In this document: positions 1-64,000 of the stretch, piece by piece | How the letters are laid out: each line of letters begins with the position of its first letter | Numbering within the stretch: the first letter of the stretch is position 1 | From: an uncultured delta proteobacterium | GTDB lineage: Bacteria > Desulfobacterota > Binatia > UBA9968 | Assembly: GCA_963771465.1 (NCBI GenBank) | Contig: CAVYTU010000012.1 | Location: 128,001-192,000, forward strand | Length of the DNA: 64,000 nt | Direction: 5' to 3' | Program-made: the position numbers and the translations under genes | The notes under the pieces: model-generated | Told to the model about the DNA's origin: nothing | The model's input: the letters and a program-made list of their open reading frames with translations, nothing else | Databases searched by the model: none

Positions 1-2503
1 CGTCCGCCCCTTCGCGGTCGGGGAAGAGTTCGGTCAGCTTGCCGAGCTCGGCGACAGATTTTTCCAGGAAGCGGTCGAGCTTGTCCTTGAGCGCGGCGTC
101 GCGATCGGTCAAGGCGGCGCTGTTGAGATTCTCGGTATTCACCAAAATCTCCTGCTGTTCGCGGGCAAGCTCTTGCAGTTCGTTACTCTGGCGTTGCATC
201 TCGCCTTGCATCCGGCCCATGCCCGAAGCCATCTGCGAGCGCTGCATGTTTTGCATCGCCGCCAGCATTTGCGCCATCTGGTTAAACATCTCGCGCGCTA
301 ACTGGCGCGCGCCTTCGATGTCGCCGGCTTGGAGTTTTTTGCGAATCTCATCGAGGGCCTTGAACATTTGATCCATGCCGAGACCCTGCATCTGTTCGGC
401 GTTCATGAAGTCGTCGGGCATCTGCTGCGCCAACTGCGACATCGCTTGCTGCAGGGCAGACAGAGACTTGGCCATGTCGGCCAGCTGTTTCATGATCGCA
501 TCGAGATTTTTATCACCGCTCTGAAGTTTTTCCAGGGAGTCCATCAGACGTTCCTGGCTGCGCGCCAGGTCCTGCGCCGAGTTGGCGAGATCCTGGGCTT
601 TCATGCGCTTGCTGATGTCCTCGGATAACATCGCCATGCGCTCGAGCTCGGCCGAAATATCGTCGCCGGCTTTCAGTTTATCCTGGTCGGATGCCGCCTG
701 CTCTTGCTTGCGCAGCAACTCGTCTTTGGTGAACTCCATATTGCGCTTGAGCGCTTCCAAATCGGACCAGGTGGCGAAATCGGACATGCGGTCTTTCTCG
801 GTGCGGCGCATCACTTCTTCAGTGCGTTTGATCGCATCGGTCAAGTTTTGCTCGAAACGCTGATGCAAATCCTTGGATTGCGGTGTCGGCTTCTCGCCAG
901 GCTGCGGCTTTTCCAAATGATCGGCGAGCAGATCGACCATGCGGCTGTTCAAGTCGCGCACCATCTCGGTGATCTGCTGGTGTTCGCCCTTGAGATTCTT
1001 AAGCTTCAAACGCACCGAGCGGGAGGTGCCGATCTTCGGCCCGGAGATGGTGTCGTTGTCGAACACTTGCAAGAAGAAAATCGCTTCCTCGCCGTCGCGC
1101 AGCGCAAGCTTGTTGAGATCCCATTTATACTGATCGCGCAGAACGAGCCGTTTGTTGTCGTCTTTCTGCAAACGGACCTTGTCTTCGCGGTCGCCGATCT
1201 TGGCGATGAGATTGATCTCGGAAATGCCGAAATCGTCGCGCGCGCTGTATTCCAGATTCAAAACTTCGTCGCCGTTGATCTCCAAATCTTCCGTTGGCCG
1301 GAGCAGATCGACGGTGGGAAATCCGTCCGGTTTGACTCTGAGCTCATAGCTGATCGGCGTGTTGCGAAAACCATGCTGGTCTTCGACAAAAATTTGATAG
1401 GACTGGGATTGGAACAGCACCAGGCTCGCTTGCAACTTGCGGCCGTCGATCTTGAGCGGGACTTTCTTGCCGTCACCCATGACGATCTCGGCTTTGACGA
1501 CGTCTTTCGTCGTCAAAGCGTCGAGACGCACGGTCGAGCCTTTTAGCCCTTCGATGCCGCCTTCGGCTGCCGCGACCGAGCCGAGGCCGGTGTAGGCGGG
1601 CGGGTAAAGCATTAATTGGACATTGGCGATTTCCGGTGGATCGATCGCTTCGGCTTTATACGTGGCGGAAGTGAGGCCGGCGCTGGCGACGCGGTAATTG
1701 AGCGTTCTTTCGAGGCGCGCGATTTTGGCGCTGAACTTTCCCGCGCCGAGATTTTCCATGGCGGCTTTTTCCGCGCCGATGAGCTCGCCGCGCTCGTTGA
1801 CGCCTTGCCAGGTATGTAATTCCAACGCCTCCGGAATGGCGCCGGTGGCCGCGGCTTGGATTGTCACCGGTGTGCCGCGCACCACGCGCAGCCCCTTCGG
1901 TTCGATGGCCAGATTCGTTTCGCTGGGCGGCAAGTAATCGAGCGGCCGGGTTAACATGCTGATCGTACCGCCGACCCAAGCGGGATTGAATAGCAACATC
2001 GCCGCCACCGGCGCGACGAGAAATCCGAGCAAACGCAAACTCGAGTTGAGCCGACGAGTATCGAGCAACTCATCGATTTTGAGGCTGGCAACCTGCTTCC
2101 TGGTCGTCCGCAACAGCGCCATCACCATCGACGCCGAAAAGCCCGGGGCATTTTTCGCGGCGACGATCTGGGGATAGAGTTGCAGTGAATTAATTAAGTT
2201 ATTTCTGAGCTTGGGTTGTTTCCGCTCGATGTAAAGCGCGGCCCGTTCTTGCGAGAGCCGGCCGAGAAATCGAAGGACCGTCCAGCCGATCACCGCGACC
2301 AGGACCAAACCGGTGACGACGCTATAAGCGAGCGGCGCGTAGGGTAGGTAATTCTTTAGGTAAAAGATCGCCGGGCCGGCGGCGAACAGCAGCACGGCGC
2401 AGATCGCCGTCAGGCAAACTCCCTCGAAGCCTTGAAGAAACTTGAAGCGCCGAATGAAGCGTTTCAGGAACGAGGATAACTCTTGATATTCTTCCTGTCC
2501 CAT
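1..2503 (-). CDS. DUF4175-like membrane protein with Ig-like middle and long Gln/Met/Glu-rich coiled-coil region (3' end runs off window)
   Basis: Read manually because it is absent from the ORF track (no stop in window). ATG at 2503 gives MGQEEYQELSSFLKRF..., then TM helices, LRNNLINSLQL, YPPAYTG, ARDDFGI, DNDTISGPK and coiled-coil; frame stays open to the window edge. Confidence 0.8.
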   Translation of the reverse strand, partial: MGQEEYQELSSFLKRFIRRFKFLQGFEGVCLTAICAVLLFAAGPAIFYLKNYLPYAPLAYSVVTGLVLVAVIGWTVLRFLGRLSQERAALYIERKQPKLRNNLINSLQLYPQIVAAKNAPGFSASMVMALLRTTRKQVASLKIDELLDTRRLNSSLRLLGFLVAPVAAMLLFNPAWVGGTISMLTRPLDYLPPSETNLAIEPKGLRVVRGTPVTIQAAATGAIPEALELHTWQGVNERGELIGAEKAAMENLGAGKFSAKIARLERTLNYRVASAGLTSATYKAEAIDPPEIANVQLMLYPPAYTGLGSVAAAEGGIEGLKGSTVRLDALTTKDVVKAEIVMGDGKKVPLKIDGRKLQASLVLFQSQSYQIFVEDQHGFRNTPISYELRVKPDGFPTVDLLRPTEDLEINGDEVLNLEYSARDDFGISEINLIAKIGDREDKVRLQKDDNKRLVLRDQYKWDLNKLALRDGEEAIFFLQVFDNDTISGPKIGTSRSVRLKLKNLKGEHQQITEMVRDLNSRMVDLLADHLEKPQPGEKPTPQSKDLHQRFEQNLTDAIKRTEEVMRRTEKDRMSDFATWSDLEALKRNMEFTKDELLRKQEQAASDQDKLKAGDDISAELERMAMLSEDISKRMKAQDLANSAQDLARSQERLMDSLEKLQSGDKNLDAIMKQLADMAKSLSALQQAMSQLAQQMPDDFMNAEQMQGLGMDQMFKALDEIRKKLQAGDIEGARQLAREMFNQMAQMLAAMQNMQRSQMASGMGRMQGEMQRQSNELQELAREQQEILVNTENLNSAALTDRDAALKDKLDRFLEKSVAELGKLTELFPDREGAD

Positions 2504-2645
2504 AGGTCACGAACAAGCGGCATCTTATCCCTGTTTATGGGGGCTTGTCCATACGATGACCGCAGTTCGGCGGTGGCAACCGGTTAATGCATGTGTTATG
2601 GAACCATGATTCACCAGCGTATACGTGAAAGGAACTGTTAGCGGC

Positions 2646-4226
2646 ATGGATAATCGAGAACAAGAAGAACTAAAACTTCATGAAGGGCATGACGATGACT
2701 TCGACGAAGACGAAGCAGAAATGGATGAAAATCATCCGATGTGGCGCTCGGAGCGGATCACGCTCAACTCCGTCGGCATCGACATCGGCTCTTCGACTTC
2801 GCACCTGATTTTTTCGCGCTTGACCCTGCGCCGCCAGGGCGTCGCGTTGTCGAGCCGTTTCGTGGTCGTCAATCGCGAGATTATCCACGAATCGCCGATT
2901 CTCTTGACTCCCTACATCGACAAAACCACCATCGACACCAACAAACTGGGCGACTTTATCCACGAAGCCTACCGCAACGCGCAGTTGACTCCGGAAGACA
3001 TCGACACCGGGGCGGTCATTGTTACCGGCGAAGCGGTGAAAAAGAAAAACGCCGAGGCGATCGCCGCGCTGTTTTCCGCCGAGGCGGGAAAGTTCATTTG
3101 CGCCACCGCCGGTCATAACCTGGAATCGATTCTGGCGGCTTACGGATCGGGCGCGGTCCATATGACCTATCACGAGGGCGGCGATTTCACGGTGATGAAC
3201 GTCGATGTTGGCGGCGGCACCAGCAAAGTGGCGATCGTTCAAGGCGGCAAAGTGATCGACACCTGCGCCGTCGAAGTCGGCGCGCGGCTGATCGCCATGG
3301 ACGAAAACGGCGTCATCAACCGGCTCGAAGACACGGCGCTTAAGATCGCCAAAATGACCGGCATCGACGGGCTCAAGCTGGGGGGCACGATCAGCGACGA
3401 GCAAAAAGATAAATTTGCCCAGTGCCTCACCGATTCACTGTTTGCCGTGCTTGAGCGCGGCAAATTGGCGCCGGAGGTTGAGAACCTTTTGCTCACGCCC
3501 AATCTCGACTTCCGCGATCCGATCCACGCGGTGATGTTTTCCGGCGGCGTTTCAGAATTTATCTACGGCTATGAGAAACGTAATTTAGGCGATCTCGGCG
3601 TGCAACTGGGCAAAAAAGTCCGTGCCCGCGCCAACCAGTTGGGCGGCGGCAAGATTGCTCTCCGGCCTGCCGAAGTGCGCATCCGCGCCACGGTTATCGG
3701 CGCGTCGCAGTACACCGTGCAGGTGAGTGGCAATACGATTTACTTATCTCACCCCGAATTGCTGCCGCTGCGCAATCAGCAGGTGGTCACGCCGCAGATC
3801 GAACAGAAGGAGTCGATCAGCGCCGCCGAGATCAAAGAAGCGGTCGAGCGCGCCCTGCAACGCTTCGACGCCCATGATGTCGAGCGCGCCGTGGCCTTGG
3901 CGATCCATTGGGAGCTGGGGCCGTCTTACCCATTGATTCGTACGTTGGCCGAAGGTTTGGTCGGCGCCATGAAAGGCCACATCGACAACGGCCAGCCGTT
4001 GGTCTTAGTCTTCGACGCGGACATCGCCAAACTGATGGGTAACATCATCGAGCGCGAGCTGATACCGGGGGCGGGGATTATTTCCATCGACGGCATCGAT
4101 CTCAAAGATTTCGATTTCGTCGACATCGGCCAGGAGTTGCCTGACGCCAAGGCGGTGCCGGTGGTGATCAAGTCGTTGATTTTCCGCAGCACCGAACACG
4201 GGCGCGGCCATCATACTCAGCATTAA
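2646..4226 (+). CDS. EutA-like ethanolamine ammonia-lyase reactivating factor family ATPase
   Basis: SVGIDIGSSTSHLIFSRL, TGAVIVTGEA, ATAGHNLESILAAYGSGA, NVDVGGGTSK, IRATVIGASQYTVQVSGNTI, DFVDIG, PVVIKSL motifs. Confidence 0.85.
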   Translation: MDNREQEELKLHEGHDDDFDEDEAEMDENHPMWRSERITLNSVGIDIGSSTSHLIFSRLTLRRQGVALSSRFVVVNREIIHESPILLTPYIDKTTIDTNKLGDFIHEAYRNAQLTPEDIDTGAVIVTGEAVKKKNAEAIAALFSAEAGKFICATAGHNLESILAAYGSGAVHMTYHEGGDFTVMNVDVGGGTSKVAIVQGGKVIDTCAVEVGARLIAMDENGVINRLEDTALKIAKMTGIDGLKLGGTISDEQKDKFAQCLTDSLFAVLERGKLAPEVENLLLTPNLDFRDPIHAVMFSGGVSEFIYGYEKRNLGDLGVQLGKKVRARANQLGGGKIALRPAEVRIRATVIGASQYTVQVSGNTIYLSHPELLPLRNQQVVTPQIEQKESISAAEIKEAVERALQRFDAHDVERAVALAIHWELGPSYPLIRTLAEGLVGAMKGHIDNGQPLVLVFDADIAKLMGNIIERELIPGAGIISIDGIDLKDFDFVDIGQELPDAKAVPVVIKSLIFRSTEHGRGHHTQH

Positions 4227-4233
4227 AGAAACC

Positions 4234-4307
4234 GAGAATGGAGGATCGAGGATGGAAGATCGCGCCTGAGATTGTTTACGATTTTCCATCTTCTATCCTC
4301 CATCGTT
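4234..4307. repeat. Inverted heptamer-array hairpin: 4 x GAGGATS-like, spacer, 4 x CATCCTC-like
   Basis: GAGAATG GAGGATC GAGGATG GAAGATC ... GATTTTC CATCTTC TATCCTC CATCGTT just after the eutA stop. Confidence 0.75.
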
Positions 4308-4386
4308 GCCCTTTTGTTACATTGACTTCCTGCGGGATTTCTATTACTTTTTTCGAAAATCCTTACATTACAGGTGCTTAACTTTT

Positions 4387-4572
4387 ATGGAAGAAGCCAG
4401 CGGACTGCATAATTTTTTGGAAATTTTAACTAAGCCCGACAATATCCCGATTGTCGGGATGCTCATTTTGGTCATCTTCTTCAGTTGGCTTGGGCTGCGC
4501 CAAGCCTTTAGGAACGACAAGCTGATCGAAGAAGGCAAAGAGGACCAAATCTCCAACGAAATGTGGAAATAG
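4387..4572 (+). CDS. Small single-TM protein (61 aa)
   Basis: MEEASGLHNFLEILTKPDNIPIVGMLILVIFFSWLGLRQAFRND...; stop directly abuts the next ATG at 4573. Confidence 0.65.
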   Translation: MEEASGLHNFLEILTKPDNIPIVGMLILVIFFSWLGLRQAFRNDKLIEEGKEDQISNEMWK

Positions 4573-5406
4573 ATGTTGCGAACGTGGCTGGCGGCGTGTG
4601 CCGTCGCCGTCGCTCTTTGCCTGGAGTTTGGGATTTCTCTGGCGGCCGAAGCTGAATCTCCTTTAGTTAACAATCCGAGGTGGCAACAGGCGCGTAAAGA
4701 TCTGGCCCAAGGCAAGGCGGGCGAGGCCAAGGCGGCTTTTGAGGAACTACTTAAGCAGCATCCCCATGACGCTGACCTGCAATTGTTCCTCGGCATGGCG
4801 CTGTTGCGGTTGCGCGATCCGCAGGCGGCGGTCTTGGCGATTAAGAAAGCCATTGGCATCGATCCGAACCATGTCGAAGCGCGAACGCTGCTGGGTTACG
4901 TCGAGCTGGAAATCCGCGGCGACGTGAACGCGGCGATCCGCGAGTATCAAAATGTTATCGAGCTCCAACCCGATCGCGCCGAGGCCTATAGCAATCTCGC
5001 GGTAGCGCAAAAGAAAAAAGGCGATCTCGAACAAGCGATCTTGAGCTTGAATAAGGCGCTGGAGCTGAAACCCGGCTTTGCCAACGCGCTGACGACGCGC
5101 GGCGGGATATTCGCGGATCAGAATAAGTGGTCCGAAGCGCGGCGCGATTTCGAAGCAGCGCTGAAACTCAATCCCAACGACGACGGCGCGCTCTATGGCT
5201 TGTCCCAGTCGCTCCGCGAAGCGCGTGACTACGGCGGCGCGCAGCGAGCCTTGAGTGAGCTGATTGCCCGTTCTCCCAATTTCGTCTATTGGCTGGAATG
5301 GGGTAGAATCGGCTTAATCCGATATTGGTGGGCGCTCCTCTTGATCGCCGTCGGGTGGGGGCTAAAAGGCCGGTTTATGAAAGCAAGGACGGAAGCAAAT
5401 GGCTGA
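4573..5406 (+). CDS. Tetratricopeptide repeat protein with signal peptide and C-terminal membrane anchor
   Basis: Several TPR units (AEAYSNLAVAQKKKGDLEQAILSLNKALELKP); hydrophobic N- and C-termini. Confidence 0.85.
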   Translation: MLRTWLAACAVAVALCLEFGISLAAEAESPLVNNPRWQQARKDLAQGKAGEAKAAFEELLKQHPHDADLQLFLGMALLRLRDPQAAVLAIKKAIGIDPNHVEARTLLGYVELEIRGDVNAAIREYQNVIELQPDRAEAYSNLAVAQKKKGDLEQAILSLNKALELKPGFANALTTRGGIFADQNKWSEARRDFEAALKLNPNDDGALYGLSQSLREARDYGGAQRALSELIARSPNFVYWLEWGRIGLIRYWWALLLIAVGWGLKGRFMKARTEANG

Positions 5407-5944
5407 AGCGAAGAAGCGCAAAGGTACGGCTCTGTTGGCCGTCATGAATGAAAATTGTTCGAGCTGCGCTGGTTCACCGATCTGCGAGCTGCATTGTCCA
5501 GTCGAGAACTGCATCAATCTACTCTACGAAGAAACCCCCGCCGGCGGACTAAAACCCTACCGCGTCTGGGTCGATAACGATAAATGCATCGGCTGCCAAA
5601 TGTGTTACAGCGATGATTTGACTAAGATCCATCGTCATAAAGAAACTGGCGAAATATTTCGCGAGTATGCGGGCCGATACTACGATAGTTCGAAAAGGCC
5701 GCTCGAAACCGAACAGGTACCCAAGAAATTTCAGCTGGAGCTGATTGGCACCGAATCCGAGGATCGCCTCGACAAGAAAATCTGTCCGTGGGACGCGATC
5801 AAGATGTATGAATTCGACGAGGGTGTCGAACTCTCGGAGTATTTTTACGACATTACCAAGATCAAAGAAGTCAACGGCGTTCACGTTGTCGATTCAAAAG
5901 AAAAAGCGCGCTTGGAAGACAAGCAAAGCGAGCTCTACGACTAG
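5399..5944 (+). CDS. 4Fe-4S dicluster ferredoxin-like protein with a long insertion
   Basis: CSSCAGSPICELHCP and CIGCQMC...(~60 aa)...KICPWDAI. Confidence 0.75.
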   Translation: MAEAKKRKGTALLAVMNENCSSCAGSPICELHCPVENCINLLYEETPAGGLKPYRVWVDNDKCIGCQMCYSDDLTKIHRHKETGEIFREYAGRYYDSSKRPLETEQVPKKFQLELIGTESEDRLDKKICPWDAIKMYEFDEGVELSEYFYDITKIKEVNGVHVVDSKEKARLEDKQSELYD

Positions 5945-6189
5945 GCCGGATTATTCGCGGTAAAAGTCCAATCGAGGTGTAACCCTTCCGGAACGAAAGC
6001 AAAGCAGTTGTGCCTTGAAGACGCCAGCGGGGCAAGTTGTTTATGAGATCAGCACCGAAAAGGTCAACCATCGTGCCGAGCGCCGAGCGCAAAATGACCA
6101 TTTGCGCCGGTGCCTTCGTTCCTCCAGGGTCACGCCTCGATTGACAGAGTGTCGTCAGGTTTCCTCGTAGCATTAATAATCCGGGCTAG
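5941..6189. mobile_element. Non-autonomous MITE-like structured repeat, copy A
   Basis: Terminal IR CTAGGCCGGATTATT / AATAATCCGGGCTAG (14 of 15 complementary); ~80% identity by eye to copies at 46552 and 60236. Confidence 0.75.
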
Positions 6190-6214
6190 GTTGATAAACC
6201 GGGAGCAAGCGAGC

Positions 6215-7597
6215 ATGGCTGGAAAAATCGAAATCATGGAGACCGTGTTGCGCGACGCGCATCAGTGTTTGATCGCCACGCGTATGCGCACCGAAGACAT
6301 GCTGCCCATCGCCGCCACGCTCGACGAGGTCGGCTATTGGTCGCTGGAAACCTGGGGCGGCGCGACCTTCGATGCCACGTTGCGTTTTCTTAAAGAATGT
6401 CCGTGGGAGCGTCTGCGCAAACTGCGCGCGGCGATGCCCAAAACGCGCTTTCAGATGTTGCTGCGCGGTCAGAACGTGGTCGGTTATCGCAACTATCCCG
6501 ACGACGTTGTTCGAGCGTTCGTCGAGCGGGCCGGCGCCAATGGCATCGACGTGTTTCGTATTTTCGATGCCATGAACGATGTCCGCAATATGAAAACGGC
6601 CATCGAAGCCGGCCTAAAAGCCGGCAAGCTGGTCGAAGGGACGGTTTGTTACACGATCAGTCCGGTGCATTCACCGGATTATTTTTTGCGCGTGGCGGAA
6701 AAGCTCGCTGAGATGGGCGTGCAAATCATTTGCTTGAAAGACATGGGCGGGCTCTTGGCGCCCTACGCCGCCTACGAAATAATCAAGAAAATCAAATCGC
6801 GCATCGCCTTGCCGTTGCACCTGCATTCGCACTGCACGGCGGGCTTGGCGCAGATGACCTACATGATGGCGATCGAAGCGGGTGCGGATATTCTCGATAC
6901 GGCGATCTCACCTTTCTCTCAGGGAACTTCGCAGCCGGCGACTGAACAAATCGCCGCCGCGCTCAAAGGCACGCCGCACGATACCGGCTTGGACCTGGAC
7001 AAACTTGCCAAGATCGCCGAGTATTTTTATCGCATCCGGCCAAATTACACCGAGTTCGAAAGCCCGGTGAATAATCAAATCAAGACTGACGTGCTGATCT
7101 CGCAAATTCCCGGCGGCATGCTGTCCAACCTGGTCGCCCAACTGCGCCAACAGAAGGCGGAAGACAAGTTGGATTTAGTCTTGGCGGAGATGCCTCATGT
7201 GCGCAAAGACCTCGGCTATCCGCCGCTGGTCACGCCGACCAGCCAGATGGTTGGTGCGCAAGCCGCGCTCAACGTCATGACCGGCAAACGCTATTCCGTG
7301 GTCAACATGGAAACGCGCAATTACGTCATGGGTCTCTACGGCGAAGCGCCGGGACAAATCAGCGATGAAATGAAACAGAAAGTGCTCGGCAAGAAAGAAG
7401 CGATCACCTGCCGGCCCGCCGATCTCTTAAAGCCCGGTCTCGAACAGGCGCGCAAAGACTCCTACGGCCTGGCGCGCAGCGAAGAGGACGTGATCACCTA
7501 CGCGCTGTTTCCCGAGATCGCCAAGGATTTCTTCCAGTTTCGTGCTGCGCAGGGCGGGGAAAAGCCTCCGGCCGCCGGCAGTCAGCCGTCCGCTTAG
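6215..7597 (+). CDS. Pyruvate carboxylase subunit B / oxaloacetate decarboxylase alpha-type carboxyltransferase, lacking a biotinyl domain
   Basis: LRDAHQCLIATRM, WGGATFD, QMLLRGQNVVGY, KDMGGLL, HSH, PGGMLSN, YPPLVTPTSQ. Confidence 0.9.
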   Translation: MAGKIEIMETVLRDAHQCLIATRMRTEDMLPIAATLDEVGYWSLETWGGATFDATLRFLKECPWERLRKLRAAMPKTRFQMLLRGQNVVGYRNYPDDVVRAFVERAGANGIDVFRIFDAMNDVRNMKTAIEAGLKAGKLVEGTVCYTISPVHSPDYFLRVAEKLAEMGVQIICLKDMGGLLAPYAAYEIIKKIKSRIALPLHLHSHCTAGLAQMTYMMAIEAGADILDTAISPFSQGTSQPATEQIAAALKGTPHDTGLDLDKLAKIAEYFYRIRPNYTEFESPVNNQIKTDVLISQIPGGMLSNLVAQLRQQKAEDKLDLVLAEMPHVRKDLGYPPLVTPTSQMVGAQAALNVMTGKRYSVVNMETRNYVMGLYGEAPGQISDEMKQKVLGKKEAITCRPADLLKPGLEQARKDSYGLARSEEDVITYALFPEIAKDFFQFRAAQGGEKPPAAGSQPSA

Positions 7598-7638
7598 ATT
7601 TGGCGATTGGCTCACCCTAGGCTGATCGTTTGGCCGGT

Positions 7639-8529
7639 TTAAAGAATCTTATTGAGGGGATACTCGATTATACCCACCGCGCCGCTCTGCATCAGCTTGG
7701 GAATCAAGTCTCTCACTTGCCGTTCGTCGATCACACTCTCGATTGAGAACCATTTTACGCCTTTTAAGCTCGGCGATGGGTAAAGCGTCGCCACCGTCGG
7801 GGCGGTGATGCTAGGGATAAGTTCGATGACCTTTTCCAGGTCCGCTTCCGGAACGTTGAGTTTGATGCCGACTTTGGCTTCCGCCGATAGCGCGCCTTGC
7901 AGCAGCATTTTAATCTGCTCGAGCTTGGCGCGCTTCCATGGATCGTTCCACGCCGCTTTGTTGGCGATCAGCTGCGGGCAGCTTTCCATCAGCTCGTGGA
8001 TTATTTTCAAACCGTGGGCACGGATGGTCGTGCCGGTTTCGGTGACTTCGACGATGGCGTCGACCAAACCTTCGGCAGCTTTGGCTTCGGTGGCGCCCCA
8101 GGAAAATTCCACTTCGACGGGGATATTGCGCTCGGCGAAGTAGCGCTTGGTGAAATTGACCATCTCCGTGGCGACTCGCTTGCCTTTCAAATCTTCAATA
8201 CTTTTGACCGGTGAGTCGTGCGGCACGGCGAGAACCCAACGGGTCGGACGGAAGCTTACTTTTGAGTACACCATTTCCGTCACAACGACGACATCGGACT
8301 GATTCTCCTGGGTCCAATCCTTGCCGGTGATGCCGGCGTCGAGAGTTCCCGATTCGACGTAGCGCGACATTTCTTGCGGCCGCGCCAAGCTACAGCGCAA
8401 CGTTTCATCGTCGATGGTGGGAAAATAACTGCGGCTCGAGCCGGAGATTTTCCAGCCCGACTTCTTGAACAGATCGATGGTGGCTTGCTCTAAACTGCCT
8501 TTGGGCAAGCCCAACTTTAACTCACTCAC
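7639..8529 (-). CDS. hisG: ATP phosphoribosyltransferase (long form)
   Basis: [36 protein letters not shown]-terminal regulatory domain. Confidence 0.95.
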
Positions 8530-8909
8530 TTTTTATAAACCTCTTTGGGATCGAAAACCCGTTCGCCGATGACATTCCAATCGCCATCGGTCCATTTGCG
8601 GAAGAAACAGCTGCGAAAACCCTCGTGGCAGGCGGCGCCGCCGACCTGGTTGACTTGAATCAAGATAGTATCGTTGTCGCAATCGATAAAAGTATCTTTG
8701 ACTTCCTGGAAATTGCCCGACTCTTCGCCTTTGAACCAGGGGCCGTTGCGCGAGCGGCTATAATAGTGAGCTTTACCGGTCTCTTTAGTTTTCTCCCAAG
8801 CTTCCTCATTCATGTAGGCGACCATCAGGACTTCGCGCGACTGATAATCTTGCACGATGACCGGCACCAAGCCGTTGCCTTTGGCAAAATCGATTTTTAC
8901 TTCCGCCAT
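8526..8909 (-). CDS. hisI: Phosphoribosyl-AMP cyclohydrolase
   Basis: [42 protein letters not shown]. Confidence 0.95.
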
Positions 8910-8987
8910 GTCAATTTCCTCGGATCTGTTTAGCTAACATAGATAGTCGGGGGCTTCAATAAGTTGAGTCGCTGCGTCAATCGGCAG

Positions 8988-9701
8988 TCAGCAACGCTTC
9001 TGACGCCGCAACAATAGCGGAATCTCGGCGATCTTTTCCTGCTTCAACATGCGCCAATAAATCCCCTTTGGCCGCGCCAAAGGCGCTTTGATTTCGATGA
9101 CTTCGTGCGGTGTGACGATGGCGCTGAGCGGGATATCGTGCACGGTCATCGGCATGTCTTCGTCGACGATCTGCAACGCATGAACCGACGTGACGATCGG
9201 TGTTTTAGCGCTAAGCTTGTTTTCTTCCGTGAGCAGAGCGAATTCCAGATCGGAATAGCCGCCGCCTTTGCCGATGCGGGCGCCGTCGCGATTGACCGCC
9301 ACCGATCCGCAGACGACGAGGTCGAGTTGCTTCACTTCGTCGAGCGTCACCGGCCGGCCATATTTATCGGCGCCTTTAATTGACGAGGCGACGAACGGCG
9401 AGCAGCTTAACTTTTGCGGATCGAGCTCGATGAACGGTTTTTCACTGCGCAAACGCGGCACGGCCATGTAAATGATTTTCCCTTCCACTAAGGCGCGCCG
9501 GCGGATCGCGCGCTGGGGCGAATCGGGATTCACTTTGAGAAACCTTGCCGCCTTCCAATAGTCCATTTCGGCCAACCGCGTGGCGCACGCTTCGGCGCCG
9601 ATAAAATTAGGAATTCTCCCTTTGGCGCCCGGAAAACGGGCGACTTTGCGTTGTTGTAAAGTCTGCCAAACCTCTTCGCGCAGTTCATCTTTAGTTTTCA
9701 T
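8988..9701 (-). CDS. 5-formyltetrahydrofolate cyclo-ligase family protein (MTHFSD-like)
   Basis: GRIPNFIGA, KVNPDSPQ, GSVAV, RIGKGGGYSDLE, HDIP. Confidence 0.88.
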   Translation of the reverse strand: MKTKDELREEVWQTLQQRKVARFPGAKGRIPNFIGAEACATRLAEMDYWKAARFLKVNPDSPQRAIRRRALVEGKIIYMAVPRLRSEKPFIELDPQKLSCSPFVASSIKGADKYGRPVTLDEVKQLDLVVCGSVAVNRDGARIGKGGGYSDLEFALLTEENKLSAKTPIVTSVHALQIVDEDMPMTVHDIPLSAIVTPHEVIEIKAPLARPKGIYWRMLKQEKIAEIPLLLRRQKRC

Positions 9702-9807
9702 GCTAATCAAACTAGCGAGGCAGCAGGCGTCAGGCAACCATGAGCGGCGGCGGTGGAAGTGAGCTCATACCGCTCGCCTCGCGCCCAATGCCTATTTCGC
9801 CGGTTGA

Positions 9808-9837
9808 TTGACTGGCGGGGAAGCTGAGTTGTAATAT
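9808..9837 (+). promoter_or_regulatory. Putative sigma70 promoter, likely giving a leaderless cutA-NUDIX mRNA
   Basis: TTGACT-18nt-TAATAT, ATG 7 nt downstream, no RBS. Confidence 0.45.
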
Positions 9838-9844
9838 CTTCTCA

Positions 9845-10654
9845 ATGTCAGAATTCATCATCGTTTACGTCACTGCCGGGTCAGCTGAGGAGGCCGATCG
9901 CTTAGCGCGCGCCTTGGTCGGCGAGCAGTTGGCGGCTTGTGTCAATCGGGTGACCGGAGTGCAGTCGGTTTACCGTTGGCAGGGCAACGTCGAGCAGTCC
10001 GACGAAGTGCTGTTGATCATCAAAACCCGCCGCGACGCCTTTGCGGCGCTGGAGCGACGCGTGCGCGAGTTACACAGCTATGCGGTGCCGGAAATTATTG
10101 CCCTGCCGGTGCTTGAGGGGAGCGCGGAGTACCTCACTTGGCTGCGCGACCAAGTGGCGCCGGCTCAAACGAGCAGCGAGGATAATATTCGCACGGTCAA
10201 AGAAGTGTCGGCCGGCGGCGTGATATTTCGGCGCGGTGGCGATGGTTTCGAGATCGCTTTGATCCATGCGCGTAACCGGTGGGGGCTTCCCAAAGGCCAT
10301 ATCGAGGATGGCGAGCGTGTCGAGGAAGCGGCGCTGCGCGAAGTGCGCGAGGAGACCGGACTGGAAGGAAAGCTCCAGCGCAAACTTGGCGATATTCGCT
10401 ATTCCTACCGTGATAAGAAAGGCGGCGAGCCGATTCGCATCAACAAGCGCGTGCATTTTTTTCTCATGCGCTACGTACGCGGCGACGTGCGCGATCACGA
10501 TCATGAATCGGATGACGCGCGCTGGTTTCCCATCGACCAAGGGTTCAAGCTGCTGAAATTCGCCACCGAACGCAAGATGGTACACCGGGCGATGGCGATG
10601 TTGACGGCGCGACAAAATGACCGGCGGCCGCCGGCGGTGCAAGGTAATTCATAA
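9845..10654 (+). CDS. CutA divalent-cation tolerance domain fused to a NUDIX hydrolase
   Basis: [24 protein letters not shown] (CutA); Nudix box [23 protein letters not shown]. Confidence 0.88.
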
Positions 10655-10729
10655 ACGCGGCCAACTCTAACTTCACCGCGCTGACTTCATGTTGTCCAGC
10701 CGCACCCATTTTGGGGGAGATTTAGCTCA

Positions 10730-12103
10730 ATGAACGACAGCTCGCGCGGCGTGATGTTTTCCGTGCCTTACGAAATCGCCATGGTGCGGCCGCTGCGTCA
10801 GACCACAGTTGACGAGCGCGCAGCGGCACTGCGCGCGGCCTATTACAATACCGAGCTGATTCCCCAGGATCTCATTTACATCGATCTTGCCACCGACAGC
10901 GGCGTGAGCGCGTTTAGCACGAATCAGTTTGCCGCGTTGATTGGCGCGACAACAGTCGAGCCGGGGATGGGGTTGGCGGCGGAAGGAAGCTGCGCGTTTG
11001 GCATGCTGTCCGAGCAGATTCGGAAAAATTTCGCTTTTCCTTATATCGTCCCGACGACGCAGGGTCGCGCGGCGGAACGGATTTGGACCAAGATCCATGT
11101 AAAACCCGGATCCGTTGTTGCCGGCAATATGCTGTTTCCGTCGACACGCAATCACATCGAGATGAATGGGGCAAAGATCGTTGACGTGATCGGCGAGCAG
11201 GCGCACGATTTGATCTCGGATCAGCCGTTCAAAGGCGATATCGATCTCACGAAGCTCGCCGCCGTAATCCAAGCGCATGGATCGGACAAAGTCAGCTGCA
11301 TCTACGTCGAGCTAAGCGTCAATGCGTGCGGCGGTCACCCGGTGTCGCTGGCTAATCTCAAAGCGGTCAAAGAGATCGCCTCGGCCAATCAGATTCCACT
11401 GTTTCTCGACGCCTGCCGCATCCTTGAGAACAGTAGTCTCGTCAAAGAGCGGGAAGCCGGCTATCATGGCCATAACATCGGCGCGATCGTGCGGGAGACT
11501 TGTGCCCTTGCAGACGGCGCGACGCTAAGCGCGCTGAAGGATTTTCTCGTTTCGAGCGGCGGATTGATATTGACGCGGGACCGGGCAAGCCAGCAAAAGG
11601 GTTTGATGCAGAGTTTTCTCGACGGCGCGCAGCCATCGGCGAGTGCGATGGAGATGATGGCGAGGGCGTTGCAAGAGCTTTTCAGCACAGACGCTTATGC
11701 GGCAAACCGGGTTGAGCAAGTCCGTTATCTTTGGCGCCGGCTAAGAGAAAGCGTGCCGGTGCTCAGTCCGCCGGCCGGCCACGCGGTGTTTGTCGACGTG
11801 AAAAAATTTCTTTCTGATTTTTCTGCTGAGCAGTTTCCCGCCGAAGCGTTGGCGGCGCATATTTATCAGCAGAGCGGCATCCGCGTCACCAAAGGGCCGC
11901 CGTTGGCACCGAGCCAAATCGAGCAGGGCATCGATCTCCTGCGTTTCGCAGTGCCGACGCGAAAATATCTCCAAGGGCACATGGACGATATCGTGACGGC
12001 AGTCGATTACGCGTACCGACATCGCAGCGAGATCATAGGTCTTAAGAAAATCGACGACTCGTCGCGTTCGAAATACGATCCGGCTCATTTTGCTCCTGTA
12101 TGA
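10730..12103 (+). CDS. Divergent tryptophanase / tyrosine phenol-lyase family PLP enzyme
   Basis: IDLATDSG, QGRAAE, FKGDIDL, GGHPVSLANLK, DACR, SALKD (PLP lysine), QFPAEALA. Confidence 0.85.
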   Translation: MNDSSRGVMFSVPYEIAMVRPLRQTTVDERAAALRAAYYNTELIPQDLIYIDLATDSGVSAFSTNQFAALIGATTVEPGMGLAAEGSCAFGMLSEQIRKNFAFPYIVPTTQGRAAERIWTKIHVKPGSVVAGNMLFPSTRNHIEMNGAKIVDVIGEQAHDLISDQPFKGDIDLTKLAAVIQAHGSDKVSCIYVELSVNACGGHPVSLANLKAVKEIASANQIPLFLDACRILENSSLVKEREAGYHGHNIGAIVRETCALADGATLSALKDFLVSSGGLILTRDRASQQKGLMQSFLDGAQPSASAMEMMARALQELFSTDAYAANRVEQVRYLWRRLRESVPVLSPPAGHAVFVDVKKFLSDFSAEQFPAEALAAHIYQQSGIRVTKGPPLAPSQIEQGIDLLRFAVPTRKYLQGHMDDIVTAVDYAYRHRSEIIGLKKIDDSSRSKYDPAHFAPV

Positions 12104-13860
12104 CCGAACCCATCCGCGCCGTTACCGGCCGCCATATCGGCCAAATCTTTTTTGAGCGCGCCGCCGAACTCGGCGATCGCACATTTATCAAGCTACAGCA
12201 GGGCGATAGGTTCGAAGAGATTTCATGGCGTGACTTCGCCGCCATCGTGCAACAGGCGCTTTTGGGTCTCGTTGCGCTGGGGCTTGTTCCCGGCGATATA
12301 GTCGCCATCATCGGCGAAAACTGCGGCCAATGGCTCGCCGCCGATCTCGCGACACTATCGGGCGGCTTTACCAACGTGGTTATTTCACCAAGTTTGTCCG
12401 ATACAATGCTTCTCAAGATACTCAGCCACGCTGAGTGCCGCGCCGCCTTTGTTCAAAATGCAACGGGCGTTGGGCGTATGCTCAATTTCAAAGGACAGCT
12501 GCCCGTATTGTCACAGATCATCGTTATGGAGGAATTGGACGGTGATCTGCCCCATACGCTCTCTTTTGAGCAACTTTGCAAACGCGGCGAAAAGCTTGAC
12601 GGAGCAAGATTAGCTACGCTACTCGCAGCGGTGCATCCTAACGATCTGGCGACGATCATGTACACCTCGGGTTCTACCGGCGAGCCGAAAGGCGTGATGC
12701 GCACGCAGGATAACCTCCTGGCAAATATCACCAACGGCAACGCAATTGTTTTAAGTCAGCCAGACGAGTTGACGGTGAACGTACTCAGTTTGAATCACCT
12801 GTTTGGCCGTTTCGGTTTTCTCAAGAGCGCGGTTACAGGACGGGCGACCGCGCTCATCGAAGCGCTGGAAACCGAGGTAGATTGGACGGTGATTCAATTT
12901 CTCGCACCGACCGGGTTGGCGGTGGTGCCGCGGGTGATGGAGCGCATCTGGGACGGCGTGCTCGGTCAAGACGGCAACGACCAACTGTGGCGCGAGCTGG
13001 AAACTCTCGATGATAAAAAGTCCGGCCTCAGCGCACCGGACTTACAGCGGTTTGACGACCTGCGAGCGGTTCTCAAAATCAACGTGCGCCAAGCGCTTGG
13101 CGGCCGGATCAAGTACATCGCCTACGGCGGCGCGGCGATGCCGCCGCGGATCATGCGCTTCTGTGAATTGATCGGCATCCCGCTAATCGGTTCCTACGGT
13201 TCCACCGAGTGCGGCGGCGTAACACTCTGTGGCATCGGCGAGAACCGTGCCGGCAATCTGGGAAAACCGTTCGCCAACGTGCAAATCCGCATCGCTGACG
13301 ACGGCGAGATTCTCGTGCGCGGCCCGACGGTTTCACCGGGATATTACAAGAATCTCCTAGCGACCCGGGAAGCGTTCGATGACGCCGGTTGGTTTTACAC
13401 CGGCGATCTCGGCGCTATTGAAGCGGACGGCTCGCTGCGCATCACCGGGCGCAAGAAAGATGTTTTTAACTGCGCCGACGGTTCGAATATCTACCCGAGC
13501 TTCATCGAGTTGCAGTTGGAAAACGAACCTTTCATTCGCCAGGCGGTCTTGCTCGGCGACCGCCGGCCATTTGTCGCCGCGTTGCTGGTTCCGGAGCGCG
13601 AAAAGATTGCCGAATCGCTCAAGCGTGATATCGCCAACTTATCGGAGGATGAAATCCGAACGGTGTTATGGCTGCAGATCGAGCGAGTCAACGGGCGGCT
13701 CGAGCGCTATGAACAGATTCGTAAGGTCGCCGTGATGCTCGATGATTTTCCCACCGAAGTGAGAAGCATCAACCACTTTCAAAAAGTAAAAGTCGACCGC
13801 GATGTCGTCGCGACGCGTTATCAACGCGAGATTGAGGCAATTTATTCAACCGCCAGGTGA
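12100..13860 (+). CDS. Long-chain acyl-CoA synthetase (AMP-binding)
   Basis: YTSGSTGEPKG, YGSTE, WFYTGDLG, ITGRKKD. Confidence 0.9.
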   Translation: MTEPIRAVTGRHIGQIFFERAAELGDRTFIKLQQGDRFEEISWRDFAAIVQQALLGLVALGLVPGDIVAIIGENCGQWLAADLATLSGGFTNVVISPSLSDTMLLKILSHAECRAAFVQNATGVGRMLNFKGQLPVLSQIIVMEELDGDLPHTLSFEQLCKRGEKLDGARLATLLAAVHPNDLATIMYTSGSTGEPKGVMRTQDNLLANITNGNAIVLSQPDELTVNVLSLNHLFGRFGFLKSAVTGRATALIEALETEVDWTVIQFLAPTGLAVVPRVMERIWDGVLGQDGNDQLWRELETLDDKKSGLSAPDLQRFDDLRAVLKINVRQALGGRIKYIAYGGAAMPPRIMRFCELIGIPLIGSYGSTECGGVTLCGIGENRAGNLGKPFANVQIRIADDGEILVRGPTVSPGYYKNLLATREAFDDAGWFYTGDLGAIEADGSLRITGRKKDVFNCADGSNIYPSFIELQLENEPFIRQAVLLGDRRPFVAALLVPEREKIAESLKRDIANLSEDEIRTVLWLQIERVNGRLERYEQIRKVAVMLDDFPTEVRSINHFQKVKVDRDVVATRYQREIEAIYSTAR

Positions 13861-14615
13861 GGAGGCACGGATTGAATCAAGTGGCAATGATCACGGGTGG
13901 TGGCGGTGGGATTGGCGGCGCGGTGGCGCGGCGTATGGCAGCTGGCGGAATTACCGTAGTGATCGCCGACTATGACGGCAGCGCAGCCGAGCGAGTTAAA
14001 GACGAGATCGTCGCCAGCGGCGGCAAAGCGGACGCGCTGGCGATCGACGTGACTGTCGCCCGCGAAGTGAAGGCCGTGGTCACCGACGCGGTCAAGCGCT
14101 ACGGCCGGATCGATGTACTCGCCAACATCGCTGGCGGCAGCGCGTACACCAAGCGCATTGAAGAGTTTACCTGGGCGCAGTGGAAAGAAGTGATGGACGC
14201 CAACTTGAAAGGCACTTTTCTAATGTGCCGCGAGGTAGCGCCGCTCATGCAGAAACAAAAGAGCGGCCGGATCATGAATACTGCGTCGAACTACGGCGTC
14301 ACCGGTTCGGCGCTGCGCACGCCCTATGCCGCGGCGAAGGCCGGCATCATTACTTTTACCAAGTCCTTGGCGTTGGAATTGGCTCCCGATCTCGTGCTCG
14401 CCAATACGGTGGCGCCGGGACCGACCGACACGCCGCGGGTAATGGAGAAAGAATCCGCCGAAGCACGTAAGCAGCGCTGGTGGCCGCAAATCCCCCTCGG
14501 ACGCACGGCGCTGCCGCCGGATATCGCCGAGATGTATTATTTTCTCACGATGCCGGAGAGCGCGGCGATCACCGGACAAACCTTTCACGTCAACGGCGGG
14601 GTGGTGATGCCATGA
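13857..14615 (+). CDS. SDR family oxidoreductase (start may be TTG 13872 after GGAGG)
   Basis: TGGGGGIG, NIAG, YAAAK, APGPTDT. Confidence 0.9.
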   Translation: MRRHGLNQVAMITGGGGGIGGAVARRMAAGGITVVIADYDGSAAERVKDEIVASGGKADALAIDVTVAREVKAVVTDAVKRYGRIDVLANIAGGSAYTKRIEEFTWAQWKEVMDANLKGTFLMCREVAPLMQKQKSGRIMNTASNYGVTGSALRTPYAAAKAGIITFTKSLALELAPDLVLANTVAPGPTDTPRVMEKESAEARKQRWWPQIPLGRTALPPDIAEMYYFLTMPESAAITGQTFHVNGGVVMP

Positions 14616-15361
14616 GACTTAAAGATAAAGTGGCTGTTGTCACGGGAGCGGCGCAGGGCATCGGCCGGGCGACCGCGCTCGCGATGGGCCGTGAAGGCGC
14701 CAAGGTTGTCGTGGCCGACTTACAGGCAGAAAAAGCGCAATCGGTGGCTAACGAGTTGCAAGCTCTCGGCGCCCAAGCGTTGGCCGTCGAGGTCAACGTC
14801 GCCAATGAAACCTCGGTGAAACGCATGGCGAAGAGCACGTTCGAGCGCTTCAGCCGCGCCGATATTCTGGTCAACGTCGCTGGCATTTATTATCCCAAAG
14901 CGTCGGTGGTCGATCTGAGCGAAGAAGACTGGGATCGTACGATCAACATCAACGTCGGTGGCAACTTTCTCTGCTGCCGCGAGTTCGTGCCGGCCATGCG
15001 CGCGCAGAAGAGCGGACGAATTATCAGTCTCGCCTCGGCTATCGGCCACTACGGCATGCGCCAGTTCTCCCACTACGCCGCGTCGAAAGCCGCGGTGATG
15101 GGATTCGTCAAATCCCTCGCCCGCGAAGTCGGCGTCGACGGCATCACCGTCAACGCCATCTGCCCCGGCTCGGCCAATACTGCCATGCCGCGCCAACACC
15201 GCTCTGAAGAAGAAGTGATGGAACGCCTGCGCGCCACGCCGCTGCCACATATTTTAGAACCGGAAGATATCGCTGGCGCGATTCTTTTCCTGGCGAGCGA
15301 CGCAGCGGCGTTCATCACTGGCCAGTCGTATAACATCAACAGCGGGACGTATATGTTTTAG
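14612..15361 (+). CDS. SDR family oxidoreductase
   Basis: MRLKDKVAVVTGAAQGIG, YAASK, ITGQ; ATGA overlap with the upstream SDR. Confidence 0.9.
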   Translation: MRLKDKVAVVTGAAQGIGRATALAMGREGAKVVVADLQAEKAQSVANELQALGAQALAVEVNVANETSVKRMAKSTFERFSRADILVNVAGIYYPKASVVDLSEEDWDRTININVGGNFLCCREFVPAMRAQKSGRIISLASAIGHYGMRQFSHYAASKAAVMGFVKSLAREVGVDGITVNAICPGSANTAMPRQHRSEEEVMERLRATPLPHILEPEDIAGAILFLASDAAAFITGQSYNINSGTYMF

Positions 15362-15631
15362 TCGGATCATTTTCCGCACTCCTTGCGACGAGGTAATATT
15401 TACGACATTCGGCGCAGCGCGTGTCCTCCCACCCTAGAATTTTTATGAATCGCACTTTGAACTTGAAGTATCGATTGATCGAATTCGTCGCCGATCCCGA
15501 AGCGATGCCGTAAGCTTTAAACATGCAAGTTGGTTTGAGTGTTAGAGCAGGGCAGTTGTGATACGGTCAAGGCGTCGATTGCTGGCGTTTGGGGATGTTT
15601 AACAACCTCAAACTCGGTCGGAGGAATTTGC

Positions 15632-16183
15632 ATGACGACAAAAGTGAGCCGATTCGGTTTCGTCGAGTGCGCTGACTTGATCAACGGACAAAAGTACGGC
15701 GCGGCCTTACACATGTTCCAAAAGGCTGTGACGAACTTTCTCGATTCCAAGACTACGCCGAAGCGGAGCGAGATCGCCAGAGAGTTGTTTCAAATCGGCT
15801 CAACCTTGGAAGAGACGTTGAAGCACGCCTTCGGCGACCAATGGGAGTCGGAAATTCCCCAGTTTGCCGACGACAACAAGCTGCTCAGCTGTACCTTTTG
15901 CGGCAAGAATCAAAACGAAGTGCGCAAACTCATCGCCGGCCCGTCGGTGCACATTTGCGACGAATGCGTTCACGTCTGCGACGAAATCCTCACTAAGGAA
16001 AACGTGGACGGCGCGGAAAAGGATTTAAAGACCGCGCCGAGTCCCACGGAAGAACGGCTTTGCGGCATCTGCATGGAGCCGCGTGAGACCGACGAGTTGA
16101 TCTTCTTGCCGCACGCCGCCTACATGTGCGCCGGCTGTTTGGAAGAGATTCAGATCGTACGGGACAAGCGCGGTGAGCGGTAA
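15632..16183 (+). CDS. ClpX C4-type zinc-finger domain protein (no ATPase domain)
   Basis: [27 protein letters not shown] plus a second CxxC...CxxC; GGAGG RBS. Confidence 0.8.
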
Positions 16184-16209
16184 CAAAGTCATTCGTCAAT
16201 CACAGTCGC

Positions 16210-16528
16210 GCGCAGACGCGATAATAAGGAACTCACCGGCGCGCCGCGTTCGTCGCATGTGAAGCGCACGGCGCAGGAGAGTTTTTCGCCGGAGGCTTTT
16301 GTTCTACGCCGTTCGATACCTTGGTCCGATGAAAATGCCGGCGGTTTGAACTTCGTCGCGTTTGGCAAGTCGTTTGACACTTTCGAAGCGCAACTCAAGC
16401 GAATGGTCGGCGCCGAAGATGGCATCACCGACACGCTGTTTGAATTCACCGTCCAATTACGGGCAGCTACTTTTGGTGTCCGCCGATGACAAAGGGCCCT
16501 GTGGACTTGCGTGCGTTGGGAATTTAGC
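16210..16528 (+). pseudogene. Dyp-type peroxidase C-terminal fragment with a frameshift
   Basis: SHVKRTAQESFSPEAFVLRRSIPW...GLNFVAFG...MVGAEDG; PITGSYFWCPP continues in another frame; no N-terminus. Confidence 0.75.
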
Positions 16529-16876
16529 AGCGCGGAAAAGTGGATTTCGTGCTGGACATTGGCCACATCGAAACTGAAAGGTAAGTTCTACTGTGTACGA
16601 TCGCCGGCGTGCGATGGTTGGGATCATCGAGTCGTCGAAGGGTCAAGTTCATTGGTAACTGCCCAATAGGATTGACTGCCTTCGCGGTTTGCGAACGTGC
16701 AACACCCTAAGATCAATATGATTTGAGCGAAATCGGCCGAATTGTGCACGGAAAATCCTACCACCTTTTAAGATTTCCTACGGACATTTTCTAGCATCCG
16801 TAAATATCGTCGTAAAATTCTAGATTTTCTTAGTTATCGGGCGAACTAGGTGGCGTTAAAGCGGGTTTCAACTCCG

Positions 16877-16891
16877 TGGTACGTCTCTTGC
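16877..16891 (+). promoter_or_regulatory. Putative sigma54 (-24/-12) promoter of the asmA-like gene
   Basis: TGGTAC-GTCTC-TTGC with correct GG-N10-GC spacing; long AT-rich upstream region. Confidence 0.5.
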
Positions 16892-16905
16892 GCGTTCTAT
16901 AGTTA

Positions 16906-18921
16906 ATGACGATGCGAAAACGCCATGTTCTGATTGGGCTAGGCTCTGTTATTGGCATTGCCGCGATTGCCGTGGGGATATTCGTTGCAACGCTCGATCA
17001 GGACAAGGTGAAGAGATACATTTCGGCGGGAGTGAGCAAGGCTACAGGCCGGCAATTGAGCATCAACGGGGATCTAAAACTAGATCTTGGCTGGATCTCC
17101 CGAGTGACGGCGAACCAGATTCAATTCGCCAACGCCGAGTGGAGTAAACATGCGCAGATGGCCGAAATCGAAAACTTTGAGGTTCAGATAGACCTATGGC
17201 AGCTCCTCACTAAATTTCGCTTGGTACTGCCCACGCTCACCATCTCGCAACCGAAAATTGTCCTGGAAAAAAATGGCGCCGGCTTGGCAAACTGGGAGTT
17301 CCGCGCAGCGCCCACCGGGCCAGAGAAACGCACGGAATTTCCCGTCATCGAAAAACTGGTCATCAAGGATGGGATGATCTCGTTCGATAATCAAGAAACC
17401 AAGACCCAGATTGAATTGAAGGTGTCTGAGGCGGAAGGCGCAGGATTTTTGCAACAGCCGGTTAAGCTCAGGGCGGAAGGCACCTATCAAAAGCTGCCAC
17501 TTACCCTAGCCCTCGACGGAGGTTCGTACGAAAACCTAAGGAGTTCCAAGACGCCCTACCCGCTAAAGGTCAACCTTGGCGCCGGTAAGCTGAAAGCTAC
17601 AATCGACGGAAATCTAATCGAACCTTTGGAGATGAAAGGCGAAGACGTTTCACTTGACATTCAAGGCGACGACATGGCGAAACTCTATCCGCTCCTCCAT
17701 CTGGTGTTTCCAAAAACGCCGCCGTACCGTCTCAAGGGTCGTTTAAAACATGAGGGCGCCGTCTGGTCATTTTCGGAATTTTCCGGCCGTGTGGGCGGTA
17801 GCGACCTGTCGGGCAGTATCCGGGTGGATACGGCGCCGAAGCGCGCCTTTATGAAGGCGGATCTTGTTTCTAACTCGCTCGACTTCAACGATTTAGCCGG
17901 TTTTATCGGCGGCAACCCGGGATCAACTCCGGGTAAGGCAGCTTCAGAGGAGCAGAAAATACAAGCTGCCAAAGCAAAAACCAGTGATCGAATATTTCCT
18001 GATCAAACTTACGATCTTGAACGTTTGCGAGCCATGGACGCAGACGTTCGGTTGCGCGCCAAAAAAATTCTCGCGCCCAAGCTGCCCATCGACGACCTTA
18101 ACGCAACGTTAAAATTGAACGATGGAGTCTTGAGCTTTCAGCCGGCAACGTTCGGGGTCGCCAATGGCCGGGTGGAAATCTTCAGCACGTTCGACGGATC
18201 GAAACGCCCGTCGAAGGTGAAGATCGACGCTCGCCTCCGGCAACTGGATTTGAGGCGATTCCTCGCCGAGAGTTCGTTCGCGCAAAAGGCGCTTGGCCCG
18301 ATCGGCGGACGAGTCGTTCTTACGGGCACCGGCCAGTCGTTTCGCGAACTCATGGCAACCGCCACGGGCAACTCTTTCTTTGCGATGTCGGGGGGCCAGA
18401 TCAGCGAGTTACTTGTTGAGTTGGCCGGGCTCGACGTTGCTCACGCGCTGGGAGTGGTGGTCAGCGGCGACAAGCCCATCCCTATCCGCTGCGCTTTGTT
18501 GGATCTCAAAGGAGAGAATGGACAGATGTCGGTTCAAACCCTGGTTTTCGATACGTCTAATTCAATCATAACCGGCGAAGGCAATATCGATCTCCGAGAC
18601 GAGAAGGTCAATATCGTCATGATCCCAGCTCCGAAACGTTTCAGTCTACTCAGTCTGCGATCGTATATTCGCGTGGCGGGAGGTTTTAAGAATATCTCCG
18701 CCTTTCCAGATCCGATCAAAACCGGCACTGACTCGCTGGTCAAAAAGGTCTTCAATGTTTTGGCGTTGCTGGTTTCGAGTCCAATTCAACCGAGAGATTT
18801 CGGCCAGGGGAAGGACGCGGACTGCGATGCACTGGTCGCCAGCGTCCAGAACCAGGACCCACAAGGGATTGTCCTCAAAGACGTCCAAAAACCTGCCAAA
18901 CCGCCATCCTCCACCAAGTGA
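16906..18921 (+). CDS. AsmA family protein
   Basis: N-terminal TM, TGRQLSINGDL, NWEF, PIPIRCA, VFDT. Confidence 0.88.
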   Translation: MTMRKRHVLIGLGSVIGIAAIAVGIFVATLDQDKVKRYISAGVSKATGRQLSINGDLKLDLGWISRVTANQIQFANAEWSKHAQMAEIENFEVQIDLWQLLTKFRLVLPTLTISQPKIVLEKNGAGLANWEFRAAPTGPEKRTEFPVIEKLVIKDGMISFDNQETKTQIELKVSEAEGAGFLQQPVKLRAEGTYQKLPLTLALDGGSYENLRSSKTPYPLKVNLGAGKLKATIDGNLIEPLEMKGEDVSLDIQGDDMAKLYPLLHLVFPKTPPYRLKGRLKHEGAVWSFSEFSGRVGGSDLSGSIRVDTAPKRAFMKADLVSNSLDFNDLAGFIGGNPGSTPGKAASEEQKIQAAKAKTSDRIFPDQTYDLERLRAMDADVRLRAKKILAPKLPIDDLNATLKLNDGVLSFQPATFGVANGRVEIFSTFDGSKRPSKVKIDARLRQLDLRRFLAESSFAQKALGPIGGRVVLTGTGQSFRELMATATGNSFFAMSGGQISELLVELAGLDVAHALGVVVSGDKPIPIRCALLDLKGENGQMSVQTLVFDTSNSIITGEGNIDLRDEKVNIVMIPAPKRFSLLSLRSYIRVAGGFKNISAFPDPIKTGTDSLVKKVFNVLALLVSSPIQPRDFGQGKDADCDALVASVQNQDPQGIVLKDVQKPAKPPSSTK

Positions 18922-19004
18922 GAGGGCTTTTTTAGGTCATTCTAAACGTTCACCGATTCGCAGCGGTCAATACTGGCGCGGTTACTCATGACAGCTTCTA
19001 TGGT

Positions 19005-19223
19005 TTATTCGACCGGAAACAGCTTCTTCCCCGTTCCCTCCTCTTCCAGCGCGATCGCCTTGGTCGGGCAGAGTTTGGCGGCGAAGAGAATTTTCTCATC
19101 GGTGTCGGCCTTCGCGTCGATCACTTCGGCGATCATCTTGGCGTCGAGCTTGAAGACGTTGGGCGAGACTTGGATGCATTTGGCGTAGCCCTCGCACTTG
19201 GTTCTGTCAATGGTGATTTTCAT
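19005..19223 (-). CDS. Small ferredoxin (3Fe-4S/4Fe-4S single cluster)
   Basis: CEGYAKCIQVSPNVF ... CPTKAI. Confidence 0.85.
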   Translation of the reverse strand: MKITIDRTKCEGYAKCIQVSPNVFKLDAKMIAEVIDAKADTDEKILFAAKLCPTKAIALEEEGTGKKLFPVE

Positions 19224-19246
19224 TATGTCTCCTACAGGCTATTCGC

Positions 19247-20419
19247 TCAGTCTCCCAACTGATACAGCTTCGCCGCATTGCCGCGATTGAGCTTGCGTTT
19301 GAGCTTGGGGTCGATGCCTTCGCAGTTTCGGTCGACGGTTTCTTTCGAACACGGCCAAGTGGTGACACCGTGCGGATAGTCGCTGGCCCAGAGGAAATTG
19401 TCCTCGCCGTAAACTGATGTCGTCAGCACGCCGGCGCGGTCGTCTTGATAGGTGAAGAAAATATTATCTTTAAAATATTCGCTGGGCGGACGTTTGTTGA
19501 CATTGCGTTCGGCGTCGAAGGTGCTTTCGCGGCTAAACCAGTAGTCGACTTGCTGCACCAAGTTGGCCACCCAGCCGACATCGAACTCAGCGCAAACCAG
19601 TTTCAGCTTGGGATGGCGGTCGAGGTTTCCTGACAGAATCATGTTGCCGAGAAATTGCTGCGCCGGGACTTGCCGGCGGGCAAAACCGATGGGCTCTTCT
19701 CTCGGGTCGGTTTCGCGCGGCCCTTCATAATGCGTGCGCGCGACGCCCTGAGTCACGCTGGTATGCACGTTGACGATCAAGCCGGTTTCCTCCAACGCCG
19801 CCCACATGGGTTCGTACTTGAGCTCGTAGTAGCCGCTGTCCTTGATGCGCGTGGGGATCTGCACGCCGCGAAAACCGAGCTTGGCGTAGTGATGAATATC
19901 GGCAACCGTATGCTCCATGTCGAGGATCGGTATCAACGCCAGACCGAGGAGCCGTTTCGGATTGGCGCTGCAGAAGTCGTATAGCCAGCCGTTGTACGAG
20001 TGAAAGATCGCGCGCTGATAGGGTTCATCGGTAATGCTGTAGAGTTGGCGCACGGCGCTGGAGAAAAGCACTTCGGCTCCGACTCCATCGATGTCTTGGT
20101 CCTTCAGACGCGCAGAGGGTTCCCAGCCGCCCGGATAGTCTTCGTAACGAAAGGTCTCGTTGAAGCTGATCGTCTTAAAATGTTTTTCCTGGTCGACCGC
20201 GGAGATGCCTTGAGTTTTGTCAACCACCAAGCCTTTCGAGTAGTGCGATAAGCCAACCGGAGGTTGGCCGTCGATAAGCAGCCAAATGCCTTTGGGCACG
20301 CCGGGCGGATCTTTGACGACCTTCGGCGCGCGCTCGCCGTATTGCTTCTGCACGCGCTCCCAGGCGGCGGGTGGCTCGTTGACGTGACTATCGGCAGAGA
20401 TGAGCTTGAAATCCGGCAT
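19247..20419 (-). CDS. Amidohydrolase_2 family protein
   Basis: ISADSHV, EPMWAALEE, LWASDYPH; AGGAG RBS before ATG 20419. Confidence 0.9.
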   Translation of the reverse strand: MPDFKLISADSHVNEPPAAWERVQKQYGERAPKVVKDPPGVPKGIWLLIDGQPPVGLSHYSKGLVVDKTQGISAVDQEKHFKTISFNETFRYEDYPGGWEPSARLKDQDIDGVGAEVLFSSAVRQLYSITDEPYQRAIFHSYNGWLYDFCSANPKRLLGLALIPILDMEHTVADIHHYAKLGFRGVQIPTRIKDSGYYELKYEPMWAALEETGLIVNVHTSVTQGVARTHYEGPRETDPREEPIGFARRQVPAQQFLGNMILSGNLDRHPKLKLVCAEFDVGWVANLVQQVDYWFSRESTFDAERNVNKRPPSEYFKDNIFFTYQDDRAGVLTTSVYGEDNFLWASDYPHGVTTWPCSKETVDRNCEGIDPKLKRKLNRGNAAKLYQLGD

Positions 20420-20570
20420 GATGATCTCCTTGATTGTTGCCAATTGATTTTATTCCTAGACGATAGTCAAGCGAGCGAGGGATTGTCAAGTTTCGCGTGC
20501 TATATTGACAATCCGGCGCCAACTAGAGATATGTTCTATTGCTTTAATCTAACTTAAGAAAGAATAATTT

Positions 20571-21623
20571 ATGAATCGTATCCTCCGTTCTTTTACCCTC
20601 ACGGTTGCACTCATCATTGGGTCTTTTATTTCGTTGTCGACGAGTACGATGGATTCGGCGCGCGCGGCAGCCGCGGAGCGCGACAAACTTCTAGAAGGAG
20701 CGAAAAAAGAGGGGAGGCTGACTCTGTATACCGGGATGGAGACCGAAGAAGCCAGCATTTTCACTAAAGAGTTCACCAAGAAATATCCGTTCATTAAAGT
20801 CGACGTGTTCCGCTCCGCCGGCGAAAAAGTGCAGGCGCGATTTGTCGTCGAGCACCGCGCCAACACGCACTTGGCCGATGTCTTCCAAACCAGCATCGTT
20901 CAGGTCTATCAACTGAAGAATCTCGGCATGCTGGCTCGATATGTTTCGGAAGAAGCGCCGGCATACGCCGAGGGGTTCAAAGATCCGCAGGGATACTGGA
21001 CAACCTTTTACCAGATTCCCTATGTGATCGGTTACAACACCCGCCAAGTTGCGGCTAAAGACGTTCCCGGAGGGTATGAGGATTTGCTCAATCCGAAATG
21101 GAAAGGACTGATCAGTTTAGAGACCGAAGAGTATCAGTGGTTCTACCAAGTGCTGCAAATCATGGGACGTGATAAGGGGCTCGAATTCATGAAACGGTTC
21201 GCCGCGCAGAATTTGCAAATGCGCAAAGGCCACACTCTGCTGGCGCAATTGGTCGCAGCGGGCGAATCGGCAATCGCCACGGTGGTGTATTCCAATCGCG
21301 TCGAACGGATGAAGGCGACCGGTGCGCCCATCGATTGGGTGCGATCGAAAGGGCCGACCATTACCGTGATCAACGCGATATCGATTCCTGACAAGGCGCC
21401 GCACCCCAACGTGGCGCGATTGTTTGTCGACTTCGCCTTGTCAAAGGAAGGCCAGGGATTGCTGCGGGCGCAGCGCCGCGTTCCAGGCCGCGCTGACGTC
21501 CCGCCGGACCCGCCGAGCCTGACACAGGGATTGAAACTTTACCCGGCGCGACCCGAAGGCATGATTGAAAACTATACTGACACGGTGGCGCGCTTCGATG
21601 AGATTTTTAATAAGGGAAAGTAA
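20571..21623 (+). CDS. Extracellular solute-binding protein (Fe3+/thiamine-type ABC SBP)
   Basis: Signal peptide, GAKKEGRLTLY, DLLNPKWKG, APHPNVARLFVDF. Confidence 0.85.
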   Translation: MNRILRSFTLTVALIIGSFISLSTSTMDSARAAAAERDKLLEGAKKEGRLTLYTGMETEEASIFTKEFTKKYPFIKVDVFRSAGEKVQARFVVEHRANTHLADVFQTSIVQVYQLKNLGMLARYVSEEAPAYAEGFKDPQGYWTTFYQIPYVIGYNTRQVAAKDVPGGYEDLLNPKWKGLISLETEEYQWFYQVLQIMGRDKGLEFMKRFAAQNLQMRKGHTLLAQLVAAGESAIATVVYSNRVERMKATGAPIDWVRSKGPTITVINAISIPDKAPHPNVARLFVDFALSKEGQGLLRAQRRVPGRADVPPDPPSLTQGLKLYPARPEGMIENYTDTVARFDEIFNKGK

Positions 21624-21689
21624 TCTAAAAGCTGCTTTGCCCGCAGCCCGAAAGACTTCTTTGCATTCTCGTCAAGTGGAGGAACTTTT

Positions 21690-22547
21690 ATGATTCACAG
21701 TCGAACGGCTGCCTATTGGGCGGTTATCGCTGCTCTACTCGTTTCTGCGGGATCACAAGTGTGGTCAGGCGAAGGAACAACAAAAAGTGTGATTCTCTCC
21801 ACGACTACGAGTACGCAAGACACTGGTCTGCTCGATGTTTTGATACCGCGCTTCGAACAGCAAGCCGGTTACTCCGTGAAGGTGATTTCGGTCGGCACCG
21901 GGCAAGCGCTAGCCTTAGCAGCCAAAGGCGACGCCGACGTAGCGCTGGTTCATGCCCCGAGCCTGGAAAAGCAGTATGTCGCAGACGGCAAGCTTTTGAA
22001 TCGCCGGCTGGTCATGTACAACGACTTTGTCATAGTCGGCCCCAAGGAAGACCCAGCAAAAATTCGATCAACCAAGAGCGCTTTGACGGCCATGCGGTTG
22101 ATCGCGCAATCCAAATCTCGCTTCGTCTCGCGCGGAGATAATTCCGGAACGCACACTTTGGAAAAATCGCTCTGGAAAGAAGCATCGATTGCGCCCAACG
22201 GCGACTGGTATATCGAAGCAGGTCTCGGCATGGCTGCGACGCTTGGCGTCGCCAATGAACGGAACGCTTACACGATTACCGACCGCGGCACTTATCTGGC
22301 GCTGGGCAAACGGCTGATGCTGCCAATCCTGATCGCCGGCGACAAAGTATTGCTTAACATCTATTCCGTGCTGGAAGTGAATCCAGCAAACGGACCGCGA
22401 ATCAATGCTGCCGGGGGCAAAGCCTTGGCTGATTTCATGGTAGCGCCGGCAACGCAATCCTTTATCCGGAGTTTTGGCATAGAAAAATTCGGCGAGCCGC
22501 TATTTGTGCCCGTCGCCGGCAAGCGCGAGGAAGAGCTGGGAGTTTAG
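21690..22547 (+). CDS. tupA: Tungstate ABC transporter substrate-binding protein
   Basis: TTTSTQDTGLLD, GTGQAL, FVSRGDNSGTH, DRGTY. Confidence 0.9.
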   Translation: MIHSRTAAYWAVIAALLVSAGSQVWSGEGTTKSVILSTTTSTQDTGLLDVLIPRFEQQAGYSVKVISVGTGQALALAAKGDADVALVHAPSLEKQYVADGKLLNRRLVMYNDFVIVGPKEDPAKIRSTKSALTAMRLIAQSKSRFVSRGDNSGTHTLEKSLWKEASIAPNGDWYIEAGLGMAATLGVANERNAYTITDRGTYLALGKRLMLPILIAGDKVLLNIYSVLEVNPANGPRINAAGGKALADFMVAPATQSFIRSFGIEKFGEPLFVPVAGKREEELGV

Positions 22548-22549
22548 CC

Positions 22550-23263
22550 GTGGAGCTGGTTTGGCAGGGCGTCGTAAAAGCGATCGAGCTGCTATTCGGC
22601 GGCGACAGAGAAATTTGGGCCATAACTTGGCTGTCGATTAAAATCTCCGGCAGCGCCACACTGATCTCACTGATATTCGGCATACCGCTTGGTATCGTGC
22701 TTGCGCTGACCCGCTTTCCCGGTCGCGCTTTCGTGGCTGCGCTGCTCAATACCGGCATGGGACTGCCACCGGTCGTCGTCGGTCTTTTTATTTCAGTTGC
22801 GCTCTGGCGCAGTGGGCCGCTCGGTTTTTTCGATCTCATCTACACCCCGAGTGCGATGATTGTCGCTCAGGTCGTCATCGCCTTGCCGATCGTCGCCGGA
22901 TTGACGATGGCAAGTTTTCAAAGTCTCGATCCCAATCTGGCGCTTCAGTTGCTTGGCGTCGGCGCTTCGAAGGTTCAAACCCTGTGGCTTCTGTGCAACG
23001 AAGCCCGCTTGCCGCTTCTGGCGGCGGTCATGGCGGGTTTCGGTGGTGTGATTTCCGAGGTCGGCGCTTCCATGATGGTCGGCGGCAATATTCGCGGACA
23101 GACTCGCGTATTGACGACGGCGACCGTTTTGGAAACCGGCAAAGGTAACTTCGATGTCGCGATCGCGTTGGGACTGATTCTTCTCGCGCTGTGCTTTGCC
23201 TTCAACCTATTCCTCACCCGTATTCAGCAACGAGGCCAAATGAAATGGCCGAGGCTCTCCTAG
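22550..23263 (+). CDS. tupB: Tungstate ABC transporter permease
   Basis: GLPPVVVGL, ISEVGASMMVGGNI, TRVLTT. Confidence 0.9.
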   Translation: MELVWQGVVKAIELLFGGDREIWAITWLSIKISGSATLISLIFGIPLGIVLALTRFPGRAFVAALLNTGMGLPPVVVGLFISVALWRSGPLGFFDLIYTPSAMIVAQVVIALPIVAGLTMASFQSLDPNLALQLLGVGASKVQTLWLLCNEARLPLLAAVMAGFGGVISEVGASMMVGGNIRGQTRVLTTATVLETGKGNFDVAIALGLILLALCFAFNLFLTRIQQRGQMKWPRLS

Positions 23264-24327
23264 CTTTACGCGACATCGCCGTCCGGCACGGAGCCAGCAC
23301 CGTTCTCGAGCTTCGGTGTTTGGAAGTCCACGCCGGAGAAATCGTCGTCGTAATCGGTCCCAACGGCGCAGGCAAGTCCACGCTCCTGCGAGTGATGGGG
23401 TTGCTGCAACGGCCCACGCTTGGGGAAGTTTACTTTCACGGCGAGCTGGCGAAGACGAATAACGCGCTCGACATGCGCCGCCGCATTGCGAGCGTGTTTC
23501 AGACGCCTCTATTATTGAACTCGACGGTCTATGCTAATGCCGCTCTCGGATTGAAACTGCGCGGATTTGGCCGTGATCAAATCGACAAGAGACTGAGCCC
23601 CTGGCTCGAACGATTCGGCATTGGCCATCTAAGCTCGCGCCATGTGCGCACACTTTCGGGCGGCGAGGCGCAACGGACCAGCCTGGCGCGCGGGCTTGCC
23701 TTGGACCCCGATCTGCTCCTTCTGGACGAGCCGTTTTCCGCGTTGGATGCTTTAACGCGCGAAACTCTTCTTTTCGACTTGCAAGAAATCTTGGCAGAGA
23801 CCCGGATTACGACCGTCATGGTTACCCACGACTTGCGCGAGGCGGCGGCGTTGGGGGGGCGGATCGGTGTACTGAGCCAGGGCAAATTGCTTCAATTGGC
23901 AACGGCGCGAGATATTTTTAATCATCCGGTGAGCGAAGTGGTCGCGAGCATCGTCGGAATGGAAACTCGAATACCGGCGATTGTTTTGGAATCGGCGGCC
24001 GGGATGACGACAATGCGCTTTGACGGTGGAACAGCGCAAGTGAGAGCTGACTTTCCGATCGGAACGCGCGTAGTTCTCTGCGTTCGTCCGGAGGACATTG
24101 ACATTGATCATCGGCGTGAGCCGCAATCCTGTCCAAGAGAGTCGGTATATTTCAAAGCCAGAGTGCAAAGAGTCGCGCCATCAACGACACACTATCGAGT
24201 CACGCTTCAAGCCGATTGCGGCCCGGTGATTGCGCTGATGAGTAAGTCCAGATTTACCGAACTGAATGTACGAGAAGGCGACAACATTCTCGCGTCATTT
24301 AGTTCCGCGGCAATCCACGTAATCTGA
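23245..24327 (+). CDS. tupC: Tungstate ABC transporter ATP-binding protein with TOBE domains
   Basis: GPNGAGKST, LSGGE, LLLDEP; follows tupAB. Confidence 0.8.
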   Translation: MAEALLALRDIAVRHGASTVLELRCLEVHAGEIVVVIGPNGAGKSTLLRVMGLLQRPTLGEVYFHGELAKTNNALDMRRRIASVFQTPLLLNSTVYANAALGLKLRGFGRDQIDKRLSPWLERFGIGHLSSRHVRTLSGGEAQRTSLARGLALDPDLLLLDEPFSALDALTRETLLFDLQEILAETRITTVMVTHDLREAAALGGRIGVLSQGKLLQLATARDIFNHPVSEVVASIVGMETRIPAIVLESAAGMTTMRFDGGTAQVRADFPIGTRVVLCVRPEDIDIDHRREPQSCPRESVYFKARVQRVAPSTTHYRVTLQADCGPVIALMSKSRFTELNVREGDNILASFSSAAIHVI

Positions 24328-24419
24328 AAATCGGCTCGCTCTTTGTCGATTTGCCTCGAGCTTTTGTGGTTTCGCTCTTTCCCGTAGTGAATCAGCGGTT
24401 GTTCTCGCGCCAAGATCTT

Positions 24420-25445
24420 CTACTTCAAAATCTCTTTTAACCGAGCGACGAGAGCCGGCTCGAGCTTTAGAATTTCTTTGACGTTTTGTTCCAAGGTCGC
24501 GCCGTCGTCCGGGTTGATGTCGAGGTTGGCGCGTTTGGCGTCGGCTAAGAAGTCCGGATCTTTCATCGTGTCCATGAAGGCCTTGCGCAGGATCTCTACG
24601 CGATCTTTGGGCGTGTTGGGTGGCAACACATAGGGCCGCACCGTCGGACCGTGAACGCGAGCCACCGTCGAAATCAACCGCTTCGCTTCATCCGTCTTGG
24701 CGTAGTTGAGCGCCATGGCGAGTTTGGGAAATTCAGGATGGGGTTTGAGCGTTGCCTGGATCACCGGCTTGAACTCGCCGCTGTCCAATTCTTTTCTCCA
24801 GGTGGATTTGGTCGACTCCCAGGAATTGCTGATGCCCATGACTTCGCCGCTGTTGAATGCTAACCGCACGTCCGCCGTGCCTTTATAACCGGAAACCAAC
24901 TGCAGTGGCAGACCGATGGTGGCTTTCAAGATGTTGGGAAAATCGTCCGAACCGGAACCCGAGGCGACGCCGCCGAACTTGATCGTTTGCTTTGAGGCGA
25001 GCCAGGAGTCGAGATCGTTGATGCCGGTGGATTTGTGCAGGCCGAGGATGAAATTATCCTGAGCCGGCACGCCGACGAATTGAAATCGATTGGCGTCGAA
25101 CTCGATGCCGGGTTTGCCGAGCAGTTGTTGCAAGAACAAGCCGCCGATGAAATGGCCGACAGTGAGACCGTCGGGCCGGGCGACTTTGTAAGTGTGGTTG
25201 GCGGAAATCATGCTTCCCGCGCCCGGCATGTTCTCAACGGCGAGTACGGGATTGCCGGGAATGTGTTTTCCCATGTGCCGACTTAGAGTTCGCGTGTAAG
25301 CGTCGTAGCCGCCGCCTGGAGTAAAACCGACGATGAAACGGATGGTTTTACCTTCGTAGAATTTCGCCTGGGCGAAGGCGTGTTTCTCAACGCCAGGCAC
25401 GAAATTCAGCCATAGCATGACGGCGCAGATCACAATATTCCTCAT
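24420..25445 (-). CDS. Tripartite tricarboxylate transporter (Bug/TctC) substrate-binding protein
   Basis: FYEGKTIRFIVGFTPGGGYD, NMPGAG, VSGYKG. Confidence 0.88.
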   Translation of the reverse strand: MRNIVICAVMLWLNFVPGVEKHAFAQAKFYEGKTIRFIVGFTPGGGYDAYTRTLSRHMGKHIPGNPVLAVENMPGAGSMISANHTYKVARPDGLTVGHFIGGLFLQQLLGKPGIEFDANRFQFVGVPAQDNFILGLHKSTGINDLDSWLASKQTIKFGGVASGSGSDDFPNILKATIGLPLQLVSGYKGTADVRLAFNSGEVMGISNSWESTKSTWRKELDSGEFKPVIQATLKPHPEFPKLAMALNYAKTDEAKRLISTVARVHGPTVRPYVLPPNTPKDRVEILRKAFMDTMKDPDFLADAKRANLDINPDDGATLEQNVKEILKLEPALVARLKEILK

Positions 25446-25484
25446 GGCGCAGACCTTTCCTAGGTGTGTTGACGATAAAAAAAG

Positions 25485-26522
25485 CTAACTTGGATTCAAA
25501 ATACTCTTGAGTTTTGTCGCCAGTGTCGGGTCGAGCTTAAAAATTCCGGCGACGAGCTTTGCCATTTCCTGGCCGGTGATCGGTTCGATGTCGAGGTTGG
25601 CTTTCTTGGCGTCGGCGAGGAATTCCGCGTCCTTCATCGTCGCGTCGAATGCTTGGCGCAAGATATCCACGCGTGCTTTGGGCGTGCCCGGCGGGGCAAC
25701 GTAGGGACGATAAAAATCGGCGGGATCTTGGACGCCGGCTTTGAGCAGCTGGCGCGCTTCCTCGGTCTTGGCCAGGCTTTGCGCGAGCGGGACGTTGGCT
25801 AGGTCGGGATGGGGTTTCGACAGCGCTTGGAGCACGACGATGGCTTCGCCAGATTGAATCGCTTTGCTCCACGTCGAGCGAATCGAATCCCACGTCCAGC
25901 AGCCGCCGGCGAGCTCGCCGCTTTCCGCCGCCAGGCGAATCTCCGATGTGCCCTTGTAACCGCTCACCAGTTGGATCGGCAGCGCCGTGGTAGTGGCGAG
26001 CATGCGCGCCATGTCATCGGGAGCACCGCCACCGATGCCGCCGATTTTTACCGGCGTCTTCGCGGCCAGCCATCTTTCCACACTGGTGATGCCGCTCGCT
26101 TTGGTAAAGGCGCAGACGCGGCTTTCTTTGATCGGCGAGCCGATGAATTCGAATTTGAGCGCGTCGAACTCGATGCCCGGCCGTTTGAACAGTTGATAGA
26201 GAAACCAGCCGCCGTGGAAGTGGCCAAGGGTCAAACCATCTGGCTTGGCCACTTTGTACATATGGTTGGCGCCGATCAAATGGCCGGCGCCGGGCATGTT
26301 GTCGACGACGATCGCCGGTTGACCGGGAATATGCCGGCCAAGATGGCGTCCAATCGTACGCGTGTAAGTGTCGAAACCGCCGCCGGCTGAGGTGCCGACG
26401 ATGATACGCAGCGTTTTGCCTTTGTAGAAAGATTCCTGCGCGCGCGTTAAATCAGGCGAGACCAAGATCAAGCTTAACAAGATCGAGTGGAAATAAACGC
26501 TTCGCTTCTGCATGGAGAGCAT
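25485..26522 (-). CDS. Tripartite tricarboxylate transporter (Bug/TctC) substrate-binding protein
   Basis: FYKGKTLRIIVGTSAGGGFD, NMPGAG; paralog of the adjacent gene. Confidence 0.88.
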   Translation of the reverse strand: MLSMQKRSVYFHSILLSLILVSPDLTRAQESFYKGKTLRIIVGTSAGGGFDTYTRTIGRHLGRHIPGQPAIVVDNMPGAGHLIGANHMYKVAKPDGLTLGHFHGGWFLYQLFKRPGIEFDALKFEFIGSPIKESRVCAFTKASGITSVERWLAAKTPVKIGGIGGGAPDDMARMLATTTALPIQLVSGYKGTSEIRLAAESGELAGGCWTWDSIRSTWSKAIQSGEAIVVLQALSKPHPDLANVPLAQSLAKTEEARQLLKAGVQDPADFYRPYVAPPGTPKARVDILRQAFDATMKDAEFLADAKKANLDIEPITGQEMAKLVAGIFKLDPTLATKLKSILNPS

Positions 26523-26592
26523 GCGCCCTTTCGTTCGAGAGCTGGGCGAATGTAGGAAAAAGGCCCGTGAGTGTCAAGATTGTTTCATCAGT

Positions 26593-26621
26593 TTGACACC
26601 CCGGCGCTAGGGCTGTAAATT
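26593..26621 (+). promoter_or_regulatory. Putative sigma70 promoter
   Basis: TTGACA-17nt-TAAATT upstream of the VOC gene. Confidence 0.55.
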
Positions 26622-26677
26622 TTCCCGAAGCGGTTGAGTTTCAAAGCAGCGAGCATCTCGAATTTCTGGAGACGACG

Positions 26678-27529
26678 ATGATCACTACGACTGGGTTGGC
26701 GGCGACGCATATGGAGTGCCGCGATTTGCGGGAATCGTTGGCGGTGATGACTGAACTTTTGGCGTTCGAAAAAATTTCTGAGAAATCCGGCGAAGCGACG
26801 CTGAAGCATCCTAACACTCATTGGCTGTTGGTGTTGCACGAAGCGGGATCGGACGCGCCGGCCAAACCGATGCACAATCACTGGGGCGTGCGGGTGGTGA
26901 GTCCCGAGGAAGTTGACCGCGCTTACGACTATTTGGTCGCGCACAAGTCACAGTACAAGCTCGGCGCCATCGGCAAACCGACCTGGAGCCACGGCTCGTA
27001 CTCTTGCTACTTCGTCGAACCCGGCACAAACGGCTGGGAGATCGAGTGCTATGAAGCATTTAACCGCAAGCAGGCGACGGCGGAGCGCTTCGGCGCGGTG
27101 AAGACTGCGCATTGGAATGAGTTGTTACCCGAAGCGCGCTTCCCCGGACGCGGCTATGTGCCGCAGGGATTTACCCACGGGACTTTGGTTTCGAGCGATT
27201 TAGAGGCGAGCAAGAATTTTTACACGAAAGTGCTGAACTTGGATGTCCATCGCTTTAACGAAAATGTTATCTACATCAAGCATCCCGGCACCAAGACGTT
27301 CGTCGTTTGCGCGCTGCGCGAAAACGCCCCGGTGTTCTCGGTAAACTTTCGCAACACATTGACGGTGGCATCGAAGGACGCAGTGAAAGACGCTTATCGA
27401 GAATTCTCCCAATCGGGAAAGACTTTGGGTGTGAGTGAATTGTTTGAGCTTAAAGAAGCGGACGATTCTGCGGCGTTTTGTTTTCGCGATCCAGGGACCA
27501 ATTGCTGGGAAATTGCGGCAGCGAATTGA
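26678..27529 (+). CDS. VOC / glyoxalase family protein (two domains)
   Basis: HNHWG, SCYFVEPGTNGWEI, THGTL, FRDPGTNCWEI. Confidence 0.8.
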   Translation: MITTTGLAATHMECRDLRESLAVMTELLAFEKISEKSGEATLKHPNTHWLLVLHEAGSDAPAKPMHNHWGVRVVSPEEVDRAYDYLVAHKSQYKLGAIGKPTWSHGSYSCYFVEPGTNGWEIECYEAFNRKQATAERFGAVKTAHWNELLPEARFPGRGYVPQGFTHGTLVSSDLEASKNFYTKVLNLDVHRFNENVIYIKHPGTKTFVVCALRENAPVFSVNFRNTLTVASKDAVKDAYREFSQSGKTLGVSELFELKEADDSAAFCFRDPGTNCWEIAAAN

Positions 27530-27629
27530 AGCGGTTTTGCGAGTTGTGCGCCGTCCCAACTCTCCCTCGTCCAGAGGGCGAGAGTCGCAATCAGTCGAGG
27601 TATTAGCATAACAGAGAATTGAGATATTT

Positions 27630-28658
27630 ATGATGGAAAAACCACTGGAGCAAATGGGGTTGCGCGATTTGCGCGGGATCATGCGCCGCAAGGCGCCGGC
27701 GGAGGCTTGGGAGCATTTTAACGGCGCGGCGGAGACCAAGGCGACGTTTCGCCGCAATCCGCGCGCGTTTCAACAGTATTTGTTTCGCCAGAAAATATTT
27801 CACGACGTAAACGATCCCGATATTTCCGTCGAACTGTTTGGCCACACGCTGCCGACGCCGGCAATCACGGCGCCGGTGGGAAGTTTTTGCTTAATCAGCA
27901 AGGAGGCTGAGCGTGAAGTCGCCGAGGGAACCGAGCGGGTCGGCGCCATGATGCTTACCAGCCAGGCGGCGAAGTTCGATCCCAAGGGTTGGCGCGCCGC
28001 GGCGAAGTCGCCGCTGGTGTTCATGGCCTATATGAACCGCGGCAGAGAGGAAGTCGAAGCCTACGCCAAGAGCGCTGAGGATTTGGGCTTTGCGGCCGTC
28101 GGTATCACCATGGATACGGTAAAACCGGTGAAGATCGGCGACGAAGTGCCGCTCTCGACCAAAGACGGCAAGCCGCGCAAGGGCCACAAGTCGACGCCCA
28201 AAGATATTGAGTGGATGAAACAGATGGTGAAACTGCCGGTGGTCGTCAAAGGTATCATGGGTGAGGAGGATGCCCACGCGGCGGTGAACTCGGGTGCCGA
28301 CGCGGTGATCGTTTCCAATCACGGCGGGCGCATTCTCGATTTCAATCGCTCGGCTTTGGAGGCGCTGCCAGAGGTCGTCGAAGCCGTCGGCAGCCAAGTG
28401 CCGGTGCTGCTCGACAGCGGAGTGCGCAGCGGTGGCGATATCGTAAAGGCGTTGGCGTTGGGCGCGAAAGCAGTTCTCATTGGCCGGCCGGTTGCTTGGG
28501 GCGTCGGCGCTTTCGGCGCGCCGGGCGTGGAGCGAGTGTTCAATATTCTCGCTGAAGAAACGCAGCGCGTGTTGGTCATGACCGGCGTGGCGCGGGTGCG
28601 TGACGCGAGCAAAGCGATCTTGTTTCGTGACACCGCGGGCGGAGTAAGGGCTTTATGA
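27630..28658 (+). CDS. FMN-dependent alpha-hydroxy acid oxidase/dehydrogenase family
   Basis: VVKGI, VSNHGGR, DSGVRSGGDIVKALALGA, GRP. Confidence 0.9.
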   Translation: MMEKPLEQMGLRDLRGIMRRKAPAEAWEHFNGAAETKATFRRNPRAFQQYLFRQKIFHDVNDPDISVELFGHTLPTPAITAPVGSFCLISKEAEREVAEGTERVGAMMLTSQAAKFDPKGWRAAAKSPLVFMAYMNRGREEVEAYAKSAEDLGFAAVGITMDTVKPVKIGDEVPLSTKDGKPRKGHKSTPKDIEWMKQMVKLPVVVKGIMGEEDAHAAVNSGADAVIVSNHGGRILDFNRSALEALPEVVEAVGSQVPVLLDSGVRSGGDIVKALALGAKAVLIGRPVAWGVGAFGAPGVERVFNILAEETQRVLVMTGVARVRDASKAILFRDTAGGVRAL

Positions 28659-29212
28659 TTTACGTCATCTGGGGCATCGTCTTCATCGTCGGTATTTGGG
28701 TCATCTCGACCTACAACACGCTGACGTCGTTGCGCTTGCGCATCGATAATGCCTGGCGCCAGATCGACGTGCAGCTCAAGCGGCGCTACGATTTGATTCC
28801 CAATCTGATCGAGACGGTCAAAGGCTACATGCAGTTCGAGCAGGACACACTGCAAAAAGTGATCGACGCGCGCAGCCAGGCCATGGGGTCCAAGGGCGTG
28901 AAAGATTCGGCCAATGCTCAGGCCGCGCTGACCCAATCTTTGGGCCAGGTGTTCGCGTTGATGGAGAACTATCCCGATCTCAAATCCAATCAAAATGTCT
29001 TGAACTTGCAAGAGGAGCTGACCGGCACCGAAAGCCGCATCGCCTTCGCGCGCCAGTACTACAACGATCTGGTGACGCAATATAACACCCGGCAGCAAGT
29101 CTTTCCGTCGAATATGATCGCGGGCTTTTTCCACTTCCAGGCGAGCGAGTTGTTTACCGTGCCGGAATCCGAAATGGCGCTGCCCAAGGTGAATCTCACG
29201 CTGCGTTCTTAA
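28655..29212 (+). CDS. lemA: LemA family protein
   Basis: NAWRQIDVQLKRRYDLIPNL, ENYPDLKS, ARQYYN. Confidence 0.93.
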   Translation: MIYVIWGIVFIVGIWVISTYNTLTSLRLRIDNAWRQIDVQLKRRYDLIPNLIETVKGYMQFEQDTLQKVIDARSQAMGSKGVKDSANAQAALTQSLGQVFALMENYPDLKSNQNVLNLQEELTGTESRIAFARQYYNDLVTQYNTRQQVFPSNMIAGFFHFQASELFTVPESEMALPKVNLTLRS

Positions 29213-29227
29213 CCGAGGTTTTTCCCT

Positions 29228-30211
29228 CTGGAGATCGCCTCGCCCCAAGATTTCGTTGCGCGCCAGAACCGCAATAGTTGGATCAGCGCGCTGATCATCT
29301 TTTGCTTCATCCTGTTTTTTATCGTCGTCGGGCTGGCGGTCGATTACGCCTATCTGGATTCATTTTCGCCGACCTCGGCGCCGATTCCGCTGGCGACCTT
29401 GTCGGCGCTGGGATTTTCCACGGTCATGACGCTCACGGGATTTTATTACGGTGCCGATTGGGTGCTCGCGTCGGTGGGCGCCGAACCGTTGGACGGCAAA
29501 ATTCCCGAGCACCGCGAGCTGCGCAACGTGGTGACCGAGATGGCGCTGGCGTCGGGCTGCCCGATGCCGAAGGTGTTCGTCACTTACGATCCTGCGCCCA
29601 ATGCGTTCGCTACCGGGCAAGATGAACAATCCGCGGCGATCTGTGTGACCACCGGGCTGCTCGCCTTGCTCGATCGCGACGAAACTCAAGGCGTGGTGGC
29701 GCACGAGATGGCGCATATTCGCAATCATGACACGATGGTGATGGTGTTGGTGAGCGTGCTCTTGGGCGGTATCGCGCTGCTCGCCGATTGGGCGCAACGC
29801 TCGGCATTCAGCTCGCGCCACACGCGTCGCGCCGGCCGCGGCAGCGCGCTGATCGCGATTCCGGCGCTCTTACTGGTGGCGCTCTCGCCGTTGATTTCGC
29901 GGCTGATGGCTATGGCGGTGTCGCGTCAGCGCGAGTATTTGGCCGACGCTACCGCCGTGGAGTTTAGCCGCAATCCGCTCGGCTTGGCGCAGGCGTTGGA
30001 GAAAATTCGCAATGCCGGTATGCCGTTTCATAAAGCGACCCGCGGCACGGCGCATCTCTTTATCGCCAACCCGCTGCGCCGCCGTGTCGACGAGCGCGAC
30101 GGCAAACTCGCCGATCTGTTGGCGACTCATCCGCCGATCGAAAAAAGAATTCAGCTGCTCTATCAAATGGCCGGCGTTCCGTATCGCGCCGTGCAACGTT
30201 TGCCGGCATAG
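29228..30211 (+). CDS. HtpX-like M48 zinc metalloprotease (probable CTG start)
   Basis: PNAFATG, AHEMAH, SRQREYLADA, THPP; frame open upstream to CTG 29228 after GAGG. Confidence 0.85.
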   Translation: MEIASPQDFVARQNRNSWISALIIFCFILFFIVVGLAVDYAYLDSFSPTSAPIPLATLSALGFSTVMTLTGFYYGADWVLASVGAEPLDGKIPEHRELRNVVTEMALASGCPMPKVFVTYDPAPNAFATGQDEQSAAICVTTGLLALLDRDETQGVVAHEMAHIRNHDTMVMVLVSVLLGGIALLADWAQRSAFSSRHTRRAGRGSALIAIPALLLVALSPLISRLMAMAVSRQREYLADATAVEFSRNPLGLAQALEKIRNAGMPFHKATRGTAHLFIANPLRRRVDERDGKLADLLATHPPIEKRIQLLYQMAGVPYRAVQRLPA

Positions 30212-30222
30212 GAATATCGCAC

Positions 30223-30792
30223 TTGATCCCTTGCCCGCACTGTAACCGTGAGATGAATCAAGTCACGGTGCAGGCCAATCCCGGCCAGTTGATCATTCTC
30301 GATCAGTGCGGCCAATGCGGCGGCATCTGGTGCGACAAGTGGGAGCTCTTCCCCGTGGACGCCGATACGGCGGAGAGCATCGATCCGTTAAACAAAGCGC
30401 TGCTCACAGACCCGACGAAGCTCACGCAGAAACCGATCTATTGCCCGCGCTGCACGGCGGAACTTCATTTCTTCGCCGAACCGATTCTGCCCAAGGAAAT
30501 TCAACTGCTACGCTGCCACCGCTGCGACGGAATATGGCTCAACCGGGGCCAGTTTCGCCGTTACAAAGAATATCAGAAACAAACGCGCAGCAAAAAATTG
30601 GGCCCCCAGGCGCTGATCAGAAAAATACCGAGTGTTTACCAGAATCCGAAATCTTGGATTGTCACCGGCACCCAAGGCATCTTTGCCTATCCGCGCGGCG
30701 AGGCGCAGCCGGAGGACGTGGTTGAAAAAAGCCTCAGCGCCGTCGCCAAGGTGATACTGCAAAGTTTGTTGCGGCTAGTGATCGGTGTTTGA
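30223..30792 (+). CDS. Double zf-TFIIB-type zinc ribbon protein
   Basis: CPHC...CGQCGGIW and CPRC...CHRCDGIWL. Confidence 0.75.
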   Translation: MIPCPHCNREMNQVTVQANPGQLIILDQCGQCGGIWCDKWELFPVDADTAESIDPLNKALLTDPTKLTQKPIYCPRCTAELHFFAEPILPKEIQLLRCHRCDGIWLNRGQFRRYKEYQKQTRSKKLGPQALIRKIPSVYQNPKSWIVTGTQGIFAYPRGEAQPEDVVEKSLSAVAKVILQSLLRLVIGV

Positions 30793-30842
30793 CTGGGCAT
30801 CAAAAGAATGTGTTTTGAACTTCTGGCTGTGAAGCGGATCGA

Positions 30843-30930
30843 ATCCCCCTTTGAAAAGGGGGATGAAAGGGGGATTTGGCTTCGCGTCGACAGAAAAATC
30901 CCTCCTAACCTCCCTTTTTCAAAGGGAGGA
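30843..30930. repeat. Pair of REP-like palindromic units between convergent genes
   Basis: ATCCCCCTTTGAAAAGGGGGAT...AGGGGGATTT / AAATCCCTCCT...CCTCCCTTTTTCAAAGGGAGG. Confidence 0.75.
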
Positions 30931-30987
30931 AAGATTCGGACGGCTGAAACCATTCAACAAGCGGTAATAGGCGAACCTAGTCGCCGA

Positions 30988-31368
30988 TTAGACCGTAGCG
31001 ATAAAATCGATCTCCACCAGCGCGCCGCGCGGCAGATCGGCGACGGCAACCGTCGAGCGCGCCGGTTTCGCGTGTCCCAAGTACTCGGCGTAGACCGCGT
31101 TCATCGCCGCGAAGTCGGCGATGTTTTTCAAAAACACCGTGGCTTTGACGACGCGGTCAAGCGACGAACCGCCGGCTTCTAAGATCGCGCGTAGGTTTTC
31201 CATTACTTGGCGAGTTTGTTCAGTGATGCCGCCGGTGATGAGGTTGCCCGTTTTGGGATCGAGAGGAATTTGTCCAGAGGCGTAGACGAAATCACCGACC
31301 TTAATCCCTTGTTCGTAAGGACCGATGGCTTTCGGTGCGTTGTCGGTGCTGACCGTTACTTTGTTCAT
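30988..31368 (-). CDS. RidA / YjgF family enamine deaminase
   Basis: APKAIGPYEQG, SGQIPLDP, PARSTV, VEID. Confidence 0.92.
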   Translation of the reverse strand: MNKVTVSTDNAPKAIGPYEQGIKVGDFVYASGQIPLDPKTGNLITGGITEQTRQVMENLRAILEAGGSSLDRVVKATVFLKNIADFAAMNAVYAEYLGHAKPARSTVAVADLPRGALVEIDFIATV

Positions 31369-31488
31369 GGCTAGATTCTCCCAACAAGATTTTGCCAATC
31401 CTACAACAAGAAGTAATCGACTCGCAACGTTAGGCTATTCGATCGACTTGCGCTTGCCGGGTGTGCTGTGATTGATTGCTCTCAAGCG

Positions 31489-31713
31489 ATGAAACTTCTC
31501 ACGGCGCACAAAATACTGATCACCAGCGCGCTCGTCTTCTTTGTCTTTTTCGCATGGTGGGAGTTCCGCAATTATTCAAACAATGGCGATGGTTGGGCGG
31601 CTTGGCGCAGCGCATTGTATCTTGTCGTCGCGCTCGGATTCGGCGCCTATCTGAAGAATCTCAAACGCTGGTACAAGTCATTAAGGCCGAAGGAGACAGA
31701 GAAAAGAGATTGA
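31489..31713 (+). CDS. Small two-TM membrane protein
   Basis: MKLLTAHKILITSALVFF...; two hydrophobic segments; 3 nt before the HNH gene. Confidence 0.6.
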   Translation: MKLLTAHKILITSALVFFVFFAWWEFRNYSNNGDGWAAWRSALYLVVALGFGAYLKNLKRWYKSLRPKETEKRD

Positions 31714-31716
31714 GCG

Positions 31717-32010
31717 ATGGAACCGTTGCCGTTTTTGGTCGAAGTTCCCGATGAACAGATTCGCCGCGAACGCCACAAGGCGCGCGAACTGCGCGCTAGC
31801 CAGTGGTGGAAGCGCAAGCGCGCGGCGGGGAATTGCCATCATTGCGGCGGCAAGTTTGCGCCGACGGAATTGACGATGGATCATCTGGTGCCGGTCATCC
31901 GCGGTGGCAAGTCGACTAAAGGGAATCTTGTGCCGAGCTGCAAGGCGTGCAATTCAGCACGCAAACATAAATTGCCCTTCGAAGTTAATCCTCGCGTAGG
32001 CGGGGACTAA
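31717..32010 (+). CDS. Small HNH endonuclease family protein
   Basis: CHHC, TMDHLVP, GGKS, NLVPSCKACN. Confidence 0.88.
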   Translation: MEPLPFLVEVPDEQIRRERHKARELRASQWWKRKRAAGNCHHCGGKFAPTELTMDHLVPVIRGGKSTKGNLVPSCKACNSARKHKLPFEVNPRVGGD

Positions 32011-32012
32011 GC

Positions 32013-32090
32013 ATTCCAGATTCCAAATTACATATTCCAGATCACCGAGCGTTTCGACCATCTTGGAATTTGTAATCTGAAATTTGGAAT
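32013..32090. repeat. Inverted heptamer-array hairpin: 4 x ATTCCAR, spacer, 4 x YTGGAAT
   Basis: ATTCCAG ATTCCAA ATTACAT ATTCCAG ... TTGGAAT TTGTAAT CTGAAAT TTGGAAT. Confidence 0.8.
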
Positions 32091-32151
32091 AAGATGACCC
32101 TTGCCACTGAACTTTGGGTTCAATAGTATGCCGATGATGGAGGACCGCGCC

Positions 32152-32886
32152 ATGGCAGCAGAAACGTTCCTCGTCCGAACCATGTCCGACACGGTGGAGA
32201 CCGACATTCAGCGGGTTCACGTGATTGCCAATGAAATCTTGCCGCGCTACGACTTGGCGCCGCTGAGCTTCGAACAACTGCGCAAGATCGCCGACGGGCC
32301 TTTCGATTTATTCCTGATTCCGCTTATCTTCGCCGCCGAGCATGCCAAGGATCACAATCTCGCTTTCAATGAAGCCAAGCGAGTCGAGATTCGTCGTATC
32401 GGCTTGGAGATTGCGCGCAAGCATGGCTATGATGTGAACCCGCCGGATTTCATTTCCGGGATCGAGCAGTCTTTGCAGGAGACTAAGGCCGCCGGCATGC
32501 GCAACGTCCTGATGACTACCGGCGGGCGGCGCTACAAGCATCAGGCGATGCAAAAAGTTGGTATTGGCGATTATTTCGAGGAGATCGTCGACCGAGAGGA
32601 AACTTACTACGCCAAGGAACAAGGACTGTATCATATTTACCGCAAGCACGCCGCCAAACACATGCGCATCGTTCTGTTGAGCGGCACGGCGAGTTATATC
32701 AAAGCCGGCAATAACGCCCACGGCTGCAAAGTCGGCGAGACTTTTCTCGAAGTATTGCCGATCGCGTTATCGACGGAGCATTCCTACAACGATGAAGCCA
32801 CGCTGCGAGCGGCGCAGCCGACAGCCTTGATTCATACCTACGATGAGCTGCTGCCGGCGTTGAAAAATCTCGCGCCGCTCGGCTAG
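32152..32886 (+). CDS. HAD-like fold protein with a degenerate motif I
   Basis: GIEQSLQETK, GIGDYFEEIV and C-terminal AAQPTALIHTYDEL resemble HAD IA; no DxD. Confidence 0.5.
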   Translation: MAAETFLVRTMSDTVETDIQRVHVIANEILPRYDLAPLSFEQLRKIADGPFDLFLIPLIFAAEHAKDHNLAFNEAKRVEIRRIGLEIARKHGYDVNPPDFISGIEQSLQETKAAGMRNVLMTTGGRRYKHQAMQKVGIGDYFEEIVDREETYYAKEQGLYHIYRKHAAKHMRIVLLSGTASYIKAGNNAHGCKVGETFLEVLPIALSTEHSYNDEATLRAAQPTALIHTYDELLPALKNLAPLG

Positions 32887-32941
32887 AGCCATTTGAATCA
32901 ATTTTTTGCAGGTTGGGCTGCCGTCCGTCATGCGGCCGTGG

Positions 32942-33610
32942 TCACAGGATGTTGACGGCGCGCGCCGCTAACAGGGCAATAATTAGCAGCGAAAGTAGAG
33001 ACTGCATCATCATCAATACTTTTGCCCACCGCGCCAACACGGGCACGTCGGTGGGTGAAAATGCCGTGCTGGTGTTAAAAGCCAAAAACAAGTAATCAAT
33101 GAAATTGGGCGACCACAGCCGTTGGCCGGTTTGTCTCAACGCATCCTTGCTCATGGTCATCTGGGGAAAGAGGAATGCCCCTTCGGTATGACCCGGCCGT
33201 TCGTCTCGTTTGTGCGGGCCGCCGGCGTCGAGACGCCAGTACCACAAAGCGAAAACTAGAATATTGGTAAGCCACAACGATGCCGCCGAAAACAAAAGAT
33301 CCAGGGGCGTTTCTTTGTGCGCCGGCAGAGCGGCGATCAGGAAAGCGACGGAAATGATCAGTCCGGCGGTGAGCACCGCATCGACGACGAACCCTAGCAG
33401 AGTACTGAGCCGATGTCTGCCGGTATGATGGGATACTACGGTGGGAATCAGCAGCACTAAGACGACCAATGGAAAGAGCCAACGCGGGCCCATGGTCAAG
33501 ACATTGGGCAGTGCCGCGTAGAGACCGCCGACCGCCAGTACGGCGACGAACGCGGGCCAGCGTGGTTCAGCGTCTTGAGGCTCGGCTGTCGTTTCGGCTC
33601 GTGTCAACAT
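32942..33610 (-). CDS. Membrane protein, DUF1345-like
   Basis: EPRWP, WYWRLDAGGP, FLFPQ, DYLFLAFNTSTAFSPTD. Confidence 0.75.
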   Translation of the reverse strand: MLTRAETTAEPQDAEPRWPAFVAVLAVGGLYAALPNVLTMGPRWLFPLVVLVLLIPTVVSHHTGRHRLSTLLGFVVDAVLTAGLIISVAFLIAALPAHKETPLDLLFSAASLWLTNILVFALWYWRLDAGGPHKRDERPGHTEGAFLFPQMTMSKDALRQTGQRLWSPNFIDYLFLAFNTSTAFSPTDVPVLARWAKVLMMMQSLLSLLIIALLAARAVNIL

Positions 33611-33689
33611 ATCCAAAAGTCCCTCACTCGGTATGCGATGATGTGCGCGATCGGAGCCTCTTGGGGTCACGTGACGCACCGGTGAATAA

Positions 33690-34167
33690 TTAAAAGTTTC
33701 GCTGTTTGGGGTGCCACCACCCGTGACCTAAGATCGCGACGATTATGACAGTTCACTAAAATGACGACGATTTTGACCGCAGTGACACGCTCGATCAATT
33801 CATAAATCTCCACCGGGATATATAACGCGCCGGTCACTAGGGCAAAAACCTCAGCCCAGCGGTGTCGATACCATAACCCGTAAGCTTCGATAAGTCGTGC
33901 AGCTGCGTAAATGAACGCGGCAATGGCCAGCAACCACAAGCGCGCATCGGTCGCCTTTGCCGCGGCTTCAATAAAAATGTGCGGATAATGGCTGGCGGGA
34001 TTTAGATGGCTGTGGCGAACCAGCGCTGCGGCGAATTTTTCAATGTCGTGATGAACTAAGGATAACAAGCCAAATCCGACCAGTAAAACCAAAAGACCTT
34101 TGACGGCTTCGATGATCGCAATGCCGCGCACACCGACCGCGCCGCTTAACCAGCCCCACTTCGACAT
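33690..34167 (-). CDS. DUF2127 membrane protein (apparent +1 frameshift near 33750)
   Basis: IEAVKG, EAYGLW, YIPVEIYE; removing one base restores NVIIVAIL... Confidence 0.75.
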
Positions 34168-34174
34168 CAGATCG

Positions 34175-35141
34175 CTAGAGCCACTTCGCCTTGCGAAAGC
34201 GAAAAAACAGATAGCCATCGATGGCGACCATTGCCACGCAGAGTGAGAGGATAACCCAGCGGCGAGTTCAGTTCCGGCATATGGTCGAAGTTCATGCCAT
34301 AGATGCCCGCGATCAAAGTCGGCACCGCGACCAGGGCGGCGTAGCCGGCGAGCCGCTTGGTAACTTCATTTTCTTGAATCGTGATGAGTGAGATCGCCAC
34401 CGAAATGGCGGTGGTGATCATGTCGCGCAAACTATCGACGGATTGATTCAGACGCAACAAATGATCGTAGATATCGCGGAAATAATCTTGCAGTCCGGCG
34501 CATAGCTGGGGCACCCGGCCGCCGAAGAGTTTGCTGCTCGCCTCCAACAACGGCTCGGTGGCGTGTTTGAGGATCATCAGCTTTCGTTTCAAATCGTAAA
34601 GCGCTTCGATATTGGCGCGCGCGGTCTGGTTGGCAAACATGCGCTCTTCGATGTTTTCAATTTCGGTTTCGAGCTCGTCGAGAATGGGAAAATAGCGGTC
34701 GACGACGGCGTCCATGAGCGCGTAAAGCACGTATCCGGAACCGTGGCTTAAGAGTTCGGGCTCACGTTCGCAACGGACGCGCACGTCGGTGAAGCCGCGC
34801 TTAGCGCCGGAGCGCACGGAAAGCACATAGTTGGCGCCGACAAAGATGCCGACCTCGCCGACGGTCAGTTCGTCGCCGGCGCGTTCGATCATCTGCAGCA
34901 CGACGAACAACGAGCCGTCGTATTCTTCGATCTTGGGACGCTGGTGGCCGTGTTGAGCGTCCTCGACTGCAAGATCATGGAGATCGAATTCGTTTTGCAT
35001 CGTCTGAAGCTCGTCCGGCGTCGGATCATTGAGCGCAACCCAGACGAAGCAATCTTTGTGGGAGATGTAAGAATGAATTTCGCTCACCGGTATGTTGGTG
35101 AGCCTGCGGCCGTTCTGGTAAGCGACACAGTTGACGATCAT
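34175..35141 (-). CDS. corA: Magnesium/cobalt transporter CorA (apparent +1 frameshift near 34238)
   Basis: QRPKIEEY, YFRDIYDH, GIYGMNF, MPEL; the alternative frame ends FRFRKAKWL*. Confidence 0.88.
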
Positions 35142-35287
35142 CGAAAAGCCTCGCGCTGTAGAAATCGAGCTGTTCGGTACTTTGGCTCGATTGATGCGTG
35201 GGAGTCAAGCCGCATGCTTGTGAGTTGAAATTTCATGCACTACTCTTGGGCTTATCGAAGCGAGCGAGAATCCCAATCGGAGGTGTC

Positions 35288-35844
35288 GTGGAGCCGTTAC
35301 GAAATTTTCTGTCGGGCCGAGTCTCAGTGACGATCGGCGATATCACCAAGGAAGGCGTCGACGCCATCGTCAACGCCGCGAACGGCACGCTGATGGGCGG
35401 TGGCGGTGTAGACGGCGCGATTCATCGCGCTGGCGGACCGGAAATATTGGCGGCATGCAAAGACATTCGCCGCACACGGTATCCCGACGGATTACCGACG
35501 GGCCAAGCGGTGATCACCACAGGAGGTAAATTGCCAGCGAAGCATGTCATTCACACCGTCGGACCGGTATACGGTCGCGGCGGCGCGGACAAAGCGGAGC
35601 TTTTGGGCAAGCTGTTATCTGAATTCGTTGAGCCTGGCTGTCGAGCATGGGCTCAAGTCAATCGCTTTCCCGGCGATCTCCACCGGCGTGTACGGTTACC
35701 CGCTGGCCGAAGCGGCCAAGGTGTCGTCGCAAGCGATTGAGAAATTTTTGCGCGCCGATAAGTCGATCGAGGAAGTAAGATTGGTTTTCTTCGCGCGCGG
35801 GCGATGCCGAGGTGTTCTTGAAACATCACGCCTTTACGGAATAA
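35288..35844 (+). CDS. O-acetyl-ADP-ribose deacetylase (macro domain), two apparent frameshifts
   Basis: GDIT, DAIVNAAN, GGGGVDGAIH, HTVGP; SIAFPAISTGVYGYP lies in the next frame. Confidence 0.85.
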
Positions 35845-35895
35845 GGATGCAGGCAACAGCGATTAGGCAATAGGCAACGTTACGGAAGAAGATCC

Positions 35896-36880
35896 ATGAA
35901 TAAAAATCTCACTCGCCTCGCTGTGTGCGCCATACTCTTGGTTCTTCACTTTCCATCCGAGGCGCAGCAGCCGGCGAGAATTCCCGGATAGGAATTCTGA
36001 TCCCGGTCTCCGCGTCCTTCTTTTCGGCCCGGGTCGAAGCATTTCGCCAACGGCTGCGCGAGCTTGGCTATGTCGAAGGAAAAAACATTGTCATTGAGTA
36101 CCGATATGCAGAAGGGAAACTCGAACGGCTGCCTGACCTTGCAGCCGAACTGGTCCGGCTCAAAGTTGACGTCATCGTCACCGCCGGCCCCGGGCTACTT
36201 TAGCTGCCAAGAAGGCGAGCGCGACAATTCCCATCGTATTCGCCGGTGCTAGCGATCCAGTAGGAACTGGGCTTGTCTCCAGCCTGGCGCGACCAGGCGG
36301 GAATATCACCGGACTTAGCCTCATGGCGCCAGATCTAGATGGCAAACGGTTGGAACTGCTCAAGGAAGCCTTCCCTAAGGTTGCCCGGGTGGCCTTCCTC
36401 TGGCAATCGAGTGGTTCGAGGGGAAACCTGCGCTCTCACAGACATGGAGGCTGCGGCCAAGGCGTTGGGACTCAAACTTCTATCGCTTGAGGTGCGAAGC
36501 CTTGACGATTTTGAGGGCGCATTCGCACGAGCGAAAAAGGAAGGCGCCCAGGCGCTCATTACGACCCCAAGTGGACTTATCAATACTCAGCAACGCCAAG
36601 TGTTGGACTTCGCGGCAAAGAACCGGTTGCCGGCGATGTACCACTACAGTGAGTTTGTTGAGGCCGGCGGCTTGATGAGCTACGCGGCCAAACAATACGG
36701 ACTTATGGCGGCGCGCCGCTGACTTTGTCGACAAGATCTTGAAAGGCGCCAAGCCCGCCGACATTCCCGTCGAGCAGCCGATGAAGTTTGAGTTTATCGT
36801 CAATCTCAAGGCCGCAAAGCAGATCGGCGTGACGATTCCCGCCGAATGTGCTGGTACGGGCGGATAGAGTGATTCGATAA
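35896..36880 (+). pseudogene. ABC transporter substrate-binding protein (ABC_sub_bind type), frameshifted, tandem copy 1
   Basis: LRELGYVEGKNIVIEYRYAEG, SLARPGGNITG, AGGLMSY, PVEQP split across frames. Confidence 0.75.
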
Positions 36881-36913
36881 ATAATCGCAACGCGCAAGGG
36901 CGAAGAGCAAAGG

Positions 36914-37915
36914 ATGAGAACCGGGAGCAACCATGTGAGAAAGAACATCGTGCGTCTTACGCTTGGCGTTTTGCTCTTAGCGCTTAGCTTCCCGCAGCGG
37001 CGCAGCAGCCGGCGAGAATTCCCCGGATAGGAATACTGATCGGGGCTTCCGCGTCCGTCTTTTCGGCCTGGGTCGAAACATTTCGCCAACGGCTGCGCGA
37101 GCTTGGCTATGTCGAAGGAAAAAACATTGTCATTGAGTACCGATATGCAGAAGGGAAACTCGAACGGCTGCCTGACCTTGCAGCCGAACTGGTCCGTCTC
37201 AAAGTTGACGTTATCGTCACCGCCTGGCCCGGCTATTTTAGCTGCTAAGAAGGCGAGCCGCGACAATTCCCATCGTATTCGCCGGTGCTACCGATCCAGT
37301 AGGAAGTGGGCTCGTTTCCAGCCTGGCGCGACCAGGCGGGAATATCACCGGACTTGCCAACATGGCGCCAGATCTAGATGGCAAACGGTTGGAACTGCTC
37401 AAGGAAGCCTTCCCTAAGGTTGCCCGGGTTGCCTTCCTCTGGCAATCGAGTGGTTCGAGGGGAAACCTGGCTCTCACAGACATGGAAGCTGCGGCCAAGG
37501 CGTTGGGACTCAAACTTCTATCGCTTGAGGTGCGAAGCCTTGACGATTTTGAGGCGCATTTGCCCGAGCGAAAAGGGACGGCGCCCAGGCGCTCATTACG
37601 ACCAAGATGGACTTATAATTACTCAGCAACGCCAAGTGTTGGACTTCGCGGCAAAGAACCGGTTGCCGGCGATGTACCCAGACAGTGAGTTTGTTGAGGC
37701 CGGCGGCTTGATGAGCTACGCGCCGAACTATACGGACTTATGCCGGCGCGCCGCTGACTTTGTCGACAAGATCTTGAAAGGCACCAAGCCCGCCGACATT
37801 CCCGTCGAGCAGCCGACGAAGTTTGAGTTCATCGTCAATCTCAAGGCAGCTAAGCAGATCGGCTTGACGGTTCCCGCCGAATGTGCTGGCGCGGGCGGAT
37901 AGAGTCATACGGTAA
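36914..37915 (+). pseudogene. ABC transporter substrate-binding protein (ABC_sub_bind type), frameshifted, tandem copy 2
   Basis: Near-identical DNA to 35965-36870; same motifs split across frames. Confidence 0.75.
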
Positions 37916-38003
37916 GGCAAAGGTAAAAATTAAAAAGACAGAACGAAGATTTGGACTGAGGGAGAGCCAGATCTCGGAGTACATCATAGATGGAAAATTC
38001 GAG

Positions 38004-39428
38004 ATGTTGGATTCAAATAATACCAGTCGGATTGGGATCGAAGGCGTTTCATATTCATTGACGCATGTGCCGGACTTGGTGCGGTTTGGCTCGAAACCTT
38101 TGCGCGAGTTGCGAGCGCAGCCGGCGCTGTCGGCGCAGTTGGCGCAACGGCTGCGCGACTTTCCTGCGGCGACGGCGTACGCGCCGCATCAGGTTTATAT
38201 CGGCAACATTGCGCCGGAGAAGCTACGCGATTTGCCGCAGCCTTGGTACGAAAAATTAATTGAAGGTGCGACGGCGCAGGGGCGCTTCGGCGATCTCGTC
38301 GATCAGAACAAGTTTTATGCTTTGCTCGCCGGCGCGGATCAGTTCAATCTCGTTAGCTTCGAAGAAGAATGGTTTCAAGCGCATGCGGCAGCACATTCGA
38401 TCGGCCGCGCGCCGCGATTAAAGCCGCTGAGCGAAATCCAAAATCTCTGCGATAAAGGCGCGCTGCCGCTCTATTCCGGCGCTCAGTTGGTCGGCGCTTT
38501 TGAATCGGCGCACGAGGAAGACGCTAGTCTTGCTGCCGAAGTCTTGCTGGAAAATCTCGCTGGGAAAGTTTCGGCGGCGCATTCGCTGCGCCTGTTACTC
38601 AATTCGCTTAACCTCAAACCGGAAGAGGTCGACTTCGTCATCAGCTGCTCGGAAGAAGCGGTGGGCGATCGTTATAATCGCGGCGGCGGCAATCTGGCGA
38701 AGGCGATTGCCGAAGACGTCGGTTGCGGCAATGCGTCGGGGTGTGACGTCAAAGCATTTTGCGCCGGGCCGATGTACGCCATAGTGCAAGGCGCGAGCTT
38801 GATTCAATCCGGCGTCGCGAAAAAAGTCGCCGTGGTCGCCGGCGGGTCGTTGGCCAAACTCGGCATGAAGTTCGAATCGCACTTGAAGAAAAACATGCCG
38901 GTGCTTGAAGATGTGCTCGGCAGCTTCGCGGTTATCCTCAGCGCGGCGAAACCGGGACAGGTTTCGATCCGGCTCGATTCCGCGGCGTTTCATCCGGTGC
39001 GCGCCGGCGGCTCGCCCCAGGCGATGGCTGAGGAACTTGCCGAGAAGCCGTTGGCAAAGCTCGGCATGAAATTAACCGATGTTGACCGTTATGGGGTCGA
39101 ACTGCACAATCCCGAGATCACCGTTCCGTCCGGTAGCGGCGACGTGCCGCGGACGAATTACTTGACCCTCGCCGCTTTGGCTGTGATGCGCGGGCAGATT
39201 CAGAAGAACCAGATGGAAGATTTCGTCCGGGCCCGCGGCATGTTAGGCTATGCGCCGACGCAGGGACATATTCCCTCGGCGATCGTTTATTTGGGTCACG
39301 CAAAGGCGGCGCTCGAGAGCGGCGCGATTCGCAATGCGTTGCTCATGGCGAAGGGTAGCTTGTTTCTTGGCCGGATGACGCAGTTGTCGGACGGTTGCTC
39401 GTTTCTGGTCGATCGGAACGAAGATTAG
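38004..39428 (+). CDS. grdC: Glycine/sarcosine/betaine reductase component C subunit (FabH-like)
   Basis: [65 protein letters not shown]. Confidence 0.88.
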
Positions 39429-39438
39429 TGGAGGTCGA

Positions 39439-39894
39439 ATGCAAAAAGGTAAAAAAGTTATCGCCATCGGCGAACGGGACGGCGTGCCGGGTCCGGTGAT
39501 CGCCGAGTGTCTCCAAGGCGCGGGCTACGAAGTTATCTTCCAGGCCACCGAGTGCTTTGTTTGAACCGCCGCGGGCGCGATGAACTTCGAAAACCAAGGA
39601 GTCATCAAGCGCCTGGCGGACCAGTATGGTCCGGAAAATTTAACGGTGGTGTTGGGCAATGGCGAGGCCAATGGCGTCGAAGTGTTCGCTGAGACGGTTA
39701 CCCAGGGCGATCCCAGTTATGCGGGTCCGCTCGCCGGCGTGGCGCTCAAGATCCCCGTCTATCATGTGCTCGAAGACGAGGTGATGGGGCAAGTGCCGGA
39801 AAATTTACGCCAAGATAAATTGCAACTATCTTGTCTGGTCATTGACGTCGAGCCCATGCATCAGGTGCTGCAAGCGTCGAGAGAGAGGCTCTAA
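39439..39894 (+). CDS. grdA: Glycine/sarcosine/betaine reductase selenoprotein A (Sec at TGA 39562-39564)
   Basis: GGAGG RBS; [19 protein letters not shown]...ECFV-TGA-TAAGAM...[18 protein letters not shown] in one frame. Confidence 0.9.
39566..39619 (+). promoter_or_regulatory. Putative bacterial SECIS hairpin
   Basis: CCGCC/GGCGG, GGGCGC/GCGCCT, GATG/CATC, ACTTC/GGAGT stems; apical loop begins with G 25 nt after the UGA. Confidence 0.6.
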
Positions 39895-39994
39895 TTTTCT
39901 TAAAACTGTTCGAGAGTTCAAGCGTTCAAGGTTCAATGCTAGACCACTTCCGATCAAACCTTGAACTTTTGAACAGGATTTAATCGCGGCTGCT

Positions 39995-40993
39995 TCACTT
40001 TCGGTACAAATTTTTAATAAACCCCGAATCTTCGAGTTCTTTGACAAACCGCGAGTCGATGTAGTCTTTGACATTGGCTTGCGCTGCTTTGGGATTTTTC
40101 TCCGCCAGATCTTGCAGCACAAGCTGATAGCCGTCGATTGGCGCGTAGGGCGCGTCGGGCATAAACTTGGCGTGCCAGTCCCAGGCCTCTTCGAGAAACT
40201 TGCGATCATCCACGCGGGAATATTTTCTCATGATCTTAAATACGTCTTCTTTGTGGGTTTTATAAAAATAGATCGCCTCGGTGTAGGCGCGTAGGTAGCG
40301 GCGTACCAGGTCTGGATTCTCTCGGATCAACTTGGTCGAGGTGTAAACACCGTTTTGCGGAAACGGGATTTGCAGTGCGACCATATCGACGACGGTGGGA
40401 TAGCCGAGCTTCTCCGCCTGAGATTTTCCGGCTTCGGTCACTACAGTGAATTGTACGATGCCTTTTTGCAACGCCACCATGCGCTCGAGGGAGCCGCCGA
40501 TGACGCGCAAATTGACGTCCTTCAGCGGGTCGATGCCGATTTTCTTCAGGCCGACTTTAAGGGCAAATTCTGCCGTCGTGCCGGCGATATGATTGCCGCC
40601 GATTTTGCCTTTAAGCTCCTCGGGCTTTTTGATGCTCGGATGCGCGACGAGATAATAGGGTAACACATTGACGTTGCCGGCGATGGCGATGACGTCGCCG
40701 CCGGCAAGCCGCGCGCTCGCGAGACCGGGGCCGCCGCCTTCGCCGATGGGAATTTCTGCCGCGAGAATTGACTGAATGCCGCGTACGCTGCCGGAGATGA
40801 AAATAACGGTGGCGTCGATGCCGTGCTTTTCGAAGATACGCGTATCTTTGGCGACCTGAAGGACGGTGGACGACCCCGGTGTGGTGGAAATGTAGGCGGT
40901 GTTGAGCTTGTCCGCGGCAAGGCTAGGTTGGGCGACATTTTGGATTGCCGCAACGACGCTCCACACGGTAATTAGACGCGCAATGTCTTTCAT
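39995..40993 (-). CDS. ABC substrate-binding protein, NMT1/SsuA-like
   Basis: Signal peptide, IFEKHGID, SIKKPEELKGK, YIDSRFVKELEDSGFI. Confidence 0.85.
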   Translation of the reverse strand: MKDIARLITVWSVVAAIQNVAQPSLAADKLNTAYISTTPGSSTVLQVAKDTRIFEKHGIDATVIFISGSVRGIQSILAAEIPIGEGGGPGLASARLAGGDVIAIAGNVNVLPYYLVAHPSIKKPEELKGKIGGNHIAGTTAEFALKVGLKKIGIDPLKDVNLRVIGGSLERMVALQKGIVQFTVVTEAGKSQAEKLGYPTVVDMVALQIPFPQNGVYTSTKLIRENPDLVRRYLRAYTEAIYFYKTHKEDVFKIMRKYSRVDDRKFLEEAWDWHAKFMPDAPYAPIDGYQLVLQDLAEKNPKAAQANVKDYIDSRFVKELEDSGFIKNLYRK

Positions 40994-41109
40994 TCCGGAC
41001 CTCCAGAACTGACCCTGTGGCGAACCGAGTTAACCGTATAACAACCGGCGGCTCGAGACAAAGCCTGGCGCGTTGACATCGCGGCCAAATTAAACTTCAA
41101 TCGGCGCTG

Positions 41110-41757
41110 ATGAAAAAATCCGTTGATTTAGTCATGTTCGACCTCGATGGGACGTTGGCCGATACCGGCCACGATCTGGCAGATTCGGTGAACTTCACGC
41201 GGGCGCATTTTCAATTGTCCGGGTTACCGGAACAGTCGGTTTACTCGAACGTTGGCCGTGGCGTCGAACATCTGCTTAAGCAGTCGTTGCCCGAACAAAC
41301 AGCGGGTCATTTCGATGAGGCGATGCGGGTCTTTCTCACCCACTACGAAGCGCATCTGCTCGACCGCACGGTGCTTTATCCGGGAGTGCGTGAAGTGTTG
41401 AGCTATTTTCGCGGCAAGCGCCGGTTGGTGGTGAGCAACAAGATTCATCGGTTGACGCTGGCGGTGCTGCGCGGGCTTGGTGTCGCTGGCGAGTTCGATG
41501 CGATTTTCGGCGGCGATAGCGCGGCTGAGAAGAAGCCGCACCCGGCGTTGTTACATTTGGCGCTGGAGCAATTTCAAATTTCCCCGGCGAGCGCCTTGAT
41601 GATCGGCGATGGTGATACCGATATCCAAGCCGGCAAGCGCGCCGGCGTGGCGACCTGCGGCGTGACCTACGGTCTCGGTAACAAGAACGATTTGCTGGCG
41701 GCTCAACCCGATGTTTTGATCGAGCGCATCGGCGACCTGCCGAATTATTTTTGTTGA
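41110..41757 (+). CDS. HAD hydrolase, phosphoglycolate phosphatase-like
   Basis: FDLDGTLADT, SNK, KKPHP, MIGDGDTD. Confidence 0.9.
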   Translation: MKKSVDLVMFDLDGTLADTGHDLADSVNFTRAHFQLSGLPEQSVYSNVGRGVEHLLKQSLPEQTAGHFDEAMRVFLTHYEAHLLDRTVLYPGVREVLSYFRGKRRLVVSNKIHRLTLAVLRGLGVAGEFDAIFGGDSAAEKKPHPALLHLALEQFQISPASALMIGDGDTDIQAGKRAGVATCGVTYGLGNKNDLLAAQPDVLIERIGDLPNYFC

Positions 41758-41788
41758 GGTAGATACGATTCTACCAAGGAGGAATTTT

Positions 41789-42202
41789 ACGGCGGAAATC
41801 CCGGAAAGTTTTAGAGACTTGTTTGCCAAGAAATCCTTTGCTCATTTGGCGACCAACATGAGCGACGGCCGGCCGCAGGTTACGCCGGTGTGGATCGACT
41901 TTGACGGCGCATATATTCTCGTCAATTCGGCCACCGGCCGGGTCAAAGATAAGAATTTGCGACGTGACGGTCGTGTCGCCGTGTCGATTCTCGACCCCGA
42001 CAATCCCTATCGCTATCTTTCGATTTTGGGCGAGGTGGTGGAAGTCACTCAGAAAGGCGCTGATGAGCATATCGATAAGCTGGCGAAAAGATACTTGGGG
42101 CAAGAAAAGTATCCCATCCACCGACCGGGAGAAGCGCGAGTGATTTACAAAATCCGGCCGGAGAAAGTTTCCACCCACAACCAAACCCGGATTGCGCAGT
42201 AG
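41789..42202 (+). CDS. PPOX class (probable F420-dependent) oxidoreductase; ACG at the expected start position
   Basis: AHLAT, GRPQVTPVW, KDKNLRRDGRVAVSI, NPYRYL; AAGGAGG 6 nt before ACG-AEIPESFRDLF. Confidence 0.8.
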   Translation, partial: TAEIPESFRDLFAKKSFAHLATNMSDGRPQVTPVWIDFDGAYILVNSATGRVKDKNLRRDGRVAVSILDPDNPYRYLSILGEVVEVTQKGADEHIDKLAKRYLGQEKYPIHRPGEARVIYKIRPEKVSTHNQTRIAQ

Positions 42203-42332
42203 AAATTGAAGCGCCACGCTCGGCGCACCCAATTACTTCACTGCGGAAAACGCGCTAAAACGACCCGATGCGATCGCGTCCCGCGCTGCGCCGGCTTTCT
42301 GGTACGTATTAGCGCGCTCCCAGAAGGCCGTC

Positions 42333-43745
42333 TTAGGCCACGGCGCAGGCTGATGCGCTCTGGCTGGAGAACTTATTCAATGCGGCGAGGGCGGCGACTT
42401 TATAGCATTCCGCTAGGGTGGGATAATTGAACACCGTGTCGATAAAATAGTCGAGCTTGCCGCCATGCGCCATGACCGCTTGGCCTATGTGCACCAGTTC
42501 GGTGGCGCCTTCACCGATCACGTGGACGCCGAGGAGCTGGCGGGTCTCGCTGTGGAAAAGCAGTTTGAGCATGCCGACCGTGTCGCCGATGATCTGACCG
42601 CGAGCGATTTCGCGGTAGCGCGCGACACCGACCTCATAGGGCACACCGTCGCTGGTAAGCTCATCCTCATTGCGCCCGACCATGGAAATCTCTGGAATAG
42701 TATAAATGCCGTAAGGCAAAAGATGCGTCGAGGTTTCGCAGTTCAAACCGAAGGCGTGACAGGCGGCGTGGCGGCCTTGTTGCATTGAAGTGGAAGCCAA
42801 CGCGGGGAAGCCGACAACATCGCCGACGGCGTAAATGTGCGCCCTGTCGGTTTGGAAGTTGGCATTAACTTTCAGCCGCCCACGCTCGTCCGGCTTGATA
42901 CCGATGGCTTGCAGATTCAAACTGTCGGTGGCACCGATGCGGCCCACCGAATAGACCAACAATGGCGCGCCGATTTTCTTACCGCTTTTGAGGTGAATCG
43001 ATACCGAATTGTCGGCGGATTTTTGCACGCCCACAACTTCTTCATTGAAACGCAGCGTGATGCCGATGTTGCGCATTTGATATTGCAGCGCTTCGATAAT
43101 TTCGCTGTCGACGAATTCCAGCAACCGCGACCGCTTCTCCACGAGCACGACCGGAATTCCCAAGGTTGCCAAGATACAAGCGTACTCGCAGCCGATGACT
43201 CCCGCGCCGACGATGGTCATCGATCGGGGTAACTGTTTCAGCGTCAAGAGCCCGTCGCTATCGATGACCGACTCCTCGTCAAAGGGGATTTCCGCCGGAC
43301 GCGCCGACTCGGTGCCGACGGCAACAACGATGTAGTCTGCGGTGTGCTCGTTGGATTCGGAATCTTGTTTGATCGATAGCCGGTGCGGATCGAGGAACGA
43401 CGCCGCGCCGACGATAAAGTCTACTGAATTTCTCGTCAGTTGGTTTTGAATGACTTCTTGCTCGGCTTTGACCACGTGATCACAACGCTGGGCGAGGTCC
43501 TGGAAGGTAATATCTTTTTTAACCCGATAACTCGCACCGTAAAGGGCGCGCTGGCGAAATCCTGAGAGAAACATGACCGCCTCGCGCAGCGACTTACTCG
43601 GAATCGTGCCGATATTTATGCAGATACCGCCGACGACTTTCTTGCGCTCGATGACGCCGACTTTTTTGCCGACTTTGGCCGCCTGGATCGCCGCCTTCTG
43701 GCCCGCGGGGCCGGAGCCGATCACCAACATGTCATAGTGGGCCAT
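42333..43745 (-). CDS. sthA: Soluble pyridine nucleotide transhydrogenase
   Basis: GSGPAG, GTIPSKSLRE, GFPALASTSMQQGR, FNYPTLAECYKVAA. Confidence 0.9.
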   Translation of the reverse strand: MAHYDMLVIGSGPAGQKAAIQAAKVGKKVGVIERKKVVGGICINIGTIPSKSLREAVMFLSGFRQRALYGASYRVKKDITFQDLAQRCDHVVKAEQEVIQNQLTRNSVDFIVGAASFLDPHRLSIKQDSESNEHTADYIVVAVGTESARPAEIPFDEESVIDSDGLLTLKQLPRSMTIVGAGVIGCEYACILATLGIPVVLVEKRSRLLEFVDSEIIEALQYQMRNIGITLRFNEEVVGVQKSADNSVSIHLKSGKKIGAPLLVYSVGRIGATDSLNLQAIGIKPDERGRLKVNANFQTDRAHIYAVGDVVGFPALASTSMQQGRHAACHAFGLNCETSTHLLPYGIYTIPEISMVGRNEDELTSDGVPYEVGVARYREIARGQIIGDTVGMLKLLFHSETRQLLGVHVIGEGATELVHIGQAVMAHGGKLDYFIDTVFNYPTLAECYKVAALAALNKFSSQSASACAVA

Positions 43746-43770
43746 GTGCGTTCCTCGTTATAGGCGTCGT

Positions 43771-44721
43771 TCAAAGTTGCGTGGCGAGCCCGCTGCTTTT
43801 CAGCCTTTTATAGGCCTCGAAGCCGATGGCGACATCCATGATGCCGCTGCCCTGAAGTTTGAAAAGAGTAATTTGCCGATCGTCGTTGCGCCCGGCGGCT
43901 GTGTCGAGAAGCAAGCTCGAAATTTCGTGGACCTTGTCCCAGGTGATCACTTTGTCACGCACGGCGCGGAAAATATCGCTTTCGTTGACGCATACCGTCT
44001 CTTTGGACGTGACGAAAATTGGCTCGGCCCGGCGCAGGACCGTATCATCAAGTTCCTGGCGCGTACGGGTCTTATCACCGTTGGCGATCGACGTAATGTG
44101 CATACCTTGCTTCAAGCTGTCGCCGTCAAAGACGGGCGTCCGCGAATTCGTTGCCGTAATGAGGATATCGGCGTCGGCCATCGCTGCGTCAGCGCTTTCG
44201 GCGGCGTGGACCGGAATGCCAACTTCCCGTGCCATTTTTGCGGCGAAGGCCGCACGCCGCTCCGGCGTCGGGCTGAAAACCCAGGCTGCCGTTAATTTTC
44301 TGACAGCGGCGACCGCTTTGAGCTGGGCTTCGGCGTGCACCGCACTGCCCAAAACCGCGATGTGGCTGGCGTCGGCGCGGGCGAGATATTTCGCGCCAAT
44401 GCCGCCGGCGGCGCCGGTGCGGCACTCGTTGATCGAACAGTCTTGAAAAAGTATCAGGGGCTCGCCCGTATCGACGCTGAAGATCATGATGTTTTCGTGG
44501 TGGATGCGGCGGTCTAAGTCGGTCTGGATATAAGCGCCCATGGCGCCGTGCACCGAGCCGGGCAGGATGCCGAGAATCATCCGGTTCGGATGGTGTATGC
44601 GCCGCCGCGGCAGCTCAAAGCCGCGCCCGACGGCGACCTCTTTGAGTGTGTCTTCGATCGCCACGATCATCTCAGCCATAGAAAGAATCTGATTGATCGG
44701 CGTGTTTTTGAGGAAGAGCAT
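43771..44721 (-). CDS. Ornithine cyclodeaminase / mu-crystallin family protein
   Basis: RTGAAGGIGAKYLAR, ATNSRTP, ITLFKLQG. Confidence 0.85.
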   Translation of the reverse strand: MLFLKNTPINQILSMAEMIVAIEDTLKEVAVGRGFELPRRRIHHPNRMILGILPGSVHGAMGAYIQTDLDRRIHHENIMIFSVDTGEPLILFQDCSINECRTGAAGGIGAKYLARADASHIAVLGSAVHAEAQLKAVAAVRKLTAAWVFSPTPERRAAFAAKMAREVGIPVHAAESADAAMADADILITATNSRTPVFDGDSLKQGMHITSIANGDKTRTRQELDDTVLRRAEPIFVTSKETVCVNESDIFRAVRDKVITWDKVHEISSLLLDTAAGRNDDRQITLFKLQGSGIMDVAIGFEAYKRLKSSGLATQL

Positions 44722-45107
44722 AGTGCTTGCGGCCCTGGAGGTGGAATACTCCAGCGCCAAAGAAGTCGTCAAGGTAAACTAGGTGAAATCCATGTGACGT
44801 GGTGTGTAATGGCGTTCTCTGGGAACAATGCTAACAGCTCTTCATGACTCTTTACACTGACGTGGCTTTTTGGGTTGCGGGACAATTCACATTCAACTCC
44901 CGTAGTCGTGCCATTTGCGTGAATCTTTGTGCTAGCTAGATTTGCCCGCGCAGCCAGCCGGGCGTGACTGGGATTTTGTGATCTCGGAACTGGCTCCTAA
45001 TTAACATGCCAGCCTGGCAATATTACCGCATCGGGTGGGAGTCCGCTATAAATAAATGGCGCCCCCATCGGGAGGAGGCGTCAGTGAATAGAGATGCGGG
45101 CTAGTGC

Positions 45108-45782
45108 TTATTGTGAGGCCAGGCGCGATTCGAGTCGGCGCGCGTAGCGCGACATCGAATAGCTGCAGAGCCAGTAGACGAGTGCGATGAAAAGATAGAG
45201 CTCGAAGGGACGGATTTCGCGGTTGTTGACGATCTGGGCGGCTTTGGTGAGATCGACATAGCCGATAATTGATGCAAGCGAGGTGTCTTTGACTAGGACG
45301 ATGAACTGGGTGACGAGGGCGGGAATCATATTGCGCAGCGCTTGCGGCAAGATCACGTGGCGCATCAATCGGACGTCACTCAGGCCGGTGGCGGTGGCGG
45401 CTTCGACTTGGCCGCGCGGCACCGACTGAATACCGGCGCGGACGATCTCCGCCAAATAGGCGGCTTCGAAAATCACAAAGGCTGCGAGCGCGACGCTGTA
45501 TTCCGGTAAAGACTTTCCGACCAGCGCGGGAATCATAAACCAGAACCAAAAAATCACCATCACCAGCGGCACGCCGCGAAATAGTTCGACATAAACTTTT
45601 GCCGGCCAATTGAGCCAGCGGCGGCGTGACAAACGGGCCAGGCCGACCAGTGTGCCGAGAACTGACCCAAGCACGATGGCGGGGACTGCCAAGCGCAACG
45701 TCCCGCCGGTGAAAGCGCCGATACCGAGAAAACCCTGGACGATTAAGAAGACAAAATTATTGACGATGACCTGGTAATCCAT
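45108..45782 (-). CDS. Polar amino acid ABC permease
   Basis: FRGVPL, AEIVRAGI, KDTSL. Confidence 0.9.
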   Translation of the reverse strand: MDYQVIVNNFVFLIVQGFLGIGAFTGGTLRLAVPAIVLGSVLGTLVGLARLSRRRWLNWPAKVYVELFRGVPLVMVIFWFWFMIPALVGKSLPEYSVALAAFVIFEAAYLAEIVRAGIQSVPRGQVEAATATGLSDVRLMRHVILPQALRNMIPALVTQFIVLVKDTSLASIIGYVDLTKAAQIVNNREIRPFELYLFIALVYWLCSYSMSRYARRLESRLASQ

Positions 45783-45783
45783 C

Positions 45784-46509
45784 TCAACCTTCGCCGGATT
45801 GGCCTTGCACGATCATGCCGGGTATCGCCACGCGTTTTTCGACGTAGGACAGGATCGTCGAAATGGTTAGGCAAAGTATGAAATAGATTAGCGTCCCCGC
45901 GACCAAAGCTTCAAAGGCCTTGGCAGTGTAAGTCTCAATCTGTCGGGTTTGAAAGGTCAGCTCGGCGACGCCGATAGTGAGCGCCACCGAGGAATTCTTC
46001 AGCAAATTAACCGTTTCGTTGGTCGCGGGCGGGATGATCAATCGTAGTGCGATCGGTATGATGATCAGCCGATAGGATTGCGCGACGGTAAGCCCAGTGG
46101 ACTTGGCGGCCTCGAGTTGAGTTTTCGGGATTGATTGGATGCCGGCGCGCATGACTTCGGAGAAGCGTGCGCCGTGATACACGCCCAGAGCGAAAACTCC
46201 GGCCCAGAACTCTACGCCATGTTCAAATAACCAGTTTTGGATGGCTTCGGGTAGCAGTGGCGGCACGCCGAAGTACCAGAAAAACATCCACACCAATAAC
46301 GGTACGTTGCGAAAAAACTCGACATAGCCAGCGGCCAGCCAGCGCAGCGGCGCCAAGGGCAGGGTGCGCAAAGCGCCGGAGAGAATGCCAAGAATGACGG
46401 CGAGCGCCAAGCCGTAAACGAAAATTTGCAGAGTGGTGATAACTCCCTGAAGTAACCAGCCGCCCGACTGACCGCTCCATAGGACGCTCCAGTTGAATTG
46501 ATAATTCAT
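45784..46509 (-). CDS. Polar amino acid ABC permease
   Basis: FRNVPLL, EVMRAGI, KNSSV. Confidence 0.9.
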   Translation of the reverse strand: MNYQFNWSVLWSGQSGGWLLQGVITTLQIFVYGLALAVILGILSGALRTLPLAPLRWLAAGYVEFFRNVPLLVWMFFWYFGVPPLLPEAIQNWLFEHGVEFWAGVFALGVYHGARFSEVMRAGIQSIPKTQLEAAKSTGLTVAQSYRLIIIPIALRLIIPPATNETVNLLKNSSVALTIGVAELTFQTRQIETYTAKAFEALVAGTLIYFILCLTISTILSYVEKRVAIPGMIVQGQSGEG

Positions 46510-46551
46510 GAAGGTAGTCCTGAATGCAGAGTCCTGAGACCGAATCGGAAA

Positions 46552-46803
46552 CTAGCCCGGAAGATTCGCGGTAAAACTGCGATCGGGGTGCAACCCTTCC
46601 GGAACGAAGGCAAAGCAGTCGTACTTTGAAAGTGCAGGCGACGAAAGTTGCTTTTGAGATCAGCAGTGAAAAGGTCAAACATCGTGTGCCGAGCGCCGAA
46701 CGCAGAACGAAACATTCGCGCCGGTGCCTTCGTCCCTCCAGGGTCACACCCCGATCAAGCGAGTGTCGTCACGTTTCCTCGGAGCATGAATAATTTGGGC
46801 GAG
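46552..46803. mobile_element. Non-autonomous MITE-like structured repeat, copy B (degenerate right end)
   Basis: CTAGCCCGGAAGATTC ... GAATAATTTGGGCGAG; homologous to copies A and C along its whole length. Confidence 0.75.
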
Positions 46804-46851
46804 GACTTCTTTCAGCTCCGATCGCCGCACTCGGAACTCATTACTTAGCAC

Positions 46852-47706
46852 TTATTTCGGCACAACTTGCAGTTGCAAGAAGCGTTTGTTTTCCGGCGTG
46901 AGCGGGTAGGGGACTTCGGCTTTGGCGCCGAACCATTTGTCGTAGATTTGAAAATATAGCCCGGATGAGATCGCGTCCATGAGTCCGACGTTGACCGCTT
47001 GGCGAAAATCCGAATCGTTCTTGCGCATCGCCATGCCGTAGGGTTCGTATGTGAAAAAATCACCGATCACCGCCCAGTCGTCGGGTTTGGGCGCTTTAGC
47101 TTTCAAACCGGCGAGCTGAATGCCGTCGTTGGTGTAGGCTTCGACTTGCTTCTGAGCCAATGCCTGAAAGGCCGCCGGCTGGTCGGGGAACTCGACTAGT
47201 TTCGCTGTCGGCGCTCGCTCGCGCACGATCTTGGCATTGGTCGAGCCTTGCTGCGCGGCAATACGCTTGCCGGCGATGCTCTGGATGCCTTTGATCGGGC
47301 TGCCTTTGCGCACGAGAAATTGCGCGCCGGTGGAGAAAAACGTCACGCTGAAATCGACTTGGTCGCGCCGCGATTGGGTATCGGTCATGGTTTCCGCGAT
47401 CAAATCGACGGCATTGGAGGTGAGCAGCGGAATGCGCGTTGGCGGCGCCGATTCTTTTTTCTCGACTTTGATCGGCTTATTGAGTTTCTTGCTCAGCGCT
47501 GGAACGATCGCCTGCTCGACCAGCTCGATGGAGAAGCCGACCCACTCGTTATTCTTATTGACGTACGCGAAGGGTGGCGAGCCGGTGCGTGTGCCGATGA
47601 TCAGTGTGCCGCTCTTGTCGATTTTTTCCAGGGTGCTTTGCGCGTTGGCCAAACTACCGAAGCCGGTGACTAACGCGATGACGCCGACGATCAAGCATCG
47701 TTTCAT
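46852..47706 (-). CDS. Glutamate/aspartate-type amino acid ABC substrate-binding protein
   Basis: SPPFAY, TRIPLL, QVDFS, EPYGMAMRKND. Confidence 0.88.
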   Translation of the reverse strand: MKRCLIVGVIALVTGFGSLANAQSTLEKIDKSGTLIIGTRTGSPPFAYVNKNNEWVGFSIELVEQAIVPALSKKLNKPIKVEKKESAPPTRIPLLTSNAVDLIAETMTDTQSRRDQVDFSVTFFSTGAQFLVRKGSPIKGIQSIAGKRIAAQQGSTNAKIVRERAPTAKLVEFPDQPAAFQALAQKQVEAYTNDGIQLAGLKAKAPKPDDWAVIGDFFTYEPYGMAMRKNDSDFRQAVNVGLMDAISSGLYFQIYDKWFGAKAEVPYPLTPENKRFLQLQVVPK

Positions 47707-47715
47707 GGAATTCCC

Positions 47716-48444
47716 TCAGTGTGACAGGATTTTGCTCAGAAATTGTTTTGCTCTCGGTGACTGCGGTGCGGCGAAGAATTTTTCCGGCTCACTCGCTTCA
47801 ATGATCTGACCCTGGTCCATGAATATTATACGGTGCGCGACGCGCCGGGCAAATCCCATCTCGTGCGTCACCACGGCCATGGTCATGCCGTCGCGGGCTA
47901 GGTCGGTCATGACTTCCAAAACCTCATTGATCATTTCCGGATCGAGAGCCGACGTCGGCTCGTCGAAGAGCATGACTTTCGGTTTCATCGCCAACGCGCG
48001 GGCGATGGCGACGCGCTGCTGTTGGCCGCCCGACAGATTGGCCGGATAGGCGTTCGCCTTGTCGGGAATGCCGACCCGTTCCAGAAGCTCGCTGGCGACT
48101 TTCTCCGCCGTGGCCTTGTCGAGACCTTTTACTTTCATCGGTGCGAGAGTGATATTTTGCCGCACGGTCATATGCGGGTAGAGATTGAACGACTGAAACA
48201 CCATGCCGACATTGGCGCGCAGCTTGGCGGCATCAAGATTGGCGTCGGCGAGCGATAGGCCGTCGACGATGATATCGCCGGACTGAATCGTTTCCAAGCG
48301 ATTGATGCAACGGATCAACGTGCTCTTGCCGCTGCCGCTCGGGCCGCAAACCACCACTACGTTGCCCGCGTCAATAGTGAGATTGATGTCGTTTAAGACA
48401 TGCAGCGCGCCGAACCATTTGTTGACTTGACGAAATTGAATCAC
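47716..48444 (-). CDS. Polar amino acid ABC ATP-binding protein
   Basis: [35 protein letters not shown]. Confidence 0.93.
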
Positions 48445-48646
48445 GGCGATAGTTCGGGTCGAAAAGATTGCAAACTGCTGGTCGGCATACTATATGAACA
48501 AGGTCATTTTGCAATAACATTTTCACGTGGATTCTCGCTCAAACAGCGGCCAATCTGCTGTCCATGCGCGCGGTCGTGCTGAGGCGCGATGAGTCGGTGA
48601 AGTTCTGCGATTCTAGACATCAGCAAAAATGGAGGTACGGCCGGCA

Positions 48647-49096
48647 GTGCGCTGCTATTTAGTCCGTCACGGCGATGCGTTATCTGCGCACGTCGATCCC
48701 GAGCGACCGCTGTCGCACCGTGGCCGGGAAGAAGTCGCTGCGTTGGGACGGATGGCGCTAGGCCGAAACGTTCAAGTCGGCGAGATTTGTCATTCCGGAA
48801 TTCGCCGCGCCCGTGAAACGGCTGAGATTTTGGCGCGCTCTCTAATGCCGCCGGGCGGCGTACGGCAGATCGCCGGTTTATTGCCGGACGACGATCCGGA
48901 GCTCGGCAAAGCCGAATTGGAATTGGTTGATGAGCCGGTCATGTGGGTTGGCCATTTGCCCTACATGAATCGGCTCGCGGCGTCGTTGGTCGCTGGCGCC
49001 CCAGCGGTGGAATTTATACCCGCGATGATGATCTGTTGCAGCAAAAACGGCGCACACTGGCGCCTCGAATGGCGTCTTGCGCCGGCGCTTGAGTGA
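48647..49096 (+). CDS. sixA: Phosphohistidine phosphatase SixA
   Basis: YLVRHGDA, RPLS, HSGIRRARETA, VGHLP. Confidence 0.8.
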   Translation: MRCYLVRHGDALSAHVDPERPLSHRGREEVAALGRMALGRNVQVGEICHSGIRRARETAEILARSLMPPGGVRQIAGLLPDDDPELGKAELELVDEPVMWVGHLPYMNRLAASLVAGAPAVEFIPAMMICCSKNGAHWRLEWRLAPALE

Positions 49097-49175
49097 CTCG
49101 CAGTTGACCGGCGTAAGGGGATGGTCTAAAAAGAAAAACGTGATGTGAGAAGTGTAGTAGGGAAAGGTAGAAACC

Positions 49176-50462
49176 ATGGCCTCAGAGACCTTAACCATAA
49201 CCGACAACCGGACCGGCAAGCAGTACGAGATACCGATCAAAAACGGCGCCATCAAGGCGACGGATTTGTTCCAAATCAAACTCACTGAGGATGATGGTAT
49301 CGTCAGTTACGACCCCGGCTTCATGAATACGGCTTCGTGCCAAAGCCGAATCACTTATATCGACGGTGACAAAGGCATCCTGCGCTATCGCGGCTACCCG
49401 ATCGAGCAGATCGCCGAGAAAAGCACCTATTTAGAGACCGCCTATTTGATTCTCTACGGCGAGTTGCCGACCCAATCGCAGCTTGAGGATTGGACCCGTC
49501 ACGTCACGATTCACTCCATCGTGCATGAAAATATTCGTAAGCTGATCGATCGTTTCCACTACGACGCTCATCCCATGGGTATGCTGGTGAGCGCGGCCGG
49601 CGCGCTGTCGACTTTTTATCCCAGCGCAAAGAAAATTTTCGATCTACAGTCGCGCAAGGATCAAACCTATCGGTTGATCGGCAAAATGCCGACGTTAGCG
49701 GCTTTTGCCTATCGTCATAGCTTAGGTCTGCCTTACGTTTATCCCGATAACGATCTGAGCTACACGGGAAATTTCTTGAGCATGCTGTTCAAGATGACCG
49801 AGCTCAAGTATAAGCCCAATCCCGTGTTGGAGAAGGCGTTGGACGTGCTTTTTATTTTGCACGCCGATCATGAACAGAACTGTAGTGCCAATGCTATGCG
49901 GAGCGTAGGCAGCTCCCAAGTCGATCCCTATTCTTCAATCGCCGCCGCAGCGGCGGCGCTCTATGGCCCGCTCCACGGCGGCGCTAACGAAGCGGTGCTC
50001 AGGATGCTCATGGAGATCGGCTCCAAGGACAAGGTTCCTGAATTTATTAAACAGGTCAAAGGCGGCTCGGGCCGGTTGATGGGTTTCGGTCATAGAGTCT
50101 ACAAGAACTATGATCCGCGGGCGCGAATTATTAAGCAGGTTGCCGATCAGGTGTTTGAAGTAACCGGACGCAACCCGTTGCTTGATATCGCGCTGGAGCT
50201 CGAGCGCATCGCGCTGTCCGACGATTACTTCATCAAGCGCAAGCTCTATCCCAACGTCGATTTTTATTCCGGCTTGATCTATCAGTCCATGGGATTGCCG
50301 ATGGATATGTTTCCGGTGCTGTTTGCGATCCCGCGAACTTCAGGGTGGATCGCGCAGTGGGAAGAGATGTTAACCGATCCGGAGCAAAAACTGGCTAGAC
50401 CGAAGCAAGTTTACCTTGGCGCCGGTGTTCGCGACTACGTGGTGATGGATAAACGGAAGTAA
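49176..50462 (+). CDS. gltA: Citrate synthase
   Basis: YDPGFMNT, LHADHEQNCS, GPLHGGAN, MGFGHRVYK, YPNVDFYSG. Confidence 0.95.
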   Translation: MASETLTITDNRTGKQYEIPIKNGAIKATDLFQIKLTEDDGIVSYDPGFMNTASCQSRITYIDGDKGILRYRGYPIEQIAEKSTYLETAYLILYGELPTQSQLEDWTRHVTIHSIVHENIRKLIDRFHYDAHPMGMLVSAAGALSTFYPSAKKIFDLQSRKDQTYRLIGKMPTLAAFAYRHSLGLPYVYPDNDLSYTGNFLSMLFKMTELKYKPNPVLEKALDVLFILHADHEQNCSANAMRSVGSSQVDPYSSIAAAAAALYGPLHGGANEAVLRMLMEIGSKDKVPEFIKQVKGGSGRLMGFGHRVYKNYDPRARIIKQVADQVFEVTGRNPLLDIALELERIALSDDYFIKRKLYPNVDFYSGLIYQSMGLPMDMFPVLFAIPRTSGWIAQWEEMLTDPEQKLARPKQVYLGAGVRDYVVMDKRK

Positions 50463-50465
50463 ATT

Positions 50466-51878
50466 TTAGCGCAAGGTCGAGCGAATGCCGTCCAACAAGA
50501 TTTTGATCTGTTGGCCGATATGGAGACGCGGAGTGGTCAGGCCGTTTAGCTGCATGAGCGTTGTCACCGCTTGACCATAGCGGCGCGCGATCGAGAACAG
50601 CGTTTCCCCTCTTTTGACTTCATGGGTGACGACTTTCGCCGATTCGGTTTCAATGACACCCTTCAGCATGTTGTTGGCTTTGGCGAAAACCAAAGCCTTG
50701 CCGACCGGCACACGAACCGAATAGCCTTTTTCTCCAGGCGGTGTCAGATTTTTCAGCAACGCCGGGTTGAGCTCCCGGATGGTGGCGGCATCCGACTCGG
50801 CCATCTCTGCTAACGCGCTGATCTTGAGTAACCCTTCAGCGTCGACCTCGTCAAATTCTAGAGCCTCTTCGTAGCGAATGTTATTGAAGCCGTATTTGTT
50901 CGGATCATTAGCGATCAATGCGACCGCGACGAACTTGGGCACGAAGTTAAGCGTCTCTTGGCTCAGTTGATCTTTTTGTTTCATGCCCCAGAAATCGCTC
51001 GCCTTGCTTGTCTGGAGCGCTTTATTAATGGTGCCAGGACCGGCGTTGTATGCCGCGGTGACCAGGAACCAGCGGCCATAATAGCTGTGCAGCTCTTTTA
51101 GATAGGCAGCGGCGGCGCGAGTGGACTTGATCGGATCGCGCCGCTCATCGACCCAATCGTCGATCCTCAGACCGTATTGGCGCGCGGTGGCGGGCACGAA
51201 CTGCCAGAGTCCCACCGCACCGACTGGCGACGTGGCGCTGACCATCAATTCACTTTCAACCAGCGCGAGATAGCCAAGTTCTTCCGGCAATCCTTCCTCG
51301 CTCAAGGCTTTAGAAATCATCGGCATGAATTTGCCCGAGCGTCCCAGTAGCGTCTGCATTTGGCTTTTCGCCGTCGTGGTGTAGTGCTGAATGTAATGAC
51401 GCACCTTCGGATGTTCGACCACCTGCCTGGGAAACTGCAATCGGCGCCGCTCGCGCGGTTGTTCTACGGCACGATCGAGAGCTTTTTCCATTAAATCTAT
51501 CAGCTGATGGTCTGAGCTGCGCTGAGTGGCAGCTTGTGCCGGCGCCGTTGGCGGCGCGGATTTCTCTTGAGTTTCCACCGGCTGGTTCCAGCGTTCAAAG
51601 GACTTCAGCACACGCGTCGGAATTTCTGGCCGGAGCGCTGGAGGCGGTTCGGTTTCCGTGGTGACGGCAGGTTCGGCGGCACTCGCCGTTTCGAGCGCTG
51701 GGGAGGTGACGACGGTAGCGTCTGAAGTTATCGGAGAAGTTATCGTAATTGACGAGCGCGATGATGGCGTGACGAGTGCAGTTTGCGCCGGCCGATTGTA
51801 TAAACGTTCGGTGCTTGAACAGCCGACGATTCCAAGAAATGCCAACAAGAGCAGTAAACGATGTGGATTTGCTGCCAT
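50466..51878 (-). CDS. MltD-like lytic transglycosylase lipoprotein with LysM
   Basis: Lipobox IVGC, ALVES, GLWQF, AAYNAG, C-terminal LysM (HEVKRGETLFSIA). Confidence 0.88.
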   Translation of the reverse strand: MAANPHRLLLLLAFLGIVGCSSTERLYNRPAQTALVTPSSRSSITITSPITSDATVVTSPALETASAAEPAVTTETEPPPALRPEIPTRVLKSFERWNQPVETQEKSAPPTAPAQAATQRSSDHQLIDLMEKALDRAVEQPRERRRLQFPRQVVEHPKVRHYIQHYTTTAKSQMQTLLGRSGKFMPMISKALSEEGLPEELGYLALVESELMVSATSPVGAVGLWQFVPATARQYGLRIDDWVDERRDPIKSTRAAAAYLKELHSYYGRWFLVTAAYNAGPGTINKALQTSKASDFWGMKQKDQLSQETLNFVPKFVAVALIANDPNKYGFNNIRYEEALEFDEVDAEGLLKISALAEMAESDAATIRELNPALLKNLTPPGEKGYSVRVPVGKALVFAKANNMLKGVIETESAKVVTHEVKRGETLFSIARRYGQAVTTLMQLNGLTTPRLHIGQQIKILLDGIRSTLR

Positions 51879-52144
51879 AAATAAACTACCGACCTGCGGA
51901 CGATACAAAAGTTAGCTCGTCGGCGCAACCCTCGCGCGGGACAAAATAGTTAAATCGTTAACGATCGCGTTACCGTTTCGGCGCAAAAAAATCTGCGGCA
52001 AATTTGTCTTCGCGCCGTGTAATTGGCTCTCGACGTTCCGCGTTCGTGACAGTGGAACGCGAGCACCAATCTTGATTCGCAGTCGAATCTCGCGGACGGA
52101 TTTAATTGAATGGCGCGGTGGCTTCAACGCGGTGGCAAATTTAC

Positions 52145-52174
52145 TTGACAAGCCGTCATTGAAGCCAATAGATT
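52145..52174 (+). promoter_or_regulatory. Putative sigma70 promoter of the catabolic cluster
   Basis: TTGACA-18nt-TAGATT. Confidence 0.45.
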
Positions 52175-52358
52175 CCAAACCGTTTCCAAATAATGCCATC
52201 AGGTTGACGAGCAATGCCAACACGGCAAAGTCCGCGGAGGTGTTGATGCATGACGGCAAAGACGGCGGTAAAACGATAAGCTGAAAAAAGGGCGAGAATG
52301 AGCCGCAAAGAACGCAGAATACCCAAAAATGAATTGGGTGAATGAACAGGAGGAAGTT

Positions 52359-53366
52359 ATGGCGAAAAAAATTCGTGAGTTCATGACGCATCGGGAGCCG
52401 TCGGAGCATATTTGGATGGAGCGCGACGAGAGCGCGGTGATCGGCACGGCGCGCATGGGGCAAAGGATGGTGCCGCATATCCGGCCATTCGATCTGCTGC
52501 GCAGCACGCCGCTCAATGGCAACCGCGCGCGGGCGACGGTCTTTGAGGGCGATGCTTTACGCGTTAGCACCGAACATATTGCTGGCCGCGAGGCGCAACT
52601 TACCCGCGCGGCGGATTATGACATTGTTTACTTGCAATTCTGCGGTCGGTCGAAGATCGAAAGCGAAAGCGGCGTCGTCGAAGTCGAACCCGGTGAGATT
52701 GTGCTGGTGCCCTCAGCTATTTCGCATCGCACCACGGGCACGGATCAATGCTTGCGCGTGCGGGTGGCGACGCAGGAAGCTGTCTCCGAAGGCGTCGATC
52801 CGGAGAAGCCGACGACGCAGAACAAGTTCAGCGTCCAACTTTCGGAGCCGATCGAGGCGCCGAATGGCCACGCTGAGTCTGCCAGCGACGGACCCGTGCT
52901 TGAGCATATTAGTTTCTGGGACCCGCAGTCCGATCTCTGGGTCGAGCGCGATGTGGCGGCGCTGATCGGTTGCAAGCGCGAAGGCGGCCGGCCGGTGCGC
53001 AAGCTGAGCGCGTTCAATTATTTCACCGGCATGACCGGCAAGGGCGGCGCGCGCGCGCCGGTGCTCTACAACGGCAAGGAGTTCCGCGTCGACGTTTACA
53101 ATCTCGAAGAGGAACAGAACGGCTTTCATCGCGGCTGCGACGAGGACGAAATCTGGTTTCAGTTCCGCGGCCATTCGCTGAACCACACCGAGTGGGGCGC
53201 GATGGAACTCGACGCCGGGCAGATGTCCTACATCCCGCGCGGGGTGGCGCACCGCATCACCGGCAGCCCGGGATTTCTCCGCATGGTGCTCTATAGCCGC
53301 AAGCTGGTTCATCCCAAGGCGTTCAATAACGTCTCGGAGCGCGCGACCCGCTTCGACGTACAGTAG
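52359..53366 (+). CDS. Bicupin, homogentisate 1,2-dioxygenase-like
   Basis: Two internally similar cupin halves; FHRGCDEDEIWFQ...PRGVAH in the C-terminal half. Confidence 0.65.
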   Translation: MAKKIREFMTHREPSEHIWMERDESAVIGTARMGQRMVPHIRPFDLLRSTPLNGNRARATVFEGDALRVSTEHIAGREAQLTRAADYDIVYLQFCGRSKIESESGVVEVEPGEIVLVPSAISHRTTGTDQCLRVRVATQEAVSEGVDPEKPTTQNKFSVQLSEPIEAPNGHAESASDGPVLEHISFWDPQSDLWVERDVAALIGCKREGGRPVRKLSAFNYFTGMTGKGGARAPVLYNGKEFRVDVYNLEEEQNGFHRGCDEDEIWFQFRGHSLNHTEWGAMELDAGQMSYIPRGVAHRITGSPGFLRMVLYSRKLVHPKAFNNVSERATRFDVQ

Positions 53367-53437
53367 AGATTCTCGGGTAAAAATTGTTTCACTAGATGGG
53401 CAAAATCCCACGATGAGCGCGCGGCAATGGAGGCGGA

Positions 53438-54550
53438 ATGATTGGCGGTAAGCCTAAGGTTAGCGATCTTGTCATCGGCGCGCGCAATATGATCGAGGCG
53501 GCCGATGTGCGGCCGGGGGATTCCGTGCTGTTGCTCGCTGACCGGTCGAGCGACAGCGATTCCATTGATGCGCTGGCTTCGGCGTTGCGTTTACATGGCG
53601 CCACGCCGATGGAGTTTATCGTCGAGCCGATTCTGCGCTACGGCGACGTGCCGGAAGCAGCGCTGCGCGCCATGGAGGCGGTCGATGTCGTCGTGTGGGT
53701 TTGGCCGGTGTTTCTCAACGGCTCGACCAACTATCGCGAGCGGCTGCGCACGCCGAAGGAAGGGGACGTCGGCGCGCCGACGGAGCGGGTGAAGCCGTAC
53801 AAGATTTATTTTGAAGGCTGGCCCGGCCTGCTGGCGACTGATTACGCGCGCTTTCCCAACGAGTTGTTGTGGACGATCGCGCGCAAAGTGAAAGCGATTG
53901 TCGCTGCCGGGTCTAAAGTCACGATTACCGGATCCAACGGATCCAAGCTCGTCGCGGATTACGACAATAAAAAAATCTACGCGATGCAGACTAAACCGGG
54001 CGAACCGGCGGGACGATGTCATTTTCCCTGGGGCCGCTGCGGCGTTTACAACGGCTCCGGCACGGCCAACGGCACGGTGCAGCTTGACTGCGCCCAGGGC
54101 GTGCCGGGCATGCTCAGTGAGCCGATGGTTTGGACAATTAAAGACGCCAAAGTCGTCGGCGTCGAAGGCGGCGGCGATATCGGCTTGGAGTGCAAGCGGC
54201 TTTTCAAAGCGACGCCCGGCAGCGACTTCTTCACCGAAGTGATGTTCGGATATCATCCGAAAGCGTCGACGCCGCGCGGCATCCAAGATCCGATGCACTG
54301 GGAAATACTCAGCCGCTATCCCTGGGTCGGTTTGGGCACATCGCGCAAGGAAATGACCTATCGCCACATCGACGGCGGCTGCATGGATTCGAATCTCGCG
54401 ATTGACGGACGAGTGCTGGTCGACTTCGGCGGCCGACTGACGATTCTCGACGATACCGATATTCGCACGGCGGCGGCGCGCTACGGCGATCCTGATTTTT
54501 TGCTGTCGACGTTGTCGCACGAAGGCACGGCGCTGGGCGGCTTGTGGTAG
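53438..54550 (+). CDS. M29 aminopeptidase-fold protein (NicX-like candidate)
   Basis: VRPGDSVLLLAD, ITGSNGS, ANGTV, VVGVEGG, RHID. Confidence 0.6.
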   Translation: MIGGKPKVSDLVIGARNMIEAADVRPGDSVLLLADRSSDSDSIDALASALRLHGATPMEFIVEPILRYGDVPEAALRAMEAVDVVVWVWPVFLNGSTNYRERLRTPKEGDVGAPTERVKPYKIYFEGWPGLLATDYARFPNELLWTIARKVKAIVAAGSKVTITGSNGSKLVADYDNKKIYAMQTKPGEPAGRCHFPWGRCGVYNGSGTANGTVQLDCAQGVPGMLSEPMVWTIKDAKVVGVEGGGDIGLECKRLFKATPGSDFFTEVMFGYHPKASTPRGIQDPMHWEILSRYPWVGLGTSRKEMTYRHIDGGCMDSNLAIDGRVLVDFGGRLTILDDTDIRTAAARYGDPDFLLSTLSHEGTALGGLW

Positions 54551-54672
54551 TTTGATGGGATGGCCAAAGGGCACAAAATATCAGACTCGGATGCGGAAAA
54601 TTAGCCGCAAAGAACGCAAAAAAAGAATGACGTCGAGGTTCGTCTATTAGTTTTATTGGGCGTATTTGATCT

Positions 54673-54739
54673 TGTCGTGGCCCAACAGTGACGAAAAAAA
54701 GCCGGATCCTTCGCTTCGTTCAGGATGACAGCCACGACA
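54673..54739. repeat. REP-like stem-loop
   Basis: TGTCGTGGC / GCCACGACA arms enclosing GATCCTTCGCTTCGTTCAGGATGACA. Confidence 0.55.
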
Positions 54740-54773
54740 GGTCGTGAGTTCGGGTTCGGTTATTGGAGAAAGC

Positions 54774-56228
54774 ATGGACACACTCCCCTATCACGACTTT
54801 CGCGGCTTTATCGAGGAAGCCAAGAAGGTTAGCGAGTGGCGCTTGATCGAAGGCGCGGACTGGAACAACGAGATCGGCGCGCTGATCGAGGCCACCGCTG
54901 AACTTGATTCCCGGCCGATGCTGCTGTTCGACAAGATCAAAGATTATCCCGCTGGCTTTCGTCTCGTCAGTCTCGCGTTCGCCAATTACAAACGCACCGC
55001 ATTGGCCTTCGGTATCTCGCCCGACAAAAGCAAACTCGAAGTTGTGCGCTTGCTGGCGCGCAAGATGAAATCCGGCAAGTCGATTGCACCGGCGCAGGTC
55101 AAAACGTCGCCGTTGATGGAAAACGTCATGCAAGGCGACAAGATCGACCTTTTCAAGTTTCCCGCGCCGCGTTTTCACGACGGCGATGGCGGGCGCTACA
55201 TCGGTACCGGCGATTGTCTGATCAATGCCGATCCTGACAGCGGCTTCATCAATGCCGGTACTTATCGTATCCAGCTGCATGAGAAAAATTTACTTGGCCT
55301 GTGGATGAGTCCGGGACAGCATGGCCGGTTGATCTGTGCGAAATATTGGCAGCAGGGAAAAAGCTGTCCGGTGGTGACAACTTTTAGCAGTGACCCGTTA
55401 CTGTTCACGCTGGCCCACACCAAACTAGCTTGGGGCAATTCGGAGCTCGATTACGCCGGCGGTCTGATGGGCCGACCGTTGGAAATTATTCGCGGCCCGC
55501 TCACCGGCCTGCCCATTCCTGCCGGCGCGGAGATCGCCATCGAAGGCGAGATTCCACCGCCGAGCGAAGAGGCGCGCGCCGAAGGGCCGTTTGGCGAATG
55601 GCCGGGCTACTATTCAGGCGGCACCATCGGTACCGGCGAAGCCCAGCCGGTGATCCGCGTCAAAGCGATCTATCATCGTAACGATCCGATCCTCGAAGAG
55701 GAAGCGCCGCTATGGACCGGCGCGATGAAGATCGACGGTAACCCGACCGCGGGAATTCTCTGGGACCAGTTGGAAGCCGCCGGGATTCAAAACGTCGTCG
55801 GCGTGTACAATCACTCGCCTTATATGACGGTGATCGCGATCCAACAAAAATTCGCCGGCCACGCCAAGCAAGCCGGCCTCGCCGCGGTGAGCTGCGCGGC
55901 GTCGGCGCGCAATGGTCGTTATGTTGTCGTTGTCGACGATGATATCGATCCGACCAACATGAAAGAAGTGCTCTGGGCGATGATGACGCGGGTCGATCCG
56001 CCGACCAATATCGACATCGTTGACGGCGCCTGGTCGACGCCGCTTGACCCGCGCATGCCGCCGGACAAACGCGCATCGCAGGATCACACGAATGGCCGGG
56101 CGATTTTCTATGCCGTGCGGCCGTTTCACTGGAAAGATAAGTTTCCCAAAGTGAGCCGGTCAAGCCGCGAGCTGCGCGAGCGCGTGATTCAGAAGTTCCG
56201 TAACATTATCCCGTTTCCTGGCGTGTAA
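54774..56228 (+). CDS. UbiD family (prFMN-dependent) decarboxylase
   Basis: DGGRYIGT, NAGTYR, EGPFGEWPGYY, VVVDDDID. Confidence 0.92.
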   Translation: MDTLPYHDFRGFIEEAKKVSEWRLIEGADWNNEIGALIEATAELDSRPMLLFDKIKDYPAGFRLVSLAFANYKRTALAFGISPDKSKLEVVRLLARKMKSGKSIAPAQVKTSPLMENVMQGDKIDLFKFPAPRFHDGDGGRYIGTGDCLINADPDSGFINAGTYRIQLHEKNLLGLWMSPGQHGRLICAKYWQQGKSCPVVTTFSSDPLLFTLAHTKLAWGNSELDYAGGLMGRPLEIIRGPLTGLPIPAGAEIAIEGEIPPPSEEARAEGPFGEWPGYYSGGTIGTGEAQPVIRVKAIYHRNDPILEEEAPLWTGAMKIDGNPTAGILWDQLEAAGIQNVVGVYNHSPYMTVIAIQQKFAGHAKQAGLAAVSCAASARNGRYVVVVDDDIDPTNMKEVLWAMMTRVDPPTNIDIVDGAWSTPLDPRMPPDKRASQDHTNGRAIFYAVRPFHWKDKFPKVSRSSRELRERVIQKFRNIIPFPGV

Positions 56229-56231
56229 ATC

Positions 56232-57350
56232 ATGGCAACTCGTATAATGAAAATCTACGCCGCGTTCCTGATCGTTGGCGCATTCCTGTCTCATTCGTTT
56301 CAATTGTTTGGCGCGCAGCCGGCAAGCGAGTGGGAAAAAACTCTCGCTGCCGCGAAGAAAGAGGGGATTGTCGTCGTCGGCATTCCCGCCAGCAGCGAGC
56401 TCCGAACTGCGATTGGCGAAAAGTTCAAAAACAAGTTTGGCATTTCCATCGAATTGCTTGCGGCCCGCGGGCCGGAAAACGTCACGCGCATCGTCACCGA
56501 GTTCAACGCCGGGGTACGCTACTACGACATTCTCGTCGCCGGTGGCGCTACGCCGCTTTCCATGGTCGCGGCGGGCGCCGCCGATGATTTCACGCCTTAC
56601 ATGATTTTGCCTGAAGTGAAGGATCCCAAAAACTGGTGGGGCGGCCATATTTGGGAAGATAACGTGAGCACCAAGAAACATATTTACGCCTTTCTCTGCT
56701 ACACGAGCGAAACGTGGTGGTACAACGCGAGCCAAGCCGAGCCTGGCGAGATCCGTTCCTATGACGATCTTTTGAATCCCAAATGGAAAGGGCGCATCGG
56801 TTTGCTCGATCCGCGCAATCCCGGCTCGGGGCAAAATACCTGGTCGTTTATCTGGAAAACCAAAGGCGAGGAATTTCTGACCAGGCTGGCGCAACAGGAT
56901 TTGCTGATCAACCAGAACTTGCGCCAGTTGGCCGACGGCTTGGCGAAGGGCAAGCTCGTCTTTACGCTTGGTTTGAGCCATTACACCTACGAGCCGTTCA
57001 TCAAAGCGGGACTGCCGGTGAAGCCGGTACCGCGCATCAAAGAAGGCGCCCACGCCAACAATGGCAGTGGCGTCATCACGGTAGTGAAAAATCCGCCCCA
57101 TCCAAACGCCGCGAAAATATTTGTCAACTGGCTGCTCTGCAAGGAAGGCCAGGAGCTTTACGGCAAAGCGATGACCCAGGGGACGCGCCGGCTCGACGTG
57201 GACACGGAGTGGTTGAAGGAGGCCGGCATTCAGGGATGCAAGGATGTGATGACGGTAGACGAGTATCTACGCTTGGAGACTCATCTTGAGTCGTCGGTAC
57301 GGAAAATCAGAACGCCGGCGATCGCGCTGGCGGCTAAGCTTTTGAAATAA
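56232..57350 (+). CDS. Extracellular solute-binding protein
   Basis: WEKTLAAAKKEG, DLLNPKWKG, PHPNAAKIFVNW. Confidence 0.85.
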   Translation: MATRIMKIYAAFLIVGAFLSHSFQLFGAQPASEWEKTLAAAKKEGIVVVGIPASSELRTAIGEKFKNKFGISIELLAARGPENVTRIVTEFNAGVRYYDILVAGGATPLSMVAAGAADDFTPYMILPEVKDPKNWWGGHIWEDNVSTKKHIYAFLCYTSETWWYNASQAEPGEIRSYDDLLNPKWKGRIGLLDPRNPGSGQNTWSFIWKTKGEEFLTRLAQQDLLINQNLRQLADGLAKGKLVFTLGLSHYTYEPFIKAGLPVKPVPRIKEGAHANNGSGVITVVKNPPHPNAAKIFVNWLLCKEGQELYGKAMTQGTRRLDVDTEWLKEAGIQGCKDVMTVDEYLRLETHLESSVRKIRTPAIALAAKLLK

Positions 57351-57375
57351 CCATCGGGATAGTTAAAATAGCCGC

Positions 57376-58677
57376 ATGATCAGCAGCGAGGAAAATCAAT
57401 TATTGACCCAAACCGACCGCGGCACGCCGGCCGGCGAATTGCTGCGGCGCTACTGGCAGCCGGTGGCGTTGGCGAGCGAGTTGCCGGTCGGCGGCGCGCC
57501 GTTGGCGGTCAAGATTCTCGGTGAAGACTTAGCATTGTTCCGCGACGATCAGGGACGGATTGGCTTGCTCGGCATCCACTGTTCGCACCGCGGCACAGAT
57601 TTAAGTTACGGACGGGTCGAAGACGGCGGCCTGCGTTGTCTTTATCATGGCTGGCTTTACGATATTCATGGCCGCTGCTTAGAGCAGCCGGGAGAGCCCG
57701 GCTGCGGCGTGAATCGCGACGCGATCCGTCATCTCGCTTATCCATGCAGCGAGCACGGCGGCATTATTTTCACTTATATGGGACCGGGCGAGCCGCCGCT
57801 TCTGCCCAACTACGAATTTCTCAATCAGCCTCCCGGCCATTGCTGCGCCTACAAAGTTTACCACGAGTGCAACTTCTTGCAGGCCAACGAGGGCAACATC
57901 GATCCGGTGCATCTGTCGTTTTTACACCGATTTCTTGAGCACAAGGAAGAACGCTACACCGGCGTGCGCGGCAGCGCTGAGTCGCACTATAATTTAATCG
58001 CCAAGGCTCAGCCACCGCTTTTGGACGTGGAAATTACCGACTTCGGAGTGCGCATTTACTCAGTGCGCCAGATGGGTGAAGGCAAGATTTATCTGCGGGT
58101 GTCGAATTTCGTTTTGCCTAACTTGAGCACGTTTCCCGGCCAGACCGGCGGGCAGGGTTACGGCATCAACTGGCATGTGCCGATCGACGACACCCATCAC
58201 TGGAAGTATTGTTTCTTTTTCAACCGCGAGGCGCCTCTCGATCAGTCCGTCATCGACAAATCGCTGGCTGAGGTCGACGACCAGTATCGGCCAGTGCGCA
58301 ACGAGAACAATCGTTTTATGCAGGACCGCGGGTCGATGAGAACACAAACTTTCACGGGCATGGGCAGCGGCTTTCAGACCCACGATGCGTTCGCGACCGG
58401 AAGCCAAGGCGTGATTCAGGACCGCACGCAAGAAAATATCGTGTCATCCGATATCGCCATTATCGCCGCGCGCAAGCTCATGGAAAAAGCCATTCGCGAC
58501 ATTCAAGCCGGCGGTGAGCCGCCGCATGTCATCCGCCAGCCGGAGCAAAACAAATTAACTCACTTGCTGGTGATCTCGGATCTGGTCGAGGGTGTCAGTG
58601 ATTGGAAAAGGTATACAAAAAAGTTGGAAGCGGAAGCGTCAGGAAGGCAACAGGCAATAATTACGAACAAATATTAA
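57376..58677 (+). CDS. Rieske aromatic ring-hydroxylating oxygenase alpha subunit (phthalate 4,5-dioxygenase / LigX-like)
   Basis: LRRYWQP, CSHRG...CLYHGW, EGNIDPVHLSFLH. Confidence 0.9.
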   Translation: MISSEENQLLTQTDRGTPAGELLRRYWQPVALASELPVGGAPLAVKILGEDLALFRDDQGRIGLLGIHCSHRGTDLSYGRVEDGGLRCLYHGWLYDIHGRCLEQPGEPGCGVNRDAIRHLAYPCSEHGGIIFTYMGPGEPPLLPNYEFLNQPPGHCCAYKVYHECNFLQANEGNIDPVHLSFLHRFLEHKEERYTGVRGSAESHYNLIAKAQPPLLDVEITDFGVRIYSVRQMGEGKIYLRVSNFVLPNLSTFPGQTGGQGYGINWHVPIDDTHHWKYCFFFNREAPLDQSVIDKSLAEVDDQYRPVRNENNRFMQDRGSMRTQTFTGMGSGFQTHDAFATGSQGVIQDRTQENIVSSDIAIIAARKLMEKAIRDIQAGGEPPHVIRQPEQNKLTHLLVISDLVEGVSDWKRYTKKLEAEASGRQQAIITNKY

Positions 58678-58732
58678 TTCCGCATTCTTGCTATTGCCTA
58701 TTGCCCATTGCCTACTGTCAGTTGCCTTCCTC

Positions 58733-59044
58733 TCAGGTTTTAAAATTCGGATATCCTGCTTTCGCTGCTTTAGCTTTGTAGTCCGCTACTAATTCTTCTC
58801 TCGGCATTTTGTGCACCCACACCGCTTCGGTAAAACTCCACAGCGTGAACGGATGGGCGCCCAACGCGTAGAGCTTGCCGTAGTCCTTGGTCGCCAGCGC
58901 TTCGCGCTCTTCCGGTTCGAGCTTTAGCTTTTGGGTGTTCTCCCACTTGTCGACGAACTCACGCGGGTGAGCCGTGTATTGCTCTTCAGCTTCTTGGTTC
59001 ATGTTGACCAGATGAATCAGTTTGTTCATGAGATATTTGCTCAT
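58733..59044 (-). CDS. LigA-like extradiol dioxygenase small subunit
   Basis: MSKYLMNK..., EEREAL...DYGKLYALGAHPFTL. Confidence 0.75.
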   Translation of the reverse strand: MSKYLMNKLIHLVNMNQEAEEQYTAHPREFVDKWENTQKLKLEPEEREALATKDYGKLYALGAHPFTLWSFTEAVWVHKMPREELVADYKAKAAKAGYPNFKT

Positions 59045-59055
59045 ATCAGCTCCAC

Positions 59056-59328
59056 TTAAGCTCGCACCAGCGTCCAAATTCCAATCGCGACAAAGCCAAT
59101 CCCGGCCACGTACTGCAATGTCTTTTCGCCGACATATTGTGAAATGACCGAGCCGGCGGCGACGCCGATGGCGGAGGTTAAGATCAGCGCCAGTGACGCG
59201 CCGAGGAAAACCGTGAGCTTGCTCGTTTCTTTGTCCGATGCGAACAGCATCGTGGCTAGCTGCGTCTTGTCGCCGAGCTCGGCGATGAAAACGGAAGTAA
59301 AAACGGTTGAGAGAATTTTGAAGTCCAT
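59056..59328 (-). CDS. TMEM165/GDT1 (UPF0016) single-domain transporter
   Basis: AELGDKTQLA motif, three TM helices. Confidence 0.88.
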   Translation of the reverse strand: MDFKILSTVFTSVFIAELGDKTQLATMLFASDKETSKLTVFLGASLALILTSAIGVAAGSVISQYVGEKTLQYVAGIGFVAIGIWTLVRA

Positions 59329-59342
59329 AAATGATCTTTCGT

Positions 59343-60185
59343 TTACGCTTTATCCCAATTAAAAAACGGTATCGCCGGAAAGCCCGCGTCCAATCCTTCC
59401 GCATAGGAAGGCTTGGTTGAGTTCGCCACACCCATCATCATTAAGAAATTCAAATAGCCGCTGGTCATGTTCCCTGAGGCGATCATTTTTTCCGGGGTGC
59501 AGCCTTGGGCGGCGCCGTCGATGTCGCCGTTGGCGATCCAGCCGACGGCGGCGGCGTCGAAGTTGGGATCGGTGAGATGACGCTCGAACTGTTTCGGTCC
59601 GCCGACTTCGAGGGAAAGATGGCCGCTGACGAGCACGCCGACGCGTTTGTTAATCGGCAGGCTGTCGATGGCAGCGCGAATCGCTTTGCCGACCTCGAAA
59701 AATCTTCTCGGCCGCGGCATCGGCGGCGCGATGCAGTTGGTCAAGATCGGCACGATGGGAATGTCCATCTCGGGGCGGACGAAGATCATCGGCACGATGA
59801 TCGAGTGATCGATGGTCACTTCGTTCGAGTAGGCGAAGTCGACGCCACGGTCGAAGGCGCCTTCCATGATCGCGTCGGAGGTTTCGATATCGCCCGGCAG
59901 CTTGCAGGTCGGCAAGTCGAACTCACGAATCTCGTCGTAAAACGTGCCGTCGTAGCTATCCATCTTGCCGATCAAGAAGGCCGGCATGTTGTCCATGAAG
60001 AACTGATGCAAGTGATCGTTGCCGATGCAAATCAAGACATCTGGATTCGCCTCGGCGAGTTTCTGGCGCATCATCGCGATGCGTTCCTTGACCTTGGCCG
60101 CGCCGGGCGGTTGCTGCGGCTGCTTGAAGAGACGCGGCATAAATGGATTGTGAGTGATGCCGATGATCGAAACGATCTGGGCCAT
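59343..60185 (-). CDS. LigB-like class III extradiol ring-cleavage dioxygenase
   Basis: THNP, NDHLHQFFMDNMP, IDHS, SGHLS. Confidence 0.85.
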   Translation of the reverse strand: MAQIVSIIGITHNPFMPRLFKQPQQPPGAAKVKERIAMMRQKLAEANPDVLICIGNDHLHQFFMDNMPAFLIGKMDSYDGTFYDEIREFDLPTCKLPGDIETSDAIMEGAFDRGVDFAYSNEVTIDHSIIVPMIFVRPEMDIPIVPILTNCIAPPMPRPRRFFEVGKAIRAAIDSLPINKRVGVLVSGHLSLEVGGPKQFERHLTDPNFDAAAVGWIANGDIDGAAQGCTPEKMIASGNMTSGYLNFLMMMGVANSTKPSYAEGLDAGFPAIPFFNWDKA

Positions 60186-60235
60186 GAGTTACCTCGCGGG
60201 GAATAGGTTTCGTCTTGGAAGCATTGTGGCGCTGT

Positions 60236-60474
60236 CTAGCCTGGATAGTGAAACTGCGATCGAGGTGCAACCCTTACGGAACGAAGGCAAAGCATTGTGC
60301 CCTGAAGACGCGAGCGGGCAAGTTGCTTATGAGATCAGCAGCGAAAAGGTCAAACATCGTGCCGAGCGCCGAGCACAGAACGAACCATTCAGGCTGGTGC
60401 CTTTCGCTCCTCCAGGGTCACACCTCGATAAGAGTGTCGTCAAGTTTACTCCGAGCGTGAATATTCCGGGCTAG
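60236..60474. mobile_element. Non-autonomous MITE-like structured repeat, copy C
   Basis: CTAGCCTGGA ... GAATATTCCGGGCTAG; homologous to copies A and B. Confidence 0.75.
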
Positions 60475-61448
60475 CGGCCTAGGGATTTGAAAAATCCGCC
60501 GCTCTCCAGCTCGTTGTACAAACTAGCGTCGATGAACTCCTCGGCCTTTCGTCCCTTCGCTTTTGGATCGGTTTCTGCCGCTTGAGCCAAGATCATCTCG
60601 ATGGCTTTGTGGGGCAGCCGCGGCGGCCTTTCTATAAAGTTCGTTGCGTATTCGAAGGACGACTCCAGCGTCTCCCGGTCTTCAGTGCGCGTCCATTTGC
60701 CGATGATCTTGATGGCCAGCTCTTTATCGCGGAACAATCGATCCACCGCCTCGCTGTACGCCATGAGGAAACGCTTTACGGTGTCTCGATCCTTGTTGAT
60801 CATGGAACGGGTCGAAACGAGGCTTGTGGTCGGGTAATCGATGCCTTCTTTAGCGAAATTGGCGAGCAAGGCGAAGCCGGCTTTCTTGGCCTTAAAGTCA
60901 CCGGGCGAAGACAGAATTCCTCCCTGGACAACCCCGGCCTGCATCCCGGCAAGAATTTCCGGCTGTCCGCCCATTTGAATAATTTTTACATCGCGATCGG
61001 GTTCCAAGCGCCATTTTTTTAACAACAAGCGCAAAGAGCCATCCGTCGAGGCGCCGAAGCGGGTAATTCCCAAAGCTTTGCCTTTGAGGTCTTCTTGCTT
61101 TTTGATCGACGGTTGGACGAAGAGATAAAAGGACGGGACGTTGACTACGCCGCCGATGGTGACGATGTCGCCGCCGGCAAGATTGGCATAGACGATATTA
61201 CCGCCGGCTAGAGCCACGGCAAATTCTCCCGCGATCATCGCCTGGGCGACGCGACTGCCGCCGGCGACGTAAACCGGGTCGACGTAAAGCCCGTGTTTGT
61301 CAAAAATCTTGGTGTCCTTGGCGAGGTAAAAAGCGGACTGCGTCGCGCTGATCGCGCTGTAAGCGACGGCGATGCGCTTGGTTTGCGCGCGCGCCGGCGC
61401 CAATCCGAGCAGGATGAATAGGACTGCTAGCAGGACATGTTTCTTCAT
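60471..61448 (-). CDS. ABC substrate-binding protein, NMT1/SsuA-like
   Basis: Signal peptide, IFDKHGL, LKGKALGITRFGASTD; its TAG stop overlaps the element's CTAG. Confidence 0.85.
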   Translation of the reverse strand: MKKHVLLAVLFILLGLAPARAQTKRIAVAYSAISATQSAFYLAKDTKIFDKHGLYVDPVYVAGGSRVAQAMIAGEFAVALAGGNIVYANLAGGDIVTIGGVVNVPSFYLFVQPSIKKQEDLKGKALGITRFGASTDGSLRLLLKKWRLEPDRDVKIIQMGGQPEILAGMQAGVVQGGILSSPGDFKAKKAGFALLANFAKEGIDYPTTSLVSTRSMINKDRDTVKRFLMAYSEAVDRLFRDKELAIKIIGKWTRTEDRETLESSFEYATNFIERPPRLPHKAIEMILAQAAETDPKAKGRKAEEFIDASLYNELESGGFFKSLGR

Positions 61449-61593
61449 GTTCGGCTCCGATCGTATTCAGATAAGCTGGGTGTTTTTAGCATACTCAGGT
61501 CGGGCTCGCTACTGCGGTTATTGTGATTGACAACCTTTCACCCGGCGCATTATATGAACGCAGCTTTTTCAGGTTTCTTCACGGGAGATAGTC

Positions 61594-62793
61594 ATGGGAG
61601 CTGAAATTGACGCGATCCAAGCCAAGAGCGAATGCTCGAACATGCGCGTCATCGGCCATCACGACCTGAACGGCCACGGCGACGGCATGCAGTTACTCAA
61701 GCATGGCCGCTATGTTTACTTAGCTCATCTGGGCACGTCACCCATGGCGTTGAGCATTCTCGACGTCGCCGATCCCACGGAGCCACGGCTGATAACCCAA
61801 ATGCCCCATGCGCCGAATACCCACGCGCACAAAGTGCAGATCGTCGGCGACATCTTGATTCAAAACCAAGAGCGGCCCTATTTCGATAATTCGGTTCCCG
61901 CTAGCGTGCCCAACGAAGCGGGCATCAAAATCTATAGCATCGAGAAACCGACCGAGCCGCGCGAGATCGGTTATCTAAAATTGCCCGGCAAGGGCGTCCA
62001 TCGCATGTGGTTCACCGACGGCAAGTACGCCCATGTCGGCGCGATGCTGCCGGGGATTGAAGAGCGCGCTTACCTGATCGCGGATATATCCAATCCGACA
62101 AATCCAAAGGAAGCCGGGCGCTGGTGGATTCCCGGCACCAAAGAAGGCGAAGAGGTGCCGCCGGATTGGACGCCGTTCGACGGCGAGCACTTTCACGTGC
62201 ACGGCGCGATCCCGCACGGCGATCGCTCCTACGTCGCCCTGGTCGACGCCGGCATGGTGATTCTCGACATCTCAGACATTGCCAAGCCGAAAACTATCAG
62301 CCACATCGACTGGAGCCCGCCGTTCGGCGGCTACGCGCACACGACGTTGCCACTGCCCGGTCGAAAACTTGTCGTTGCCGTCGATGAGTCGGTGAAATAT
62401 GACTGCAAGGAAGGCGAGAAGCGGGTGTGGATCATCGACATCCGCGAAGAAAGAAATCCAGTGATCGTCAGCACCTGTCCCGTGCCGCAGGGCGATTTTT
62501 GCAGCCGCGGGTTGCGCTTTGGCCCGCACAACGTGCATGAGAACCGGCCCGGCTCGTTTCAGAGCGAGAATATTATTTTCGTCACTTACTACAACGCCGG
62601 CCTGCGTGCGTTCGATATCCGCAATCAATATCGCCCGGAAGAGGTTGGCTACTTCATTCCGCCAGCGCCCGAAGGACAAAAGGCGCCCATGTTCAACGAT
62701 CTTTACGTCGACGCCGACGGCTTGATTTACGTCACGGATCGAATCAAAGGCGGATTGTATGTGCTCGAGTACACGGGGCCGAAGATTCAATAG
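61594..62793 (+). CDS. LVIVD repeat (beta-propeller) protein
   Basis: Repeated SILDVADP / IADISNP / ILDISD; HAHK, HRMW, FGPHN, DRIKGGLY. Confidence 0.8.
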   Translation: MGAEIDAIQAKSECSNMRVIGHHDLNGHGDGMQLLKHGRYVYLAHLGTSPMALSILDVADPTEPRLITQMPHAPNTHAHKVQIVGDILIQNQERPYFDNSVPASVPNEAGIKIYSIEKPTEPREIGYLKLPGKGVHRMWFTDGKYAHVGAMLPGIEERAYLIADISNPTNPKEAGRWWIPGTKEGEEVPPDWTPFDGEHFHVHGAIPHGDRSYVALVDAGMVILDISDIAKPKTISHIDWSPPFGGYAHTTLPLPGRKLVVAVDESVKYDCKEGEKRVWIIDIREERNPVIVSTCPVPQGDFCSRGLRFGPHNVHENRPGSFQSENIIFVTYYNAGLRAFDIRNQYRPEEVGYFIPPAPEGQKAPMFNDLYVDADGLIYVTDRIKGGLYVLEYTGPKIQ

Positions 62794-62845
62794 CGGAAGA
62801 GATTCGCCGCAAAGAACGCAAATAAGGCAATATAAGAAAATTCCA

Positions 62846-63727
62846 ATGGCTGAGCAGTTACTCATAAACGTCTTCAACGTCGACGCCGCGCTGGCGGTGG
62901 GGCGCGCAAAAGGATTCTTTGCCGCGGACGGGCTCGATGTCGACGTGATCGTGACACCGAACTCCACTGAGCAGATGCGTGGGCTTGGGAAAAATTCGTG
63001 GCAGATCGTTTCGACCGCGTTCGATAATGTGCTCGGCTGGTCGGGACGCGAGGGGGCAGAGATTGTCGCGGTCGCGGGGATCTCCGAAGGTGGGACGCTG
63101 CCTGTGTACGTTCGGCCGGAGATCAAGACTTGGGACGATCTGCGCGGCAAAGCGTTGGCCGTCGACGCGGTCGATACCGCTTTTGCCTTAGTTTTGCGCC
63201 GTGTTTTGTTGGCGCACGGCCTGGAGATGGCGCGCGGCGATTATTCGCTGATCGCCAAAGGCACCACCGGGTTTCGTCTCGATTCGATGATTCACGGTGA
63301 AACCTTTGCTGGCGTGCTCAATGCGCCTTGGGATGCCAAAGCCGCCGCGGCGGGCATGGTGCGATTCGCCGACCATCGTGAAGTGCTGCCGGATTATCCC
63401 GGCGGCGTGTTTGCCGTCGGTCGCGAGTGGGCCGCTGCGAATCGCCATTTGCTGGTTAAATTTCTCAGTGCTTGGAACCGCGCGCTGCGCTTGGCGCGGG
63501 ACGCGCACCATCGCGCTGAAGTGTTGGCCATTGTCGCGGCGGAAGAAAAACTCGATGAAAAAGGCGCCGCGCGCAAGTTGGCGCAGTCGCCGCAGAGCGG
63601 CCAGCTGAATTTGCCGGGCCTGCAGTGCGTGCTCGACTTGCGCGTGTTGTTCAATCTCACGCCGCCCATGGGTAATGATCTGGCCGCTTATTACGACGAG
63701 AGCTTTTATCGGGAAGCAGCGAAATGA
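62846..63727 (+). CDS. NMT1/SsuA-like binding protein with no evident signal peptide
   Basis: GFFAADGL, TPNSTEQM, TAFDNV, DLRGKALAVDA. Confidence 0.75.
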   Translation: MAEQLLINVFNVDAALAVGRAKGFFAADGLDVDVIVTPNSTEQMRGLGKNSWQIVSTAFDNVLGWSGREGAEIVAVAGISEGGTLPVYVRPEIKTWDDLRGKALAVDAVDTAFALVLRRVLLAHGLEMARGDYSLIAKGTTGFRLDSMIHGETFAGVLNAPWDAKAAAAGMVRFADHREVLPDYPGGVFAVGREWAAANRHLLVKFLSAWNRALRLARDAHHRAEVLAIVAAEEKLDEKGAARKLAQSPQSGQLNLPGLQCVLDLRVLFNLTPPMGNDLAAYYDESFYREAAK

Positions 63728-63895
63728 AAGTGTTTAGCAAAATGAGCAAATGCGCTAACGAATTTAAGTCGCCCACGCGACAATCATAAATTATCCAAAT
63801 GCCATTGACTTAGAATTTTACTTTGACAAAGTGACGCCGTCAGTTTGGCGGCGGCGACTCGGATTCGGGGAAAATTTTCAAGGGAGGTTCAGGAG

Positions 63896-64000
63896 ATGAA
63901 GAAATTTCTAAATTTGAGAGTTGGGCTAATCGTCTTTATGGCGCTTCTTCCGTGGGGATATCTCACCCAGGCCGGCCCACTGGAAGACTTGGTTGCAGGC
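63896..64000 (+). CDS. 5' part of a secreted protein, probably a solute-binding protein (partial)
   Basis: AGGAG RBS; MKKFLNLRVGLIVFMALLPWGYLTQAGPLEDLVAG. Confidence 0.6.
   Translation, partial: MKKFLNLRVGLIVFMALLPWGYLTQAGPLEDLVAG

What the first reader, a model, noticed from the sequence alone, without database searches (positions are those of the whole stretch)
5941..6189. Unnamed ~250-bp structured mobile-like element in three copies with CTAG ends and a covarying long stem
Seen: homologous copies at 5941-6189, 46552-46803 and 60236-60474, all in the same orientation, ~80% identical by eye. Ends form an imperfect IR of the type CTAGCCCGGA...TCCGGGCTAG. Inside is a nested long-range stem: ATCGAGGTG..ACCCT..GGAACGAAGGCA pairs with TGCCTTCGTTCC..AGGGT..CACCTCGAT. 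Copy B shows two compensatory changes (AATCGAGG/CCTCGATT in A becomes GATCGGGG/CCCCGATC). The ~110-nt interior has invariant blocks (TGAGATCAGCA, GAAAAGGTCAA, GCCGAGCGCCGA), and GAGTGTCGTCA is conserved outside the stem. No shared ORF. Established: C-TA-G junctions are typical of IS630/Tc1-type TA duplication and of MITEs such as Correia/RUP; IS5/IS701 elements can also duplicate CTAG. Inference: a non-autonomous element that may encode or carry a structured RNA. Three copies in 64 kb suggest many genome-wide. I do not recognise it as a described family.
Basis: partly seen in the sequence, partly recalled or inferred. Interest (0 to 1): 0.8.

Follow-up and report, generated by a model that had tools for sequence, protein, structure and literature searches.

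The report
IS1380-type miniature transposon, replication-oriented
The three repeats are copies of a small non-coding jumping element that borrows the transposase of an IS1380-type insertion sequence, and it is unusual in keeping a strongly conserved hairpin core and in pointing almost always the same way relative to DNA replication.

Summary
In detail: three same-strand copies of about 250 bp, 84% column identity, with CTAG ends and a nested long stem.

It is a MITE. The genome has 47 loci. A closely related genome has a base-precise empty site with a single CTAG, and the duplication is 4 bp. The terminal repeats and the duplication match a 1,657-bp IS1380-family insertion sequence found in relatives. 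A second subfamily matches a second IS1380 lineage with a 5-bp duplication. This genome encodes no such transposase, so its copies are old orphans.

Three features are not ordinary:
- The roughly 190-nt hairpin core is absent from the IS and is better conserved than the terminal repeats. It covaries, and its mismatches are wobble-compatible on the minus strand only.
- A covariance model finds the core in 59 of 89 genomes of the taxonomic family.
- In this genus 69 of 73 copies have their plus strand on the G-rich, presumably leading, strand. Five genomes of other genera show no such bias.

An RNA role is possible but not shown.

The parts
5941..6189 (+). MITE copy A, full length (249 bp including both CTAG)
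   Evidence: the orthologous site in G024 is empty, with one CTAG
5941..5944 (.). Left CTAG of the 4-bp target duplication of copy A; its TAG is the stop codon of ORF 5399..5944
5945..5960 (+). Left terminal inverted repeat of copy A (GCCGGATTATTCGCGG)
   Evidence: matches the ends of the IS1380-family IS in L111
5970..6001 (+). Left arm of the long stem of copy A (16-nt S1, 4-nt loop TTCC, 12-nt S2)
6002..6110 (+). Variable interior of copy A, replaced by unrelated sequence in other subfamilies
6111..6142 (+). Right arm of the long stem of copy A (S2, loop TCCA, S1)
6143..6169 (+). Right-side tail of copy A (GACAGAGTGTCGTCAGG...). It makes the two ends asymmetric and holds the first hexamer of a promoter-like site that faces outward
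6170..6185 (+). Right terminal inverted repeat of copy A
6186..6189 (.). Right CTAG of the target duplication of copy A
46552..46803 (+). MITE copy B (left CTAG 46552-46555; right end decayed to CGAG 46800-46803), lying between two minus-strand ORFs
   Evidence: the site has only 87-102 nt of other sequence in G003, G007 and G023
60236..60474 (+). MITE copy C (CTAG 60236-60239 and 60471-60474; 7-nt deletion in the left repeat). The right CTAG overlaps the stop codon of minus-strand ORF 60471..61448
   Evidence: the site lacks the element in G024

Best explanation
The element is a miniature inverted-repeat transposable element (MITE) moved in trans by DDE transposases of the IS1380 family.

Shown:
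- It has 16-19-bp terminal inverted repeats beginning CCCGGATT.
- It inserts at the rare palindrome CTAG and duplicates those 4 bp.
- An insertion sequence with the same ends and the same CTAG duplication exists in related genomes.
- A sister MITE subfamily carries the ends and the 5-bp duplication of a second IS1380 lineage.
- This genome has no such transposase. Its 47 loci are diverged orphans.

Inferred:
- The roughly 190-nt core between the terminal repeats is a 28-bp imperfect stem with a conserved 4x4 internal loop, closing a variable interior. It is not derived from the IS.
- Selection acts on the core as a folded single strand, and the relevant strand is the minus strand, whether as DNA or as RNA. 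Its pairing is kept by compensatory changes. Its tolerated mismatches are A.C on the plus strand, which read G.U or G.T on the minus strand.
- In this genus the element is inserted, or retained, almost only with its weaker-folding plus strand on the G-rich strand. That strand is the lagging-strand template at the fork.
- The most likely reading is therefore that hairpin formation at the replication fork, or a transposase-replisome contact, sets which orientation becomes established.

Where copies sit behind genes they are probably co-transcribed as 3' untranslated hairpins.
For: Mobility:
- A precise empty site exists in G024 with a single CTAG, with flanks 94% and 87% identical. G007 also lacks the element there.
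- By BLAST the element is in 12 of 24 same-genus genomes.
- G008 has 26+35 terminal-repeat matches, many at contig ends. Its copies are 94.6% identical at the median, against 63.6% in this genome.

Target duplication:
- 18 of 23 copies from relatives have identical 4-mers on both sides (17 CTAG, 1 ATAG).
- Two TTAG/TTAG pairs occur in this genome.

Partner IS:
- L111:1271-2927 (G018) is 1,657 bp, with ends CCCTAATTATTCATGG and CCATGAATAATCCGGG, flanked by CTAG on both sides.
- It carries a 445-aa ORF that matches PF13701 at E=1.5e-140.
- The ORF is 37-39% identical to plasmid genes annotated 'IS1380 family transposase'.
- G012 has the same ends at five contig ends, and at one of them (L104) the 35 codons of the ORF that are assembled are 91% identical to the G018 transposase. 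G008 has a 78%-identical fragment.
- Only the 15-18-nt ends are shared between IS and MITE.

Second subfamily:
- Its flanks are the 5-mers TTCAA, TTCAT and CTGAA.
- Its repeat matches L116:1341-2886, another PF13701 IS, flanked by TTAAG on both sides.

Orphan status: there are 0 hits in this genome for PF13701, PF01609, PF13358 and PF13359, and none by tblastn.

Core:
- Arm identity is 0.87-0.96 against 0.73 for the terminal repeats.
- Over 81 distinct copies and 28 pairs, 89.5% of cells are paired. 18 pairs show changes on both sides, in 116 cells. 0 of 500 shuffles reach this, and slid controls give at most 30 cells.
- There are 168 A.C/C.A cells against 32 G.T/T.G cells, or 57 against 27 without three hot columns.
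- The minus strand folds better in 30 of 41 copies, by 5.7 kcal/mol on average.

Orientation:
- 45 of 47 loci in this genome agree with the sign of local GC skew.
- In six other genomes of the genus, 17 of 18 and 7 of 8 agree.
- Only 56% of long ORFs lie on the G-rich strand.
- Relative to the abutting gene the two orientations are about equal, 9 against 9 stop-codon overlaps.

Transcription: contigs from three RNA libraries of three studies, with 0 mismatches, span the gene-element junctions of copy A.
Against: - No autonomous partner is in this genome, so trans-mobilisation is inferred from relatives. No experiment shows that the IS1380 transposase acts on these ends.
- The orientation bias is not seen outside the genus. 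In G072, G079, G083, G120 and G121, 19 copies are concordant, 12 discordant and 9 ambiguous of 40. The bias is therefore not an intrinsic property of the shared core, or else 20-kb skew is unreliable in those assemblies.
- A published survey found no orientation bias for the IS1380 family (PMC3971601, passages read).
- For the IS itself, six ends gave 4 against 2 with weak skews, which is uninformative.
- The two strands differ in stability by only about 5% of the folding energy.
- In the smaller 30-copy set, one-sided changes in the RNAalifold-predicted pairs ran the other way, at 16 G.U against 10 A.C by my own tally from the pair-type table.
- Copies are related, so the P values overstate.
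- RNA-library contigs are unstranded and may derive from DNA.
- Covariation in an inverted repeat can also arise if both arms are binding sites for one protein.
Confidence: 0.8

Rival explanations
1. The core is a functional structured RNA carried by the MITE, either a small RNA or a cis-acting 3'-UTR element. It would be read from the minus strand of the reader's orientation and kept by selection in each copy.
For: - The core is more conserved than the terminal repeats.
- The stem covaries.
- Mismatches are G.U-compatible on the minus strand at 168 against 32, which runs against the direction expected from leading-strand mutation pressure (inference).
- The internal loop is purine-rich (GGA opposite GGA) on the minus strand.
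- The core is found in 59 of 89 genomes across 20 genera.
- All 35 near-full copies abut a gene's 3' end, and 0 of 35 lie between divergent genes.
- RNA-library contigs cover copy A.
Against: - There is no Rfam match.
- The interior is replaced wholesale between subfamilies, and RNAalifold predicts no consistent interior structure.
- There is no orientation preference relative to flanking genes (18 opposite, 11 same, 6 convergent).
- No conserved promoter or terminator is found. The only promoter-like hits are on the plus strand at the right end, in 2 of 3 window copies.
- Private variants are only mildly depleted in the arms, at 0.6 against 0.8-1.0 per site. Much of the conservation may therefore reflect constraint on the active master copies rather than on each resident copy.
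- The RNA evidence is unstranded and comes from contigs only.
Confidence: 0.2
2. The two arms are subterminal double-stranded binding sites for the transposase. The layout would match piggyBac, which has a terminal repeat, unequal spacers and an internal repeat. On this view the 'stem' never needs to fold, and the covariation reflects co-evolution of two copies of one binding site.
For: - The layout is terminal repeat, 9-nt spacer on the left and 27-nt on the right in copy A, then a 32-nt internal inverted repeat.
- IS1380 transposases are used as the outgroup of piggyBac (PMC10813416, passages read). The piggyBac end architecture itself is recalled, not checked here.
- The arms are conserved in sequence, not only in complementarity.
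Against: - The cognate ISs of both lineages lack these arms, so their transposases do not need them.
- The two arms differ consistently by a 4-nt block (TTCC against TCCA) and by transition mismatches, and these are conserved across subfamilies. That fits a folded internal loop better than two equal sites.
- The strand asymmetry of mismatches is unexplained by a double-stranded site.
Confidence: 0.2
3. The element moves as single-stranded DNA through a HUH/Y1 transposase, like IS200/IS605-derived elements or REPINs. That would directly explain the orientation bias relative to replication.
For: - There is a near-absolute orientation bias in the genus. Published work describes such a bias as typical of IS200/IS605/IS607 (PMC3971601, passages).
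- The whole element can fold into one long hairpin.
- This genome has two copies of a 282-aa ORF with a Y1_Tnp domain.
Against: - The element has terminal inverted repeats and a true target duplication, including non-CTAG pairs ATAG/ATAG and TTAG/TTAG. IS200/IS605 elements have neither (established knowledge).
- The ends and the duplication length match two IS1380 lineages.
- No similarity to the MITE exists around the Y1 genes, even at E<=10.
- Other genera show no bias.
Confidence: 0.05

Closest known systems
Bacterial MITEs that fold into long hairpins, such as Correia (NEMIS/CREE) elements of Neisseria and ERIC/IRU of enterobacteria (features recalled, not checked here)
   Same: These elements are 100-250 bp, non-coding, with terminal inverted repeats and a short target duplication. 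They are present in tens to hundreds of copies, mostly intergenic and next to gene ends, and are co-transcribed with neighbours as hairpin RNA.
   Different: - The ends and the 4-5-bp duplication here are those of IS1380-family elements.
- The target is CTAG rather than TA.
- A core not derived from the IS is conserved more strongly than the ends.
- The same core occurs with two different sets of terminal repeats.
- There is a strong orientation bias relative to replication in one genus.
IS1380 family insertion sequences, for example IS1247 (1672 bp, IR 16/13, DR 5; PMC3281130 Table 2, passage read)
   Same: - The partner ISs are 1,657 and 1,546 bp, with a single PF13701 transposase.
- Their terminal repeats begin CCC.
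- Their duplications are 4 and 5 bp.
   Different: - The element in the window has no transposase and shares only 15-18 nt at each end with the IS.
- A survey found no orientation bias for this family (PMC3971601).
- One literature search on IS1380 with MITE gave 21 papers. None of the 15 listed titles or abstract starts describes such a MITE family.
piggyBac transposon ends (recalled: terminal repeat, asymmetric spacer, internal repeat, 4-bp palindromic TTAA target)
   Same: - piggyBac is a relative of IS1380.
- Its ends begin CCC.
- Its target is a 4-bp palindrome, duplicated on insertion.
- It has a terminal plus an internal inverted repeat with unequal spacers.
   Different: - The internal repeat here is 32 nt with a conserved internal-loop mismatch, and it is absent from the cognate bacterial IS.
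- The target is CTAG, not TTAA.
IS200/IS605 elements and their miniature derivatives, and REPINs
   Same: They have hairpin-forming ends and an orientation tied to the replication fork.
   Different: Those elements have no terminal inverted repeats and no target duplication, and they use a Y1 transposase. This element fails those criteria.

Membership tests
MITE (miniature inverted-repeat transposable element) | Short (under about 300 bp) with no coding capacity | tested here: met
   Copies are 239-252 bp. The longest ATG-ORFs in 30 copies run from 6 to 71 aa in differing frames.
MITE (miniature inverted-repeat transposable element) | Terminal inverted repeats | tested here: met
   CCCGGATTATTCG... 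pairs with ...GAATAATCCGGG over 16-19 bp.
MITE (miniature inverted-repeat transposable element) | Target-site duplication and empty sites | tested here: met
   G024 has a single CTAG at the empty site. 18 of 23 copies have identical flanking 4-mers.
MITE (miniature inverted-repeat transposable element) | Multiple dispersed copies with presence/absence differences between relatives | tested here: met
   There are 47 loci in this genome. The element is in 12 of 24 same-genus genomes by BLAST and 59 of 89 family genomes by covariance model. These tallies include the unpublished genomes G005 and G093.
MITE (miniature inverted-repeat transposable element) | An autonomous element with the same ends | tested here: met
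   The partner was found in relatives only: L111 (G018), contig ends in G012, and L116 (G006) for the second subfamily. It was not found in this genome.
IS1380 family (for the partner IS) | DDE transposase of the DDE_Tnp_1_4 type, about 1.5-1.7 kb, 4-5-bp duplication | tested here: met
   PF13701 matches at E=1.5e-140. The ISs are 1,657 and 1,546 bp, with CTAG and TTAAG duplications. Plasmid homologues are annotated as IS1380 family.
   The first base of the 4-mer is duplicated too (ATAG/ATAG, TTAG/TTAG). PF13358 has 0 hits in this genome.
   PF01609 has 0 hits in this genome. None of the 12 PF01609 loci fetched from relatives carries the ends. The search listed well over 100 further matches, and only these 12 were examined.
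Any Rfam RNA family | Score at or above the family's gathering threshold | tested here: not met
   The 64-kb window gives 0 matches at gathering thresholds. The best hit at E<=10 is a chance microRNA match at E=6.5.
IS200/IS605-type single-strand elements, PATEs, REPINs | No terminal inverted repeats, no duplication, association with a Y1 transposase | tested here: not met
   Terminal repeats and a duplication are present. The two Y1_Tnp loci show no similarity to the element.
Structured non-coding RNA (generic) | Covariation beyond what an inverted DNA repeat gives, and a discrete transcript | tested here: inconclusive
   The stem covaries and the mismatch asymmetry favours the minus strand. 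The interior has no consistent structure. Only unstranded RNA-library contigs were available.

The most novel reading that the evidence does not exclude
The conserved hairpin core is a strand-specific single-stranded module riding on IS1380 ends. It would be either a folded DNA signal read at the replication fork or a minus-strand RNA. It determines in which orientation, relative to replication, a DDE-type miniature transposon can insert or survive. That behaviour is so far tied to single-strand (HUH) transposons and Tn7. The same core has been fitted with the ends of two different IS1380 transposases and has spread through at least 20 genera of an uncultured soil deltaproteobacterial family.
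Probability: 0.3. Interest if true: 0.8.

Novelty: new variant of a known kind. Interest (0 to 1): 0.6.

Why it matters
MITEs are common, so a new family in uncultured soil bacteria would by itself be routine annotation. This one matters more for three reasons.

- It gives a clean natural pairing of miniature elements with IS1380-family transposases, the bacterial relatives of piggyBac. The pairing includes a CTAG-specific lineage.
- Its most conserved part is a hairpin core that the transposase's own IS lacks. Something other than end recognition is therefore under selection, across 20 genera.
- In one genus, 69 of 73 copies point the same way relative to replication, including a recent burst, while the flanking genes do not predict the orientation. 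For a cut-and-paste DDE element this is unexpected. It offers a testable system for how replication forks, hairpin-forming DNA and transposition interact.

In practice the element also breaks assemblies in relatives and supplies TAG-adjacent 3' hairpins to dozens of genes.

Tried and rejected
Partner searches that failed or were superseded:
- IS630, IS4/IS5 and Harbinger partners: PF13358, PF01609 and PF13359 have no hit in this genome.
- 12 PF01609 loci from relatives lack the ends.
- Pairs of terminal repeats 1-3 kb apart in this genome: none. Only solo remnants were found.
- G008:C22, where two right-end fragments lie 4.9 kb apart: the interior holds a response regulator, a histidine kinase and three ORFs without family, and no transposase.
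- End-only BLAST hits in G008 and G046 turned out to be a diverged MITE subfamily.

Other negative or uninformative results:
- Coding potential: rejected.
- A skewed-oligomer (KOPS- or Chi-like) explanation of the orientation bias: the most skewed 8-mers in the genome reach only 0.75, and the element carries none consistently.
- Base-precise empty sites for copies B and C: the element is absent in G003, G007, G023 and G024, but the intergenic DNA is too diverged to align. No orthologous filled site was found, so post-insertion substitution rates could not be measured.
- Orientation of the IS itself: six ends gave 4 against 2 with weak skew, which is uninformative.
- Antisense complementarity between the MITE and the IS: nothing beyond the ends and one 12-nt match.
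- Interior RNA structure: RNAalifold gives different, weak solutions on the two strands.
- RNA libraries: contigs cover copy A, but they cannot show strand, ends or level.
- ISfinder was not available.
- The supplementary tables of PMC3971601, which hold the beta-clamp motif lists, were not read.
Full report
**1. The observation**

Aligned with 20-bp flanks they share 84% of columns, and similarity ends exactly at the stated borders. Copies A and C begin and end with CTAG. Copy B ends with CGAG. The terminal inverted repeat, the nested long stem and the two compensatory changes in copy B are all present. Copy A folds far better than shuffled sequence on either strand (z -5.9 and -6.5). There is no conserved reading frame: in 30 copies the longest ATG-ORFs range from 6 to 71 aa in different frames.

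**2. A repeat family**

BLAST finds 40 matches in the 6.9-Mb, 19-contig genome that holds the window. Two rounds of nhmmer give 35 near-full copies (E<1e-45), several internally deleted copies, and a second, more distant subfamily of about eight copies with the same layout. In all there are 47 distinct loci at E<1e-5.

Conservation is uneven. The stem arms are 87-96% identical across 30 copies, the interior 73-86%, the terminal repeats about 73%, and the right-hand tail 64-74%. Copies in this genome are old, with median pairwise identity 63.6% and nearest-neighbour identity 75%.

**3. Mobility and target**

A 1.25-kb query spanning copy A and both flanks matches G024 as two blocks, 94% and 87% identical. 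The blocks abut at one CTAG, and the 245 bp between the duplicated CTAGs are missing. G007 is also empty at this site. Sites B and C lack the element in G003, G007 and G023, and in G024 respectively, but the intergenic DNA there is too diverged for a base-precise statement.

In copies from relatives, 18 of 23 have the same 4-mer on both sides: 17 CTAG and 1 ATAG. Sequence beyond the 4-mer is unrelated. In this genome the ends are decayed. Of 22 copies in which both repeat cores could be found, 7 have identical 4-mers (5 CTAG, 2 TTAG). The duplication is therefore 4 bp, not TA.

CTAG occurs at 0.25 of its expected frequency in this genome. In about half of the 35 near-full copies one CTAG overlaps the TAG stop codon of the adjoining ORF (crude ORF calls).

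**4. The partner**

This genome has no hit to PF13358 (IS630), PF01609 (IS4/IS5), PF13359 (Harbinger-like) or PF13701 (IS1380).

The terminal-repeat motif is common in the genus. In G012 it sits at contig ends and is followed by a start of a reading frame. PF13701 searches then found, in G018, a 1,657-bp element (L111:1271-2927). Its ends are CCCTAATTATTCATGG and CCATGAATAATCCGGG, it is flanked by CTAG on both sides, and it carries a 445-aa transposase (E=1.5e-140). That protein is 37-39% identical to plasmid genes annotated 'IS1380 family transposase'. At the G012 contig end L104, the 35 codons of the ORF that are assembled are 91% identical to the G018 transposase, and G008 has a 78%-identical fragment. 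The protein has no tblastn hit in this genome. MITE and IS share only the 15-18 terminal nucleotides.

The second MITE subfamily has 5-bp flanking repeats (TTCAA, TTCAT, CTGAA). Its terminal repeat matches a second IS1380 lineage, about 25% identical in protein. One member, L116:1341-2886, is flanked by TTAAG on both sides. Thus both the repeat sequence and the duplication length agree for two separate MITE-IS pairs.

IS1247, an IS1380-family member, is listed as 1672 bp, IR 16/13, DR 5 (PMC3281130, Table 2 passage).

G008 shows a recent burst. It has 26+35 repeat matches, many at contig ends, and a median copy identity of 94.6%.

**5. Spread**

A 22-nt arm pattern occurs in only 26 stretches among species representatives of 185,579 species, and these come from a handful of MAGs. 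The MAGs are labelled Deltaproteobacteria or Syntrophobacter, with one labelled Streptomycetaceae.

A covariance model of the 190-nt core (R1, from 81 distinct copies) matches 59 of 89 other genomes of the same taxonomic family, in 20 genera. It matches 0 of 33 genomes in two sister families. These tallies include the unpublished genomes G005 and G093, but no conclusion rests on them alone. Copies from other genera have the same layout and polarity.

**6. The core**

On 81 copies the 28-pair stem is 89.5% paired. 18 pairs show changes on both sides, in 116 cells. None of 500 shuffles reaches this, and slid controls give at most 30 such cells. Between subfamilies GGAACGAAGGCA/TGCCTTCGTTCC becomes GTAGTGAAGACA/TGTCTTCACTAC, which is four compensatory pairs.

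Covariation in an inverted repeat does not by itself prove RNA. Two further facts argue for a folded single strand.

First, the cognate ISs lack the arms, so end recognition by the transposase does not require them.

Second, the non-Watson-Crick cells are strongly one-sided. There are 168 A.C/C.A cells against 32 G.T/T.G cells on the + strand, or 57 against 27 when the three most affected columns are left out. So it is the - strand that keeps wobble pairing. The - strand folds more stably in 30 of 41 copies, by 5.7 kcal/mol on average. The conserved 4x4 internal loop reads GGA opposite GGA on the - strand.

Three points count against this. In the smaller 30-copy alignment, one-sided changes in the RNAalifold-predicted pairs ran 16 G.U to 10 A.C, by my own tally from the pair-type table. 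The copies are related. The interior has no consistent predicted structure and is replaced in other subfamilies.

**7. Orientation**

Relative to flanking ORFs the 35 near-full copies fall into 18 with both neighbours on the opposite strand, 11 with both on the same strand, 6 between convergent ORFs and 0 between divergent ORFs. Transcription of neighbours therefore does not set the orientation, and promoter regions are avoided.

Relative to GC skew the picture is different. 45 of 47 loci, including fragments and the second subfamily, have the element's + strand on the locally G-rich strand (binomial P=1.6e-11). Only 56% of long ORFs lie on that strand. No strongly skewed 8-mer lies in the element.

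In six other genomes of the genus, 17 of 18 full-length copies with |skew| of at least 0.01 agree, and 7 of 8 more agree. These include the recent G008 burst.

In five genomes of four other genera the result is 19 concordant, 12 discordant and 9 ambiguous of 40. The bias is therefore specific to the genus, or local skew is a poor guide in those assemblies.

A published survey reports orientation bias for IS200, IS605, IS607, IS91 and ISL3 but not for IS1380. It also reports that an IS1380 transposase peptide binds the beta clamp (PMC3971601, passages read; its supplements were not seen).

**8. Reading**

The firm part is that this is an IS1380-mobilised MITE family, orphaned in this genome.

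The inferred part concerns the core and the bias. Taking the G-rich strand as the leading strand (established for most bacteria, and supported here only by the 56% gene bias), the parental + strand is the lagging-strand template. It is the weaker-folding strand. This fits either orientation-dependent loss of copies whose stronger hairpin would form on the exposed template, or insertion coupled to the fork. The recent burst in G008 shows that the bias is set at insertion or soon after.

A Y1/HUH mechanism would explain the bias. It is contradicted by the terminal repeats, by the true duplications and by the absence of any link to the two Y1_Tnp genes.

**9. RNA**

Rfam has no match. Contigs from three metatranscriptomic libraries of three studies, identical to the window, run from the upstream ORF into copy A and from copy A into the downstream spacer. 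This is a weak hint of co-transcription. The contigs are unstranded and DNA carry-over cannot be excluded.

A promoter-like site (TCGTCA, 17 nt, AATAAT) faces outward at the right end of copies A and B but not of C.

**10. Verdict**

The mobile-element interpretation is right, but the family assignment is corrected to IS1380 with a 4-bp CTAG duplication. The structured-RNA idea remains open and, if true, concerns the opposite strand.

The element is a new variant of a known kind. The replication-linked orientation and the non-IS core conserved across genera are the parts worth following up.

Noticed in passing
G000:C5:99486-99511 (outside the window): A 26-nt sequence sits directly after a TAG stop codon. 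It consists of a left terminal-repeat-like half joined to a right-end half and closed by CTAG. It may be an extreme internal deletion or a remnant of the element.
   Followed up: no
L009:1539-1739, L024:1523-1714, L030:1523-1722, L144:131-335 and copies from relatives (L036, L049, L057, L061): A subset of copies carries a 12-nt insertion (CGACGTTTTGGT-like) inside the right arm, together with CTCCAGGG changed to TTTGGGG. It occurs in several genomes and subfamilies, so it is an old alternative form of the stem.
   Followed up: partly
L176:1418-2291 and L177:1418-2291 (G000 contigs C3 and C17): Two 99.8%-identical 874-bp repeats each carry a 282-aa ORF with a Y1_Tnp (PF01797) domain. They show no similarity to the MITE.
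   Followed up: partly
L098:1019-5983 (G008:C22): Two right-end fragments of the element in inverted orientation lie 4.9 kb apart. They bracket a response regulator, a histidine kinase and three ORFs without family. This could be a composite arrangement or two independent remnants.
   Followed up: partly
G000 contig C14 near 600 kb (outside the window): GC skew changes sign cleanly from about -0.03 to +0.03, marking a likely origin or terminus of replication.
   Followed up: no
window 6152-6180 and 46766-46794: A sigma-70-like site (TCGTCA, 17 nt, AATAAT) lies at the right end of copies A and B, facing outward. In copy A it lies just upstream of the ATG at 6216 of the next + strand ORF. It is absent from copy C.
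   Followed up: partly
L055 (record CAZFRR010000088.1): The best-scoring copy outside the window's genome lies on a contig of a MAG labelled Streptomycetaceae, while all other carriers are labelled Deltaproteobacteria or Syntrophobacter. The contig is probably mis-binned.
   Followed up: no
whole genome G000: CTAG occurs 6,518 times against 26,285 expected from base composition (ratio 0.25). It is the rarest of the 16 palindromic tetranucleotides counted, so the element's target is scarce and often coincides with TAG stop codons.
   Followed up: partly
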